A model generated the notes under the pieces. It made no database searches. It had not been told where the DNA came from and was given only the letters and a program-made list of their open reading frames with translations. A DNA stretch of 64,000 nt from an uncultured Methanobacteriaceae archaeon (GTDB lineage Archaea; Methanobacteriota; Methanobacteria; Methanobacteriales; Methanobacteriaceae), in contig CAVZGI010000009.1 in assembly GCA_963774795.1 (NCBI GenBank), positions 674,437-738,436 of the forward strand. The letters run 5' to 3'. How positions within the stretch are numbered: the first letter of the stretch is position 1; every line of letters begins with the position of its first letter. A program made the position numbers and the translations under genes. Shown piece by piece: positions 1 to 64,000 of this stretch.

Positions 1-650
1 CTTTATGGCCAGAATATTTCCTTCATCCAGAAGTTTAGCGGATTCTTTAATGGGATTTTCAACATCAAACCGACAACATTCATATAAAAAAACTTCTGGC
101 CCACATTCAGGGCAGCAGGTAGCCTCAGCATGATATCTACGGTCTTCAGGATTGGTATATTCTGATTCACATGTAGGACAGAGTGGGAATTTGCTCATAC
201 TGGTTCTTTCCCGATCATATGGGATAGAATCAATCACTGTGAAACGGGGGCCACAGTCAGTACAAGCAGTGAAAGGATAAGTATGTCTACGGTCGCTATG
301 ATTATTTATTTCTTCTAAACAGGCTGAACAGGTGGCCACATCTGGTGGAATAACTGATGAGCCTGAAAAATTGGATGAACTTTCTAAAATTGTAAATTCA
401 GAGTATTCTGGAGTAGTTTCTATCCATTCCATTTCCAGGGAAGAAATTTTAGAAATTGGGGGTTTTTTGGTCTGGATATCATTGGAAAATTGTTTTATTT
501 TATTTTTATTTCCTTCTAAAATAATTTCTACTATATTTCCCAGATTTCTAACATAACCTGTTAAATCAAGAGCCCGGGCTAGTCTATAAACTGTTGGCCT
601 AAATCCTACGCCCTGCACTATTCCCTGAACAAGTATTCGAGCTTTACTCA
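1..650 (-). CDS. hypF: Carbamoyltransferase HypF, N-terminal part (acylphosphatase domain plus two zinc-finger motifs); gene continues beyond the window start
   Basis: Minus-strand translation from GTG at about 650 (RBS AGGAG upstream) gives [25 protein letters not shown] (acylphosphatase), then C..C..18..C..C twice ([15 protein letters not shown]), typical of HypF. Confidence 0.8.
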
Positions 651-965
651 CTATTATTACTCCTATTGTCTTGTAAATGATTATAAACTATTCCAATGAC
701 TATGAGATCTATAAAAATTAAGTTAATCACAATTATTTTAAGTTAAAAATTTCTATTAACTATTCTTTTGATATCCTATTAATTTATTTTTATATTTATT
801 ATCATGATTGCATTGTAAAAAATACTTATTATTTGTGATAATGCTAAAATAAAAATCATATTTTTCCATATTTAAGCAATATTTTATCAAAAAATATGAT
901 ATTCACTAAAAATTTTTCAATATTTAAACGTGCATTTCCAGTGTAAATTTTTTATAATTCATTTT

Positions 966-1337
966 TTAATCTTCAGTATCGTCTTTATATTCACAGTAAT
1001 CTTTACCCCATTGGCACAGCGCATCTAATATGGGCATTACTGAGTCTCCTTTTTTAGTAAGGCAGTATTCTACCTTGGGAGGGACCTCAGCATAGATTTT
1101 TCGATGGATTATTTCATCACTTTCCAGTTCGCGCAAGGTTTTGGTAAGCATTCTCTGGGTTATGGCTGGTAATTTTTTATTAATTTCATTGAACCTCTGT
1201 TTACCTTCTTTTAAAGAATATAGAATCAGCGGTTTCCATTTACCACCAATTTCATTAATAGCAGCTTCTACTGAGCACATTTGCTCTTCTTCAACTTCTT
1301 TTTTCTTAATTTTAATTTTTTCCCCTTTTTTATTCAT
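966..1337 (-). CDS. HxlR-family winged-helix transcriptional regulator
   Basis: 123 aa; [22 protein letters not shown]...[25 protein letters not shown] matches the HxlR/MarR-like HTH. Confidence 0.75.
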
Positions 1338-1416
1338 AATATCTCCTTAATCCGAGTTTAATTTTGATTTTTTATATCAAGAAATTCGGTTTTTTATAAA
1401 AAAATTTTTAATGATC

Positions 1417-1465
1417 TATACTAGTATATTGTATGTTAGTAAGTATACTTTTTGTAAGTATATAT
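1417..1465. promoter_or_regulatory. Cluster of palindromes and direct repeats (TATACTAGTATA, AGTATACT, GTAAGTATA x2) in the divergent HxlR / nitroreductase promoter; candidate HxlR operator
   Basis: A perfect 12-bp palindrome at 1417-1428 and an 8-bp palindrome at 1442-1449, both containing the GTATAC core. Confidence 0.35.
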
Positions 1466-1539
1466 GGTTTTTGTTAGTACAGACTTTAAATACAATAAGT
1501 AACTTTACTATAGTGTTGACTACTAACTGAGGTGAAAAC

Positions 1540-1635
1540 ATGATGGTAAAATTCGATTTACAACATTTCTGCTGTGGTCCTAAAGGCTGTGAGATTGAAG
1601 TTGCTTACGGCGAAATGATGGACGCAGAAGATTAA
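1540..1635 (+). CDS. Candidate small Cys-rich peptide ORF (31 aa: MMVKFDLQHFCCGPKGCEIEVAYGEMMDAED)
   Basis: ATG preceded by GAGGTGA RBS-like motif; lies between the HxlR operator-like palindromes and the nitroreductase gene; too short to appear in the ORF track. Confidence 0.3.
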   Translation: MMVKFDLQHFCCGPKGCEIEVAYGEMMDAED

Positions 1636-1799
1636 GAAAAGCTTTAAAGCATTTTAAAATTTATTTTTTAATTTTTTTATTTTATTTTTATTTATTTTTA
1701 GAAAATTTCAGGATATTTCTTTTACAACAATTATTAAATTATAATAAATTAAAGGATTAAATTAACAATTCAGCTTAATTAGAATAATTGGGTGAAATC

Positions 1800-2312
1800 A
1801 TGCAGGTTTTCGAAGCCATAGAGAATAGAAAAAGTATCAGGAAATACCAGAACACGGAAATAGAAGATGAAAAACTCAATAAAATTTTAGAATCGGCCAG
1901 AATTGCGCCTTCAGCGGCTAACCGGCAGGAATGGAAATTTATTGTGGTTAAAAATCAAGAAACCCGTGATAAACTGGTGGGAGCTGCTAATGGTCAAAAA
2001 TTCGTAGGTCAGGCACCAGTGACTATTGTGGCCTGTTCCACAGAATCAGAAAGAATAATGCCTTGTGGCCAATACGCTTACACCGTTGATTTATCCATAG
2101 CGGTTTCTTTCATGATACTGGAAGCCACTGAACTGGGACTGGGAACTTGTTGGCTAGGGGCCTATAGCGAAGACGCTGTTAAAGAGATTTTAGATATTCC
2201 TGAAGAAATCCGGATAGTGGCCATGTTTACGTTGGGATATGCAGATAATGGGTCGGTAAGCACTCCTAGAAAGACCATGGATGAAATAGTATGCTATGAA
2301 AAGTATGAATAA
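1800..2312 (+). CDS. Nitroreductase-family flavoprotein
   Basis: [11 protein letters not shown]...[15 protein letters not shown]...GLGTCWLG nitroreductase motifs; ATG at 1800 has a GGGTGA RBS. Confidence 0.8.
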
Positions 2313-2493
2313 TGCTTTTCTTCAATATTTTAATTTTTATTTATTTATAAAATTATTTAATCAATTTAATTACATATTTGCAGGAATTAACTTAAAAAGT
2401 ATAAAATAATTAATTAGAGGATTATGATTTAAAAATTAATTATTGAAATTAAATTAATTGAATTAAATATTATTTTCTAAAAAAATAAAATTT

Positions 2494-3198
2494 TTAGTCT
2501 CTTTGCCCGTGGGGACATACATGAATACATAATCCGCAAACTGGTATTTCACCAGCTTTTTCTAACTTTTTAAAGTATTCCTCACACTTACGGGCATTAT
2601 ATCTTACTTCCCGTGGCTCGTCAGCGTGAAAAGTCCTCCCGGTGAAGGCCTTGGCAGGGCATACTTCTACACACTTGTTACATTCTCCACAAGAATCTTC
2701 CATAGGACTTCCGGTTACTTCTAGAGGGGCATTGGTCAGTACAGTAATCCATCGCACCCTGGGCCCGGCCTCGGGATTAATCAGTAAACAACTTTTTCCT
2801 ATCCAACCGATACCTGCCAGATGAGCGGCTAATTTGTGAGAAAATACTGCCGCTATGCGCTCGTCGTCGCAACGCTTGGATGCGGGTATGGGGAGAACTC
2901 TAAAACCCTCTTTTTGTAGTAAATTGCTTATTTTATATGATACAATATCCAGACGCTGATTAGTAACCTCGTAGGCATGCAAGTAATTTACTGCTTCGGG
3001 TTTATCCATTTCGGCGGATAATTGATCTACCACATCGTCTAAAAGTCTTATTCCTAGAGTAATGGATTTGGGGTATTCGTCCAGTAAGTCCCGGGCATAT
3101 TCCTTGATAAAATGTCTGGCAGGAGTTAAATCGGCCACTCCAACAAATTCGACACCGTCATTATCGGCAATTTCTTTTATTTTCCCGTAGAGGTCCAT
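2494..3198 (-). CDS. QueG/reductive-dehalogenase-related Fe-S protein (DUF1730-like N-domain plus 2x[4Fe-4S] ferredoxin domain)
   Basis: 234 aa; C-terminal CGECNKCVEVCP and CGLCIHVCP cluster motifs; N-domain homologous to the ORF at 7300. Confidence 0.6.
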   Translation of the reverse strand: MDLYGKIKEIADNDGVEFVGVADLTPARHFIKEYARDLLDEYPKSITLGIRLLDDVVDQLSAEMDKPEAVNYLHAYEVTNQRLDIVSYKISNLLQKEGFRVLPIPASKRCDDERIAAVFSHKLAAHLAGIGWIGKSCLLINPEAGPRVRWITVLTNAPLEVTGSPMEDSCGECNKCVEVCPAKAFTGRTFHADEPREVRYNARKCEEYFKKLEKAGEIPVCGLCIHVCPHGQRD

Positions 3199-3339
3199 TA
3201 TATCACACTATTATCCTAAAAGAGCATAAAATCTAAATTAATTCTAATACTTCCCCTATTTAAAATATTTGTTGATATGTTCAAATTAATTTAGATTTAC
3301 CAATTTATTTAGTCATTATGATATCTTACAATCATTACA

Positions 3340-4311
3340 TCATTTATTATCATTATATCTTTTGAAAATACGACATATAACCAGAGTTACCCAGTATTTA
3401 AGGTCTTTATCTCTGGTTAGAAGAAGTTTTAAATCGAATGTGCCGTCTTCATTCTGTTGCTGAACTAGCCAGTCCATGGCCAGTTTTATTTGTGGTTCTT
3501 CTTTTTTAAATCCTAAAAAATACAAAGAATCAAGAGAAGTAACAATATTCGTGAACCAGAAAGGGAAAGAAACACTTTCCCAGTATTTTTTGTCCTGGCG
3601 ATCGTTATATTTATCTCTTTGAAAAAACCGGTTCATTAATAGCTTCCCCGCGTAATGAGCATCAGGGGACTGACGATATTCTTGGTGGGCTGCAAAAGCC
3701 CTTAGAACCATTCCGGTAATTAAATGTGAAAAAGGCCTTGTGGGATCCGACTGCAGAGGCCCGGGAAGTTTTAATGAATCAGCATAATTTATTTTTAAGG
3801 TTCGAAAGGGAATGGCCCATCCACCATCATTTTGTCGGTGAGAAAGCAGCCAATGAAATCCTTTTTCAATTCTAGAATCATTTTGATACCCTGATTTAAT
3901 AAGAAGTTCCATAATTGCTGATGAATAGGTGGTAGCGTATTGTTTTCCGTAGATTCCTCTGAAGTCTCCCTCTTCACTTTGACAATTAAAAAGAAATTCA
4001 GCGGCCTTTTCAATGGATGGATGATTTTTATTGAATCCGTATTTTTCCACCAATTCTCCTAACTGCCTAAAAGTCTCTAACTGGTTATAATCCTCTGCAG
4101 ACCGTAATTTATGGTTTCCTCCAGGGTATTTCCAGAAACCATCATCTTGCTGTTTTCTAATTATTTTTTGGGGCCCTGGTAGCTCCCATAGACAATCGAC
4201 TTCAGGTACTTTTTCCTCTAAAAGGTCTCTTCTGGTGAAATACTCAATGGCTGGATTGGATGAATTTATTAGAGTATTTATGGGGTCGTGATTTAACTCT
4301 TTAATCCACAT
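3340..4311 (-). CDS. Alpha/alpha-toroid repeat protein (prenyltransferase/squalene-cyclase-type QW-like repeats)
   Basis: 323 aa with four spaced Q..DG(F/G)W-type repeats (QQDDGFW, QSEEGDFRG, RQNDGGWA, QQNEDGTF). Confidence 0.45.
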   Translation of the reverse strand: MWIKELNHDPINTLINSSNPAIEYFTRRDLLEEKVPEVDCLWELPGPQKIIRKQQDDGFWKYPGGNHKLRSAEDYNQLETFRQLGELVEKYGFNKNHPSIEKAAEFLFNCQSEEGDFRGIYGKQYATTYSSAIMELLIKSGYQNDSRIEKGFHWLLSHRQNDGGWAIPFRTLKINYADSLKLPGPLQSDPTRPFSHLITGMVLRAFAAHQEYRQSPDAHYAGKLLMNRFFQRDKYNDRQDKKYWESVSFPFWFTNIVTSLDSLYFLGFKKEEPQIKLAMDWLVQQQNEDGTFDLKLLLTRDKDLKYWVTLVICRIFKRYNDNK

Positions 4312-4328
4312 ATTTTCATCTCAAAAAT

Positions 4329-4814
4329 CTATTCATCTTTTTTGTTTATTTTCTTTTTTTCCAGAATAAGATGTCGTGGAAAGAAATTAAAACTGCTATA
4401 GAATGGTAGTAAATCCTCATTACCTACGGCCACTACTATTTTTAATTCATTATTGTCCTGACTTTCCATCCATTCCATGGCCCTTTTTACAAGTTCTTTT
4501 CCTATTCCCAAGTTTCTATACTCTTTTTTTAAATAGATGGAATCTATTTCGCCTTTTCCCTGGTTGTTTATGGAGCTGATACAGTAGCCCACGCAACAAT
4601 CGCTTTCGCAGTCTGATATTATTTCAATTAATATATTTCCCCGGGAGGATTTTTCTAAAAGTTCTTCCTTTCTATCTTCGAAACATTTATCCTGGTATTC
4701 ATCTTTAAAATGAGGTGAAACAATAACATGGTGCTTTTTAAGATCTTCCCAGAGTGGTTTAATAAGATCCAAATCATCTGTGCTGATACATTTAAATTCT
4801 AGTTTTCGGGTCAT
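4329..4814 (-). CDS. GNAT family N-acetyltransferase
   Basis: YRNLGIGKELVKRAMEW acetyl-CoA binding motif. Confidence 0.8.
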   Translation of the reverse strand: MTRKLEFKCISTDDLDLIKPLWEDLKKHHVIVSPHFKDEYQDKCFEDRKEELLEKSSRGNILIEIISDCESDCCVGYCISSINNQGKGEIDSIYLKKEYRNLGIGKELVKRAMEWMESQDNNELKIVVAVGNEDLLPFYSSFNFFPRHLILEKKKINKKDE

Positions 4815-4865
4815 TTTTCCACAACAGCAAATTTATTCCAAAAGCTCTTAATTCATTATAAATCT

Positions 4866-5552
4866 TTATTTTCGCCCGTATAGAACCACAAAATTGTAAT
4901 ATTTGTAATACACATCCACATCTTTAAATCCTGCTTCTTGAAGCCATTTAATATTGTCTTCCAGGGTGGCCGGGTTGTCAAACTTCATGCGCTCTAAAAT
5001 AACCTTTTTATCACTTTTTTCAAGACTTGCCTTATTAATTACTTCCATCCAATTTTTCTGGTACATTTTCTCGCTGTAAGAACCAGGCCCAATTACTTCG
5101 TCGGCATTTAAAAAGATTCCATCTGGTTTTAAGTGATCATATGCTTTTTGATAAAGCGATTTAATGTCGTTGTGATTTAGATGATGAATAGAGAGTGAGG
5201 AAACTATCATATCAAATAAACCGTCAAAATCATACTTTAAATAATCTTCATTAATGTATTCAAAGTTTTTTTGACCTGAAAACCGGGTTTTAGCAATATT
5301 TAACATTTCCTCAGCCATGTCCACCAGCTGAAACTGGGCTTCAGGATGTTTTTCCCAGAGAAGTTGGGTTAAAAGACCAGTACCTGCTCCTAAATCCAAT
5401 ATACGAGGATTAATAATTCTGGAATCTGCCATCTGAACTAAAGTGCCGTAATAAACATCAAAGTTTGGTATAATGGCTTTTCGATCCTTATCGTACTTAG
5501 TGGCAGCATTGTCGAATTTTTTTCTTAATAGATCCCGGTTTTTATGACTCAT
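4866..5552 (-). CDS. Class I SAM-dependent methyltransferase
   Basis: ILDLGAGTGLLTQLL motif I, DMIVSSLSIHHL motif. Confidence 0.8.
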   Translation of the reverse strand: MSHKNRDLLRKKFDNAATKYDKDRKAIIPNFDVYYGTLVQMADSRIINPRILDLGAGTGLLTQLLWEKHPEAQFQLVDMAEEMLNIAKTRFSGQKNFEYINEDYLKYDFDGLFDMIVSSLSIHHLNHNDIKSLYQKAYDHLKPDGIFLNADEVIGPGSYSEKMYQKNWMEVINKASLEKSDKKVILERMKFDNPATLEDNIKWLQEAGFKDVDVYYKYYNFVVLYGRK

Positions 5553-5664
5553 GGTAATCCCAGTATTTTTACTTTTTACTGTTAATTTATATGATTAATT
5601 CACTTTAAATTATTTATTCACTAAATCCAGATTTCTAAAATAATTCGATAGGGATGTAATAAGA

Positions 5665-6272
5665 ATGATACTAAAAAAGCTTGATTTAAAGGTTCATGAT
5701 ACAAAAAAAGTCTCTGAACTAATTTATTTTACAGATGCCCATACTTATAATCGAATTTTAAAAAATAAAGCCTCTGCAATGCAAAAACTGCAGAACCTGG
5801 TGTTAAAAGGCAATAATAGTATAGGTCATGAGAACATTCATGTGGTCACTCAAAAAGACGATGATAACGTTTTGGGAGTTCTGGTAACCTCAAAGAAGGG
5901 TCAGAAGCAGCACCAAAAATGAAATAAAAACCTTTTTAAAAACTTTATCTCTTTCTGGATACCATAAGATTTACTATTTTAGAATTAATTGATACCATGT
6001 TTCTGGCCACTTTAAGGGAGGGGGACTTCTATTTGGCCTGTGTGGCTGTTGATGAGAATACCAGGGGACAAGGTATTGGAACATTCATCTTGAATAGTGC
6101 TGTGGACCTGGCCCGGAATGAAGGGATGCAAAAAATGGTTTTGGATGTTGATCTGGGTAATGAAGGAGCCCGAAGATTATATGAAAGATTTGGGTTTAAT
6201 GCCTTTAATAAAAAGAGTATTCCCTGGTTTGGTGGAGAGAAGGGAATGTATAACATGGAAATTTTGCTTTGA
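5665..6272 (+). pseudogene. GNAT acetyltransferase disrupted by two indels in A5/T5 runs (5915-5940); probably a sequencing artefact
   Basis: N-part (5665-5922) and C-part (open from 5940; FYLACVAVDENTRGQGIG motif A) are joined by an open third frame KNEIKTFL across ccaaaaatgaaataaaaaccttttt. Confidence 0.55.
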
Positions 6273-6396
6273 TCTTCATTTAAATGTTCCTATTACTTTT
6301 TAATATTAATCAAGCTTCATTTAATGAATATTTTAATTTTTATAATTTTTTATAAATCCAAACCTTTATATTCAACTTCCTCAAAATATCAACTAC

Positions 6397-6420
6397 TCGA
6401 TATCAAGTGGTCGATATCGA
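6397..6420. promoter_or_regulatory. Palindromic direct repeat TCGATATC(GA) x2 upstream of the PadR gene; candidate operator
   Basis: tcgatatcaagtggtcgatatcga; the second copy is a perfect 10-bp palindrome. Confidence 0.3.
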
Positions 6421-6549
6421 CTGATTGATATGATGTGGATCAGCAATTTTTAATATTTTTTTAATATTGGCATTTGCTAAATCCACTTTTAATAAATAAT
6501 CAATAATGAAAGAAAATATTCCATAATAAATAGGAGAAATGGATTCAGA

Positions 6550-7125
6550 ATGTGGGATAACTGGAAAAACACCTTGCACAACTGGAAAAATCTGCATGAG
6601 AAAGTAGACCAGCTTCACAAATTAGGCGGCTTAAGAATATGGATACTCCATGTACTGAGTAATGGCCCAAAAAATGGGGTAGAAATAATGGATTCTATAC
6701 AGGAACACTATGAGGGAATGTATAAAATAAGAAACCATTTTACAAACTCTACTCATACCGAAAAACATTACAACATGCATCTCAGAAAGACCATGAACCG
6801 TACATCTTCACGTCCGTCGCCGGGTTCTGTATATCCCATGCTAAAAAAAATGGTCGCAGAAGATTTAATAACAAAATTGGATGATGGTAAGTATGATTTA
6901 ACAGATACCGGTCGGGAAACCATCTATGAAATATTTGGAAATCATAATAACCGCCCAGGAACTTATCAGCAGCCACAGACCATTGAAAGTGCATTAATCG
7001 AAATTGACAACTACCTTTCATATCTGGAAGATATAAACAAAGAGAATCTAGCTCCCCATAAAGAGATAATAGGGTCTTTAACTGAGAGAATTACTAAAAT
7101 TAAAGATTCACTTGATGAAAATTAA
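6550..7125 (+). CDS. PadR-family transcriptional regulator
   Basis: RIWILHVLSNGPKNGVEIMDSIQE ... SPGSVYPMLKKMVAEDLI is the PadR wHTH signature, with an inserted loop. Confidence 0.7.
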   Translation: MWDNWKNTLHNWKNLHEKVDQLHKLGGLRIWILHVLSNGPKNGVEIMDSIQEHYEGMYKIRNHFTNSTHTEKHYNMHLRKTMNRTSSRPSPGSVYPMLKKMVAEDLITKLDDGKYDLTDTGRETIYEIFGNHNNRPGTYQQPQTIESALIEIDNYLSYLEDINKENLAPHKEIIGSLTERITKIKDSLDEN

Positions 7126-7299
7126 AAAATAAAATAAGGTCCCAGCTGTATTATTATTTACCGCCTCCAACGTGTTATAAAATACTTATCCTGGGGCCTT
7201 ATATCTTCCTAATTTTACACAGATAGCTTGTCTTAGCCTGGGCTATCTTCAAATACGATATTTTAGAATAGAAAAAAGGAAAATTAAGGATGTAATAAT

Positions 7300-7765
7300 A
7301 TGCAATTTGAAAATCTGGCAAGGAAAACCATTGAAAATGAATGTGAGGATTATTATTTCGGTATTGCTGATTTATCCACAGTACGAAAGTCTGAAACTCA
7401 AAAATATGGTTCCCTATTAGATGCATATCCTAATGCGATTTCTATAGGCCTAACAATGTTTCCCATGATTTCCAACCAATCGCATCAGGATGAATATGAA
7501 AAAATTTATAATGAAACAAAAAACTTGACCGATGGTAAGCTTGATATTATAACGGCACGTTTGAGTGAACTGCTACAGAAAAATGGCTATGCAGCGTTCC
7601 CAGTTCCAAAGATCGAAACTAATGAAAAACTATTCCTTTATTTACATAAAATGGCCGCCAAAATGGCGGGATTGGACCAAATTGAAAAAAATTAGACTTC
7701 CCTAACTTTAGATGAGGACAAGCATGTTATTTGGGGCACGTATCCTCACTAATGCCCCATTATAA
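7300..7765 (+). pseudogene. DUF1730-like N-domain-only paralog of the 2494-3198 protein; lacks the Fe-S domain and carries two frameshifts near gaaaaaaatta (about 7690 and 7720)
   Basis: YFGIADL, LLDAYPNAISIGL, KLDIITARLSELLQKNGYAAFPVP and LHKMAAKMAGL align with the full-length paralog; after the shifts the reading resumes as SMLFGARILTNAPL, matching ITVLTNAPL of the paralog. Confidence 0.5.
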
Positions 7766-7794
7766 TCTTTAAAATCAAAAAAGGAATGATTTGA

Positions 7795-8358
7795 GTGTCT
7801 ATTAAAACAGCAGTTAAAGAACATTTCCAACAGAGTCCCATTGCTGAGCACTGGGCCTATTTTTTCCCAAGTGAGGATATAAATGAGATGAATAGCCTAA
7901 TTTTTGAAGATAATGCTCTTGAAATTAGGAAATTTAATTCAAGTGATTTGGATAACTGTGCAAAACTATTTAAAAAGGTATTCTCCTCTGATCCCTGGTA
8001 TGATGACTGGAAATCTCTGGAACAGGCCAGGAATTATCTGAGCGAATTAATTAAAAATCCAGCCTTTGAAGGTTTGGTGGCTTGTGAAGGTTCGGATATT
8101 GTGGCCGTTTGTTTAGGACACAATAGGTCCTGGTGGATGGGTAAAGAATTCATTGTGGATGAGTTTTATGTTGAAAATGAAAGACAGGGAATGGGAATAG
8201 GAACAAAATTATTGGATAATGTTTCTAATTACCTACTTGGCACAGGATATGTTAGTTTAACTTTGTTAACCAATAAAGGAATACTTGCTGAGGATTTCTA
8301 TCTTAAAAATGGGTTCTATAATAATCAAAAGCGTACAGTAATGGTTAAAAAATTATGA
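7795..8358 (+). CDS. GNAT family N-acetyltransferase
   Basis: ERQGMGIGTKLLDNVSNYL motif A. Confidence 0.8.
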   Translation: MSIKTAVKEHFQQSPIAEHWAYFFPSEDINEMNSLIFEDNALEIRKFNSSDLDNCAKLFKKVFSSDPWYDDWKSLEQARNYLSELIKNPAFEGLVACEGSDIVAVCLGHNRSWWMGKEFIVDEFYVENERQGMGIGTKLLDNVSNYLLGTGYVSLTLLTNKGILAEDFYLKNGFYNNQKRTVMVKKL

Positions 8359-8452
8359 ATTCTTAATTTTCTATAAAATTTAAAAATAAGATTAGGTGCT
8401 CATTCTGAATCAATATTGGGCAAGATTACTGTAATTGTTATTGGTTTTAAGT

Positions 8453-9153
8453 TTAAATCCGGTGGAGTGAATAATCCTTCATCATCTGCACCGCTTCATC
8501 TTCACCTACATCATCCCAGTAGTGATAGGCTTCCGCCACCGCAAAACTCCACCCACTACGAACATTTGGGCAGTAAATTCTATCAAAGTTATTTTCAAGC
8601 ATATCTAAAGCTTCCAGGTGGGCGGTGGGGCTAGCCACTATTCTTTCTCTAACGCCCTGATTTTTAAGAGCCCTTAGAGCAGCTAAAAGTGTATAACCTG
8701 AGGCAATACCATCATCAGCCAGGATCACGGTTTTATCTTGAATATCTAGTTTTTTATCGTCCCCTCGGAATTTATATAGTCTCCTCTTTACCTTTTCCTG
8801 GGTATCTGCTATCCCCTGATTAACTGTTTCCTCACCCAGCCCTAAACGAGTTATAAGATCCTGATTAAGGGCTAAGGTCCCATCAAAAGCCACAGCCCCA
8901 TATCCTGCTTCAGGGTTCCAGGGGAGAGTTATTTTACTGGCTATGGCCACATCCAGGATTAAGTGAAGATTTTGGGCCATGATTATGCCTATGGGTATTC
9001 CTCCTGACGGTATGGTTAATATTATGGATTCAGCGTCTTTAAACTCGGTTAACATTTTGGACAATACTTGTCCTGCTTCTTCCCGGTCCTGGAAAACTCG
9101 TACGCGATCTCTAAGCTCGGGCAGTTCCACCAGCCCTTGAATGTTTGTAGTCA
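8453..9153 (-). CDS. Phosphoribosyltransferase-family protein
   Basis: VILADDGIASGYTLLAALRALK PRPP-binding motif; likely start MTTNIQ behind an AAGGGAGGAATAGA RBS. Confidence 0.7.
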
Positions 9154-9563
9154 TTCTATTCCTCCCTTTGCTATAGGTCATCTTTTAAGAATTTCATCTC
9201 TTTTCTAGACTTTAGATGTAAATAGATTAGTGTAAGCACGATTAAAAAATAAATACGTAAAATTGCTCCTCTAATAAAATGCTATCCTTGGATTTCACCA
9301 AAGCAAAAGGCAGTAATTAAATGATCTGAAATCCTTAATTTTGTATATAATATTTTATAATAAGTATATTTTAAATTTCTGGATTCAAAATTAGGTATTG
9401 CAAATTATTATTATTTTATTAATATATTTGTGGAACATCGGAATACTTATTTTAATTTTATTTATCAGTAATTTATTGATAAGGGGATAAAATGGGATTT
9501 AAATAAGAAATATAATAATTAGGGGTGAATAAATGAAGAATCAAATGAAATGGGGATTGAAAT

Positions 9564-10322
9564 TCATATCAATCGCAAACTGGCAACATAAATATGATCT
9601 TTAAGATCATTCTGTTGTGGGTGGTCAAATACTAGTTCAACTTCCTTACCAAAATGTTCCCCCGCCAGTTTTAAATGATAAAGGCTAATTCCTACGTCTA
9701 TGGGTGGATATTTTTTAGTTAAAAACCCTTTAACGCGACCTGGTTCTATATAGCAGGCATGGATTAGGGTTTCGTCACCGGTGAAAAACCAGGGTTGTGC
9801 ATTAGTTGCAGAAGGAGCAAGACGGGCCGCTTCTAGTAGATCATCGGCACCTTTAATATCAGTTATTTCGGGTAATGATTTTCGTTTGAATTCTGAGATA
9901 TTAGTTCGGTGTAATGATTCCGGTTCCTGAGGCTTTCCAAAGGGCATTAAAATGACAAATTTTAGATTTGAACCATGTAAAGCTTCTTTTTTTAGGGTGG
10001 GGATTCCCTGCCAGCAGCTTCCTAATCCATTGGCCGAGAAGAATAGATCCATCTGTTGCAGCATGAAACCAACATTGGTTAAATAACCTTCTTTGGCCTC
10101 TGAAAACACTGCAATATAATGTGGAGCCTTCTTCATCATTCTTCTTTTGACCAAATCGGAGGATAAGATCTTGAATTCGATTTTAATCTCAGCATGCAAT
10201 GGTGTTAAAGTTTGGAGATGGTTGGATATATTATGCAACGTTTTTTCATCTAAGGGGGTTAGATCAAACTTTCTAATGGATTTTCTTTTGAATATTGTTT
10301 CGTAAAGGGCTGTTTTTTCCAT
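9564..10322 (-). CDS. Nitroreductase-family protein
   Basis: IFKRKSIRKF ... ARLAPSATNAQPWFF motifs. Confidence 0.75.
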   Translation of the reverse strand: MEKTALYETIFKRKSIRKFDLTPLDEKTLHNISNHLQTLTPLHAEIKIEFKILSSDLVKRRMMKKAPHYIAVFSEAKEGYLTNVGFMLQQMDLFFSANGLGSCWQGIPTLKKEALHGSNLKFVILMPFGKPQEPESLHRTNISEFKRKSLPEITDIKGADDLLEAARLAPSATNAQPWFFTGDETLIHACYIEPGRVKGFLTKKYPPIDVGISLYHLKLAGEHFGKEVELVFDHPQQNDLKDHIYVASLRLI

Positions 10323-10359
10323 TTTTCTTACCTCATCTGTTTAAATCCCGCATATCCAT

Positions 10360-10806
10360 TTATTCTTTTAAACTTTCTGCAAACTTTTCTGCATTTTTAA
10401 TGTCTTCTTCACCAGGTTTTCCTTTATTTAAACCCTTGCGACTGATTATTCCTTTAATTGAGTAGGCATAATATCCTTTACAATGGAACTCTCCAATAAT
10501 TTCAAAACCTTTACTTGATAACTTTTTCTCCAACCAGTCGTAATATCTTCCATCGCCGCTTGTTGAAAAATGAAATGCTTTTTTGTTTTCTACATTATCA
10601 AGTTCTTCAATAAACTTTCTTAGCTTTTTATGAGGCCTATAATAATATATTCCAGAACCGAATCCAATTAAATCATAATTTTTAATAATAGCATGATTTA
10701 CATCGTTTAAATCAAATAAATCTGCTTCTAAAGTTTTTGCCAAAGCTTCAGCTATTTTTTTAGTGTTACCACGGTGTACGGACTTGTAAATTATCGCAGT
10801 TTTCAT
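10360..10806 (-). CDS. Flavodoxin-family protein
   Basis: MKTAIIYKSVHRGNTKKIAEALA flavodoxin-like N-terminus. Confidence 0.7.
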   Translation of the reverse strand: MKTAIIYKSVHRGNTKKIAEALAKTLEADLFDLNDVNHAIIKNYDLIGFGSGIYYYRPHKKLRKFIEELDNVENKKAFHFSTSGDGRYYDWLEKKLSSKGFEIIGEFHCKGYYAYSIKGIISRKGLNKGKPGEEDIKNAEKFAESLKE

Positions 10807-10875
10807 TTTACATCCTCTTTTTAATCATTTTATAATTTATTAGTTTGACAACTTTCGAATATATCTAAAAAATTA

Positions 10876-11178
10876 TTAAGATTCCTTTTGATGTAGTTTT
10901 AAAAGTTCATTAACTTCATTAACCATTTCTTCATTAACTTTGGCCACTAAATACTTGCCTTTTCGCTCAGTAAATATTAAATCAGCGTTGGCTAGTTCTT
11001 TAAGATGATGTGAAATAGTAGGGGCCCCAATATTCAATGATTTACTAATTTCACATATTAAACAATCGCTGCCGGTTTCATAACTGGTTTCTTGCTGTTT
11101 AACGATTTGCAGGTATAATTCTAAGCGATTGGGGTTGGAAAGGGCTTTAAAAACTTTGGCCATTTTTTGGGTATCCAT
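10876..11178 (-). CDS. ArsR/SmtB-family transcriptional regulator
   Basis: FKALSNPNRLELYLQI ... ISHHLKELANADLI HTH. Confidence 0.8.
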   Translation of the reverse strand: MDTQKMAKVFKALSNPNRLELYLQIVKQQETSYETGSDCLICEISKSLNIGAPTISHHLKELANADLIFTERKGKYLVAKVNEEMVNEVNELLKLHQKES

Positions 11179-11210
11179 TAATTCACCATCATATTTTTAC
11201 ATTTTGATAA

Positions 11211-11240
11211 GTATCGAAATGAAATTGTATGAAATTGTAT
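11211..11240. promoter_or_regulatory. Tandem 10-bp direct repeat (GAAATTGTAT x2, plus a partial third copy) in the divergent ArsR / ion-channel promoter region
   Basis: gtatcgaaatgaaattgtatgaaattgtat. Confidence 0.3.
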
Positions 11241-11349
11241 ATAAAGATTTGGCTAGTAAAATAGAATCAAATATTATTGAATTAAATATTAGAAAGGCTA
11301 ATTATTTCTTGATATATTTATCTCAAAAGGAAATCTCAATTATTATAAC

Positions 11350-12516
11350 ATGGGGGCAAAATTTTTGTCAAATAAATCTGATAAGTCTTCTGAATCTTCT
11401 GAAAATAATAAAAACAGTTCCAAGGTTGAAAAAATCACGCCTAAAGGCCGCAGATTCCTTATATTATGGGTATTGGGTGTTATTCTAATTTTTTCCATAG
11501 TGGGTAGCTATATGGTAGGGGTTGTTAATGAAGATAAACAATCTGACATTGCCAAACATATAGACAGGATGAGTCCCAACCTTACAGAACCCGGTCTCAC
11601 ACAGGCAGAACAGAATCTGTCCAGTAACAGTAGCACCACTAAAGTGCTTACTGGAATCTACGTGGATCAAATCAGAGACCTATCTTTGTCAGATAGTACC
11701 TGGACAGTTGATTTTTATATCTGGTTTAAATGGAATGGCAGTAATGTAAATCCCGGTGAGAACTTACAGATTATTGATGGAAATATTATAAATAAAGAAA
11801 TAAAGGATAATTATACCAATGGAACGCAACATTATGCGATTTACTATGTTACTGCCGAGATAACCAAATTTTTTGACGTTTTAAGATTTCCAGTGGATAA
11901 TCATGTGCTCACAATAGGGATCGAGGATGAACAAAGTGAGAGACCAGATTTAATATATGTGCCAGAAAATTATACGTCGGAAATTAGTTCCCGTGTGCAG
12001 ATTCCGGGTTATTCCATTAGTAATATAACGGCTATTGAAAAACCCCACACTTATAAGTCCAATTTTGGAGATCCTCGTCTGGATACTGAAAGAGTAACTT
12101 TTTCGCAATTCAGGGTGGGCATTGATATATCAAGACCTGATTTAGGATTTTATTTCAGAATATTCATTGGTTTGTTTGTGGCAGTTACCGCAGCTTTATT
12201 GGCTCTGTTACTCAAACCTACTGATGTTGATCCACGATTTGTGCTGGGATCTGGTGCTCTGTTTGTGGCTGTTGCCAATAACATCATTACCTCAGAATTA
12301 ATCCCCAAAACAGGTGTTATGACTCTGGCTGATATGGTGAATGATTTAGGCTTGATTTTGATTATCATGACGCTGGTGGAGTCTACCCTCTCGTTATATC
12401 TCTATGAAAAGAAGGGTAAGAAGAGGTTGTCCTGGCTAATGGACAGAATTTCAATAGTTCTGTTTTTAGTGATCTATGTTTTTATAAACATAGCCATTGT
12501 ACTCGCTGCATGGTGA
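11350..12516 (+). CDS. Putative pentameric ligand-gated ion channel (GLIC/ELIC-like pLGIC) homolog
   Basis: N-terminal membrane anchor, an extracellular domain of about 200 aa (VDQIRDLSLSDSTWTVDFYIWFKW), then four TM helices; the M2-M3 loop SELIPKTGVMT resembles GLIC RETLPKTPYMT, M3 ends LVESTLSLYLY, and a short M3-M4 loop follows. Confidence 0.5.
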   Translation: MGAKFLSNKSDKSSESSENNKNSSKVEKITPKGRRFLILWVLGVILIFSIVGSYMVGVVNEDKQSDIAKHIDRMSPNLTEPGLTQAEQNLSSNSSTTKVLTGIYVDQIRDLSLSDSTWTVDFYIWFKWNGSNVNPGENLQIIDGNIINKEIKDNYTNGTQHYAIYYVTAEITKFFDVLRFPVDNHVLTIGIEDEQSERPDLIYVPENYTSEISSRVQIPGYSISNITAIEKPHTYKSNFGDPRLDTERVTFSQFRVGIDISRPDLGFYFRIFIGLFVAVTAALLALLLKPTDVDPRFVLGSGALFVAVANNIITSELIPKTGVMTLADMVNDLGLILIIMTLVESTLSLYLYEKKGKKRLSWLMDRISIVLFLVIYVFINIAIVLAAW

Positions 12517-12614
12517 AAAAAGAGGGAAATATGGTAGATTTTCCCAAACAAGACTTGAATAAGTTATCCTCATTAGCAAGTAAAAAGAAATTATTGGGGA
12601 TAACGATTTTATTT

Positions 12615-13226
12615 TTATATCAAATATTTTAAACCTTGCATAATGAAATAAATGGCAAATATGACCAGAACTCCACCTAAAACCCGCATGATGTAGATAT
12701 ATAGTCGTCCCGTCAAGAAATCACGGGATTTACTGGTGCCATAGGATAAAACTATTTTTGAACCTACTAAAAGTGCGTAAAAACCAATCAGGAATAATAG
12801 AATGGAGAATGGATTTTCTTCATAGGCCGGAATGATTATGGGCCCACCAATAGTTATCCAAAATAGATAGGGTGCGGGATTTATGAGATTGAGCATTATT
12901 CCTTTTTGCAGTGATTTGGGATTTTCTAGTGAGGTATCCACACTTAAGCCCGGTTTTTTAAAACAATCGTAGGCCAGATATCCCAAATAAAACCCTCCCA
13001 TAATGGAAATAATCCCTAAAATCAGGTTGTATCCAGAGATAAGTGACAGGAACAGTAGACAAATGGCGACGACGGGGATGTCAGAGATGATGGGTGTAAA
13101 GGCCACCTTTACTCCTTCCTGGTAGCCGTGTTTTAATGTCTGGGTGATGACCAGGACCAGGAGCGGGCCTGGCGAGAAGCCAGCGTACAGGCCCAGGGTG
13201 ATTCCGGCTAATAGTAGTTCTATCAT
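12615..13226 (-). CDS. LysE/RhtB-family amino-acid exporter
   Basis: MIELLLAGITLGLYAGFSPGPLLVLVITQTL is the LysE N-terminal signature; six TM helices. Confidence 0.8.
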   Translation of the reverse strand: MIELLLAGITLGLYAGFSPGPLLVLVITQTLKHGYQEGVKVAFTPIISDIPVVAICLLFLSLISGYNLILGIISIMGGFYLGYLAYDCFKKPGLSVDTSLENPKSLQKGIMLNLINPAPYLFWITIGGPIIIPAYEENPFSILLFLIGFYALLVGSKIVLSYGTSKSRDFLTGRLYIYIMRVLGGVLVIFAIYFIMQGLKYLI

Positions 13227-13520
13227 CTTTCTGCTTCCATTAAATTCTAAATGATTTTATAATTAGAATTAGTAGATATGTAATTATATAAATACTATAT
13301 TTCAAAGTTTATTGATTGAAAAAGACATTGATCTGGAATAGGCCGAAGATAAGTACTACCTGGTGATAATTTAAAAAGTTTCACTATCTTTTAAATGGAG
13401 GATATTGACTATGGGGTCTTACCACTGATGAAGACTCCGCAGAAACTGAGGAACTACTATCACTATTTTTCAAATATTAATCACATTTTATTTTAATTAA
13501 AATAAACCATAATATAATTA

Positions 13521-13919
13521 ATGTGGATTATTATGGGAGATAAAGAGAATAAATCTGATATTGAGCAAAAAAATCAAAAAGACAGATCTAATATGGAAAA
13601 AATATTGTCTCCAGGACGATCTTTATTTAGAATTATAATGGCCATATTTGCTTTCATATGGTTTCTGGCCGGAGGATCAGCTCAAACCGTTTTATCTCTA
13701 TCAGGAGGGGCCATGGGTTTGTCAGGGGTAGTAACATTCCTTATTCGAAATCCCATCTCATTTTTAATAATAGGCCTTATTCAAGTAGTTTTAGGATTAA
13801 TTATTTACTTATTTTCCTTTTCATTTGTTTTAGTGTCTATTTTACATTTTTTATGGTCTATAAGGTGGTTTTATGGTTACAAGAAGTACCGCCATTTAAA
13901 AGATATTAGAATTGATTAA
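13521..13919 (+). CDS. Hypothetical small membrane protein
   Basis: Three or four predicted TM helices; no recognisable motif. Confidence 0.4.
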   Translation: MWIIMGDKENKSDIEQKNQKDRSNMEKILSPGRSLFRIIMAIFAFIWFLAGGSAQTVLSLSGGAMGLSGVVTFLIRNPISFLIIGLIQVVLGLIIYLFSFSFVLVSILHFLWSIRWFYGYKKYRHLKDIRID

Positions 13920-13991
13920 AATGCCATATTATTAAAATATTAAAATATAAATATTAAATTAAGAACTGAAATATTTTAGGGGTTTTTATTG

Positions 13992-14459
13992 ATGAAAATA
14001 GGAATTATTGTGTATTCTAAAACTGAAAATACATATTCTGTAGCTGAGAAACTTAAAGAAAAGTTTCAGGAAAAAGGTCATGAAGCAGAAATTGAAAGGG
14101 TGGTCCCAGTAGGTGAAGTACCACCCCGGGCAAAAAATGTGGAGTTTCAAAGCAAACCAGAGCTGGAATCATATGATGCATTGGTTTTTGGTGCCCCAGT
14201 ACATGCATTTTCCCTGGCACCTCCAATGAAGGTATATTTGGAGCAAATTGATTCACTGCAAGATAAGAAAATCGCTTGTTTCGTTACTAAGGGCCTGAAA
14301 TTTAACTGGACTGGTGGTAATCAGGCCATTGGCAAGATGAAAAAAATAAGTGAGTCTAAGGGTGGAAAAGTAGTTGGAACAGATATTGTGGTCTGGAACA
14401 AAAAAAAGGATGAAAAAATTGCGGAATTAATTCGAAAATTCATTATTTTGTTCTATTAA
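13992..14459 (+). CDS. Flavodoxin-like fold protein
   Basis: MKIGIIVYSKTENTYSVAEKLKEKFQEKGHEAEI. Confidence 0.65.
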   Translation: MKIGIIVYSKTENTYSVAEKLKEKFQEKGHEAEIERVVPVGEVPPRAKNVEFQSKPELESYDALVFGAPVHAFSLAPPMKVYLEQIDSLQDKKIACFVTKGLKFNWTGGNQAIGKMKKISESKGGKVVGTDIVVWNKKKDEKIAELIRKFIILFY

Positions 14460-14625
14460 TTTTTCATAAGATTCATAAGGATAAAATTTATCCTCATTAT
14501 ACTCTTTTTTAGTAATAAAGTATTCCTTACCACTACCTTTTTATATTTTACTCAACATCTAATGCATATTGTACTTGTTTTATACTTAGCAATTTTTACA
14601 ATTTTTATAATATTTGGTGATTTTT

Positions 14626-15993
14626 ATGGACAATGATAATTATGATGTGGTGGTAATTGGCGCTGGGATAAGTGGCCTATTAACTGCCTTAGCCCTTTCT
14701 AAAGAAGGGAAATCTGTATTAATCTTGGAAAAAGAGGAGTGCATCGGGGGAGTGTGCCGTTCTTACGAAGTTGACGGTTATCGTATTGATACCGGGCCTC
14801 ATGCCATCACTCGGTTGGAGTCCGGCCCTTTTAAAGAGTTAATGGACAGATACTTCGATGTTATTCCTCAATTTGTACCTTTTGGAAAATACCAGGTTAG
14901 AATAGGAAATGAAGTAAAGCCATTTCCATGGAATATCAATTCCTGGTTAAAATTCGGTTTAATTCCTAAAACTGATCGTTTGTTAATAATGAAAGCGCTG
15001 TTTAATACGCTTTATCTCTTAAACGCGGGTAAAAATCTTTCTGATATTTCTCTTCAGGAACTGGTTCCAGATAATGTTTCTTCTACCACCAGAAGATTTT
15101 TAGATTGGCTCTGTTATTTTTTAGTAGGGACCTCTATAGAAAACACGGCAGTTTCTAGATTTATTGATAATAAAACTCATAAAACCAGTGCAGTTAAATA
15201 TATAGGGAATATATATGACTTTTTTGTTACAGAAGGGGCCAAAGATCAGGGATATCCTAAAGGTGGCCTTCAGTCTATTATCAATTCCATTTTAGTATCT
15301 TTTCCAAAAAACGTGGAAATCAAAACCAGTGAAGAAGTGGTAAAGATCCAGTGCAGTGGGAAAGTGGAAAAGGTCATTACTAATCAGAACTCTTATAACT
15401 GTAATACCGTTGTTTATTCTGGATTTGCCTCGGATTTACCCCATTTAATTGATAATTTACCTTATGATTATTCCCAGAATTTAAATAAAATTAAAAAAGT
15501 TAATTCATTGACCATTTGGCTGGGTTTAAATAAGAAAATATTCAAAAATTATGGCTCTGAAATGTGGATTGATTCAGATCCTTATGCCTGGATGGTACCC
15601 GTATCAAATTATGATTCAACCATGGCTCCTAATGGAAATCAGCTTGTTGGATTCGCTTTTACTCTTCCAGATGAATATGATACCATGGAAATGCGGAAAA
15701 AAGCACTGAATTCTATAATTAGAATCCAACCAGATATTGAAACACATATTGAAATGATTCACTATCAGGATTTAATCCCAGAAAAGGCTGCTTGGGATAT
15801 TAATTCTGGATTTGGGGATGTGGAAACTCCTATTAATAATCTGTACTGTGTAGGCACCGATACAGAAAAAAGAAGTGCGGGAGTCAGCAGGGCAGCCTAT
15901 TCTGTCTTGAGATGTCTTGAAATCATGGAATCTGAGGGAAATATCCATGAATTCCAGATATTCAATGAAAAATTGGAATTAGCAGCTAAATGA
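14626..15993 (+). CDS. FAD-dependent oxidoreductase (phytoene-desaturase / amine-oxidase-like)
   Basis: DVVVIGAGISGLLTALALSKEGKSVLILEKEECIGG dinucleotide-binding motif; ATG at 14626 with a GGTGA RBS. Confidence 0.75.
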   Translation: MDNDNYDVVVIGAGISGLLTALALSKEGKSVLILEKEECIGGVCRSYEVDGYRIDTGPHAITRLESGPFKELMDRYFDVIPQFVPFGKYQVRIGNEVKPFPWNINSWLKFGLIPKTDRLLIMKALFNTLYLLNAGKNLSDISLQELVPDNVSSTTRRFLDWLCYFLVGTSIENTAVSRFIDNKTHKTSAVKYIGNIYDFFVTEGAKDQGYPKGGLQSIINSILVSFPKNVEIKTSEEVVKIQCSGKVEKVITNQNSYNCNTVVYSGFASDLPHLIDNLPYDYSQNLNKIKKVNSLTIWLGLNKKIFKNYGSEMWIDSDPYAWMVPVSNYDSTMAPNGNQLVGFAFTLPDEYDTMEMRKKALNSIIRIQPDIETHIEMIHYQDLIPEKAAWDINSGFGDVETPINNLYCVGTDTEKRSAGVSRAAYSVLRCLEIMESEGNIHEFQIFNEKLELAAK

Positions 15994-16090
15994 TTAATCC
16001 CAATTACTCGGGAGACTAGGAAATGCTGGCCATGCTGAATTTAAGAATTATTCAAACACTTATTAATAAAAATCTTTAAATGGTGATTAA

Positions 16091-16678
16091 ATGAATTTAA
16101 TTCCACTAAAAGAGAATATTGATGATTATCTTTGCCCCTCAGAGATAATTGATTTTGATAATCCAGTTGTGATTAAAAAAGCAAGGGAATTGTCTAAAGG
16201 AATGAAAACAGACATTCAAAAAGCAAAATCAATCTACGAATTTGTAAGGGATGAAATTAATCATTCGTCAGATATTAACAGCAATGAAATTACTTACAGA
16301 GCTTCCGATGTTTTAAATAAGGGCCATGGATTATGTTTTGCCAAATCTCATTTAATGGCGGCCTTTTTAAGAGCTGTGGGTATTCCAGCCGGATTTTGCT
16401 ACCAAAAATTATCATTGGATGAAGGAATGATATGCCATGGGTTAAATGGAGTATTTATTGATGAAAAATGGATCAGGTTGGATGCAAGGGGAAATACTGG
16501 CGAAATTAATGCTCAATTTTCATTAAATGAAGAAAAACTGGCTTACCCTATAACCAATAGTCATGGGAATGTAGATTACCCATATATTCATTCTAAACCA
16601 CGTCTGGAAATAATAAAAATATTACAAAGCCATAAAAGACTGGATGAAGCTATTAAAGAGATATTAGAGCCATTATGA
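16091..16678 (+). CDS. Transglutaminase-like cysteine-protease-domain protein
   Basis: GHGLCFAKSHLMAAFLRAVGIPAGF active-site Cys region. Confidence 0.7.
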   Translation: MNLIPLKENIDDYLCPSEIIDFDNPVVIKKARELSKGMKTDIQKAKSIYEFVRDEINHSSDINSNEITYRASDVLNKGHGLCFAKSHLMAAFLRAVGIPAGFCYQKLSLDEGMICHGLNGVFIDEKWIRLDARGNTGEINAQFSLNEEKLAYPITNSHGNVDYPYIHSKPRLEIIKILQSHKRLDEAIKEILEPL

Positions 16679-16807
16679 TCAATATGGGATTATTAACTTT
16701 TTTTGGTTCTTTTTCGTTTTTATTCTTTCTAAATTTATGATCTAAAATTTATATTACATTTAATAACCAGGAAATAAAAATTATTTTGAACTTTAAGGTG
16801 ATTTTAA

Positions 16808-17608
16808 ATGAACAATTATGTCCATGGATATTCTAAACGTGAATCAGAGCGTCTTGAGGATCAAGCGGATACATTATCTGAAATACTCCATTATGATACT
16901 AAATTTCCTCCAGGTAGCAAAGTACTGGAGGCAGGATGTGGTGTGGGGGCTCAAACAATTATACTGGCTAAAAATAGTCCAGAGGCCCATATAACATCAG
17001 TTGATATTTCTCCAGAATCATTAAGTTCTGCCAAAAGCTTAATTGAAAAGGAAAAAATTGACAACGTCACTTTCAAACAAGCAGATATAATGAATCTTCC
17101 CTTTGAAAAAGAAAGTTTTGACCATATTTTTGTCTGCTTTGTACTTGAACATCTTTTAGACCCGGTAGTGGCCCTTAAAGAACTGAAAAAATATCTTAAA
17201 AAGGGAGGTTCTATTACGGTCATTGAAGGAGATCATGGGTCCTGTTATTTCCATCCTGAGAGTGAAGAGTCAATCAATGCCTGGAACTGTTTAATTAAGG
17301 CTCAGCAGGACTTAGGAGGAGATCCCATGATTGGCCGCCGTATTTATCCCCTCCTGGCAGAATCCGGATTTAAAAATGTACAGGTCACCCCCCGGGTAGT
17401 TTATGTGGACAAAAGTAAGCCCGCACTGGTGGATGGGTTCATAAAGAAAACTATTATCGCCATGGTGGAGGGTGTAAAGGATCATGCTATTAATTCTGGC
17501 CTTATTAATCATGGACAGTGGGAAAAAGGAATAGATGATCTTTATAAATCTGCCCAGGATGATGGAACATTTTTTTACAACTTTTTTAAAGGTACTGGAG
17601 TAAAATAA
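16808..17608 (+). CDS. Class I SAM-dependent methyltransferase
   Basis: VLEAGCGVGAQTIILA motif I. Confidence 0.8.
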   Translation: MNNYVHGYSKRESERLEDQADTLSEILHYDTKFPPGSKVLEAGCGVGAQTIILAKNSPEAHITSVDISPESLSSAKSLIEKEKIDNVTFKQADIMNLPFEKESFDHIFVCFVLEHLLDPVVALKELKKYLKKGGSITVIEGDHGSCYFHPESEESINAWNCLIKAQQDLGGDPMIGRRIYPLLAESGFKNVQVTPRVVYVDKSKPALVDGFIKKTIIAMVEGVKDHAINSGLINHGQWEKGIDDLYKSAQDDGTFFYNFFKGTGVK

Positions 17609-17736
17609 TTTTAAAAAAGCTATTAAAAATTTTCTCAAGAGCTAGAGACATCTTTAATTTCTATTTATTTTTTATTTTATAGCAAGACATAATATCTAGT
17701 GTTAGAACATGTCTAAATAAGGAAATATGTGATAAT

Positions 17737-18343
17737 ATGAAAATATCTGTTATTTTGGCCCATCCACATAAGAAAAGTTTCAACTATGCCATTTATGAAA
17801 CTGTTTTAAAAACTCTTAAAATGAATGGACATGAAGCAATGGCTCATGATTTATGTTCTGAAAAATTCAATCCATTACTGGAAGGATTGGAACTGGCTAC
17901 CGGTGAAACATCGGATTGGCGAATACTTCATCATAGAAAAGAGATAAAAGAGGCTAATGGGATAATAATTATTCATCCTAACTGGTGGGGTCAGCCACCG
18001 GCCATTTTAAAGGGATGGTGCGATCGTGTACTTCGTTCTGGGGTGGCTTATGAATTTGATGTGGATGATGATGGTTCTGGTATTCCCAGAAGGACTCTTA
18101 AATGCAGAGGCAGCACTGGTTTTCAACACTTCCAATACTCCTGAAGAACGCGAGATGAATGTGTTTGGGGATCCCTTAGAAAGAATCTGGAAGGATTGTA
18201 TTTTTGATTTCTGTGGCATTAAGAACTTTAATCGAAAGATGTTTCAAGTTTTAGCCAGTAGCAGTCTCAAAGAACGAGAAAAATGGTTAAATGAAGTAAA
18301 AATTCTGGTTAATGCTCATTTTCCTGAAGAAAAGGAAATGTGA
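17737..18343 (+). pseudogene. NAD(P)H:quinone-oxidoreductase-like flavoprotein (flavodoxin_2 fold) with a frameshift near 18090
   Basis: MKISVILAHPHKKSFNYA ... IIIHPNWWGQPPAILKGW continues in another frame as PEGLLNAEAALVFNTSNTPEERE. Confidence 0.6.
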
Positions 18344-18476
18344 AAAGATTTTTCAAGAAATTTTATTTCAGGAATGATTTAGGATAATTTAAAAATGAAA
18401 ATGAAAATTATATTGAATTATCTGTAAGAATTATATTTTAAATACTAATCAAAAAAAATCAAACAGATAAATTTGA

Positions 18477-18767
18477 TTACTTTCTTCGATTTTTAAATTC
18501 ACTTAATAGTTCATCTAAGGGGATTCCTTTATAAACTAATAGTAATAATGTGTGAAAAATCAAATCGGCAGACTCATAAACCAGATTATCATTATTTTTT
18601 GACGCTATAATAACTTCTGCTGATTCTTCACCTATTTTTTCCAGTATTTTGTCTTCAGCAGCTTTTTTATCATCTTGCATTAATTTTGAAGTGTAAGAAT
18701 CAATGGGATTATCCCGACGGTCTTCTAAAACCCGATAAATTTCCTGGATTATGTCATCACTGGACAT
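18477..18767 (-). CDS. hisE: Phosphoribosyl-ATP pyrophosphohydrolase
   Basis: 96 aa; [12 protein letters not shown]...[27 protein letters not shown] typical of HisE. Confidence 0.8.
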
Positions 18768-19563
18768 TTTTCTTCCTCTTTTTGTCTCTCATGCTTCTGG
18801 TAATAGCAATAAGGGGATGCTGAGCATCATCTATGATTTCTATATCGTCAAAAGAGAATATTCCGTTTAAATCAGCAGTTTTTTCCATTCCAAGCTTTAA
18901 ATCCTGATTTAAATCAATAACATAGGAATCTATTTCTTGACAACCTAATTTACGTGCTGCCACTGTTCGGTGGTGACCGTCAACCAGTACAAACCTTTCT
19001 CCAGTCTTTACCACAATGGTAGGTTCCGCCAATCCTCTTTTCAACTCGTAACTTCGGCCCTGGAGTTCGTCGGCATACACTTTGTCCTGAGTTGGCCTTA
19101 AACGTTGGGTGGGAACTTTCATTCTCTTTACTTCCGTATCTATACCATAGAGCTGTTCCAGGGTCTTTTTAAAGTAATTAACTTTCATAGGGGTGGATCT
19201 TTCAATATGGGATCTTACAATATCGGTATTGGTAATTATTCCCACTAAATCTCCGTTTTTATCAATAACAGGTAAACGTGATATGCCCATTCTAAACATG
19301 ACCCGGGCGGCGTCATTAATGGACATGTCCTGATCAGCAACTACTACATTGGTAGACATTATTTCATTAACTGAATTATCACTATTTTTAAGTAAAAGGT
19401 CAAAGGCAGTGACCATACCAATTACGGCTCCATTTTCTTTAACTGGAAACCCATCGTGTCCACTATCTTTCATAAGTTGAATTATATGTTCGTTTGGAGT
19501 TTCTGGAGGAACTGTTATAACCTCTTTTGTCATGTAATCTTTAACCAGGGGTTTGTTACTCAT
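18757..19563 (-). CDS. CBS-domain pair protein with a C-terminal ParB/sulfiredoxin-like domain
   Basis: Two CBS domains, then [17 protein letters not shown] (GHHR motif). Confidence 0.7.
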
Positions 19564-19584
19564 ATTATGCCTCCTTTATGAAAC

Positions 19585-19830
19585 TTATTTTTGACTTTTC
19601 CCACATTTTTTCCATATCAAATTATTCGCACAATCAATCTTTACAATACGATGATATGGAATATGAACATCTTCTTCCAGGATTAAAAATCCCTGATTCA
19701 ATTTTTTAATATCAGAGCCATCAATTGTTTTTAAATTTCCTTTGGCTCCCCTATGGAGATAAGTTATTTTACAATTTGAAATATCTCTTTTAGGATGCCA
19801 TAACATTAAATCTAGGATTCTTTTGGCCAT
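19585..19830 (-). CDS. Small conserved archaeal protein (DUF504/UPF0248-like)
   Basis: 81 aa; [13 protein letters not shown] ... IPYHRIVKI. Confidence 0.4.
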
Positions 19831-19954
19831 TTACTGCCTCAAAACAATTTTCAAAGTAATATCTCAAACATTCCCAACATTAATAAATTATAATCATATT
19901 ATTGTTTATTTAATTATCATTAAATATTTTTAGAAAATCAATTAAATATTGAAA

Positions 19955-21304
19955 TTATAAAATTTCTTTTAAAATTTCAACAGTACGGGCAGGTTCTGCT
20001 TTTCCTCTAGTAAGGCGCATTACTTGCCCTACCAGGAAGTTCAAAGCAGCAGATTTTCCTTCATGATAATCAGAAACAGCATCCGGATTTTCATCAATGG
20101 CTTGCTGGGCTGCTTTAAGCACATCATCCTCATTAACAATTCCAATCAAACCCATTTCTTCTGCAATCTCTTTTGGAGACTTGGAATTGTGGGGCATATT
20201 TTCTATAACTCTTTGTCCGGCTTTGGTGGTCAATTCTTTCTTTTGAACCATTTGCAGCAATTCTACAATTTGAGATGAAGTTATTTGACTCTCAGCAAAG
20301 CTTAATTTGTTATAATAGAGAACTCTCTTTAACTCGTCCCGCATCCACAATGCAGCAAACTGGGCATCAATATCTTTAACTACTTTTTCAAAGGCATCAG
20401 CAAGTTCAAGTTCTGAGGTAAGAACTTTAGCAGGTTCTTCAGCCAGGCCATACTGTTCCATAAAACGTTTGACTTTTATATGTGGTGGTTCAGGCATATT
20501 TTCTCTAATACCTTCTACCTGTTCCTCTTCAGCCATCATAGGTGGTAAATCAGGATCTGGAATATATCTATAATCTTCTGCACCTTCTTTTAGCCGCATA
20601 GAAACAGTTATCATCTGTGCTTCCAGGAAAGCTCTGGTTTCCTGGGTAATTTCCACACCTCTCTTGAGCAGATTTTTTTGACGAACCATTTCAAATTTAA
20701 GGGCCTTGTAAGCACCTTTAATAGAGTTAATATTTTTTATTTCTACTCTTTTACCGCCTTCCAAAGATATATTAACATCTGCCCGCATGGTACCTTCACC
20801 CCGAGCGTTTCCACTGTATTCAAGAACTCTAATTAGTTCTCTTAAGAATGCACGCGCTTCTTCAGGGGTTTTCATATCTGGTTCGGTCACGATTTCAATT
20901 AATGGTATCCCAGAACGATTAAAATCAACAATACCCATATCTGGCTTGTACTGGCCAGGATCTTCTTCCATGTGCACTTCTCTTATACGCACGCCATTTA
21001 GATCTCCTTCATAGCCAATAGGTACTGAAGTACGTTGGTATCCTGATGAAAGGTCCGGGTAATTATAGTGCTTTCTCATGAAGTAGGTAACATCATCTGC
21101 AATTTTGCAGTCCAGCATCAGGGCTATTTTTAGAGCGCCTTCCAGGGCCTTTTCATTGGTTGGGAAAGGTTTAGCGCCTGGTTGGTTTAAGCAAACATGA
21201 CAAATATTAGTGTTGGCTGGTGCGTCCTGGTAGTTGGTGCGACAGTCACAGAAGAGTTTAGAGTCAGTTTCAAGTTGAACGTGAATTTCAAGTCCGCATT
21301 TCAT
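19955..21304 (-). CDS. gatB: Asp-tRNA(Asn)/Glu-tRNA(Gln) amidotransferase subunit B
   Basis: MKCGLEIHVQLETDSKLFCDC ... full-length 449-aa GatB signature. Confidence 0.95.
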   Translation of the reverse strand: MKCGLEIHVQLETDSKLFCDCRTNYQDAPANTNICHVCLNQPGAKPFPTNEKALEGALKIALMLDCKIADDVTYFMRKHYNYPDLSSGYQRTSVPIGYEGDLNGVRIREVHMEEDPGQYKPDMGIVDFNRSGIPLIEIVTEPDMKTPEEARAFLRELIRVLEYSGNARGEGTMRADVNISLEGGKRVEIKNINSIKGAYKALKFEMVRQKNLLKRGVEITQETRAFLEAQMITVSMRLKEGAEDYRYIPDPDLPPMMAEEEQVEGIRENMPEPPHIKVKRFMEQYGLAEEPAKVLTSELELADAFEKVVKDIDAQFAALWMRDELKRVLYYNKLSFAESQITSSQIVELLQMVQKKELTTKAGQRVIENMPHNSKSPKEIAEEMGLIGIVNEDDVLKAAQQAIDENPDAVSDYHEGKSAALNFLVGQVMRLTRGKAEPARTVEILKEIL

Positions 21305-21505
21305 TTTAATGGTTATTCCTCCTCTAAATCCGCTCTATTAGCAGTTTATAACGTTGAAACAAACGTTGAGAGATTATTTGAATATTAATTTAATTAAATA
21401 ATTGAATTTAATAAAGATGATGATTTTATTTTATAATTTGGGTAAATTATTTTTTATATTTTTCATTACTTTATCAATATAATTTTCTTATATATTATTC
21501 TATAT

Positions 21506-22522
21506 TCATTTAGATTTGTTATTTAAACACTTATCAATGTATCTTTTTATATAAGGTTCCAGAGGTCCGGCAGGAGGTCCATTTACCAGCCGATCAAAAT
21601 CTGTGAAAGTTCCTTTTAAGTTTCTTCCGGCCCAATAAACTTCTTCTTCCACTCTTTTCCCATAACGGGTTCCAAACATTTTAAAAAGGGGAAACTTAGT
21701 TAAACCGTTAGCTCCAGCAAGAATTAAAGGCCCCATATTTGCTAGATTATCTACCCAAGTTCCACAAACTATTTCCAGCTTAGGGAAAGTAATTCTGGTA
21801 GCGGCCACTACTCCTGCATAATATAAGGATGCGGGCTGGGCCTGGTTTTCAAAAGGAGTTCCTTTGTGGGGGTTTAAAGAGTAAAAAGTCACCCGGTCTA
21901 TTTTAAGGTCAGCAATAAGTTCAAATAGATATTTTAAATCAGAAGGAGTTTCTCCAAGGCCTAAAATAATAGTTATGGCTTTTTTAAATCCTAAATCTCC
22001 GGCAAAATCCAGCATATTGCTAATTTCTTCTATACTTTTGCTGGGGCATATCTCTTTTTGCTTCTGGGGATTGGCCATTTCCACAGCACCAGTAATACCG
22101 GCAATTTCTTCCCCATATTCTTCTAAATCCTGGGTTATGCCAATGTTTAACCACACGGGCTTTTCAGTTATTTCATATATTTGGCAGGCAATGGATTTTA
22201 TTTCAGGGGTGCTGAATGAGCCGTATCCTCCAGATAGAAACTCAATGTTCCATCCCATTCTCCGGCAAAGCTCTGCTTCAGCTAGAATAGCATCAACTTT
22301 TCTCCGGGCGGTTTTAGGATCTTTAATATTTGGTTTTTGGGTACTCATGTAACAAAAGGCACAGTCACCCTTATCACACCACCATGAAAGAAAAATGGCC
22401 CTTTCCAGAGTGATTTCAGGGCCGTGTTCCTGGAGAGTTATTTTATTGGCCTTTTCCATCAATTCCAGGGTTTTAAATTCTTCTAATTTTTTTATAACTT
22501 GCATGTTACACCTTATTATCAT
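21506..22522 (-). CDS. Radical SAM protein (BioB/HydE-like TIM barrel) with unusual Cx4Cx2C cluster spacing
   Basis: WWCDKGDCAFCYM cluster motif; GGYGS glycine-rich SAM motif. Confidence 0.65.
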   Translation of the reverse strand: MIIRCNMQVIKKLEEFKTLELMEKANKITLQEHGPEITLERAIFLSWWCDKGDCAFCYMSTQKPNIKDPKTARRKVDAILAEAELCRRMGWNIEFLSGGYGSFSTPEIKSIACQIYEITEKPVWLNIGITQDLEEYGEEIAGITGAVEMANPQKQKEICPSKSIEEISNMLDFAGDLGFKKAITIILGLGETPSDLKYLFELIADLKIDRVTFYSLNPHKGTPFENQAQPASLYYAGVVAATRITFPKLEIVCGTWVDNLANMGPLILAGANGLTKFPLFKMFGTRYGKRVEEEVYWAGRNLKGTFTDFDRLVNGPPAGPLEPYIKRYIDKCLNNKSK

Positions 22523-22823
22523 GAAAATTTGTTATAATGCGTTAAAATGATAAATTATATTTTAATTGTTTTTTAATTCAATTAGTTCTGAAATAGATAT
22601 TTCCAAAATATCAGATATAATATATTTTTAATTATGATATAAGATTAATTAAAAGATAGATAAGATAAATATTTACACTATTAATTAGCTACATTAAAAT
22701 GTGTTTTAAATTATTTAAATCGAATATTAAAAATAAAATATAGAATAAATGAATTTTAGAATAACGAATTTAAAATTATAATTTCAATATTAAAATTTAT
22801 TAATTAGGTTATAGGATGAAATC

Positions 22824-23240
22824 ATGGCTTATTGCTCCAATTGTGGCGAAAAAAATAAAGATGGCAACATATTCTGCTCTAATTGCGGAGAAACTATGGG
22901 TTCGGTTCCTAGAACGCCATCAAAACCCATAAAGTCCAGAATTAAATCTAAAGAAGATTCTCGTAGTCAGTCCTATATGGAAAGACCATCATCCAGAAAA
23001 AACCGGGAACAGGCCCCAGAAATATCATTTGAATGGAATGTGGTTATTGTAGGAGCTTTAATTTTAGTAATAGTATCTGGAATTTTAGGATGGATACTAC
23101 CATTTTTATCGGTGGTGATTGCCGCAGCAATTGCTATTATATATGCTCTATCTGCTACTCAGAAAAAAGCCACAATAGTGGTCATTATACCATTAATTCT
23201 AATCATGGCAGCTTCTTTATTTGCCCTTTTTACTTTATGA
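22824..23240 (+). CDS. Zinc-ribbon membrane protein
   Basis: CSNCGEKNKDGNIFCSNCGE zinc ribbon, then two TM helices. Confidence 0.5.
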   Translation: MAYCSNCGEKNKDGNIFCSNCGETMGSVPRTPSKPIKSRIKSKEDSRSQSYMERPSSRKNREQAPEISFEWNVVIVGALILVIVSGILGWILPFLSVVIAAAIAIIYALSATQKKATIVVIIPLILIMAASLFALFTL

Positions 23241-23666
23241 TTTGATGAATTGGCATTAAACTCAAATTTTAATCCTAATTTTAAGATTGCCAAATATTAA
23301 CATTCTTAAATGATTTCCCGAAAAAAAACTAAGAATTAAGTTATTATCCTTATTTATTATCTAGAATAATCCTAAAATATTCGATAATTATTCTAAATTC
23401 CAGATCTTAATTTTAAATTTCATGAATTCCAGCCGAAATTTCGCAGAATTGTATCAATTTTTCAAAATTAAATATGAAAATATGTGTATTTAACGAACAT
23501 AATTTGATTTATCATGCCTAGTAACATACAAAAATGTACCTGACCCAAAACGTTTATATATGATGACTATCAACCTAATTATACTCCCATAAAGGGCTAT
23601 GTTTTAAGAAGGCTGTAAACATAGGCTTTGGTTTGTAAGCTTGATTTACAGGCTTTACTTGGCAAG

Positions 23667-23741
<75 letters not shown>

Positions 23742-23745
23742 CCCT

Positions 23746-23819
<74 letters not shown>

Positions 23820-23883
23820 TTTAAAGTATGCCTTTATATATTAAAACAAACCTTATATATTAAAATATTATACATATTCATAT

Positions 23884-23958
23884 GCTCCGGTGGTGTAGTC
23901 CGGCCAATCATTTCGGCCTTTCGAGCCGAAGACTCGGGTTCGAATCCCGGCCGGAGCA
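23884..23958 (+). tRNA. tRNA-Glu (anticodon TTC)
   Basis: Acceptor gctccgg/ccggagc, anticodon stem tcggc/gccga, loop ctTTCga. Confidence 0.85.
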
Positions 23959-24072
23959 TTCTAATAATTTTTTCGAAATTTTTCAACTTCAGATTGTTTT
24001 CTGAAGTAATTTGCACTTTTTGGGTGTTATTATAATGGATTTGACATCTTTATTGATGTTTGCCTTTCCTTA

Positions 24073-24156
<84 letters not shown>

Positions 24157-24212
24157 TTAAATCATCTTCGGGATGCTTTAAATCACATTTCACTTTTATA
24201 TTACATACTAGT

Positions 24213-24289
<77 letters not shown>

Positions 24290-24548
24290 GATTATTTGTT
24301 TTTAATTATTTTAAAGGTTTAATTTTTCTTTCTAAGTTTATTTATTTCTAAATTCAAAATTGGATAATAAATCTGATATTTTTAAGTAAAATGATTACTT
24401 ATTTAGGTACATTTTTATAGTTTAGCATTTTTTAGGTTTATTTTTTTAAAACTAATAATAAGTTTTTAATAAGTAACTTACAAATTAAATGATACACTTA
24501 AAATCTAATACAACATTGTGAATAGTTTTAATTTAGGATTGATCCCAT

Positions 24549-24848
24549 ATGATAAAAATGGAAAGAACTTATGGCTGTCTTAGAGCCAGTGTTTTATTTG
24601 AAGGCAAAAAAATAGGCACTATGGAAGGGGTTTATCTTACACAATGGTTTGTAAAAAATAGATATCGTTTTACAGGAACTTTTAATCGTTATTTCACTGA
24701 TGATGCTGAATATCGCCGCCCAGGGGCAAGGGTAGATGTTGTTCTTCCAGATAAAGCAATAATAGTAAAGAATGTTTTTATAGAATGGATAAGAGAACCA
24801 TCTGGAAGCGGAACTTTTAATGCAGAACGAATTGAGAGCTACATATAA
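24549..24848 (+). CDS. Hypothetical protein (99 aa)
   Basis: ORF only; no motif recognised. Confidence 0.35.
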   Translation: MIKMERTYGCLRASVLFEGKKIGTMEGVYLTQWFVKNRYRFTGTFNRYFTDDAEYRRPGARVDVVLPDKAIIVKNVFIEWIREPSGSGTFNAERIESYI

Positions 24849-24952
24849 CTAAATTAATTTTTATAAATCAATTTTTAATTATATTTATTCAACATCTAAT
24901 TATCTAACATCTAATGATTTAATTTCATTTAATTTATTTGGCTGGAGTTTCA

Positions 24953-25360
24953 ATGGTAAAAAAAGGATCAAAAGAAGAGAGGGATCTAGTAAGGATTCTT
25001 TGGGAAGAGAAATTTGCGGCAATGCGGGCACCTGCATCAGGAGGTGCTACAAAAAAGCCTTTACCTGATGTTTTAGCAGGCAATGGTGAACTTTACCTGG
25101 CTATTGAGGTAAAAACAACTACTAAAGACAGAATTTACATTGATTCTCCTAAAATAGAAGGTCTTTGTGAGTTTTCTAACATTTTTGGCGCTATCCCCTA
25201 TGTGGGAATTAAATTCAAGTATAAAAAATGGCGTTTTTTATCTCCAGAAGATTTATTTCAAACAAAAAACGGCAATTATCGGTTGGATTTAGATCTGGCA
25301 TTGGAAAAAGGTTTGGAAATTAATGAACTTCTTGGTAAAGATAAACAGCTTAAATTTTAA
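24953..25360 (+). CDS. hjc: Holliday junction resolvase Hjc
   Basis: [23 protein letters not shown] ... [25 protein letters not shown] is the archaeal Hjc signature. Confidence 0.8.
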
Positions 25361-25503
25361 GTGGACGAGAATTTATGTGGTGGCTTATTACAGTCGGCTC
25401 CTGAAGAGGAACCTGCCCCCAGAAAAAGGCTTCAATTGGAAGATTTAATTAGAATAACCTTTTAAAATAACCTTAGGATTTTTAAAATTGTAGGAATTGT
25501 AAA

Positions 25504-26346
25504 ATGGATAAATGTGCCAAATTAAGGGAACTTTTAGCATCGGAAAATCCTCTTGTCGTACCTGACGCTTATGATCCCATAAGTGCTAAAATGATTGAAA
25601 AAATGGGGTTTGATGCAGTTCAATGTTCAGGTTATAGTTTTTCAGTAGCTGATGCACTTATGAAAGAAACAGATATTTCATTAGAAGAAAATCTATTTAA
25701 AACTCGCAAAATTGTGGATGCAGTAGATATTCCAGTAATGGCCGATGGTGAAGATGGCTATGGTGGAATAAGATCTGTAAAAAATACGGTAAGACTTTTC
25801 ATGGATGTTGGAGTGGCTGGAATTAATTTAGAGGATCAAATTCTTCAGAATACTGATGGAAGTCCTTTTTGCCAAGTAATAGATTCTGATTTTATGCAAG
25901 AAAAAATTGCGGCGGCTAGAGAAGTTGCTGATGAATTAAATCCGGATTTTATAATAAATGGTCGTACTGATGCTTTAAGGTCAAAAAAAGATAGGGGAGA
26001 ATCTTTAGAAATAGCTATTGAACGTGCAAATTCTTATCTCAGTTCTGGTGCCGATTTAACTTTCATAACTTACGTGGAAAATTTGGAGGAAGTAGAAACT
26101 ATAACTAAAAAAGTCAAAGGCCCGGTAAGTATTGCCGCAGGTCTTTCATATAATATTGATTCATTTTCTATGGATGATTTAAAAAAATATGGTGTTAAAC
26201 GAGTTAGTTTACCAACATTAATGTTATTTTCAGCAATAAGCTCTATGGAAATGGGACTTAATTTATTAAAAGAAGATAAGTTATCTGGAAATTCAGATAA
26301 TCTAATTTACTCTCCACATAAATTGAAGAAATTACTGGGGATTTAA
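25504..26346 (+). CDS. Isocitrate lyase / PEP mutase family protein (methylisocitrate-lyase / carboxyvinyl-carboxyphosphonate phosphorylmutase-like)
   Basis: LVVPDAYDPISAKMIEKMGFDAVQCSG ... IPVMADGEDGYGG ... INGRTDA. Confidence 0.75.
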   Translation: MDKCAKLRELLASENPLVVPDAYDPISAKMIEKMGFDAVQCSGYSFSVADALMKETDISLEENLFKTRKIVDAVDIPVMADGEDGYGGIRSVKNTVRLFMDVGVAGINLEDQILQNTDGSPFCQVIDSDFMQEKIAAAREVADELNPDFIINGRTDALRSKKDRGESLEIAIERANSYLSSGADLTFITYVENLEEVETITKKVKGPVSIAAGLSYNIDSFSMDDLKKYGVKRVSLPTLMLFSAISSMEMGLNLLKEDKLSGNSDNLIYSPHKLKKLLGI

Positions 26347-26361
26347 TTATTTAATTCCTTT

Positions 26362-26637
26362 TTAATTCCTATAAGCTGCCCTAACAAGGGCTAAAATAAC
26401 CATTATATAGGCCAAACTTCTGGCAATTATAAGAATTGTAGCCGAACTTTCATACCCCAAAAGCACTGCCAGATGCGATAAACCAAATAGCCCAAAGGCC
26501 GCACCAATGTATAGGATGGCGATATTCTTTATCTTTTTAAAGGTCCAGTAAGAAAGGATTACAATGACTATGCAAAAAATCAGGTTTGCAAAAGTAATTG
26601 GTTCCCATGTGAATACCATTTTATCCCCCTTTTTCAA
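26362..26637 (-). CDS. Hypothetical small membrane protein
   Basis: 91 aa, three TM helices. Confidence 0.35.
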   Translation of the reverse strand: MKKGDKMVFTWEPITFANLIFCIVIVILSYWTFKKIKNIAILYIGAAFGLFGLSHLAVLLGYESSATILIIARSLAYIMVILALVRAAYRN

Positions 26638-26773
26638 AATTTGTTAAATAAATATTTGTTAGAGGAACCATATAATAATTTTTCAAGATATTAGCATATA
26701 ATTTATTTCTAAAATGTTGATAATTCTTACCGCAAGGTTTAAATATTAAATTCATCTACTAATTAGTTACTAT

Positions 26774-26848
<75 letters not shown>

Positions 26849-26894
26849 TTATTTGTCTTAAGAATTATTTGGTTCTTAAGAAACCTTATTATGA

Positions 26895-27046
<152 letters not shown>

Positions 27047-27242
27047 TTTAAATACTTTTTTTAACTAATTTTAAAACTTTAAAAACATTTTAAACATCCT
27101 TAAAAAATATCAATATTAAATCATATTAATTAAAAACAATAAAAATTATATTAATTTTATTAAGTGAGAATTAATTCTTCTTTAGTCATTAATATTTTAG
27201 ATATAAATTTTAAGATTTTTAATAACAGTTAATGGTGCAAAA

Positions 27243-27860
27243 ATGGAAAAAATAAATGACGTAGTCTTTATAGAAGGTCAGGGATATGATTCTAATATTT
27301 ACGTGGCGGGGGACGTAATAATTGATACTGGAACTGGAGAAAATGCTGATTATGTTTTTTCAGAAATTTTAAAGTCGGGTATATCTCCCAAAGATATTTC
27401 AACCATTGTGAACACCCACTGTCATTTTGATCACACCGGAGGAAACTCACTTTTTCCTGCAGATATTCTGATTCATGAAGAAGATGCCGAGCCCCTGGAA
27501 AAAGGCGATAGCATGGCTACTGCAGCTTACATGTTCGGAAAATCAACAGAACCCACTACAATAGCCAAAAAACTACAGGAAGGAGATAGAATATCTGATT
27601 TTGAAGTTATACATACTCCTGGCCATACCCGGGGAGGAATATGTCTTTTTGATGGAGAAATTTTAATATCTGGAGACACGGTTTTTGCCAATGGAGGGAT
27701 AGGGAGAATGGACATTGGGGGAAGCTATGAAGACATGATTAATTCTCTGGAAAAGCTTCAAAAACTCAATGCCGAATATTTACTTCCAGGTCACGGGCCA
27801 TGGACCGATAATGCTCACCAGCACATAGATATGTCCTATCAAATGGCCAAACGATTTTAA
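27243..27860 (+). CDS. MBL-fold metallo-hydrolase
   Basis: HCHFDHTGGN metal-binding motif. Confidence 0.8.
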   Translation: MEKINDVVFIEGQGYDSNIYVAGDVIIDTGTGENADYVFSEILKSGISPKDISTIVNTHCHFDHTGGNSLFPADILIHEEDAEPLEKGDSMATAAYMFGKSTEPTTIAKKLQEGDRISDFEVIHTPGHTRGGICLFDGEILISGDTVFANGGIGRMDIGGSYEDMINSLEKLQKLNAEYLLPGHGPWTDNAHQHIDMSYQMAKRF

Positions 27861-27999
27861 ATTTTTAATCAAATTAAAAAATCGATTTTTTAATATGCAA
27901 TTGTAAAATATTCTAGAAATGAAAAAAATATTTAGAATGAATATTTTAAAATCAATTAAAATAGAATATAACCCTGTAAAATTCTTAATTTACATCACT

Positions 28000-28941
28000 T
28001 TAAATATAAACAGTTAAGTTGGCTGGCCCGTAATGGCCTCCTACAAAGTTGAAATAGGTTATTTTCCACTTATTATTTTCATATTTAGCATCTATACAGG
28101 TGTAATAGGAATACCAGATGAATCTTTGAGCATCTGTGGTCTGGTTGGCTTTTTTAATGGCGATCATGGCCGAGTCATAACTTCCATTTTCTATGGTAAG
28201 TCCGGAATAATTTCCCTGGAATGATTTTTGGCCCGTAAGTCCATTATAAGTGTAGAGCTGATATTTCTGGTTTTTAGGATTAATAAGCACTCCCTGCCAC
28301 ACGAACATATCTGAGGTTGGATAAGTAGCTATCTGGGTGAAATTCCCTTCGAGATTCTCTTCCAGTGAATGACTCGCATTTATTTTTTCATAGCCCCTTA
28401 TGCATCCAAAAGAGACCAGCATTATTACAAATAGGATCATTGCTATTTTTTTGTACTTTAAATCGGTTTTAATGTATAATATGGCCAGGACTGCCATAGC
28501 GGCCAGGGTGGTTATTCCATCGGTGTAATTATAGAGGTGAGCACTGAATCTTTCCATGGAGAATGGATAAAGTAGAGGAATGCCACCAGTGGTTAAAAAA
28601 TCCAAAAATAGGTGGGTTAAAACACCAAAATAGGCCAAAAGCACGGTTTTCCAGGTAAATATTAGATGGTAATCTCTTTTAATTATCTTAGCCACAAATT
28701 CCTGAACAGGGCGCCGGGTTACGATATAAAGAAAAACTACGGCGGTTACAAATCCAAAGATAAATGTGTGGGTGATTCCTCTATGGGTCAAAATAAAGAA
28801 TTCTGGTAGGAGAAATCCGATAAAAATTAAAAATATGTCGAAATCTACTGATGTACCTCCTAATCCTCCTTCTATGGGTCTTTTACAGCCTATAAAGAAG
28901 AGTATGATGAAGGGAATTAGAAAATGTGTGAAAAGGTCCAA
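28000..28941 (-). CDS. Membrane-bound metal-dependent hydrolase (DUF457/YdjM-like) with a C-terminal extracytoplasmic domain
   Basis: HRGITHTF and HLFLDFLT motifs in the N-terminal TM helices. Confidence 0.5.
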   Translation of the reverse strand: MDLFTHFLIPFIILFFIGCKRPIEGGLGGTSVDFDIFLIFIGFLLPEFFILTHRGITHTFIFGFVTAVVFLYIVTRRPVQEFVAKIIKRDYHLIFTWKTVLLAYFGVLTHLFLDFLTTGGIPLLYPFSMERFSAHLYNYTDGITTLAAMAVLAILYIKTDLKYKKIAMILFVIMLVSFGCIRGYEKINASHSLEENLEGNFTQIATYPTSDMFVWQGVLINPKNQKYQLYTYNGLTGQKSFQGNYSGLTIENGSYDSAMIAIKKANQTTDAQRFIWYSYYTCIDAKYENNKWKITYFNFVGGHYGPANLTVYI

Positions 28942-29151
28942 AATATTTATCTCCTGATTTCATCTTTAATTTAGTACTGATATTAAAGCTTTCACTATTT
29001 ATAATTTTTAGATTTAAAAAAGACTTTTTATCTAAAATAATGGATTTACCTGATTTATATGAAGAAATAAGTTTATTAGATAATTCTAAAAAAAGTTTGA
29101 TTTAAGAAATTTATTAATTAAGTATCAATATTTAGTAATTTTAAAAATTAA

Positions 29152-29802
29152 TCATTTAGTAAAAAGTTTAGTAACTTCTTTAACGGCCCCTATTTTAACC
29201 AGGACAGACACTTTACTACCTTCATTCAAAATCATGTCTGCTTTGGGAATTTCAATGTGGCCATTATTGTAAATAGAAACAATTATGTAATTCTCGGTAG
29301 GGGAAACGTCTCCCACGCGTTTACCAATTATTTTTTTGTTTCGAATGGTCATATCAAGTATTTCAGCATCTCCACTACCTAGAACAATTAGATCTGCCAC
29401 TTTGGGCCTGGTTATGAGTTTTTCGAGATATCCGGCCGCAGTACGTTCTGGGCTTATAACATGGTCGATTCCTACCTTACGGAAAGCCTCTTCGTGATCC
29501 GGGTTACTTACCCTGGCAATGATTTTAGGAATATTATATTCCCTTACCAGAATACAAGATAACAAATTAGCTTCGTCATTACCTGTGGCAGCCACAAAAA
29601 CGTCCGCATTGTTTATATTCGATTCTTCCAGTGTTTTGGTGTCTGTTCCATTTCCACAAATCACCAGAGCATCTAATTCTACCGCAGCATTACCACACAG
29701 TGATTCGTCATTTTCAATAAGGGTGACGTCATTGCCATCAGAAATTAAAAGGTTTGCTAGAGTTAATCCCACTCTACCTCCCCCCATTATAACTACATAC
29801 AT
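29152..29802 (-). CDS. trkA: Trk potassium-uptake NAD-binding subunit TrkA
   Basis: [19 protein letters not shown] Rossmann RCK-N motif; adjacent to trkH. Confidence 0.85.
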
Positions 29803-29970
29803 TTGTACACCTTGAATTAGTAAATTTGAGTATTAAATAACTGATTAAACTTAAAATATCGTTTTTAATTCACTGCTTGATATATGTTTTATTTCAGTGA
29901 GTGATTTTCTTTGATTATTCTTATTAATAAGCTTTATCTTAAATTCAATTCTTATTATTTTTTTGCAAAA

Positions 29971-31401
29971 TTAAGCTCTTTTTAAAAACTCTAAACCTGC
30001 TCTTAAAAGTATTAGGACTGGTATAATTTCTAATCTTCCTACCCACATATTAAAAACCATGATTATTTTTGCAGTATCGGGCATTTCGGGAGAGGTTATT
30101 CCCATACTTAATCCGACATTCCCCTGAGCGGAGGCAATTTCATAAAGGGAGTTCAGGGGATCATATCCATATGCTGCCAGGACTAACCATCCTGACAATA
30201 GAAAGACAAAATATATAGATGTGTATGAACTTGCTTCTCTAATTTCTACATCGGTAACTGTTTTACCAGAAATTTTACGGGGTATTACAGAACCTTCGGG
30301 GGTTAAAATTTTCATTAATTCCCAGTAAATTCCCTTAAGGATAGTTACTATACGGATTAATTTTATAGCACCGGTGGTAGAACCGGCGGCCATCCCTATC
30401 ACCATACATGCTATGATTAAAATTTTAACATAAGCTGGCCAGACTAACATCTGGGCGGAGGTTTCTACATTGGAACCGGTACAACTAAGTGCAGAAACAA
30501 CATTAAAAATAGAATCAAGGGGTAAAATTTTTCCACTGAGGAAAAGGAGTATTGAAAACAAGGCCACAATAACCACCATGGCCTGAAACTGAATATCTTT
30601 TAAAACAAACTTTAAATCGCCTTTTAAAGCACGATAATGGACTAAGAAGCTGGTACCACCCACTATCATCAAAAATATGGTTATTATGGTGATTAAATCG
30701 CTTCCATATGCCCCAATATTCCCATTTTTTATGGACATCCCTCCTGTGGAGAGATTGGTCATGGTATTGTTAATAGCGTCAAAAAGGGACATTCCGGCAA
30801 GCCCATAGAGAACAATTCCTAAGATGGTATAAAATAAATAGATCCACCAGATGGTTTTCACAGTGTTAGGTATGCTTGGTTTTATTCTTTCTTCCCGTGC
30901 TTCGGATTTATATAATCGAGATGCAGCAGTTCCTGGACGAATAAGAATTCCTATCACCACAATAACTACTCCAACACCTCCAATCCATTGTTCAAGGCTT
31001 CTTAAAAATAATAATGATTTGGGAAGTACTTCTACGTCGAGAAATATACTGAGTCCACTACCTGTCCAGGCGGACATATTTTCAAAATAAGCATCTATAA
31101 AGCCCATTTTAAGGCTTAACATCATTACAAAACTACCAATCAGACCTGCCCATAGCCAAGCAGTGGCTGCTATAATCATCCCGTGTTTAAGCCTTATGGA
31201 ACCTCCTGAAGGAACTATTCTTTTTATTAGGGTTCCAATAGTCAGGGATATGGCCGAGGGAACAATAAAACTTATATAATTATTTTCCCCGTAGATTAGA
31301 GAGATTATCATGGGCAAGAGAATAACTACTCCAATACCCTGCATAATTCCGCCTAAATATTCCGCGACTACAAAGAAATCTTTCTTTCCAAAATACCTCA
31401 T
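29971..31401 (-). CDS. trkH: Trk potassium-uptake membrane subunit TrkH
   Basis: 476-aa polytopic membrane protein with GG-containing pore loops (LSTGGMS, GLSMGIT). Confidence 0.85.
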   Translation of the reverse strand: MRYFGKKDFFVVAEYLGGIMQGIGVVILLPMIISLIYGENNYISFIVPSAISLTIGTLIKRIVPSGGSIRLKHGMIIAATAWLWAGLIGSFVMMLSLKMGFIDAYFENMSAWTGSGLSIFLDVEVLPKSLLFLRSLEQWIGGVGVVIVVIGILIRPGTAASRLYKSEAREERIKPSIPNTVKTIWWIYLFYTILGIVLYGLAGMSLFDAINNTMTNLSTGGMSIKNGNIGAYGSDLITIITIFLMIVGGTSFLVHYRALKGDLKFVLKDIQFQAMVVIVALFSILLFLSGKILPLDSIFNVVSALSCTGSNVETSAQMLVWPAYVKILIIACMVIGMAAGSTTGAIKLIRIVTILKGIYWELMKILTPEGSVIPRKISGKTVTDVEIREASSYTSIYFVFLLSGWLVLAAYGYDPLNSLYEIASAQGNVGLSMGITSPEMPDTAKIIMVFNMWVGRLEIIPVLILLRAGLEFLKRA

Positions 31402-31604
31402 ATTATCTTATTAGAGATATTCTTGAGAACATATAAATCTTACTTAGAATATGGTAAAAAATAAATATTATTAGACTTGAATTAAGGAATATTATGGTAT
31501 TTAATAAATTATTAATAGATAATAATCTGTTAAAAATAAAATAAAAAATTAGTAGGTTTTATTTAATTAACTAAGCCTTTTTCAACTTAAAAAATTAAAT
31601 ATAT

Positions 31605-32411
31605 TTATTTAGATTTTTTATCTTTTTCCATAACCTCCATCTCAGATCCCAGGAAATCTTTAATATCCCGGATACTGTTGAGTAACTGAGCAGGGAATAC
31701 AATGGTGGAATTCTTCTCAGCAGCAATGTTACTGAGTACTTGCATGATCCTCAGTTGTAGGGCTACTGGATGCTCGGCAATAATATCGGCAGCGTCTCCC
31801 AGTTTTCCGGCTGCAAGAAACTCACCTTCAGCAGAGATAATTTTAGCTCTTTTCTCCCTTTCAGCTTCTGCTTGTAGAGCAATAGCTCTTTGCATGCTGT
31901 CAGGTAATTTAATATCTTTTATTTCTACAGTGGTGACTTTTATTCCCCAAGGTTCACTGTGTCCGTCAATTATTTCCTGAATTTTTTGGTTGACAACCGG
32001 TGTGTCTGATAAAACTTGGTCCAGTGAAAACTGACCTACTACACTTCTCACAGTGGTCTGAGAAATTTGATTAACTGCTTTATTGTAGTTTTCAATCTCC
32101 ACCACGGCCTTATAGGCATCTACTACTTTAAAATAGGCCACTGCAGCAACATCAATGGTCACATTGTCCTGTGTGATAATTTTTTGAGCAGGGATAGGCA
32201 TAGTAACTATCCTCAAGGAAGGTTTTACCATGCGATCTACCAGGGGAATTATAATTCTAAGCCCGGGTTCTCTAACTCCGATTACTTTTCCCAATCTAAA
32301 AACTACTCCTCGTTCGTACTGGTTCACAATCTTGACAGAAAGGCCAATAACAATCAATAGCACAGCCAATATAATAATTATAGTAAGTAGATCCATTTTT
32401 ATAACCTCCAA
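31605..32411 (-). CDS. SPFH / band-7 (stomatin-like) family protein
   Basis: N-terminal TM then [14 protein letters not shown] ... [18 protein letters not shown]. Confidence 0.85.
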
Positions 32412-32782
32412 TTCTAATTTTTACTATATAATATTATTTTATTTTCAAAACTAATAAAATTAGTTAAAATATTTTAAATAGGAAAAATTTTTGAATGAAT
32501 CTGTGAATTGTATTATATTCAATAATTGCCCAAAATCACATTTATAAAAAATTCTATTAGAAAACGGTATACACATTGAAAACATCAGTTTTTGGAAAAT
32601 AATAATTTAAAAAGGTTAATATTCAAAAATGTTAATAGTATTCTGTTGATGGAATAATTTCAGACAATTTAACTAAATTAATCTGAATAAACCATATTAA
32701 GCTCTTTTGAGCAGAAAAAATAAGAAAATTTATAGAAAATTCAATAATTAATTGAGATTTCTAAATCAATTTATACATTTAT

Positions 32783-33031
32783 CTATTCTTTATCAACGAT
32801 TTCCGCGAAAGCAAATTTTCGTCGGGTAGCATTGATTTTTACTTTAACTTCGTCGCCTACACTGGCTCCAGGTACAAATATAACGAAACCTTCTACTCGG
32901 GCGATCCCGTCGCCATCACGTCCAAGGTCCTCAATTTTTACCTCATACACTTCTCCTACGTTTATAGGAGTTGAGTAACTTTCTTTTCTATTGTAGTCAT
33001 TTTCAAACAATTCATCACATCCTAAAGTCAA
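32783..33031 (-). CDS. TRAM-domain protein
   Basis: [42 protein letters not shown]. Confidence 0.7.
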
Positions 33032-33415
33032 AAAGACTCAAGAAACATATATTTTCAAGTCAATTTTTAACTTGTGATGCACGTAAGCATCATAAAATAA
33101 ATTCACAAAAGTAAGAAAAAACCCATGATACTATTGAATGTACATCGCTTATAAATTAAATTTCATATTATATAAAACTATGTTTATTTCAGTTTTTCAG
33201 CTTTTTATTTGCCCAATTAAGTCAAAACTAATTTAAATTACTTATTAACTAGTTATAAAACCATAAGTGCTCATATTTTTCATCCAGAATATTTCCTGAT
33301 TCTGAATCCGGTTAATAAATCTTTCAGATTAATTCTATTACTATATTCTATATGAATTAAAAAAATTCCAATTTATTCACAATTTTTATAATTAATCAAT
33401 TAAATAAAATAATAT

Positions 33416-33961
33416 ATGATAGGAATTATGGCTGATTCCCATGATAATTTGATTGCTATTAGACAGGCGGTTAATTTTTTTAATGGAGAAAAATTGCAAA
33501 TGGTTATCCATGCTGGGGATTTAATATCTCCTTTCACGGCCAATGAATTTAAAAATCTAAAAATGCCATTTGAAGCGGTTTTTGGTAATAATGACGGAGA
33601 AAGAACGGGACTTAAACAAGCATATTCTGATTTATGTATTTTGGAAGATTTTAAAGAGTTGAATATTAACGGGCGAAAAATAGCAGTTATACACGGACAC
33701 CAGGACAAAATTGCGTCTGCATTAGCTTCTTGTGGTCATTATGATGTTTTAATCAGGGCCCATAGTCATGAAAGTTATTCCTCCAGGGGATTTGAAGATA
33801 AACACAGGCCAAAAAACCTAAATAATTTGAAAACAAGGAACAAGGAACCAAAAACTATTGTTTTAAACCCGGGTGAAACATGTGGATATCTTACAGGCCA
33901 CCAAACAGTGGTTATTATGGATTCTAATAATTTAGAATTCTATTTAATTGAATTACCATAA
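33416..33961 (+). CDS. Metallophosphoesterase (YfcE/MJ0936 family)
   Basis: GIMADSHDN ... HAGDL ... GNNDGE ... HGHQD metal-ligand motifs. Confidence 0.8.
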   Translation: MIGIMADSHDNLIAIRQAVNFFNGEKLQMVIHAGDLISPFTANEFKNLKMPFEAVFGNNDGERTGLKQAYSDLCILEDFKELNINGRKIAVIHGHQDKIASALASCGHYDVLIRAHSHESYSSRGFEDKHRPKNLNNLKTRNKEPKTIVLNPGETCGYLTGHQTVVIMDSNNLEFYLIELP

Positions 33962-34308
33962 GAATTACATAAATTATTTATCTAACCCATTTTCTGTCCT
34001 TAGATATGGATTTGAATAATCATGAAGAAATTGATAGGAATCTTAAAAAAAATTTAATATTATCAATTTAATATTATCTTAACATTATATGATTGATTAA
34101 GTGATTTTTTATATAAGATTAATTAATCTATTAATCTAATTGGATTATTTGGTTATATCATTAGATATTTTCAAGAAATTCATGTTTAAAAATATAATCC
34201 TAATTTAATTTTAAAATAAATTATTCTAGCCTTAAATCACACATTTTAAGGTTTCAGATTGTAATTTAAGAATATTCAAGAAATTATTAAAAAATTTACA
34301 GGTTTAAA

Positions 34309-35325
34309 ATGAAGCACAAGGGATTAGTTTTGATATTGGCCGGGTTAGGAATCCTGGCGGTCATGATTCTTTTTATAGGACCGGGCCAAATTGAAAAAGC
34401 ATTGGAAAAAGCAAATCCTATATTTATAGTGCTGGCTGTAATTATTCAACTGGTTATTTATGGTTTGTTGACATTAAGATGGTCCGTAACTACGGAGGCT
34501 GTTGAAATAAATGTGAAAAAAAGGCACCTATTACCAATGCTCATGGTAAGTCTTGCAGTAAATAATATTACGCCAAGTGCCAGGGGTGGAGGAGAACCTG
34601 TAAGAGCTTATATACTTTCTAAATATTCTCAATGTTCAATGGAATCCTCATTTGCAACTGTGATAGCAGACCGTGGCTTGGATATGTTCCCCTTCATAGT
34701 TCTGGCAATAATGACTATTTTTGCTATTGTGATGTATTTTAATTTAGCATTATGGCTGGTTTTAAGTCTTATACTAGCGGTTATTATATTAACAATCCTT
34801 TTCATCATTGCAGTTTACATGTCTTTAAACAAAAAAGCAGGGGAAAAAATTACAAAAGGCATTTTAAAAATAATCCGCAGATTTTATAAGAAAAATCCTG
34901 AGAAATTTGAAAAAAAAGCATTAAATGCTATCCACGAGTTTCAATACACCATGAAATTAATGTTAAAAGAAAGAAAAATATTTTTATATGCTTTGCCTCT
35001 TTCCTTTTTAATATGGATTTTAGAAATATTAAGGGTTTATCTGGTGTTTACTTCTTTTGGAATTGATGTATCTCTTATTTTGATAGCCGTGGTTTTTATA
35101 ATCGCAAGTTTAATAGGAATGATTCCTCTGCTTCCTGGAGGGCTGGGGGCAGTAGATGGGATAATGATTTTACTTTACACTGCTGCAGGTATTCCACCGT
35201 CTATCAGTGCAGCAGCAACAGTTGTTGAGCGACTAATATCTTTTTGGATGACTTCCATAATTGGAATTGCCTGTTTACCATACTTTGGTTCTAGTGTTAT
35301 TGAAAAAATAACGAAGAAAATATAA
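34309..35325 (+). CDS. Flippase-like / lysylphosphatidylglycerol-synthase TM-region family membrane protein
   Basis: 8 TM helices; topology typical of the UPF0104 family. Confidence 0.55.
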   Translation: MKHKGLVLILAGLGILAVMILFIGPGQIEKALEKANPIFIVLAVIIQLVIYGLLTLRWSVTTEAVEINVKKRHLLPMLMVSLAVNNITPSARGGGEPVRAYILSKYSQCSMESSFATVIADRGLDMFPFIVLAIMTIFAIVMYFNLALWLVLSLILAVIILTILFIIAVYMSLNKKAGEKITKGILKIIRRFYKKNPEKFEKKALNAIHEFQYTMKLMLKERKIFLYALPLSFLIWILEILRVYLVFTSFGIDVSLILIAVVFIIASLIGMIPLLPGGLGAVDGIMILLYTAAGIPPSISAAATVVERLISFWMTSIIGIACLPYFGSSVIEKITKKI

Positions 35326-35572
35326 TATACTTTAAATAAATTAATTACAGAAAAATAAACAGTAGAATAAATAGTAGTATTTAGTCTTGAAATTATGGAT
35401 AAGGAATAATTTTCGAATTAATTTCTTATTATATTTCAATTAATATTAAAATATTATTTCAATAATTGAGCATTAAAATCTCAGTCTGAATCCATACATG
35501 AAGTTTTTAATCGAATAAAAAAGATTTAATCTTTAAACAAGTAATTACAATCAGATTAAACGTAGGTATCTT

Positions 35573-36706
35573 ATGCAAGAAGAATATTCTTATCAAGGCG
35601 GAGAAATTACCGGGGATAGTGGCCACTTTGAGAAAGAATCATTTTTAAATGAATATGAAGTATTAAGAGAGGACATAAGGTCTTCAACAGAGTACTTAGG
35701 GTTTTTGTTGGATCAAAACCCTGACCCGTGGTATCTTTATGATTTAAATGGATTTTTAGTTGATTGTAATAAATTATTTGAGGATTTAGTTGGGTATACT
35801 CGTCTGGATTTGATAGGAAAATGCTTTTTGCGTCTTAAATTGCTTCCACTCATACAAAGGGCCAGGGCTAAGATTATCTTGGATAAGAATGCTAATGGAA
35901 TTATTAGCGGGCCTGATGAATTTGAATTCATTAGAAAAGACGGTGAAATTATTAATGTTGAGCTTAAAACGTCTTTAATTGAGATTAAAAGTAAAAAATT
36001 GGTGATGGTAACTGTACGGGATGTTGAAAAACATTTAAATAAAGAGAAAGAGCTAAAAAAACGGACAGAATCTCGGGAAGAAATGATTGAAGAGCTTTAC
36101 CGTCAAATTGAAAAAAACTTGCAGATTGTTACCAGCCTCATGAATCTCCAAAAAGCCCATATGAGGGATGATAAAGATGCTGAACTCCTTCAAGACACTC
36201 ATAATCGGGTAAAATCCATTAGAAAAGCTTATGAAAAGCTTATTCATTCACCTGAACTTACTCGAATTAATTTTGCTGAATATTCTAAAAGTATTCTTTC
36301 TGGACTTTTAAGTACATATGCTCCAGAACCAGGTAATATACGACTTAATGTGGAAGTTGAAGATACTTTCATGGACATGGGAACCTCCATTCCTTTGGGA
36401 ATGATTATTACTGAACTGGTTTCTAATAGTTTTAGACACGCCTTCAAACCAGATGTGATGGGTGAAATAAGAATTATTTTCAGAAACTATCCGGATTATT
36501 ATGTGTTAAGAGTTCAGGATGATGGTGAAGGATTTCCCGACAGCGTAGATTTTGATAAAACTCCTTCTTTAGGCCTTCAACTGGTTAAAAATCTGGTAAA
36601 TCAAGTAGATGGTCAAATGAAGAGAAAATTATCTGGTGGGACCTGTTTCTCAATAGAAGTTCCTAAATTAGGTAGTTTAGAATTAGACAGGATATATAAG
36701 GGTTAA
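35573..36706 (+). CDS. PAS-domain sensor histidine kinase (HisKA_2 / HATPase_c)
   Basis: PAS fold, then H-box (LQKAHMRDDKD ... HNRVKS) and ATPase G-boxes (DDGEGFP, GLGLQLV). Confidence 0.75.
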   Translation: MQEEYSYQGGEITGDSGHFEKESFLNEYEVLREDIRSSTEYLGFLLDQNPDPWYLYDLNGFLVDCNKLFEDLVGYTRLDLIGKCFLRLKLLPLIQRARAKIILDKNANGIISGPDEFEFIRKDGEIINVELKTSLIEIKSKKLVMVTVRDVEKHLNKEKELKKRTESREEMIEELYRQIEKNLQIVTSLMNLQKAHMRDDKDAELLQDTHNRVKSIRKAYEKLIHSPELTRINFAEYSKSILSGLLSTYAPEPGNIRLNVEVEDTFMDMGTSIPLGMIITELVSNSFRHAFKPDVMGEIRIIFRNYPDYYVLRVQDDGEGFPDSVDFDKTPSLGLQLVKNLVNQVDGQMKRKLSGGTCFSIEVPKLGSLELDRIYKG

Positions 36707-37029
36707 TTCCTACCTAATTTTCATTATAATTTTTTCATTTATTTTTATTTTTCGACTCTCAAATTAGACTATAAGTTATTTTGTTAAATCATGAGTTCTT
36801 TTATGCAATTTTCAGATTTTTCATATCAAGTTAAACAGGCAAAGAAAGTTGTAATTATTAAAGATTTTCTTAAAATGGCTGAAATCATTTTTTAAAGATT
36901 TATTTGGGCCATTGGTGTGATATTACTTGTAAAAATTTCTATATTTTCAATAAAATCTAGTAGTTTGCATAAAATCAAATAGAAAAATATATAATAATTC
37001 TTTTACTACATCAAACTCGGTGATAATAC

Positions 37030-37923
37030 ATGGAAATAAATGGTGTGGAAATAGAAGACACTTTTGCAGAAGCATTTGGAATACAGGTTTCACGATTGCT
37101 TGTAACCGCAGCAACAAAAAAATTGGCTAAAATCGCAGCTACTGAAGCTACTGGGTACGGAACATCTGTTATTGGCTGTCCGGCAGAGGCAGGAATTGAC
37201 CGGTATGTCCCTCCAGAAGAAACTCCAGATGGCCGACCAGGTTACATAATCATGATCTGTAATATGAACAAGGGTAAACTGGATCACGAACTATTAGAGC
37301 GAGTTGGAATGTGTATTTTAACTGCAGCAACCACTGCAGTGTTCGACGCTCTGGATGATGCAGACGAGAAACTGAAAACTGGCCAAAAACTGAAATTCTT
37401 CGGGGATGGCTACGAGAAAAAATTAGAAGTTGCCGGAAGGACAATATTCTCCATCCCATTAATGTCTGGAGACTTTTTAATTGAAGGAGAACTAGGAATA
37501 AAATCTGGGGTAGCTGGAGGAAATTTAATAATACTTGCTGAAAATCAAGCAGCAGGTCTATTAGCTGCAGAAGTAGCAGTAGATGCCATAGAGAATGTTC
37601 CAGGTACCATTACTCCATTCCCTGGTGGAATTGTCGCATCTGGTTCCAAAGTAGGATCCAACAAATACAAGTTCTTGGGAGCTTCCACCAATGAAAAAAT
37701 GTGTGTAACCCTAAAAGACGAAGTAGAAGACACTCAAATTCCTGCTGATGTAAACGGTGTTTATGAAATCGTTATTGATGGTGTAGATGAAGAATCTGTT
37801 AAAGCAGCAACCAAAGCAGCTGTTGAAGCCGCAGTTAAAGTGCCTGGTGTTTTAAAAATCAGTGCTGTAAACTTTGGCGGAGATCTGGGTGCTTACAAAA
37901 TAGCTTTACATGATTTATTTTAA
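37030..37923 (+). CDS. ftr: Formylmethanofuran--tetrahydromethanopterin N-formyltransferase
   Basis: [33 protein letters not shown] ... 297 aa, characteristic Ftr. Confidence 0.95.
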
Positions 37924-37928
37924 ATAAA

Positions 37929-37959
37929 AGGAGTTAAATACTCCAAATAAATTTTTTTA
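37929..37959 (+). terminator. Hairpin plus oligo-T run downstream of ftr
   Basis: aggagttaaatactcc inverted repeat followed by attttttt (T7 at 37953-37959). Confidence 0.4.
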
Positions 37960-38126
37960 CTTATTTTATAATTATTAGCTATTTTTAATATTATTTCTTT
38001 ATAATAAATTGTTAAAAAATAAAAATTATAATATTAATTATTAAAATAGATAAGATTAATAAATAATTTATATGAATATAATTTTTAAATAGAATAAATT
38101 TAAGAAATAAAGAAAAAAATTAGTTA

Positions 38127-40064
38127 TTATTCAATACAGAACTGTCTAACATTTTCTTTTTCTACAATTTCCCAAATTTTATCTTCTGGAAGATTTATTC
38201 CCATTAAAACTCCATTTTTATTCAGTTTCTTTGTTATATTGTGAATGATTTTTTCTTCGGGTGCAGCCACAGTATGGGTGTGTATATGTCGAGATATTTC
38301 ATAGAGCGCTGTGAGAGAACGCCGGGCATCAGGTTTTTTAAGCTCTTCTTCGCAATTATCAAGATCTGCTCGGTTTTTAAGATTCAAGTTACGTGTTACA
38401 ACTTGTCTAACACCGGGCAGGTAATGTTTTGCATCTAGTATTCTTCCGCCCTCACCAATAATTATTTCTTTATCGTCCAGGTTTCCCACGTCGTGTTTAA
38501 CCAGAATTTGAATTACTCGACCTGTTTTTTCGATAATTTCTTTAATTTCATTAGGGGTCATATTAACTCCTAATAAGAACCCTTTTTTACTTAATTCTTT
38601 TTCTACTCGATTTAGACTTTTAGTATCAGGGCCTGAAATTCTATGGGTGTGTATGCCTCCACCAGAAAGGGTATAAATCCGATCTAAAGATTCATATTTG
38701 CCCGCGTTTTTCTCCAGGTTATCTAAAAACTTTTTAACTTCCTTCATATCAGAAAGACCTATTTTACGCCGCAATGGTTCTCCAAAACCAGTGAAATAAT
38801 ATTCGATATCTTCCAGTGTGCAACCGTGTTTTAAAATTATTTCGGCTTCTTCCATAATATCAGAAACGCCGTGATTTTCTACAATAATCATTTCTGGCTT
38901 TATAACAACTTCTACCAACCGTCCGTACTTACGAGCAACTTCTTTAATTTCATCAGGCTCTAAATTAACTCCTAAGAGAATTCCTTCCTTTTTTAATTCC
39001 TTGGCTAATTTTTCCAGTGTTTCTTTATCTGGTCCGGAGATCCAGTGGGAATGTATTCCACTAACCGATTCGTATATTCTTTCTAAGGAATTTTTTCGGT
39101 TGATATCATCATCTAAACTTTCTAAAAATTTATTTAATTGATCTATTTTGGAAATTCCGATTTTTCGGGCTAATGGTTCTTTAAATTCAGGTAAATGGTA
39201 TTCTATATCTTCCAGGGTGCAGCCGTACTTGATTATTATTTCTGATTCCTTTCTGATGTCACCCACTTCATGCATCATGGTAATTTTCATCATGGTAGGT
39301 TCAATAGCTGCAAAATAAATGTCTTCCCCTCCACTGGTTTCAGGGGATATTACCCGGTCGGCTCCGGAGCGGTAAAGACGTTTAATATTTTCTCTTTTAC
39401 TGGCTCTAGATACAATCCATATTTCAGGATGAATCTCCCGGGAGGTCAAAGTTATGAAAAGATTATCCACATCTTCACCGGTGGCAATTATAACTCCCCG
39501 GGCCCTACTAATGCCTGCTTCTTTCAAGACACTTTCGTCAGTGGCATCCCCGGGTATGGCCAGTACATTAGGGTCTTCCCAAAGTTCTTTTTCCACTAAA
39601 TCCCGGTTTCTTTCAATAATTATGGCTTTTTGATTTCGTTCTTTCAATTCTTTAAAAACTGCTGCTCCAACTCTTCCATATCCACAAAGAACAAAGTGAT
39701 TTTCCATGGAAGTCATTTTTCTTCGTATTCTGGAGCCAGAAGCAATATCTTCTACTGTCATGGTTACCACCGATATACTAAGGCTGAAAACATAAGCAAT
39801 AAGTCCTACCCCTGCCAAAGCCAAGCTAACTGCAAAAAGCTTTTGTGCGGCTGTTTGGGGGATTATATCTCCGTATCCCACTGTAGCAACGGTTATAATT
39901 GTAAAATAAATAGCATTTATCGGATCCAGACCCATTATATAAAGAGATCCAATAACCCCATAAATGATTAAAATTACCAGGGCAATAAGAGCAAAATAAA
40001 ATATGGAAAGCGGTATTGCCTGGATATCCTCAGCTTTGGGTAGTGGTATACGTGAAGAGGCCAA
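38127..40064 (-). CDS. Two-TM K+ channel (TVGYGD filter) with an RCK/TrkA-N domain and three tandem C-terminal repeats of about 125 aa of unknown function
   Basis: TVATVGYGD selectivity filter; [16 protein letters not shown] Rossmann motif; repeats share [10 protein letters not shown] ... RIY..SGGIH(S/T)H.ISGPD ... LLGVN..P.EIKE. Confidence 0.8.
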
Positions 40065-40234
40065 TTATAACACCTCATTAATATGCCCTTTTTTATAATT
40101 ACCTTAAAAAATGGACTTGAATGAATAATAGACTTGAATGAATTGTTTTTAGGGATTAAATTATCTATTTAATAGATTATTCATTTGAGTTATTATTAAA
40201 TATTCTCTATTACAATTATATAAATAGTGATACT

Positions 40235-41743
40235 ATGAAACCGCTGGACATGATGGTGGCAGACTATAATGCAGAATATTTAGGAATTTCCCGACTCAGC
40301 CTGATGGAAAATGCAGGAAAATCCCTGGCCCAGGAGATATCCTATATTAATACCACGGGAAAAGTTATAATTTTCACAGGATCTGGTGGAAATGGTGGTG
40401 ATGGATTTGTAGCGGCTAGACATCTCTTGAATATGGGATTTAAAGTTAAAATAATTTTATTGACCCGGCCATCACAAATAAAATCTAAAGAGTCTCTCCA
40501 GAATTGGAATGTTCTGGAGAATATGGGTCCCTATTTATCCGATTTGGAAATTGAAATATGCACGGATTCTTCTCAAATTAATTTTGAATTATTGGGTGAT
40601 GATGAAGACGTCCTGGTGGACGCTATTTTAGGAACAGGAATCAAGGGAATCATTAGAGAACCTGTTAGATCTGCAATAGAATTAATCAATGCATCAAATT
40701 CAGTTAAGGTATCGGCGGATATTCCCAGCGGCATGGATCCTTTAACAGGGGATATAATTGATATTGCGGTGGATGCAGATTATACGGTGACTTTTCATCG
40801 CCAAAAATCTGGTCTGGAAAAAGCATCTCCTGATAATATTGGAAAACTAATAATCTGTGATATAGGGATTCCCAAGGAAGCTGAGGTGTTCTTAGGAGCG
40901 GGAGATCTTTTGAGAATTAAACCAAGAAATAAGGATGCTCATAAAGGAGCCAATGGTAACCTTTTGATAATAGGCGGTAGTAAAGAGTATGCTGGTGCTC
41001 CAGCATTGGCGGGATTGGCAGCATTGGCGGCTGGCGCAGATATGGTAACTATAGTATGTCCAGAATCTGCTTCTATTCCTATTAAATCTTATTCTCCTGA
41101 TTTGATTGTAAAAGGGCTTCCTGGGGATTACATTAATTCAGAAATGGTTGAAACTATTTTAGATTTATCTGATAATGCAGATTGTATTTTAATAGGCTGT
41201 GGGATGGGAAAAGAGAATCTAACCCGGAAAGCACTGGAGGTGCTTATTCCGAAACTTATTGAAAGAGAAAAACCACTGGTGATGGATGCCGATGCTTTAA
41301 AACTGGTTGATAAAGATTTAGTGAAAAATCAAGAGAATTTGATTATAACCCCCCATATGGGCGAATTTAAAACGTTTTTTGGTCAAAAATCATCGATAAT
41401 GCTTTTTGATATTAAGGAAAAAATAGCTGCATTTCAATCGATTTCTCAACAAATAAAAGGAACAGTTTTACTTAAGGGCAAATTAGACATGATTTTCAAT
41501 GGAAAAAAATTCCGGCTTAATAAAACAGGAAGCCCCGGAATGACTGTTGGAGGCACTGGTGATTGTTTAGCTGGTTTAATAGCAGCACTACGATCTCAAG
41601 GTCACTCTCCATGGGATTCGGCTTGTTTAGGTGCATTTATTAATGGACGGGCTGGTGAATTGGCTGAAAAAAGATGGGGTTATAATTTCACTGCATCTAA
41701 AATGATTGAATTTTATAGTGAAGCCATGAAACATGATTTTTGA
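40235..41743 (+). CDS. nnr: Bifunctional NAD(P)H-hydrate repair enzyme (epimerase plus ADP-dependent dehydratase)
   Basis: YjeF-N GSGGNGGDG motif and C-terminal carbohydrate-kinase-like GTGDCLAG motif. Confidence 0.85.
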   Translation: MKPLDMMVADYNAEYLGISRLSLMENAGKSLAQEISYINTTGKVIIFTGSGGNGGDGFVAARHLLNMGFKVKIILLTRPSQIKSKESLQNWNVLENMGPYLSDLEIEICTDSSQINFELLGDDEDVLVDAILGTGIKGIIREPVRSAIELINASNSVKVSADIPSGMDPLTGDIIDIAVDADYTVTFHRQKSGLEKASPDNIGKLIICDIGIPKEAEVFLGAGDLLRIKPRNKDAHKGANGNLLIIGGSKEYAGAPALAGLAALAAGADMVTIVCPESASIPIKSYSPDLIVKGLPGDYINSEMVETILDLSDNADCILIGCGMGKENLTRKALEVLIPKLIEREKPLVMDADALKLVDKDLVKNQENLIITPHMGEFKTFFGQKSSIMLFDIKEKIAAFQSISQQIKGTVLLKGKLDMIFNGKKFRLNKTGSPGMTVGGTGDCLAGLIAALRSQGHSPWDSACLGAFINGRAGELAEKRWGYNFTASKMIEFYSEAMKHDF

Positions 41744-41827
41744 AAGAAATAATGGAAGATATCGATAAATTCTAATTTTATTGAATGTTTACTTTTTTTG
41801 GATTAAAATAAATTAGGGGATATTTGT

Positions 41828-42097
41828 TCAAAATAAGCCCAGGGATTTAGTTATAATTAAGACACCTACTCCAATTATTCCTCCAAATCCTGCTACAAGT
41901 ATAGTTAACAAATTTATTGGTATTTTAACAAAAGGAAACAGGTTTAATATAAAAAGAAATATAAAACCCAGGGCCATGTTGAATATTATGGTAATAGTTG
42001 CTTTTCCTAATTTTGAAATCATTTTTATTCCAAACAATCCTAGAGTGATTATAAATGTTCCAATAACAATCAAAATCATTATATTGAGGATTTCCAT
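41828..42097 (-). CDS. Hypothetical small membrane protein
   Basis: 89 aa, three TM helices. Confidence 0.35.
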   Translation of the reverse strand: MEILNIMILIVIGTFIITLGLFGIKMISKLGKATITIIFNMALGFIFLFILNLFPFVKIPINLLTILVAGFGGIIGVGVLIITKSLGLF

Positions 42098-42398
42098 GAT
42101 TAATGCTCCTTTTAAGTTTTAAATTATCTATTAATTAACTTCAATTAGATATGTATACATTATAAACATTGAAGACACTTAATTTTAGATTAAAGATAAT
42201 TTAAAGATTCCTTTATTAAAAATTTTCCCTAGCAAATGATTACTATTACTTATTAAACATAAAATTTTATAAATAGCTGAATATCTAAAAATATCTAAAA
42301 TTTGGTCTAAATAGCCTAATGGAATAGGGAATTTTATTAATCAAATAAAATTAAAAATAAAGAAAAATAAAGATTAATTAAATTTAATTTTAAATTAA

Positions 42399-43580
42399 TT
42401 AATCATTTTTACAGATTTTATTATAGAGAGCAGCTTGTAAAGCGTAGTTTTTAACCATACCAACCATTTCGCGCTGGTCCATCCCTTTATCCTCAAAAGA
42501 AACTACTTCTTGCTGATAAAGGCTGAATGGAGAAGTTCTTCCTACAATACGCATGCCACCTTTATGGAGCTTAATCTTAACAGTTCCAGATACTCTGCGC
42601 TGCATATGGTCAATAAGCTGGTCTAAATCTTCTCGGAGAGGGTCATGCCAGGTTCCATTGTAAACTAACTCAGAATAGGTACTACTAACAGTTTCAGCGA
42701 ATTTTAGTTCACTGCGGGTTAATGTTATTTGCTCTAATGCTTTGTGAGCGGTTAAAATCAAGAAAGCTCCTGGAGTTTCATAGATTTCTCTGCTTTTGAG
42801 TCCTATGATTCGGTCTTCAATTATATCAACCCGGCCAATCCCATGAATGCCAGCTATCCGGTTGCATTCGTTGATTATGTCCAGTGCACCCATTTTTTCC
42901 CCGTCAATGGCCACTGGAACTCCTTTTTCAAATTCCATTTCCACTATTTGGGCTTCTTCAGGAGCATCGGCACTGGAACTGGTCCAGCTAAAAGCATCTT
43001 CTGGTGGTTCTACCATAGGGTCTTCTAAAATGTCTCCTTCAATGGCTCGCCCCCATAGATTCTCATCAATACTGTATAGCTTGTCTGAAGGTAGCGGAAT
43101 GCCACATGACTTGGCGTAGTCCACTTCTTCGCTTCTAGTGAGATTTAGTTCTCTTATTGGTGCTACAACTTTACAATCAGACAAAGAACGGATAATAGCT
43201 TCGAATCGGAACTGATCATTTCCTTTACCAGTGCATCCGTGTGCTATAGCTGAAGCTCCCTCTTTCTGGGCCAATTCAACAATTTTCATGGCAATTAATG
43301 GTCTGGCCAGGGCAGTACTCAGAGGATAACCTTCATAAAGAGCGTTTGCCTTTATGGCTTTAAAAATAAAATCGTTAGCAAATTCTTCCTGAGCATCAAT
43401 AGTATAATGCTTATAACTTCCTAATCCATTAGCAACTGATGCTGGTCGTTCAATTTCTTCTCTGGGCTGTCCAACATCCACACAAGCTGTTATAACTTCC
43501 ATATTATATTTTTCTTCCAGTAATTTAATGCAAACAGATGTGTCTAGACCGCCACTGAATGCGAGAACCACTTTCTCCAT
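42399..43580 (-). CDS. argG: Argininosuccinate synthase
   Basis: [23 protein letters not shown]-loop and full-length ArgG architecture. Confidence 0.95.
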
Positions 43581-44033
43581 TTTATCACCTGATAATTCGT
43601 TATTTTAATTATAAACTTTGTTTAGTTATAAAATTTATTTTAATAAATCAATTTAAGGACTTACCGATTCAATATCTATTAAAATATATTATAAAATTAG
43701 TATATAAACAATTATTATATAAAATTTAAAAATTCTAAAGATTTATTGTGACTCAATTTATTATGGAGTGAGTCTAATAATTAAATATGGATGTATTGAG
43801 AACTATGAATTATCAAATATAAACTGATTATAAACTATAAAACTAATTTATAAACTATGATTATCAAGTTCTTATCTTTATTTAGATTAAATCATGTTCG
43901 ATAGATCTAATATCGGTATCAGATAGTAAAATAATAAAAATATTTTAGATTAATTCAATTGAATCTGATTAAATGTGGTTAAATATTAGAATATTGGTAT
44001 AATTAGAAACGATAGGGTTTTGATGTGGTTTAA

Positions 44034-44786
44034 ATGGTGTTTGTGGAGTCAGTAAATGATATCAATGGAAAAATAAGTTTGATATCCAATAAGGCAGGTG
44101 GCATCATTGAGGAAAACAATGCCATGCGAAAAAATATTTCTCCCAATATTATCAGTAAAAATTTGCTAAAATTTGCCAAAAATGGTACTCCTCTTGTAGA
44201 AATCGGAAATGGAGATCCTAAGGTTATTATGGTTGCTGGAATTCATGGTAATGAACTTCCTCCCCAAATAGCTTTGTTAAATCTAATTGAAATGCTGGGA
44301 CAAGAAAAACTGTATGGAACTGCATATATTGTTCCTTTTGCTGCTCCTGGAGCCACTATGGCTAATAGCCGCTGGCTTGATGGTGTGGATTTGAATCGGG
44401 CAGGTTCTAATAACGATTCAGTTACTCATGAACTATTGAAATTGATCAAAAGGCTTAAAGTGGATGCTGTTGCTGATTTTCACTCCACCAAGCTTCGCAG
44501 TAATCCTGGTCGGGAAAGCGTATTCTGCACTAAAAACCCTTGTAAGGAAAGTTTTGAAATAGGTCAATTTATTACCCAGAAAACCTCTTCAGAATTAATA
44601 TGTTATAATTCTGCAGGAACTATGTACAAAGGGGCTCTGGAAGATGAATGCAATATTATGGGCATCCCGGCAGTCACCTGCGAAGTGGTATCTGAAAATG
44701 GGCAAGTAACACCGGGAAGTATTGAAAGGTCTCTGATGCAAATGGAATCTTATTTGGAGCACTTCAAAATTATTAATAAAGATTAA
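44034..44786 (+). CDS. Succinylglutamate desuccinylase / aspartoacylase (AstE/AspA) family zinc hydrolase
   Basis: VIMVAGIHGNELPPQIALLNLIE zinc-binding motif. Confidence 0.65.
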   Translation: MVFVESVNDINGKISLISNKAGGIIEENNAMRKNISPNIISKNLLKFAKNGTPLVEIGNGDPKVIMVAGIHGNELPPQIALLNLIEMLGQEKLYGTAYIVPFAAPGATMANSRWLDGVDLNRAGSNNDSVTHELLKLIKRLKVDAVADFHSTKLRSNPGRESVFCTKNPCKESFEIGQFITQKTSSELICYNSAGTMYKGALEDECNIMGIPAVTCEVVSENGQVTPGSIERSLMQMESYLEHFKIINKD

Positions 44787-44913
44787 TATTAATCAAGAAT
44801 GTTTTATTTTATTCATAAATTTAATTCATAAGAAATTATTAAAAGAAATATAATTAATATTGTAAGAAAAGCATAAGACTGGAATCAGTACAAGTATTCA
44901 CGGAAGTAATTAA

Positions 44914-45585
44914 ATGCCCTCTTATAAAAAACACGCTATTTTCGCTATTATATTAACTTTACCGTTTTTTCCAAATGTTTTTTCTTTAGCAATGGCCGTT
45001 ATTGGGGCGTCATTTCCCGATTTTGATCATAAAGTTAAAAAGAAAAACATTTCATTTCTGTTTATAATAGGTCTGATACTTACCGTTGCATTGTATATAT
45101 TTAAATTACCCTATTTACTTGGTATAATTTTGATTACACTGGCATTAATATTTTATTTATCTGAACACAGGGGATTTACTCACTCATTATTGGGAATATT
45201 TTTACTTTCTGTTATATTGACCGTGTTGGTAATTTCTGCTTATTTTTTCTTTTTTGACCTGGGACTTAGTCAACAAGGAACTCTGGTACTTATTTTAATA
45301 TTACTGGGGTCCTTATCTGTTAATAAGAATATAATGCTTCCATTCATATTCTTAGGAGTTTTGGGAATTTTTTTAACTCCGTTTCCAGGGCTGGATCTTT
45401 ACAAAGTTATGGGCGCATTTTCCCTGGGATTTATTAGCCATGTGATTCTGGATTCTTATACCTCCCAAGGAGTCGAATTTTTCCGCCCTTTCTATTCAAA
45501 AAGATTTAAAAAAGGATTCGGGATCTTTTTAATAGTTTTATGGATACTGGGAGCTTCTTATTACGTTTTTAATTACATTTTATAA
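44914..45585 (+). CDS. Membrane-bound metal-dependent hydrolase (DUF457-like)
   Basis: SFPDFDHK and RGFTHSLLG motifs in TM helices. Confidence 0.5.
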   Translation: MPSYKKHAIFAIILTLPFFPNVFSLAMAVIGASFPDFDHKVKKKNISFLFIIGLILTVALYIFKLPYLLGIILITLALIFYLSEHRGFTHSLLGIFLLSVILTVLVISAYFFFFDLGLSQQGTLVLILILLGSLSVNKNIMLPFIFLGVLGIFLTPFPGLDLYKVMGAFSLGFISHVILDSYTSQGVEFFRPFYSKRFKKGFGIFLIVLWILGASYYVFNYIL

Positions 45586-45863
45586 CTATCTTTTTTTTAA
45601 AATCAAGAAATAAATCAATTTTTTAAACAAACTATGGGGTATGTTTTATTTTCAAATTTTTGTTTAAATTTGTTCATTTAATAAATTTTAAGCCCGGAAA
45701 AGATTTAATTTATGGGAATTACTATTTCTAAAAATTTTAATAGAAACATTTATATTATCATAAATAATCATGTTAATTATTCATATATCATATTGATGGA
45801 CTTCTAAATTATCTAAAATTATGTTGAATTGAGATCAAATAATGAGACAAGGAGTTAGCTCAC

Positions 45864-46175
45864 ATGTTTATCACTAGAATTTTCTATGGCATCGCATATT
45901 TCGTTGTTTTAATATATGAAATTATTAAGGCAGAGATTGATGTGGCTTTAAGGACTATTAATGGAGATGTAAAGCCAGTAGTCATGGAAATAGAAACTGT
46001 ACTGGAAAGGCCAATATCTCAAACAATTCTGGCTAATAGCATTACTTTAACACCAGGTACTCTTTCTATTGACCTTGATTCTGAAAATAATATATTAAAA
46101 GTTGCAACTATCGTAAAAAGAGATAAAGAAGCGGTAATTCCATTTGAACCTTACATAAAAGGCATGTTGGAATAA
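45864..46175 (+). CDS. Energy-converting hydrogenase membrane subunit, MnhE/MrpE-like
   Basis: SITLTPGTLSID motif; RBS AAGGAG; first gene of the hydrogenase locus. Confidence 0.6.
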   Translation: MFITRIFYGIAYFVVLIYEIIKAEIDVALRTINGDVKPVVMEIETVLERPISQTILANSITLTPGTLSIDLDSENNILKVATIVKRDKEAVIPFEPYIKGMLE

Positions 46176-46431
46176 TAATTATCTAAATATCTAAATTAGC
46201 TATATCTTTAATAAAATAAATAAGCTAAATAACCAATTAAAAAATAATAAGATGATTTTAACTTAAATTAGATGTTTTAAATCAATATTTGTTCAATTAT
46301 TATCATTGTTAATATCCTTTATAGCTATTGAATAAATATTCATCACAATATCAAATAATCTAATTTCAGTATCATGAATTGTCATTAATCAAATATATTT
46401 AACAAATTTAAGCTGCAGGAAGGAGATTTAG

Positions 46432-46689
46432 ATGGATATATTGTTAATTTCTGAGTATATTCTTATGGCTTCGCTGGCCATTTTTGCTCTGGCATCAGTG
46501 AGAATTGCTACCCGAAAAACCATTGGTATGGGCCTGGTAGGGGTTTCTGGACTGAGCATAGCGGTGGCCACCATTTTAATATTAGTTCAAAACATTTACG
46601 GCATTGCATTTTGTAAAGATATTGCCTATGCTCTGGTAATATTGGGTCCAGTAGGAACCATAGCATTTGCCAGGGTTTTGAGGGGATGA
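46432..46689 (+). CDS. Energy-converting hydrogenase small membrane subunit (MrpF-like)
   Basis: 85 aa, three TM helices, operon context. Confidence 0.45.
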
Positions 46690-46693
46690 TGGA

Positions 46694-46969
46694 ATGTTAG
46701 ATATAATTATCATACTTAAATCAGCTGTTTTAATCATCGCATCAGTTTTAATAATTTTAACAGCAATTGGTATTTTGAGGTTCAAGGATGATCTGAGCCG
46801 AGTTCTCTATGCCCGGATACACATACTGGGTGTGGCGGACATGGCCTGTATTATTGCTCTTTTAGCCCTTGATGCACCTCTTCTGGCAGTAACTTACTTT
46901 ATTCTGGCACCATTTGCTTCACATGCTATTGCCAATGCCTATTATTACGGAGAGGAAAAAAATGATTGA
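46694..46969 (+). CDS. Energy-converting hydrogenase membrane subunit, MnhG/MrpG-like
   Basis: [24 protein letters not shown] resembles MrpG. Confidence 0.55.
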
Positions 46970-47195
46970 ATACATTTTAATGATAGTCGCTTTTTTAGGA
47001 GCATTACTGGCTTTAGTGCAGAGAGATCTTTTAAAAGCAGCTATATTAACTGGAATTCCTGGTGCTGCTATAGCATTCCTTTACCAGTATTTATTAGCTC
47101 CTGATGTGGCACTTACGCAAGCTATTGTAGGTTCTGCTATAATCCCAGTATTTTTCGCCTTAGCAGTTTACAAAACCCGGAGAATGGAGGAATAA
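46962..47195 (+). CDS. Energy-converting hydrogenase membrane subunit (DUF4040 / MnhB-N-like)
   Basis: [38 protein letters not shown]. Confidence 0.5.
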
Positions 47196-47196
47196 A

Positions 47197-47559
47197 ATGG
47201 TCATAGACGTTCAACTCGCATCGTTTTTCACAGCAGCAGGACTAATAGTGCTGGGGATATATGCTGCATTGTTCCTGGACAATTTAATCAAGAAAATAAT
47301 TGGATTAGCTTTCATAGGTGACGGAGTCAACCTTTTCTTAGTTACTATGGGTTACAAACCGGGCGGAATTGTTTATATATATCTTCCGGGAATGGCTGCA
47401 GACTGGTTTGCCCAAAATTCAGCTTATCCATTGCCTTATGCTTTAGTACTAACCAGTATTGTTATTGGGGCTAGTACGCTGGCTGTTATGCTGGGAATTG
47501 TCATAATACTTTATAAAAAACATGGCACCATCAGTGCCTCAAAGGTTTTGAAGGATTGA
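47197..47559 (+). CDS. Energy-converting hydrogenase membrane subunit, MnhC/NuoK-like
   Basis: [18 protein letters not shown] ... [19 protein letters not shown]. Confidence 0.6.
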
Positions 47560-47723
47560 TGAGTGATGGTGAGTAAAATGACTAATTTCGAAATTTTAAG
47601 TTCAAATAGTGATGCAAATCCATGTTTCTCTGATTTTAATTCAGAAATCAAAAAATCATCACGATTTGGAGAATCATCAATGTCTGAATTATCCCGATTT
47701 AAATTCATGGGGGATGATATTAA

Positions 47724-49217
47724 ATGAACCCTCTTATTCCTATAATGGTTATATTACCAATATGTTGTGCTTTATTGCTGAATTTATTCCATAATAAAGA
47801 TAAAACTGTCAAAATTCTGGCTATTGTAGTGGGAGTAATACTGCCTATCATACCACTGGTAGCTAACTATGGTGTACACTACTTTGGAGGTTATCCTCCT
47901 TTAATTGATAATCCTACATTAGCTCAAGGACTTCCCAGTTTTATTACCACTTCTGCACTTAACGTGTTCCACCCAGCAATTACTTACACCTTTGCCAGTG
48001 CCCAAAAAATCTTCATATTTATACTGGGAATCGTGGCATTTTTCGCTATTTTCACTTCATTAAGCGAAACCAGAAAGCCTTCCGGTGTCTACACATTTTT
48101 AATGTTTATGGGAACAGCAGCAATTACGGCCATTCTCTTATCAGACGACATATTCAATTTATATGTCTTTTTCGAAATTGCGGCTCTGGCCCAGGTAGGA
48201 ATAATAATCTGCTCGGGAGTAGAAAGAAACTACGAGACTGCATTAAAGTACATGCTTTTAGGAAGTATTGCGGCACCTATGCTTTTGCTGGGTATTGCTA
48301 TACTTCTGGGATTAACTGGTAATGTAAATATAACAGATATTGTTTTCAGTCTTAAAAATGGACTGGTAGACCCTAAAAATCCTTTATTCTTGATGGCATG
48401 TGGATTAATCTTGTTTGGATGGTTGTATGGATCAGGACTTCCTCCGTTCCACACCATAAAATCTGCTGTCTACAGTAAAGCCCTACCTCACGGAGCAGCA
48501 TTACTCCAAGCATTCTCGGTTTTTACTTTCGTCGCATTGGGAATAATTATAATCCGGATATTTTCATATCTTCCACTTACCCAGTGGGCCATTATATTCT
48601 TCTCTTTGCTGGCCATGATACTGGGAATAACCATGGCACTCATGCAAACTGATTTCAAACGTATAATTGGTTATCTGGCTGTGGGAGAGTTGGGTTACAT
48701 AGGTTTAGGTCTGGGACTGGGGACTGCCTTTGGTATATCTGCTGGACTATTCCAGGCAGTAAATGAAGCTATAGTAACTGCTTTCCTTTTCATTGGTTTT
48801 GGAACTATTCTTTACAAAACTGGAATCAGCGACACCAATAAACTTGGTGGCCTTCTTGCGGATAATCCCTGGGTGGCGGGACTGGTTTTACTGGCTGGAT
48901 TTGCCATGGCCGGAGTTCCTCCATTAAATGTTTTCCAAAGTAAATTACAACTTATTCAGGCGTCTATTGGTGCAGGGTTACCTGAACTAGGTATAATAAT
49001 GGTCTTATTGAGTATAATAACTTTCATGACATTCATGAAGGCTTTTTACACCATTTATCTACGGCCAAGGCCTAAAGATCTGGAGATTATAAATGAAAAA
49101 ATACCAAGAGCAACTATTATTTCCATGGTGGCTTTTCTGGTAATTTGTCTGGTTTTAGGGCTTTTCCCACAACTGGTTACAGACAGCCTTATCCAACTTG
49201 CGCAGGGGCTGGTTTAA
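47724..49217 (+). CDS. Energy-converting hydrogenase antiporter-like subunit (MnhD/NuoN/EhbF-like), about 14 TM helices
   Basis: 497-aa proton-pumping-subunit fold. Confidence 0.8.
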
Positions 49218-49388
49218 ATGAAAGAATACGTATCCCGGAAAGAGTTTAATGACCTTGATTTAGAATTGGAGCTTTTAGAATCTGAACTTCTAAAAAGTTT
49301 AAAACAAACCACTCCTAGCATTGATGGTCTTACTAAAACATATGACTTAATTGAAAATAGATCGTTTGGGGGATTTTATGAATCTTTA
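49218..49388 (+). CDS. Possible small hydrophilic subunit (56 aa, acidic coiled-coil-like)
   Basis: ATG overlapping the upstream stop; MKEYVSRKEFNDLDLELELLESELLKSLKQ; ORF only. Confidence 0.2.
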
Positions 49389-49716
49389 TGATCTAATAAT
49401 TAGTAGAATACAAGGTATCCAAGAAAAAGCCAAGGAAATGGAGCCAGTGACTAATATATCTGCTTCATCGGTTTTAGCAGCAGAATTAACTTTAATGTCT
49501 TCAGTACTGATTGCGGCCATTATGATTAGAAAAATAAATGATATATTAATGGTTCTGGTAGTTCTGGGGTTGTTTTTTGTAATGGTTACGGCTATGCCCA
49601 TCATGCCTCGTCTTAAAAAAGAACAAAGTGATTCTTTCAATAACATGGTCTTCTATGTCATTTTGACACTGGGGGTCCTAGTAACATTATTCTACTGGGG
49701 GACAACTCATGTCTGA
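49378..49716 (+). CDS. Energy-converting hydrogenase small membrane subunit
   Basis: GGGGGA RBS before [13 protein letters not shown]; three TM helices. Confidence 0.4.
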
Positions 49717-49987
49717 GGGTATAAGAAATCTTTTAGCATCTATTGCACTAGCAATATTTGGAATAACTTTATTCGAGTCTATAATTGGTTTTAAAGCTGC
49801 TTTAAATCCAGGAATAAATCATATTTACTTGTGGGTCGGTACTAAAATAGCTCCTAACATGGTAACCAATGTAGTATTTGACTGGAGAGGATATGATACT
49901 TTGGGAGAGGCATTTATACTGGTTACAGCAGTAGTAATCACTCTTCTGATATTTGGAAGAGGAAAAGTACAGCTGGGGGGTAAATAA
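49709..49987 (+). CDS. Energy-converting hydrogenase membrane subunit with an MnhB-type domain
   Basis: [25 protein letters not shown] is the MnhB domain signature. Confidence 0.5.
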
Positions 49988-50470
49988 ATGAGTACCATAC
50001 TTAAAATATTTGTATTCCCTGTAGCCATGCTTATAATGTGCTTAGGAGTTTTAACTATCCTTGGAGGACATATCACACCTGGTGGAGGATTTCAGGGTGG
50101 GGCTATGATTGCTGGAGCATTTATTTTCTGCGCAGTTGTTTATGGAATAAAAGAAAACCCTTTCCACTTTTCCCATAATTTCATGGCTGCTATGGAAAGT
50201 GCAGGAGCATTAATTTATGTATGTTTGGGACTGGCCGGATTAATATTCTCGGGATTTTATCTTTACAATCTTGGAGTAGATTTATACCAAATTGTTCCAA
50301 CATTCATCCAAAACCTATTTGACTATCCTGATGTCATAAACGCAGGTATTATTCCTTATTTGAATATTGTGGTCGGTTTAAAAGTTTTAGTTGGATTAAG
50401 CGCAGTAGTTATTACTTTTATGCAGTTTAACCACGAAGACGAAGATGAAAATGATGCTGAGGGTAATTAA
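49988..50470 (+). CDS. Energy-converting hydrogenase membrane subunit, MnhB/MrpB-like
   Basis: [26 protein letters not shown] motif. Confidence 0.6.
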
Positions 50471-50526
50471 TTATCAGACTAAACATAACTACTAACATGA
50501 ACTAATTACATTAAAGGAGAATAGAA

Positions 50527-50793
50527 ATGTTAAATTTAGGCCCAATATTATTCGGATTCCTGCTGGGATTTATACTGGGATCAAGAATTAAAAATAATCC
50601 TGAAAGTGAAATACACTTCCCTTATTCGTCATATGTGGTAGTAATAATTGCTGCATTATTCATGGCCTGGCAACTGGGTCCTTTCCCTTATTATACTGAT
50701 TCACCTCTGGCCAGTGGATTTGTGGTATGTATAATTGGTATTTTCGTGGGAAAAATTGTTTTCGGGAGCCGAAATACCAAAAAATTAAATTAA
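50527..50793 (+). CDS. Energy-converting hydrogenase small membrane subunit
   Basis: 88 aa, three TM helices, operon context. Confidence 0.4.
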   Translation: MLNLGPILFGFLLGFILGSRIKNNPESEIHFPYSSYVVVIIAALFMAWQLGPFPYYTDSPLASGFVVCIIGIFVGKIVFGSRNTKKLN

Positions 50794-50902
50794 ATTATAA
50801 AATCATTCAGAATTACTAAAATTATGATTAAAGCTCATATGAATAATAACAGATAAATTACATTATTCTTATAAATGTAAAATAAATCTGGAAGGAATTA
50901 TC

Positions 50903-51316
50903 ATGTTTTTATCAACTAACAAGTGCGAGGGCTCAGGGGAATGTATAAAAGAATGTCCTACCGAGGCCATACGTCTGATTGATGGCAAAGCTTTTAGCTG
51001 CATAACTTGCGGAGCATGTGCCGAGGCTTGTCCGAATCGGGCTATTTTCAAAAATAAATACGGCGGATACGTTGTAGATCGGGCTCGATGTAATGCTTGC
51101 GGGGTATGTGAATTCACCTGTCCTGTTAACAGCATAAAAATTGAAGAAGGAGTTATTAAGGGTATCTGTGCCCGATGTGGAATTTGTGTTGATGCATGTC
51201 CACACGAGGCCAGTGTTGATGCCTTTGATATAATCGAAGATCGCCAGCTACAATTTTTAGAATCTTTAAATCTGGCAATACAAGCTCCTAAAAGAGTATC
51301 TACTAGAACAAGATGA
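50903..51316 (+). CDS. Polyferredoxin, 4 x [4Fe-4S]
   Basis: [48 protein letters not shown]. Confidence 0.8.
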
Positions 51317-51332
51317 GGTAGAAAGAATAAAT

Positions 51333-51740
51333 GTGGTTACTGAACTGGATAAATGTACTTTATGTCGCCGATGCGAGTATTACTGTCCTACTGAGGCCAT
51401 AATGGTTAATGTGGATCAGAAGGGTGTTTGTACTGAGTGCCGGGTTTGTGAAGATATTTGTCCTGCAGATGCTATTAAAGACACCACCATTGACAATGAA
51501 AAATGTACTTTATGTCTAAAATGTGTTAAAGAGTGCCCTAACAGTGCTATTTATATAAAAGACTTCCAGGTTTCTATTAAAAAACCAGATATGGATGCCG
51601 AGGGAACTGAAATTATTGCTGAGGGTGCTGAAGCGCCAGAAAATTCTGCAATCACTGGAAGTATTGTATCTTGTTTAAATTGTGGTTTATGTGCTGATGC
51701 ATGTGAAAATGATGCTTTGAGAATGATTGATGGAAAATAA
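51333..51740 (+). CDS. Polyferredoxin, 4 x [4Fe-4S]
   Basis: [48 protein letters not shown]. Confidence 0.8.
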
Positions 51741-51743
51741 GAT

Positions 51744-52309
51744 GTGATCCTTCTATCTGCGCGGAATGTGAAACCATGGCCTGTACTGACAGTATGCCCG
51801 GTAGGAACATTAAGACCTTCAGAAATCCCAGGAATGGGACTAAAAGGCTATTGTGTTTCTTGTGGCCGATGTGTCAAGGTCTGTGATATAAATGAGGCTC
51901 GAAGCTTTAAAAAAGTTACCTGGGATGGAAGCATTTCTGATGACTGTATATCTTGCGGTATATGTGCAGAAATATGTCCTAAAGATGCCATAACTCTTAA
52001 AAGAGGAACTATTGATGTGGATCGGACCAAATGTATTTTATGTGAAAAATGTGGTATTCACTGCCCGGTTGATGCTATACCCAAAACTACCATGCGTAAA
52101 AAATCTATCAAAGACGGATTTACACTTATAAATGATAAATTGTGTATGCAATGCCATTTATGTGAAAAAATATGTCCTGAAGAGGCCATATCTGAAACAG
52201 AAGATGGAAGATTAGTCGTGGATGAAGATAAATGTATATATTGTGGGGCTTGTTTTAATGCCTGCCCTGCCAGAGCAGTAATGTTTGAAAGGGAGTTTGA
52301 GGAATCAGT

Positions 52310-52313
<4 letters not shown>
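51744..52313 (+). CDS. Polyferredoxin, 5 complete clusters plus an orphan CP; same frame as the upstream ORF, separated by one TAA; N-terminus probably frame-shifted
   Basis: [60 protein letters not shown]; an orphan TVCPVGT sits at the start while another frame reads CAECETMAC. Confidence 0.7.
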
Positions 52314-52797
<484 letters not shown>

Positions 52798-52887
52798 TTT
52801 GATAATTTTATCTAATTAATTATTTAAATAAGAATTAGTCATTAATAATCAATTAAAACAAATAATAAAAATTATGAGAGTGATTAA

Positions 52888-53334
52888 ATGAGCCTCAAAT
52901 CATATTCAAGGGCGAGAGCTGTTCATGCCATGCTAGTATATACTGGAGGATGTAATGGTTGCGATATAGAAATCGTAAATGCTGTTTTTTCTCCTAAATT
53001 CGATGCAGAGCAATATAAAATCTTCTTAACCTGGAACCCCCGGGAGGCAGATGTTCTCATTGTCACCGGACCGGTTACTAAACACAATGAAAAACCTTTA
53101 AAAGAGATATATGATGCAATACCTGAACCTAAAGCAGTTATTGCTGCAGGGGCATGTGCTTTAATGGGTGGAGTTTATAAAAACATTCATGGTGATATAC
53201 CCTCTGAAGAAATAGCTGGACCGGTGGATAATGTTATACCTGTGGATGCAAAGGTTCCAGGATGCGCTGTAAGGCCAGAAGATCTTCTGGCAGGTGCAGT
53301 TGCTGCTTTACCTAAACTTTTAGATGCGGAATGA
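52888..53334 (+). CDS. Energy-converting [NiFe] hydrogenase small subunit (NuoB-like)
   Basis: [22 protein letters not shown] and PGCAVRPED cluster-ligand motifs. Confidence 0.9.
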
Positions 53335-53605
53335 AAATTTTTGGGTCCTTAACATCAAAATAACTCTAAACTCAAAATAACTTTAAATCAATAAAAAATT
53401 CTTAAAATTCAATAATAAGTCATAATAAAATTTAAACAAACATAAAATTATTATTCAATAAAATTATTCAATAATGAATTTGAATTAATTAAAAATTTAA
53501 TTAATCAATCATTACCAACTTTATCAAAATAATCATTTAAAAAGTGATATTTATAAAATATATAAAAAATTATCTAAATCACCAAAAAACTTTACAGGTG
53601 TTATA

Positions 53606-54748
53606 ATGGATGAAAATAATAAACCAAAAAGGCAAGAAGTAATAGAGACGGAAGTTACCATGGGAACCGTCCACTCTGCTGCTATCGAGCCTTATCGGGT
53701 TAGACTCTTTGTGGAAGACGAAATTGTCCGAGACGCAGAGATAACCGTAGGCTTAAATCACAGGGGCATTGAACGTATAATGGAAGGGCTACCTGTGGAA
53801 AAGGCCAATAGCTTAACCGAAAAGATATGTGGAATTTGTTCCAACAGCCACATCTGGAATTCAGTAATGGTGGCTGAAAAAGGTCTGGGAATTGAAATTC
53901 CGGAAAGGGCCACCTATATCCGAATAATTATGGGGGAACTGGAAAGACTACACAGCCATTTGCTTTATTTGGCCCATGGAAACGAAGTTTTAGGACATGA
54001 AACATTTGCCATGCGGCTTTTTTACATAAGAGAAACTGTAATGGAACTTTTAAGGATGATTGGAGGTAACCGGGTACAATATGGTGTTTCTATCATTGGT
54101 GGGGTCAGACCACGCTGTGAACTTGATTTAATGAGGATCCAGAAAATCCAGTGAAGGTATGGATCTTATTGAACAGAAAATCACAGAATTTGCGGATACG
54201 GTTTGTTTCTGATCCTATGATAATGTCCCGGATTACTGGGGTAGGTGTTTTAACCAAAAAAGACGCTTTAAGACTGGCTGCAACCGGGCCTACTCTTAGA
54301 TCCACTGGTGTGGACTTTGACCTTCGTCGTGATATGGAGATTTACGATCCATTTGAATTTGATGTCATTACTCAGGATGATGGTGATGTTAAGTCCAATC
54401 TGCTCATGAGGGTTCTGGAAATCCCAGAATCAATTAAAATCATTAGACAAGCCATTAAAAATCATTCCTTCAGGCCCTATAACTGACCGTAGCTGGGAAA
54501 TGCAGGACACGGGCATTATTAAAAGTTATATTGAAGTGCCAAGAGGTAAGCTTTTACACTCTTATGCATTAGAAGAGGGAAGGGTAAGAGGTTCTATAGT
54601 CAGAACTCCTTCTATAACTAATATAGCGGCTATGCAGGAAGCATGCATTGGTAATCATATTAGTGATGCCCAACTGGCTATTGTACAGTGTGATCCTTGT
54701 TTTACCTGCACTGATCGTGCTATAAAGATAACTCAAATTCAAATTTAG
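53606..54748 (+). pseudogene. Energy-converting [NiFe] hydrogenase large subunit broken by at least 3 frameshifts (about 54150, 54205, 54470); likely sequencing indels
   Basis: N-terminal Ni ligand motif [10 protein letters not shown]; C-terminal DPCFTCTDR; fragments sum to about 375 aa; shifts sit at runs such as cagaaaatccag, gtttgtttct, ttaaaaatc. Confidence 0.85.
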
Positions 54749-54759
54749 GAGATTAAGTC

Positions 54760-55762
54760 ATGGAAGCTTCTACTATCATATATTCAACAGCAGCAGTGAT
54801 TGGGACTTTAATCGTGGCATTATTTGTGGGCCTATGGCTGCCAGGAATTGAGAGAAAATTTGTACATGCGAGAATTCAGCAGAGAATTGGACCTCCAATT
54901 TCCAGTCCGGGATTCATGGCTCCTTTGAAGTTTTTTTTCAAAGAAACCATAATTCCTAATTCCCCATTACCACGACTTTACAATGCACTGCCTTTAGTTG
55001 GTTTACTATCAATATTTTTCATATTATTGTTCTTAATACCTCAAATGTACTTTGTTAGGTGCTTTAGCAAGTGTTATAGCTATTGTGGGACTTTTAAAAA
55101 TTGAAGAAGTAATATATGTATTTATGGGATCTTTATCTCGTTCCATAATGTCTTTGTCTATGCCGTTTCCAGATATTGTTAAAGGTGCCAAACATCCTGA
55201 TGTTCCTAGGTCATTTCTAGAAGATTTAAGTGCAATGAGGGCCTTTAGACTTATTGCTTTCGGATCATTTCCCTATATACATTGCATTATTTATTCCAGT
55301 GGCCATGGCCGGTAGTGTATTCTTCAGCGATATAATCTGCTTATCAGCAGATTCAGGGACCTATTTTATTCACTTTAGCTGGGGTCTTTAGGAGCATTGG
55401 TATTTTTCATTGGATACATGATTTTACTAAATGAATATCCATTTGCAATCCTTAAAACTAAAGCTGATGTTATTGAAGGTCCTTATATGGAATACGCCTC
55501 AAAATACAGATCTTATATTTATATTACTAGAGGATTCCTCATGTTTACTTTAGGGGCCATATTTTCAGTTTTATTCCTGGGATTACCTCCTAATATTTTA
55601 AGCTGGTCTATACTGGTTAACATTGCTGTGGCATTAATATTCCCTATATTCATGGCTATATTCAGTGCTTTTGCCCCAATATTCACTTTCAAGCAATTTT
55701 ATCCAGTGGCTGCAGGAGTATCACTTTTAGGAGTTCTGGCAATTGTTATTGCACTTTTTTAA
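54760..55762 (+). pseudogene. Energy-converting hydrogenase NuoH-like membrane subunit, fragmented by frameshifts
   Basis: N-fragment [32 protein letters not shown] (the NuoH signature); C-fragment [30 protein letters not shown]; the middle lies in another frame. Confidence 0.75.
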
Positions 55763-55836
55763 TCTAAAAATACCATAAGTGATATTATTTAATAAAATCA
55801 ATATTTGAATGAAATTTAAATATAATAGGTGATCAG

Positions 55837-56112
55837 ATGAAATTTGTGGTTAGACCTCATCATATTATCAGCACTGGCGGATACATTGTAGAGGTGGATT
55901 TCCCTTACAGAAACCTTATTGTTGTTAATCCCACTTCTGAACCTATTAAAATAGATGTTCCTATTTTTTCAGAGGATTGGATTGATGAACACAGGGCGTT
56001 GGGTTTGGATATTACACCAGTTAAGGAAGAAGATAGTTTTCTAAGTTTATTTCGAAGAGAACAGGTAAAACTTGATAAAATTAAATCTGAGTTAGAATCT
56101 CAAGAGGAATAA
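55837..56112 (+). CDS. Small hydrophilic protein, last gene of the hydrogenase locus
   Basis: 91 aa; operon position; a ggataaa..tttatcc hairpin follows. Confidence 0.4.
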
Positions 56113-56434
56113 TCAAAAACAGAATTATTAATGATTTATCCTTGGATAAATTTCTTTTTATCCATTTAACTCAAATTTTAATTCAAATTAAATAATTCAT
56201 TGATAATTTAAAAATTTTTATTTCGTTTTTCAAATTTTTTTATACTAGTTTTTTATTATAACTTTTTATAATATTTTTATAAATAATCATTATTTTCTAG
56301 GCAAAATATCATGGTACTATTTGCGAATAAATGACTTGAGATTTTACCTAATTCGCTAAAAATTAGCTATAGGTTTATTATTTAAAAATACCATACTATT
56401 TTAATTACAGTTTATCATCTTATGGAGAGATTTA

Positions 56435-56654
56435 ATGAGTAAAGTTGCTATCACCATAAAAACTATTGAAAGACCAGGTGTTTTAAGCCAAATTACTGAT
56501 ATGATTGCATTCAAATGGAATAAATATTACTTATACTCATTTATTTGTAGAAAAAGATGATTCTGGTTCTATTTACATGGAACTTGAAGATGTGGATGAT
56601 ATTGAGAAATTAGTAAGTGTTATTGAAGATTCCGAACCGGTTTTAGAGAGTTAA
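56435..56654 (+). pseudogene. ACT-domain small protein with one frameshift near ttcaaatggaataaat
   Basis: MSKVAITIKTIERPGVLSQITDMIA then, in the next frame, NITYTHLFVEKDDSGSIYMELEDVDDIEKLVSVIEDSEP. Confidence 0.4.
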
Positions 56655-56680
56655 AGTTCATAGGTCTCTGGATGATATAT

Positions 56681-57108
56681 ATGGTAAAAGGATAATTATT
56701 ATTGGTGGGGGTGCCCAGGTGGCCCACGTGGCTATGGGGGCCATTAGTGAGGCAGATCGCCATAATATCCGGGGAGAACGGATTAGTGTTGATACTATAC
56801 CTCTGGTTGGTGAATTGGAACTTGCAGAGGCAGTTTTTGCTGTTGGTAGGCTTCCTAGAGTTGGTGCACTGGTTTTGGCTGGATCTTTAATGGGTGGAAA
56901 AATAACCGAGGCAGTGGAAAAGGTGAAAAAAGAACACGATCTGGTGGTAATTAGCCTTAGCATGCCAGGTAGTGTAACTGAAAAAGCAGATTTGGTCGTA
57001 ACTGACCCTATACAGGCGGGAGTAATGGCGGTTATGGCAGTTGCTGATACTGCAATTTTTGATATTAAAAAAATCTCTGGTAAAAAAGTTTTAGTAAATA
57101 TTTATTAA
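56681..57108 (+). CDS. Conserved hypothetical protein (glycine-rich N-terminus [17 protein letters not shown]); its start is disturbed by a 1-nt indel in an A-run
   Basis: atggtaaaaggataa terminates after 4 codons, but the frame reopens as KRIIIIGGG... Confidence 0.4.
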
Positions 57109-57190
57109 ATAAAATAAAATTTTTAAAATCTTTTTTCAGGAACTAATTAAAATATTAAAATTAAATGAAATTAAAATCAATAATAAACAT

Positions 57191-57503
57191 TTAAAATAAA
57201 TTAAAAAAATTATATATCGTTAGGATTAACTCATTTCTATGGCTCTTATTAATCCTGCTGGCAGCATTTTTAAGCTCAGGATCTTTTATATCGCCACTTT
57301 CACGTACTTTTAATGCTAATTGCAGCACTTTTGACACGTCGGATGGTTTTAAATTTTCAGCCATTTCCAAATAAGTTTGATCTTCTTCTTCTTCAATTTC
57401 GACTTTTTCTTTCGTCCATTAGCTCCAGCATTACTCTGCAAGTACCCATAGCACTGGAATCTTCCATTCCTTCGCATTTTTTCATGAGTTCATCTTGGTT
57501 CAT
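57191..57503 (-). pseudogene. Hypothetical small protein (MNQDELMKKCEGMEDSSAMGTC...) with a frameshift at gaaagaaaaagtcgaa
   Basis: GGTGAT RBS plus ATG on the minus strand; the second frame continues KVEIEEEEDQTYLEMAENLKPSDVSKVLQLALKVRESGDIKDPELKNAAS. Confidence 0.3.
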
Positions 57504-57592
57504 TTTATCACCTGAAATGTAATAATTAATATTAACTTTTAAATGATTTATATTTTGGGATAAAGCAAGACTTTCAAATTAAATTTGCTTTT

Positions 57593-58419
57593 TCACGAAA
57601 AATCAAGATTTTGATGGCATATTTCCAGATAACTGCATTTTTCACACTTTTTAGGGTTTATATTTACTTCGGGTAATTCCCCTAGATTGATTATTTCTCT
57701 TATAGCATCTATTACAATAAATAATCCTTCTTTAAGTTCAGAATCAACGATTACTGGTCTTTTATCTCCAAAATTTTCATAATCTACAAAACCTACCAAG
57801 ACCTCTGTATCAAATTCTCTTTCTATTAGGAGTGCGTATGCTGCTATTTCAATGGCATCTGAATCCCAAATTCCTCTTAAGGGAGGATTTTTTAGATTTT
57901 CGGGATATGGGATAATATTTTCCATTGACAATCTCTATTTTATCCACTGTTCCGGACATTTCCAGGTTTTTGTCTCTGATTAAATAACTTTGCAATGACT
58001 GGCGGAAAAATCATTTCACTATTTGAACAGGATCTCTTTTTGTCTTTAACAACATTCTGTGTATTTTTAGAGCTAAAATTGTATTTTCTACTTTTAAATC
58101 ATTTTCTAACTCTTTATATAGTAAATTCTTTTCAGTTTCACTCTCAAATTCATAGTTTTCCAGAGATTTATTTAATATATAAGGAACGTCTTGAAAAGGT
58201 TTCACTAATTTCGGAAGCATTCATGTCATTTTTTACTTTATCAGAGGTTCTTTCTTCTCAAGTCTCTAAAATCCATTTTTAAATGGCCGAATAATTTTTG
58301 AATTGTTTCTTTCTTTCAATTCTTCATTTTCAATTGTTATCAAGCTCCAAATGATTTTTTAAATACAATTTCAAGGGACAATACAAATATTCAGTTATTG
58401 AAGATACCTTTATTGACAT
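57593..58419 (-). pseudogene. Cas4-like / DUF83 PD-(D/E)xK nuclease with a Cys cluster, split into at least 3 pieces by frameshifts; stand-alone (no CRISPR nearby)
   Basis: N-terminal MSIKVSSITEYLYCPLKLYL; middle EIAAYALLIE (QxxxY-like); C-terminal KKCEKCSYLEIC. Confidence 0.55.
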
Positions 58420-58571
58420 TTTAAAACCTCTCATACATTCATAAATTTATTCTAGTTTTTTTGGGATTTTTAATTACTTTTAAAGACTATTTTGGGACTA
58501 TTTCTTTATTTATTATATTTATATTTTTTTTTATTTTAGTATTACTAACTTTTTAAAAAAAAATTGAGATT

Positions 58572-59865
58572 TTATTCATCTAAAATTCTAATTAACATGC
58601 TTGGTGCATTTATTTCATTTAATTCGTCTATTTGGGATAAAGCATCCTTTATATCCTTTTCTGAAGCTTCATGAGTTACTATAAATATAGGAAGTGATGG
58701 TTCTTCTTCATTTTTTTCCTGGTTAACTGATTCTAGACTGATATTGTACTCACTTAAAATGCCAGAAATTTTGTGAAGTACACCTGGTTGATCAAGCGCT
58801 TTTAATCTAATGTAGTATCTGGAAATTACATTATCCATATTTTTAATAGGTGTTTCCTTGATTTGAGGGGGTCCATAAGTTATTTCTTTTTGGGAATTGC
58901 TTATTATATCAATACAATCTCCCACAACGGCACTGGCTGTGGGCATCATTCCTGCGCCCTGCCCATACATCATAACTGGACCAACAGCATCTCCAACCAT
59001 GTAGACTCCATTGAAAACATCATTAACTGAGGCCAGCAAATGAGTTTTAGGTATTAGGGTGGGATGGACTCTCACTTCCAGTTCATCTCCTACTTTTCGG
59101 CTGATTCCCAATAGTTTGGTTACATATCCCAGGGTTTTGGAAGTAAATTCAATGTCTTGTGGAGTTATTTTTGTTATTCCTTCCACATGGAATTTTTCCT
59201 GAGCAACATAATTTCCAAAACCGAGTATAGTTAAAATTATTAATTTTTGAGCAGTATCGTGCCCTTCGATATCAAAAGTAGGGTCTTGTTCAGCATAACC
59301 TTTTTCTTGAGCTTCTTTAAGGACATCATCAAATTTTAATCCCTCTTCACTCATTTTAGTTAGAATATAATTGGCAGTACCATTTATTATTCCATAAATG
59401 CCTTCAAAATTATTAGCTGCTAAAGATTCGTTTAATGGTTGTAAAAGAGGTATTCCTCCACCTACACTGGCCTCAAAAGAAATTCTAACATTATTTTTTT
59501 CGGCAGTTGCTGTGATTTCTTCCCAATGCTTTGCTAAAAGTGCTTTATTGGCGGTAACTACGTGTTTTCCATTTTCAAGGGCTTTAATTATAAAACTACG
59601 GGCTGGTTCATATCCACCAATTAATTCAATTACTATGGATATTTCAGGATCTTCTAATATATCGTTAACATCCGTTGATAGCTTTATCAGAGCTAATTTC
59701 AACTCCTCTATCTGTGTTTATATCTAAATCAACTACTTTTTTAAGATTAACTTCTTTTCCAACTTTTTTTTGTATTAAATCAATATTTTGGTTGAATATT
59801 TCTATTACACCGGATCCTATGGTTCCAAAACCAATAAATCCAATATTTATGGATGTTTTATTCAT
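58572..59865 (-). pseudogene. hom: Homoserine dehydrogenase with a C-terminal ACT domain; one frameshift near 59690 separates the NAD-binding N-terminus
   Basis: N-piece [20 protein letters not shown]; main piece [12 protein letters not shown] ... ACT domain [18 protein letters not shown]. Confidence 0.85.
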
Positions 59866-60115
59866 AAAAATCCTCCAGGATATTCCAGGATATCGAGATA
59901 ATTAATATTACAATTGTTATAAAATATTTATTTTAATGAATATATTATTTTATATTAATTAATTATATGAATTCTACACTAATACATTAAATTGTAATTA
60001 TTTAAATTTAAATTATTTTAGAAGGACATTCGTTAATATTATTAATTTTTGTATTAATTGTAATACTTATACTTTTTTATTACATTATTTTTTAACAATA
60101 ATTTTCATTTTTCGT

Positions 60116-61224
60116 TTATAAATCCAGAGGATTTATTTTAAGCTTAATAAATTCATTCAAAGACTCTCTGGTTGTTCCTACAACAATCCTGTAACTTTCT
60201 TTCTTTTTGATGACTTTTTCTAGCTTTCCTCGAGCTACTATTCTTTCACCTTCCAGGGCCTGACCAGAGTAGGTATGGGTAAATGAGGCGATTTCACTGA
60301 TATTAACTTCAGAAATTTCGTGGGACTGGGATGAAATCAAATTAATATCAATTATTTTGACATCCTGTACCTCATAAACTGCTGGATTGTCAAAAGAAGC
60401 TAGAGCATTGGAAACGGTACATTCCACGGTCATTTGGCCCAGTGGTTCGTAACTGGTTTCACCCCAGGTTCCTGATATTTCGTCCCATTCTCTGGTGGCC
60501 AGAATATCAAATAAGGTTCCATCAACAACTCCTCTGTTGTTTTTTCTCTTTTCATACCAGCAGAATTCTTCAAAACTTAAGGTGGAATCTTTTATTCTTT
60601 TATCATAGACTTTTCTCCAGTAATCATCACCAATACTTTTAAATGATTGGTATTCATCGGTATCCTTTATTTTACCGAAAAGATTCATGGCCCTGCGGTG
60701 ATGGGCCAGTACCATAAATCACAAAATCTATATCTGAATTTTCAGGATCGTATAGGTCAGGTAATATTGATCCAGATATTCCCATGCTTTCATAAGGTAT
60801 TCCTGCACCTTTATGGAATGTATCGGCAACTTTAATGACTTTTTTCAGGATAGAATCATTAGAACAGTCATTTCCTGGTTGATGGTCTGGATTATTATCA
60901 ATATCCATCATCTGGTTTCTTATTTCCTGTAAGCGCTCATCAGGCCTTAGAATTTCTTTAACTTTATTTAAAGGTACACCCATCATTTGAACCTGAGTAT
61001 TATCACATTCGTACAAATAATAAGGATAATTTTCTTTTAAAAAACTGTAGGCTTCTTCAGAATCAACTTTGGAGTATCTTTTCCCATTTTTGAACCTCTC
61101 ACCTTCTGGATCTGGAATATATCGTCAAAAAGGCCAGTATACGATCTTCGGGATGCAGATAGGAGGTTGTTGCAAAAAACAAGTCATCCGTGGTATATAT
61201 GAAATCGCGGGTTCTGGCTCTCAT
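60116..61224 (-). pseudogene. Large conserved archaeal protein, fragmented by at least 2 frameshifts; candidate tRNA(Ile2) agmatidine synthetase TiaS (low confidence) carrying a Pol-beta-like GS..DxD motif
   Basis: N-terminal [23 protein letters not shown] (compare TiaS GIDDTDS..GMCTTYL); [24 protein letters not shown]; three ORF pieces in different frames joined at A/T runs. Confidence 0.35.
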
Positions 61225-61267
61225 AATTAATTAAATGGTAAAGACACTATTAATATGTTAGCTCGTT

Positions 61268-61645
61268 ATGTTTGTTTATAGAATCACACCAGAAAATGAT
61301 TTAAAAGAAGAAATTAATCTTTTTACAATAAAAAATAACGTTAAAGCAGGGATACTAATTTGTGCAGTTGGTAGTTTGAGTAAAGCTGTTTTAAGAATGT
61401 CTGATGGAAGTATTAAACAATTTGAAGGCCCTTTGGAGATTGTATCCATTCAAGGAACGGTATCTTTAGATGGAATTCACGTTCATCTTTCGGTTTCAGA
61501 TGAAAATGGTAAGGTATGGGGTGGACACCTTAAAGAGGGATGTCTGGTAAATACCACAGTTGAATTATCTATTCTGGAATATGATGGAACTTTCAAAAGA
61601 AAATTAGATACTAAGACTGGATTCAGGGAGTTATACGTGGATTAA
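61268..61645 (+). CDS. PPC/DUF296-domain protein (predicted DNA-binding)
   Basis: AGILICAVGSLSKAVLR ... GTVSLDGIHVHLSVSDENGKVWGGHL. Confidence 0.65.
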   Translation: MFVYRITPENDLKEEINLFTIKNNVKAGILICAVGSLSKAVLRMSDGSIKQFEGPLEIVSIQGTVSLDGIHVHLSVSDENGKVWGGHLKEGCLVNTTVELSILEYDGTFKRKLDTKTGFRELYVD

Positions 61646-61836
61646 ATCTGGTCTGTAACTGAAACTTAATAAATTGTTTTTTATATTCACAAGATAACTA
61701 TTAATAAATCATTAAAATTAATCAATAAATTTATCATGTTGGATTTAGGTTTCATGATTGGATTTGTTTAATATTTAAAGAGAATAGTACATCTATAATC
61801 TTCAAAAACATTAGGTAAGAAGTACACTTAAGATAC

Positions 61837-62454
61837 TTGATGCATTTCAGCATAATATTCATAAGGGGCAAAAAAAGCATGAAAATAATTGATCAATTCG
61901 TTGAGGAAAATATGTGTTATGATGGTAGCCAAATACAGCCTCTATGGGCCCTGGATAAAATGGGAATAAAAGGTTCCAGTGTAGTTTCCTGGATGGGTCC
62001 TATGGAAATAGATCCATTAAAAATTATTGACGTGGAGGATGTTGGTTTAGAAATAAAATCAGATAAAATGATCCATTTTATTGTAGAACATTTTGATTGC
62101 CAGCCTACAAATATTAAATTGTGTTACCATCGCCAGAGAATTTTGGTAATGATTTTAAAAGATGAACTTTCCAAATGGGGGGTTGAAAGTACTCGAAGTG
62201 GAGATGATCTTTTTGTGGGAACTGGGAAATTGACAGTTTCTATAGCCACCATATCCCCAACCAGCATGAAAATTCATCTGGGTGTGAATATAACCAGTGA
62301 AGGAACCCCTGAAGATGTTGAAACGGTTGGTCTTTTAGAAAGTGGAACTATTGAAGAGTTTGATTTATTAAAAATAACTAAAAATATTTCTAAATCCTAT
62401 ATTAATGAAATAGAATCAATTGAAATGGATATTTCTAAAACAAGAAGTTTCTAA
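61837..62454 (+). CDS. Conserved archaeal protein (DUF366-like), adjacent to queD/queE
   Basis: 205-aa ORF; context with 7-deazaguanine genes; possible real start at MKIIDQF (61879). Confidence 0.5.
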   Translation: MMHFSIIFIRGKKSMKIIDQFVEENMCYDGSQIQPLWALDKMGIKGSSVVSWMGPMEIDPLKIIDVEDVGLEIKSDKMIHFIVEHFDCQPTNIKLCYHRQRILVMILKDELSKWGVESTRSGDDLFVGTGKLTVSIATISPTSMKIHLGVNITSEGTPEDVETVGLLESGTIEEFDLLKITKNISKSYINEIESIEMDISKTRSF

Positions 62455-62540
62455 AATAAGTAAGAATTTTTCTAATAGTTTCTAAATAGAAGTTTTCTAA
62501 AATATCTTAATAAGAATAATATTATTAAAAAGGTTAAATC

Positions 62541-63020
62541 ATGAAAATTGTAATGAACGGCATTCACGCTAATTTAAGATTCTCTGCAGCGCATATGATT
62601 CCAGAACACGATTCTTGCGGTTGCATACACGGGCATTCCTACATTGTTGATGTACAGGTCGAAGGAGAACGTAGTGGAAAATTTGGGTTTGTAGCTGATT
62701 TTAAAGAAGTAAAGGGTATTGTAAGAGAAATATGTGCTATTTTAGACCATAAAGTTCTAATTCCTTTGCAAAATAATTTAATAACTTTTAAATCCACTGA
62801 AGGGTCGGTTGAATTTGTTATTCAAGGAAAAGAATACAAAATACCTGCTGAGGATTGTTATTTGCTCGATCTGAAGTCAACTTCAGCAGAAGATCTAGCA
62901 GAATATTTTGCAGAAAGGGTATTTGATAAATTAAAGGAAAAAGGTGCTAAAATCTCCAGTGTGGAGATATGTGTTAATGAAGGTATTGGCCAGGGTGCTT
63001 TTTTCACTAAAAGTGATTAA
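62541..63020 (+). CDS. queD: 6-carboxy-5,6,7,8-tetrahydropterin synthase
   Basis: CGCIHGHSY zinc/catalytic motif; 159 aa. Confidence 0.85.
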
Positions 63021-63153
63021 ATCCTTTATTAAATCAAATAAAAATAATGGAATATAAATCGAATAAACAAATAACGGAAATAAGACATAAAGACAAATAT
63101 ACTTGCTTTAAACTTTAAAATTTATAATTATTCAATATATTCTGGAGATTCAT

Positions 63154-63855
63154 ATGAAAGCACCTATAATGGAAGTTTTTTCTAGCATACAAGGGGAAGG
63201 ATTACTTATTGGCAGAAGACAGATTTTTGTAAGATTTGCTGGATGTAATTTGGATTGCAGTTATTGTGATACTGCCGAAAGCAGAAACAGTTCAGCGGGC
63301 CGTGAAACAACTTTAGATGAACTTCAAAAAAAGATTGAAAGTATTTTAACTCCTGATTTTCATTCAATTTCTTTTACAGGTGGTGAACCACTTTTACAAG
63401 CCGATTTTATAAAAAAATTTTTAGAAAAAAATAAATTTAAATCTCTTCTCGAAACTAATGGTTCGCTCCCGGAAGAAGTTAAAAAGATTGCAGATCTAAT
63501 AAGTCACGCATCTGTTGATATAAAACTCCCTGAACATTTTTTAGGCCACAATAAGAACGACCTTATAGAACGGGAGATAGATTCCCTAAACATTTTAATA
63601 TCAAGAAGGGTAAATGTATATTGTAAAGTGGTTATGTTACCCACAACTAAGGTGGACACTATAGGGCATGTGGCAAAAACCATAAAAGAAAATATTTCTG
63701 ACCCTTCCCGGGTTGTTATGGTTCTTCAACCGGCTAGTCCACTTGAATATTGGGTTCAACACACTCCTAAACTATTCAAAATGTCTGAAAAAGTGGGAGA
63801 ACACCTAAATGTACTAACAATACCTCAAGTACATAAACTTCTAGAAGTCAGATAG
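63154..63855 (+). CDS. queE: 7-carboxy-7-deazaguanine synthase (radical SAM)
   Basis: SIQGEGLLIGRRQIFVRFAGCNLDCSYCDT QueE N-terminal signature. Confidence 0.85.
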   Translation: MKAPIMEVFSSIQGEGLLIGRRQIFVRFAGCNLDCSYCDTAESRNSSAGRETTLDELQKKIESILTPDFHSISFTGGEPLLQADFIKKFLEKNKFKSLLETNGSLPEEVKKIADLISHASVDIKLPEHFLGHNKNDLIEREIDSLNILISRRVNVYCKVVMLPTTKVDTIGHVAKTIKENISDPSRVVMVLQPASPLEYWVQHTPKLFKMSEKVGEHLNVLTIPQVHKLLEVR

Positions 63856-63866
63856 GAGGTTTTTAG

Positions 63867-64000
63867 ATGGAAATGGAAACTAAAGTCACAGTACACGATG
63901 CCATGACCTCAAATGTGGTCACAGTAGACCCTCAAATCAGTGTTGCAGAAGCAGCTATACTCATGAACAAAATAAAAGTCGGTAGTCTGGTTGTGAAAAG
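63867..64000 (+). CDS. CBS-domain protein, N-terminal fragment (continues beyond the window)
   Basis: [43 protein letters not shown]. Confidence 0.5.

Follow-up and report, generated by a model that had tools for sequence, protein, structure and literature searches.

A probable MthK-like potassium channel of Methanobacteriaceae with three predicted NiaR-type 3H domains in the place of the C-terminal RCK lobe

The window analyzed here, a stretch of 64,000 nucleotides from one contig of an uncultured Methanobacteriaceae archaeon, contains on its reverse strand a complete gene for a protein of 645 amino acids, whose features are collected in Table 1. Pfam searches of this protein identified an Ion_trans_2 domain at residues 28-100 (E 5e-15) and a TrkA_N domain at residues 124-241 (E 4.8e-34), followed by three consecutive 3H domains, with every one of these scores lying well over the corresponding gathering cut-off. 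The open reading frame begins with TTG, and the Shine-Dalgarno-like GAGGTG located 6 nt 5' of this codon supports it as the predicted start over the call made for the identical protein in NCBI/ENA, in which translation begins at M44 and the resulting 602-aa product lacks TM1. As the orthologues are 640-650 aa in length and their alignment spans 98-100% of the 645-aa protein, the longer form is taken to be the real one.

Table 1. Features of the channel gene and of its predicted product, in window coordinates. R1, R2 and R3 denote the three 3H domains in order from the N-terminus.
Feature	Residues	Position in window	Strand	Basis or remarks
K+ channel CDS, complete	1-645	38127..40064	(-)	TTG start, 645 aa + stop; RCK-N + three 3H domains; ORF list, Pfam, orthologues
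Shine-Dalgarno-like GAGGTG		40071..40076	(-)	Read from sequence; 6 nt 5' of TTG start
TM1 (outer helix)	19-42	39939..40010	(-)	AF2 model helix 19-42; aligns with MthK TM1
Pore helix + selectivity filter	48-66	39867..39923	(-)	Sequence; Pfam Ion_trans_2 5e-15
Filter TVGYGD	T61-V-G-Y-G-D66	39867-39884	(-)	Sequence
TM2 (inner helix) running on into RCK-N	72-119	39708..39851	(-)	One helix in AF2 model; aligns with MthK
RCK-N / TrkA_N Rossmann domain	124-241	39342..39695	(-)	Pfam TrkA_N 4.8e-34
Nucleotide motif in RCK-N	G128-Y-G-R-V-G133	39666-39683	(-)	With E151, GxGxxG...E motif
3H domain 1 (R1)	256-389	38898..39299	(-)	Pfam 3H 8.9e-21; NiaR match 1.2e-6
3H domain 2 (R2)	390-519	38508..38897	(-)	Pfam 3H 3e-24
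3H domain 3 (R3), most divergent	520-645	38130..38507	(-)	Pfam 3H 3.4e-18; repeat alignment
Site in R1	H265, E273, H338, H340			His 1, acidic residue, His-x-His
Site in R2	H398, E406, H472, H474			His 1, acidic residue, His-x-His
Site in R3	H524, D531, H595, H597			His 1, acidic residue, His-x-His

The N-terminal half of the protein matches MthK with an E-value of 1e-23 over residues 26-246 (phmmer), and together with the Ion_trans_2 and TrkA_N domains and the TVGYGD filter this bears out an earlier note on this DNA, which had described the protein as a K+ channel with an MthK-like 2-TM pore and RCK-N domain. Alignment of 50 orthologues demonstrates an intact predicted K+ selectivity filter, with T61, V62, G63, G65 and D66 invariant and residue 64 being either Tyr or Phe. 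The same alignment demonstrates a canonical putative dinucleotide-binding motif in RCK-N, with G128 and E151 invariant and G130 and G133 each a glycine in 49 of the 50 sequences. This corresponds to the GxGxxG...D/E nucleotide-binding motif known from GsuK RCK2, KtrA and TrkA (as defined in PMC3510474). In a search of PDB sequences, GsuK RCK2 was the best match of the RCK-N domain (domain E 8e-18), and this GsuK domain, which has a GxGxxG...D/E motif, is the binding site of ADP and NAD+, two activators of GsuK (PMC3510474). A Foldseek search with the full-length AF2 model likewise ranked MthK (E 2e-15) and GsuK highest; the model has a pLDDT of 82.7, and as its pTM is only 0.48, the arrangement of the domains relative to one another is unreliable.

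Comparison with these two channels defines what is shared and what is not. MthK (M. thermautotrophicus; PDB 1LNQ, 6OLY) likewise combines a 2-TM TVGYGD pore with a subsequent RCK-N, but it carries an RCK-C lobe that is missing here, and it has CGWSES at the place of the nucleotide motif where the present protein has GYGRVG. Gating by Ca2+ in the manner of MthK was considered and rejected, as MthK residues D184, E210 and E212 align with A194, R220 and S222; R220 and S222 are invariant across the orthologues. In addition, MthK produces a soluble RCK from an internal methionine that is not conserved in the present family. Channels of this kind have eight RCK domains, supplied by RCKs in tandem or by a soluble RCK translated from an internal start. 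The present channel has one RCK-N per chain, and a soluble RCK made in this way found no support, as the candidate internal starts M117 and M120 have no upstream Shine-Dalgarno-like sequence and are not conserved in the orthologues, those of Methanobacterium having neither. GsuK (Geobacter sulfurreducens; PDB 4GX0-4GX5; gated by ADP, NAD+ and Ca2+) resembles the channel in its GxGxxG...acidic nucleotide motifs and in the direct helical linker from inner helix to ring. It differs in that its two RCK domains, arranged in tandem, both carry an RCK-C lobe and 3H is absent, whereas the channel has a single RCK-N and three 3H domains.

No TrkA_C match was obtained at E<=1 in Pfam searches of the whole protein and of each repeat, in agreement with the earlier note, in which other modules stood where MthK has its single RCK-C. 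The TrkA_C model does recognize the RCK-C of a TrkA protein whose gene lies elsewhere in the window (29152..29802; E 1.2e-9). The place of RCK-C in the channel is taken by the 3H domains, which correspond to the three tandem homologous repeats that the earlier note had seen. By blastp, R1 and R2 are 52% identical (E 2e-47), R1 and R3 31% (E 4e-21), and R2 and R3 30% (E 8e-20), a likeness that, judged from the alignments, is far beyond chance. The first repeat boundary given in the note was misplaced, the domain beginning about 7-9 residues earlier, and a beta-strand at residues 258-264 precedes H265. A ten-residue motif that had been reported near the start of all three repeats is exact in R2 and altered in R1 and R3, and its histidine is not among the three defining histidines of the domain, the first of which is H265, H398 and H524 in R1, R2 and R3, respectively. 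Similarly, the central block containing ISGPD is found as described, except that R3 has AAPE instead. R1 carries a C-terminal beta-alpha extension (LGVN and a helix), and each channel-type 3H domain has one.

Each repeat searched separately, as the note had proposed, is a full-length match to the 3H family PF02829, at 74.4 bits for R1, 85.4 for R2 and 66.1 for R3 (E 9e-21, 3e-24 and 3e-18, respectively), with a curated gathering threshold of 25 bits for this family; over its entire length the protein reaches 209.7 bits, spread over three stretches. The only PDB structures with a significant sequence match to the repeats are those of the bacterial niacin-responsive repressor NiaR (T. maritima 1J5Y/9EBR and B. 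halodurans 7CV0), with R2 matching T. maritima NiaR at 2.7e-10. The likeness to PHP phosphoesterases that had been suggested was not recovered: neither the whole protein nor any repeat has a PHP match in Pfam at E<=1, and the (beta/alpha)7 barrel of PHP is not found. As PF02829 and NiaR match the repeats while PHP and TrkA_C do not, and as the TrkA_C control was positive, the repeats are identified by sequence comparison as NiaR-type 3H domains, and neither as fragments of PHP nor as divergent RCK-C lobes. An HMM built from the repeats and searched against the six-frame translation of the 64-kb window found no further 3H genes.

The function of the 3H domain in NiaR provides the framework for reading the channel repeats. 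In BhNiaR the Zn2+ ligands are His83, Glu91, His150 and His152, and the equivalent residues in TmNiaR are H79, E87, H146 and H148; the site metal is Zn in BhNiaR and Ni in TmNiaR (PMC7713382). The carboxylate of niacin displaces a metal-bound water and hydrogen-bonds His83, and the pyridine ring sits in a hydrophobic pocket (PMC7713382). The channel 3H domains have the same His/Glu/His-x-His metal and ligand site as NiaR (YrxA; PDB 1J5Y, 9EBR, 7CV0/7CV2), except that in R3 the Glu is replaced by Asp, one residue having been deleted before it. All 12 site residues are invariant in the 50 orthologues, which are 65-89% identical to the query, and neighboring positions vary. In R3, the D531-K532 pair is invariant, and residue 530 is Asp in 41 of the 50. 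Thus aligned, each 3H domain displays a complete, invariant and predicted NiaR-type His/Glu(Asp)/His-x-His site, which agrees with the suggestion of the earlier note that a ligand- or metal-sensor-like module had been triplicated. Mean column identity in these orthologues is 0.76-0.80 for the three repeats compared to 0.75 for the pore, and the conservation pattern shows the three putative sites to be intact and under strong purifying selection.

R1 and R2 also keep most of the hydrophobic pocket; where NiaR has M88, V105, Y112', L119, F130 and M134, they carry I, I, F, I, F and L. The archaeal 3H domains have an insertion of 5-6 residues relative to NiaR, which forms an extra helix, and an Arg (R329 in R1, R462 in R2) falls at the position of pocket residue Leu141 in NiaR, in a stretch where the alignment is uncertain. 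Because of this insertion and this Arg, niacin itself is not implied as the ligand. NiaR further differs from the channel in its overall design, a single 3H domain following an N-terminal winged-helix DNA-binding domain with a transcriptional output, compared to three 3H domains following a K+ pore and RCK-N. It also lacks the C-terminal beta-alpha extension, as do the kinase-fused 3H domains described below. No HTH domain was found by Pfam in the channel, whose N-terminal half consists of Ion_trans_2 and TrkA_N; the channel therefore has the sensor domain of NiaR, yet is not a NiaR.

Database searches with the protein retrieved more than 1000 matches, the best 120 of which all contain PF07885, PF02254 and PF02829; the sources of these 120 are Methanobacterium, Methanothermobacter (M. 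thermautotrophicus and M. marburgensis among its species) and related MAGs. A scan at one genome per species yielded 109 relatives, of which 80 were kept, nearly all of them labeled as Methanobacteriaceae or as genera within it. The orthologues in Methanobacterium and Methanothermobacter (M. marburgensis WP_013296434.1 / ADL59224.1; M. thermautotrophicus WP_269889648.1) have the same succession of Ion_trans_2, TrkA_N and three 3H domains, are 66-95% identical over the full length, and occupy the same slot between nnr (YjeF) and ftr; they and the query are the same family, with no difference of substance. The triple repeat is shared by more than 100 genomes, complete ones from cultured strains among them, and an assembly or sequencing artefact was rejected on this ground.

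A search with R2 against 1.8 billion representatives returned only 49 proteins at E<=0.001. Among these were a single cluster of triple-3H channels, five clusters of single-3H channels of 365-391 aa (from Methanobrevibacter, Methanopyrus and one further lineage), and 2PGK-like P-loop kinases fused to 3H. In addition, four peat/bog Methanobacterium genomes encode a second paralogue of about 515 aa with two 3H domains, one R1-type and one R2-type. Channels with one, two and three 3H copies, which the note had proposed to look for in methanogen genomes, therefore all exist. The single- and double-3H channels (Methanobrevibacter WP_224424725.1; Methanopyrus kandleri AAM02762.1; the two-copy paralogues) share the design of pore, RCK-N and 3H, although some have a degenerate filter (TGVGCAN in Methanopyrus SNP6) or degenerate 3H sites. 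The second 3H site of the two-copy paralogues has lost both its Glu and one of its histidines, so that, to judge by these residues, a ligand need not be bound by every 3H copy.

The presence, in the taxa that have the channel, of fusions between 3H and 2PGK-like kinases, together with the tie between K+ and cyclic-2,3-diphosphoglycerate (cDPG) in Methanothermobacter, where K+ is the counter-ion of cDPG and regulates both its synthesis and its hydrolysis (PMC1224877, PMC12136491), raised the idea that the channel shares a ligand with the cDPG pathway. This idea was weakened on several counts: the kinase-fused 3H domains are without His 1 and Glu, the kinase family (NF008995) scores under the cut-off of true 2PGK models, and most of the channel hosts are mesophilic Methanobacterium species.

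The gene neighborhood bears on the origin of the array. The divergent neighbor of the channel gene, nnr, encodes an NAD(P)HX epimerase/dehydratase. The order nnr / channel / ftr was found in 68 of the 85 loci fetched, and many of the remainder are short contigs. As conservation of gene order is the rule in this family, this arrangement is only a weak hint of function. The single-3H gene of Methanobrevibacter lies in the same slot, divergent from nnr and upstream of ftr, and its 3H domain is 59% identical to R1, 40% to R2 and 29% to R3. From this synteny and the 59% identity to R1, it follows by sequence comparison that R1 is the ancestral copy, and that the array grew by tandem duplication of the single 3H seen in the orthologous Methanobrevibacter channel. 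The Methanopyrus homologue resides in a different neighborhood, where its single-3H gene adjoins hypA, a cobW-family gene and tetrapyrrole genes.

Taken together, we consider it probable that the product of this gene is a tetrameric 2-TM K+ channel of the MthK/GsuK type, in which the C-terminal RCK lobe has been swapped for three NiaR-type 3H domains and which is gated by ligand. By analogy with NiaR, each 3H domain would hold a divalent metal (Zn2+ or Ni2+ in NiaR) and would bind a small anionic, probably carboxylate-bearing metabolite through the free coordination position of the metal and the first His. By analogy with GsuK, RCK-N would bind an adenine nucleotide, either NAD+/NADH or ADP/ATP. 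Occupancy of the sites may then alter the packing of the cytoplasmic assembly, and as one continuous helix joins this assembly to the inner helix, such a change in packing would open or close the pore. The channel would thereby couple K+ flux to a metabolic signal. A narrower proposal, that a pyridine carboxylate or another metabolite of the NAD pathway at the 3H domains, after the manner of niacin in NiaR, and NAD(H) at RCK-N jointly gate the channel, is speculative and on balance unlikely. Were it true, it would tie both K+ flux and the membrane potential of Methanobacteriales directly to pyridine-nucleotide status, nnr would belong to the same physiology, and no ion channel before this one would have been shown to use a NiaR-type metal-dependent metabolite sensor.

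Methanogens have a high demand for nickel and cobalt, and the 3H domains might instead be direct sensors of transition metals (Ni2+, Zn2+, Co2+ or Fe2+), with the metal itself gating the channel as Ca2+ gates MthK and no organic ligand involved. The conserved His3-Glu/Asp site is of a kind that holds Ni in TmNiaR and Zn in BhNiaR (PMC7713382), and the hypA, cobW-family and tetrapyrrole genes beside the Methanopyrus homologue are consistent with such a role. This neighborhood is, however, not common to the loci of Methanobacteriaceae, and the hydrophobic pocket beside the metal, mostly conserved in R1 and R2, suggests an organic ligand, so that we regard direct metal gating as improbable. Somewhat less probable still is that the 3H domains are purely structural, serving as dimerization or assembly modules that replace RCK-C and the helix cross-over and leaving regulation to the nucleotide site of RCK-N alone. 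The 3H domain of NiaR is a dimerization domain (PMC7713382), the RCK-C lobes of GsuK are loosely packed at the periphery of the ring (PMC3510474), and both the degenerate second site of the two-copy paralogues and the incomplete sites of the kinase-fused domains point in the same direction. A structural role would nevertheless leave unexplained why 12 of 12 site residues are invariant in 50 orthologues amid positions that vary. Finally, the reading of the repeats as partial PHP-phosphoesterase-like modules or as divergent RCK-C/TrkA-C lobes is refuted by the Pfam results given above and retains next to no likelihood.

The channel with metabolite-sensing 3H domains, which we prefer to these readings, is not a new architecture as such, in contrast to what the earlier note had supposed. 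Orthologues are already named "3H domain-containing protein" in NCBI/JGI, where "NAD-binding protein" and "voltage-gated potassium channel" are also in use, and the genome record of the M. kandleri homologue describes an NAD-binding K+-transport domain fused to an uncharacterized domain. In a passage of Rodionov et al. 2008 (PMC2330245), which refers to Anantharaman, Koonin & Aravind 2001, "TrkA-module proteins" are named among those with 3H. Pfam, where the domain is a long-standing family, RefSeq and, as far as that passage conveys it, the domain-survey literature of 2001 thus already contain domain, fusion and family, so that as an observation on sequence the architecture is known. A literature search turned up no experimental work on a member of the family, and the searchable papers with the phrase "3H domain" neither deal with a channel nor mention RCK.

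Structural models of ligand gating come mainly from RCK-regulated K+ channels such as MthK, GsuK and BK, the first of which belongs to Methanothermobacter. Methanothermobacter and its relatives have a second channel, with a conserved pore, no Ca2+ site, a nucleotide motif, and three predicted metal-dependent sensor domains in the place of RCK-C. This channel, a well-conserved and uncharacterized sibling of MthK, has a sensor of another kind that probably binds a metabolite, and as such is a worthwhile biochemical target. The channel would offer a tractable new example of a non-RCK sensor domain coupled to a K+ pore, and the identity of its ligand would reveal the metabolic signal that controls K+ flux in these methanogens.

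The channel gene, at 38127-40064 on the minus strand, can be read from a TTG codon preceded by a GAGGTG motif (see the table), and the N-termini of orthologues agree with a start at this TTG. The public record of the same protein in NCBI/ENA (P0002) begins instead at M44, giving a product of 602 amino acids in which TM1 is missing and which is otherwise identical. The M44 start looks like a start-codon mis-annotation.

Features in the window around the channel gene
Feature	Coordinates	Strand	Description
TrkA, 216 aa	29152-29802	-	TrkA_N + TrkA_C
TrkH, 476 aa	29971-31401	-	partner of TrkA
Sensor histidine kinase	35573-36706	+	PAS + HisKA_2 + HATPase; immediately upstream of ftr
Channel start region	40062-40076	-	TTG at 40064; GAGGTG 6 nt upstream
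Bifunctional NAD(P)H-hydrate epimerase/dehydratase	40235-41743	+	YjeF_N + Carb_kinase; divergent from channel

The number of 3H domains and the residues of their metal site vary among relatives. Methanobacterium genomes from peat and bog carry, besides the triple-3H gene, a second paralogue of about 515 amino acids with only two 3H domains (L079:5001-6554, and loci L080, L081 and L082), and in the second of these domains both the Glu and the second His are gone (GIHTITISGPD); the neighbours of this paralogue differ, comprising SnoaL-like, metallo-beta-lactamase and amidohydrolase genes. The homologue from Methanopyrus sp. SNP6 (P0147, L083:6001-7146) has a single 3H domain and a non-canonical filter, TGVGCAN as compared to TVGYGD, and K+ selectivity may have been lost in this protein. 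Its gene is flanked by a TP_methylase gene and HEM4, with hypA and a cobW-family gene nearby. The 3H domain is also found fused to 2PGK-like P-loop kinases (P0131 and P0149; NCBIfam NF008995), where the first His is replaced by Asn and the Glu by Val, and P0149 additionally lacks the His-x-His. NiaR-like metal binding is probably absent from these kinase-fused domains.

The TrkA and TrkH genes of the window, roughly 7 kb away from the channel gene, form a canonical K+ uptake pair, and TrkA served as the positive control for RCK-C detection; in M. thermautotrophicus (L001), TrkH is likewise close to the 3H channel. The histidine kinase beside ftr is conserved at the equivalent site in M. thermautotrophicus (L001), and 19 of the 85 loci that were fetched have it there; no response regulator was seen adjoining it.

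Finally, the pairing of the channel with the NAD(P)H-hydrate epimerase/dehydratase gene is kept in Methanobacterium, Methanothermobacter and Methanobrevibacter and is absent in Methanopyrus. This pairing may reflect a link to pyridine nucleotides, or may merely be conserved gene order.
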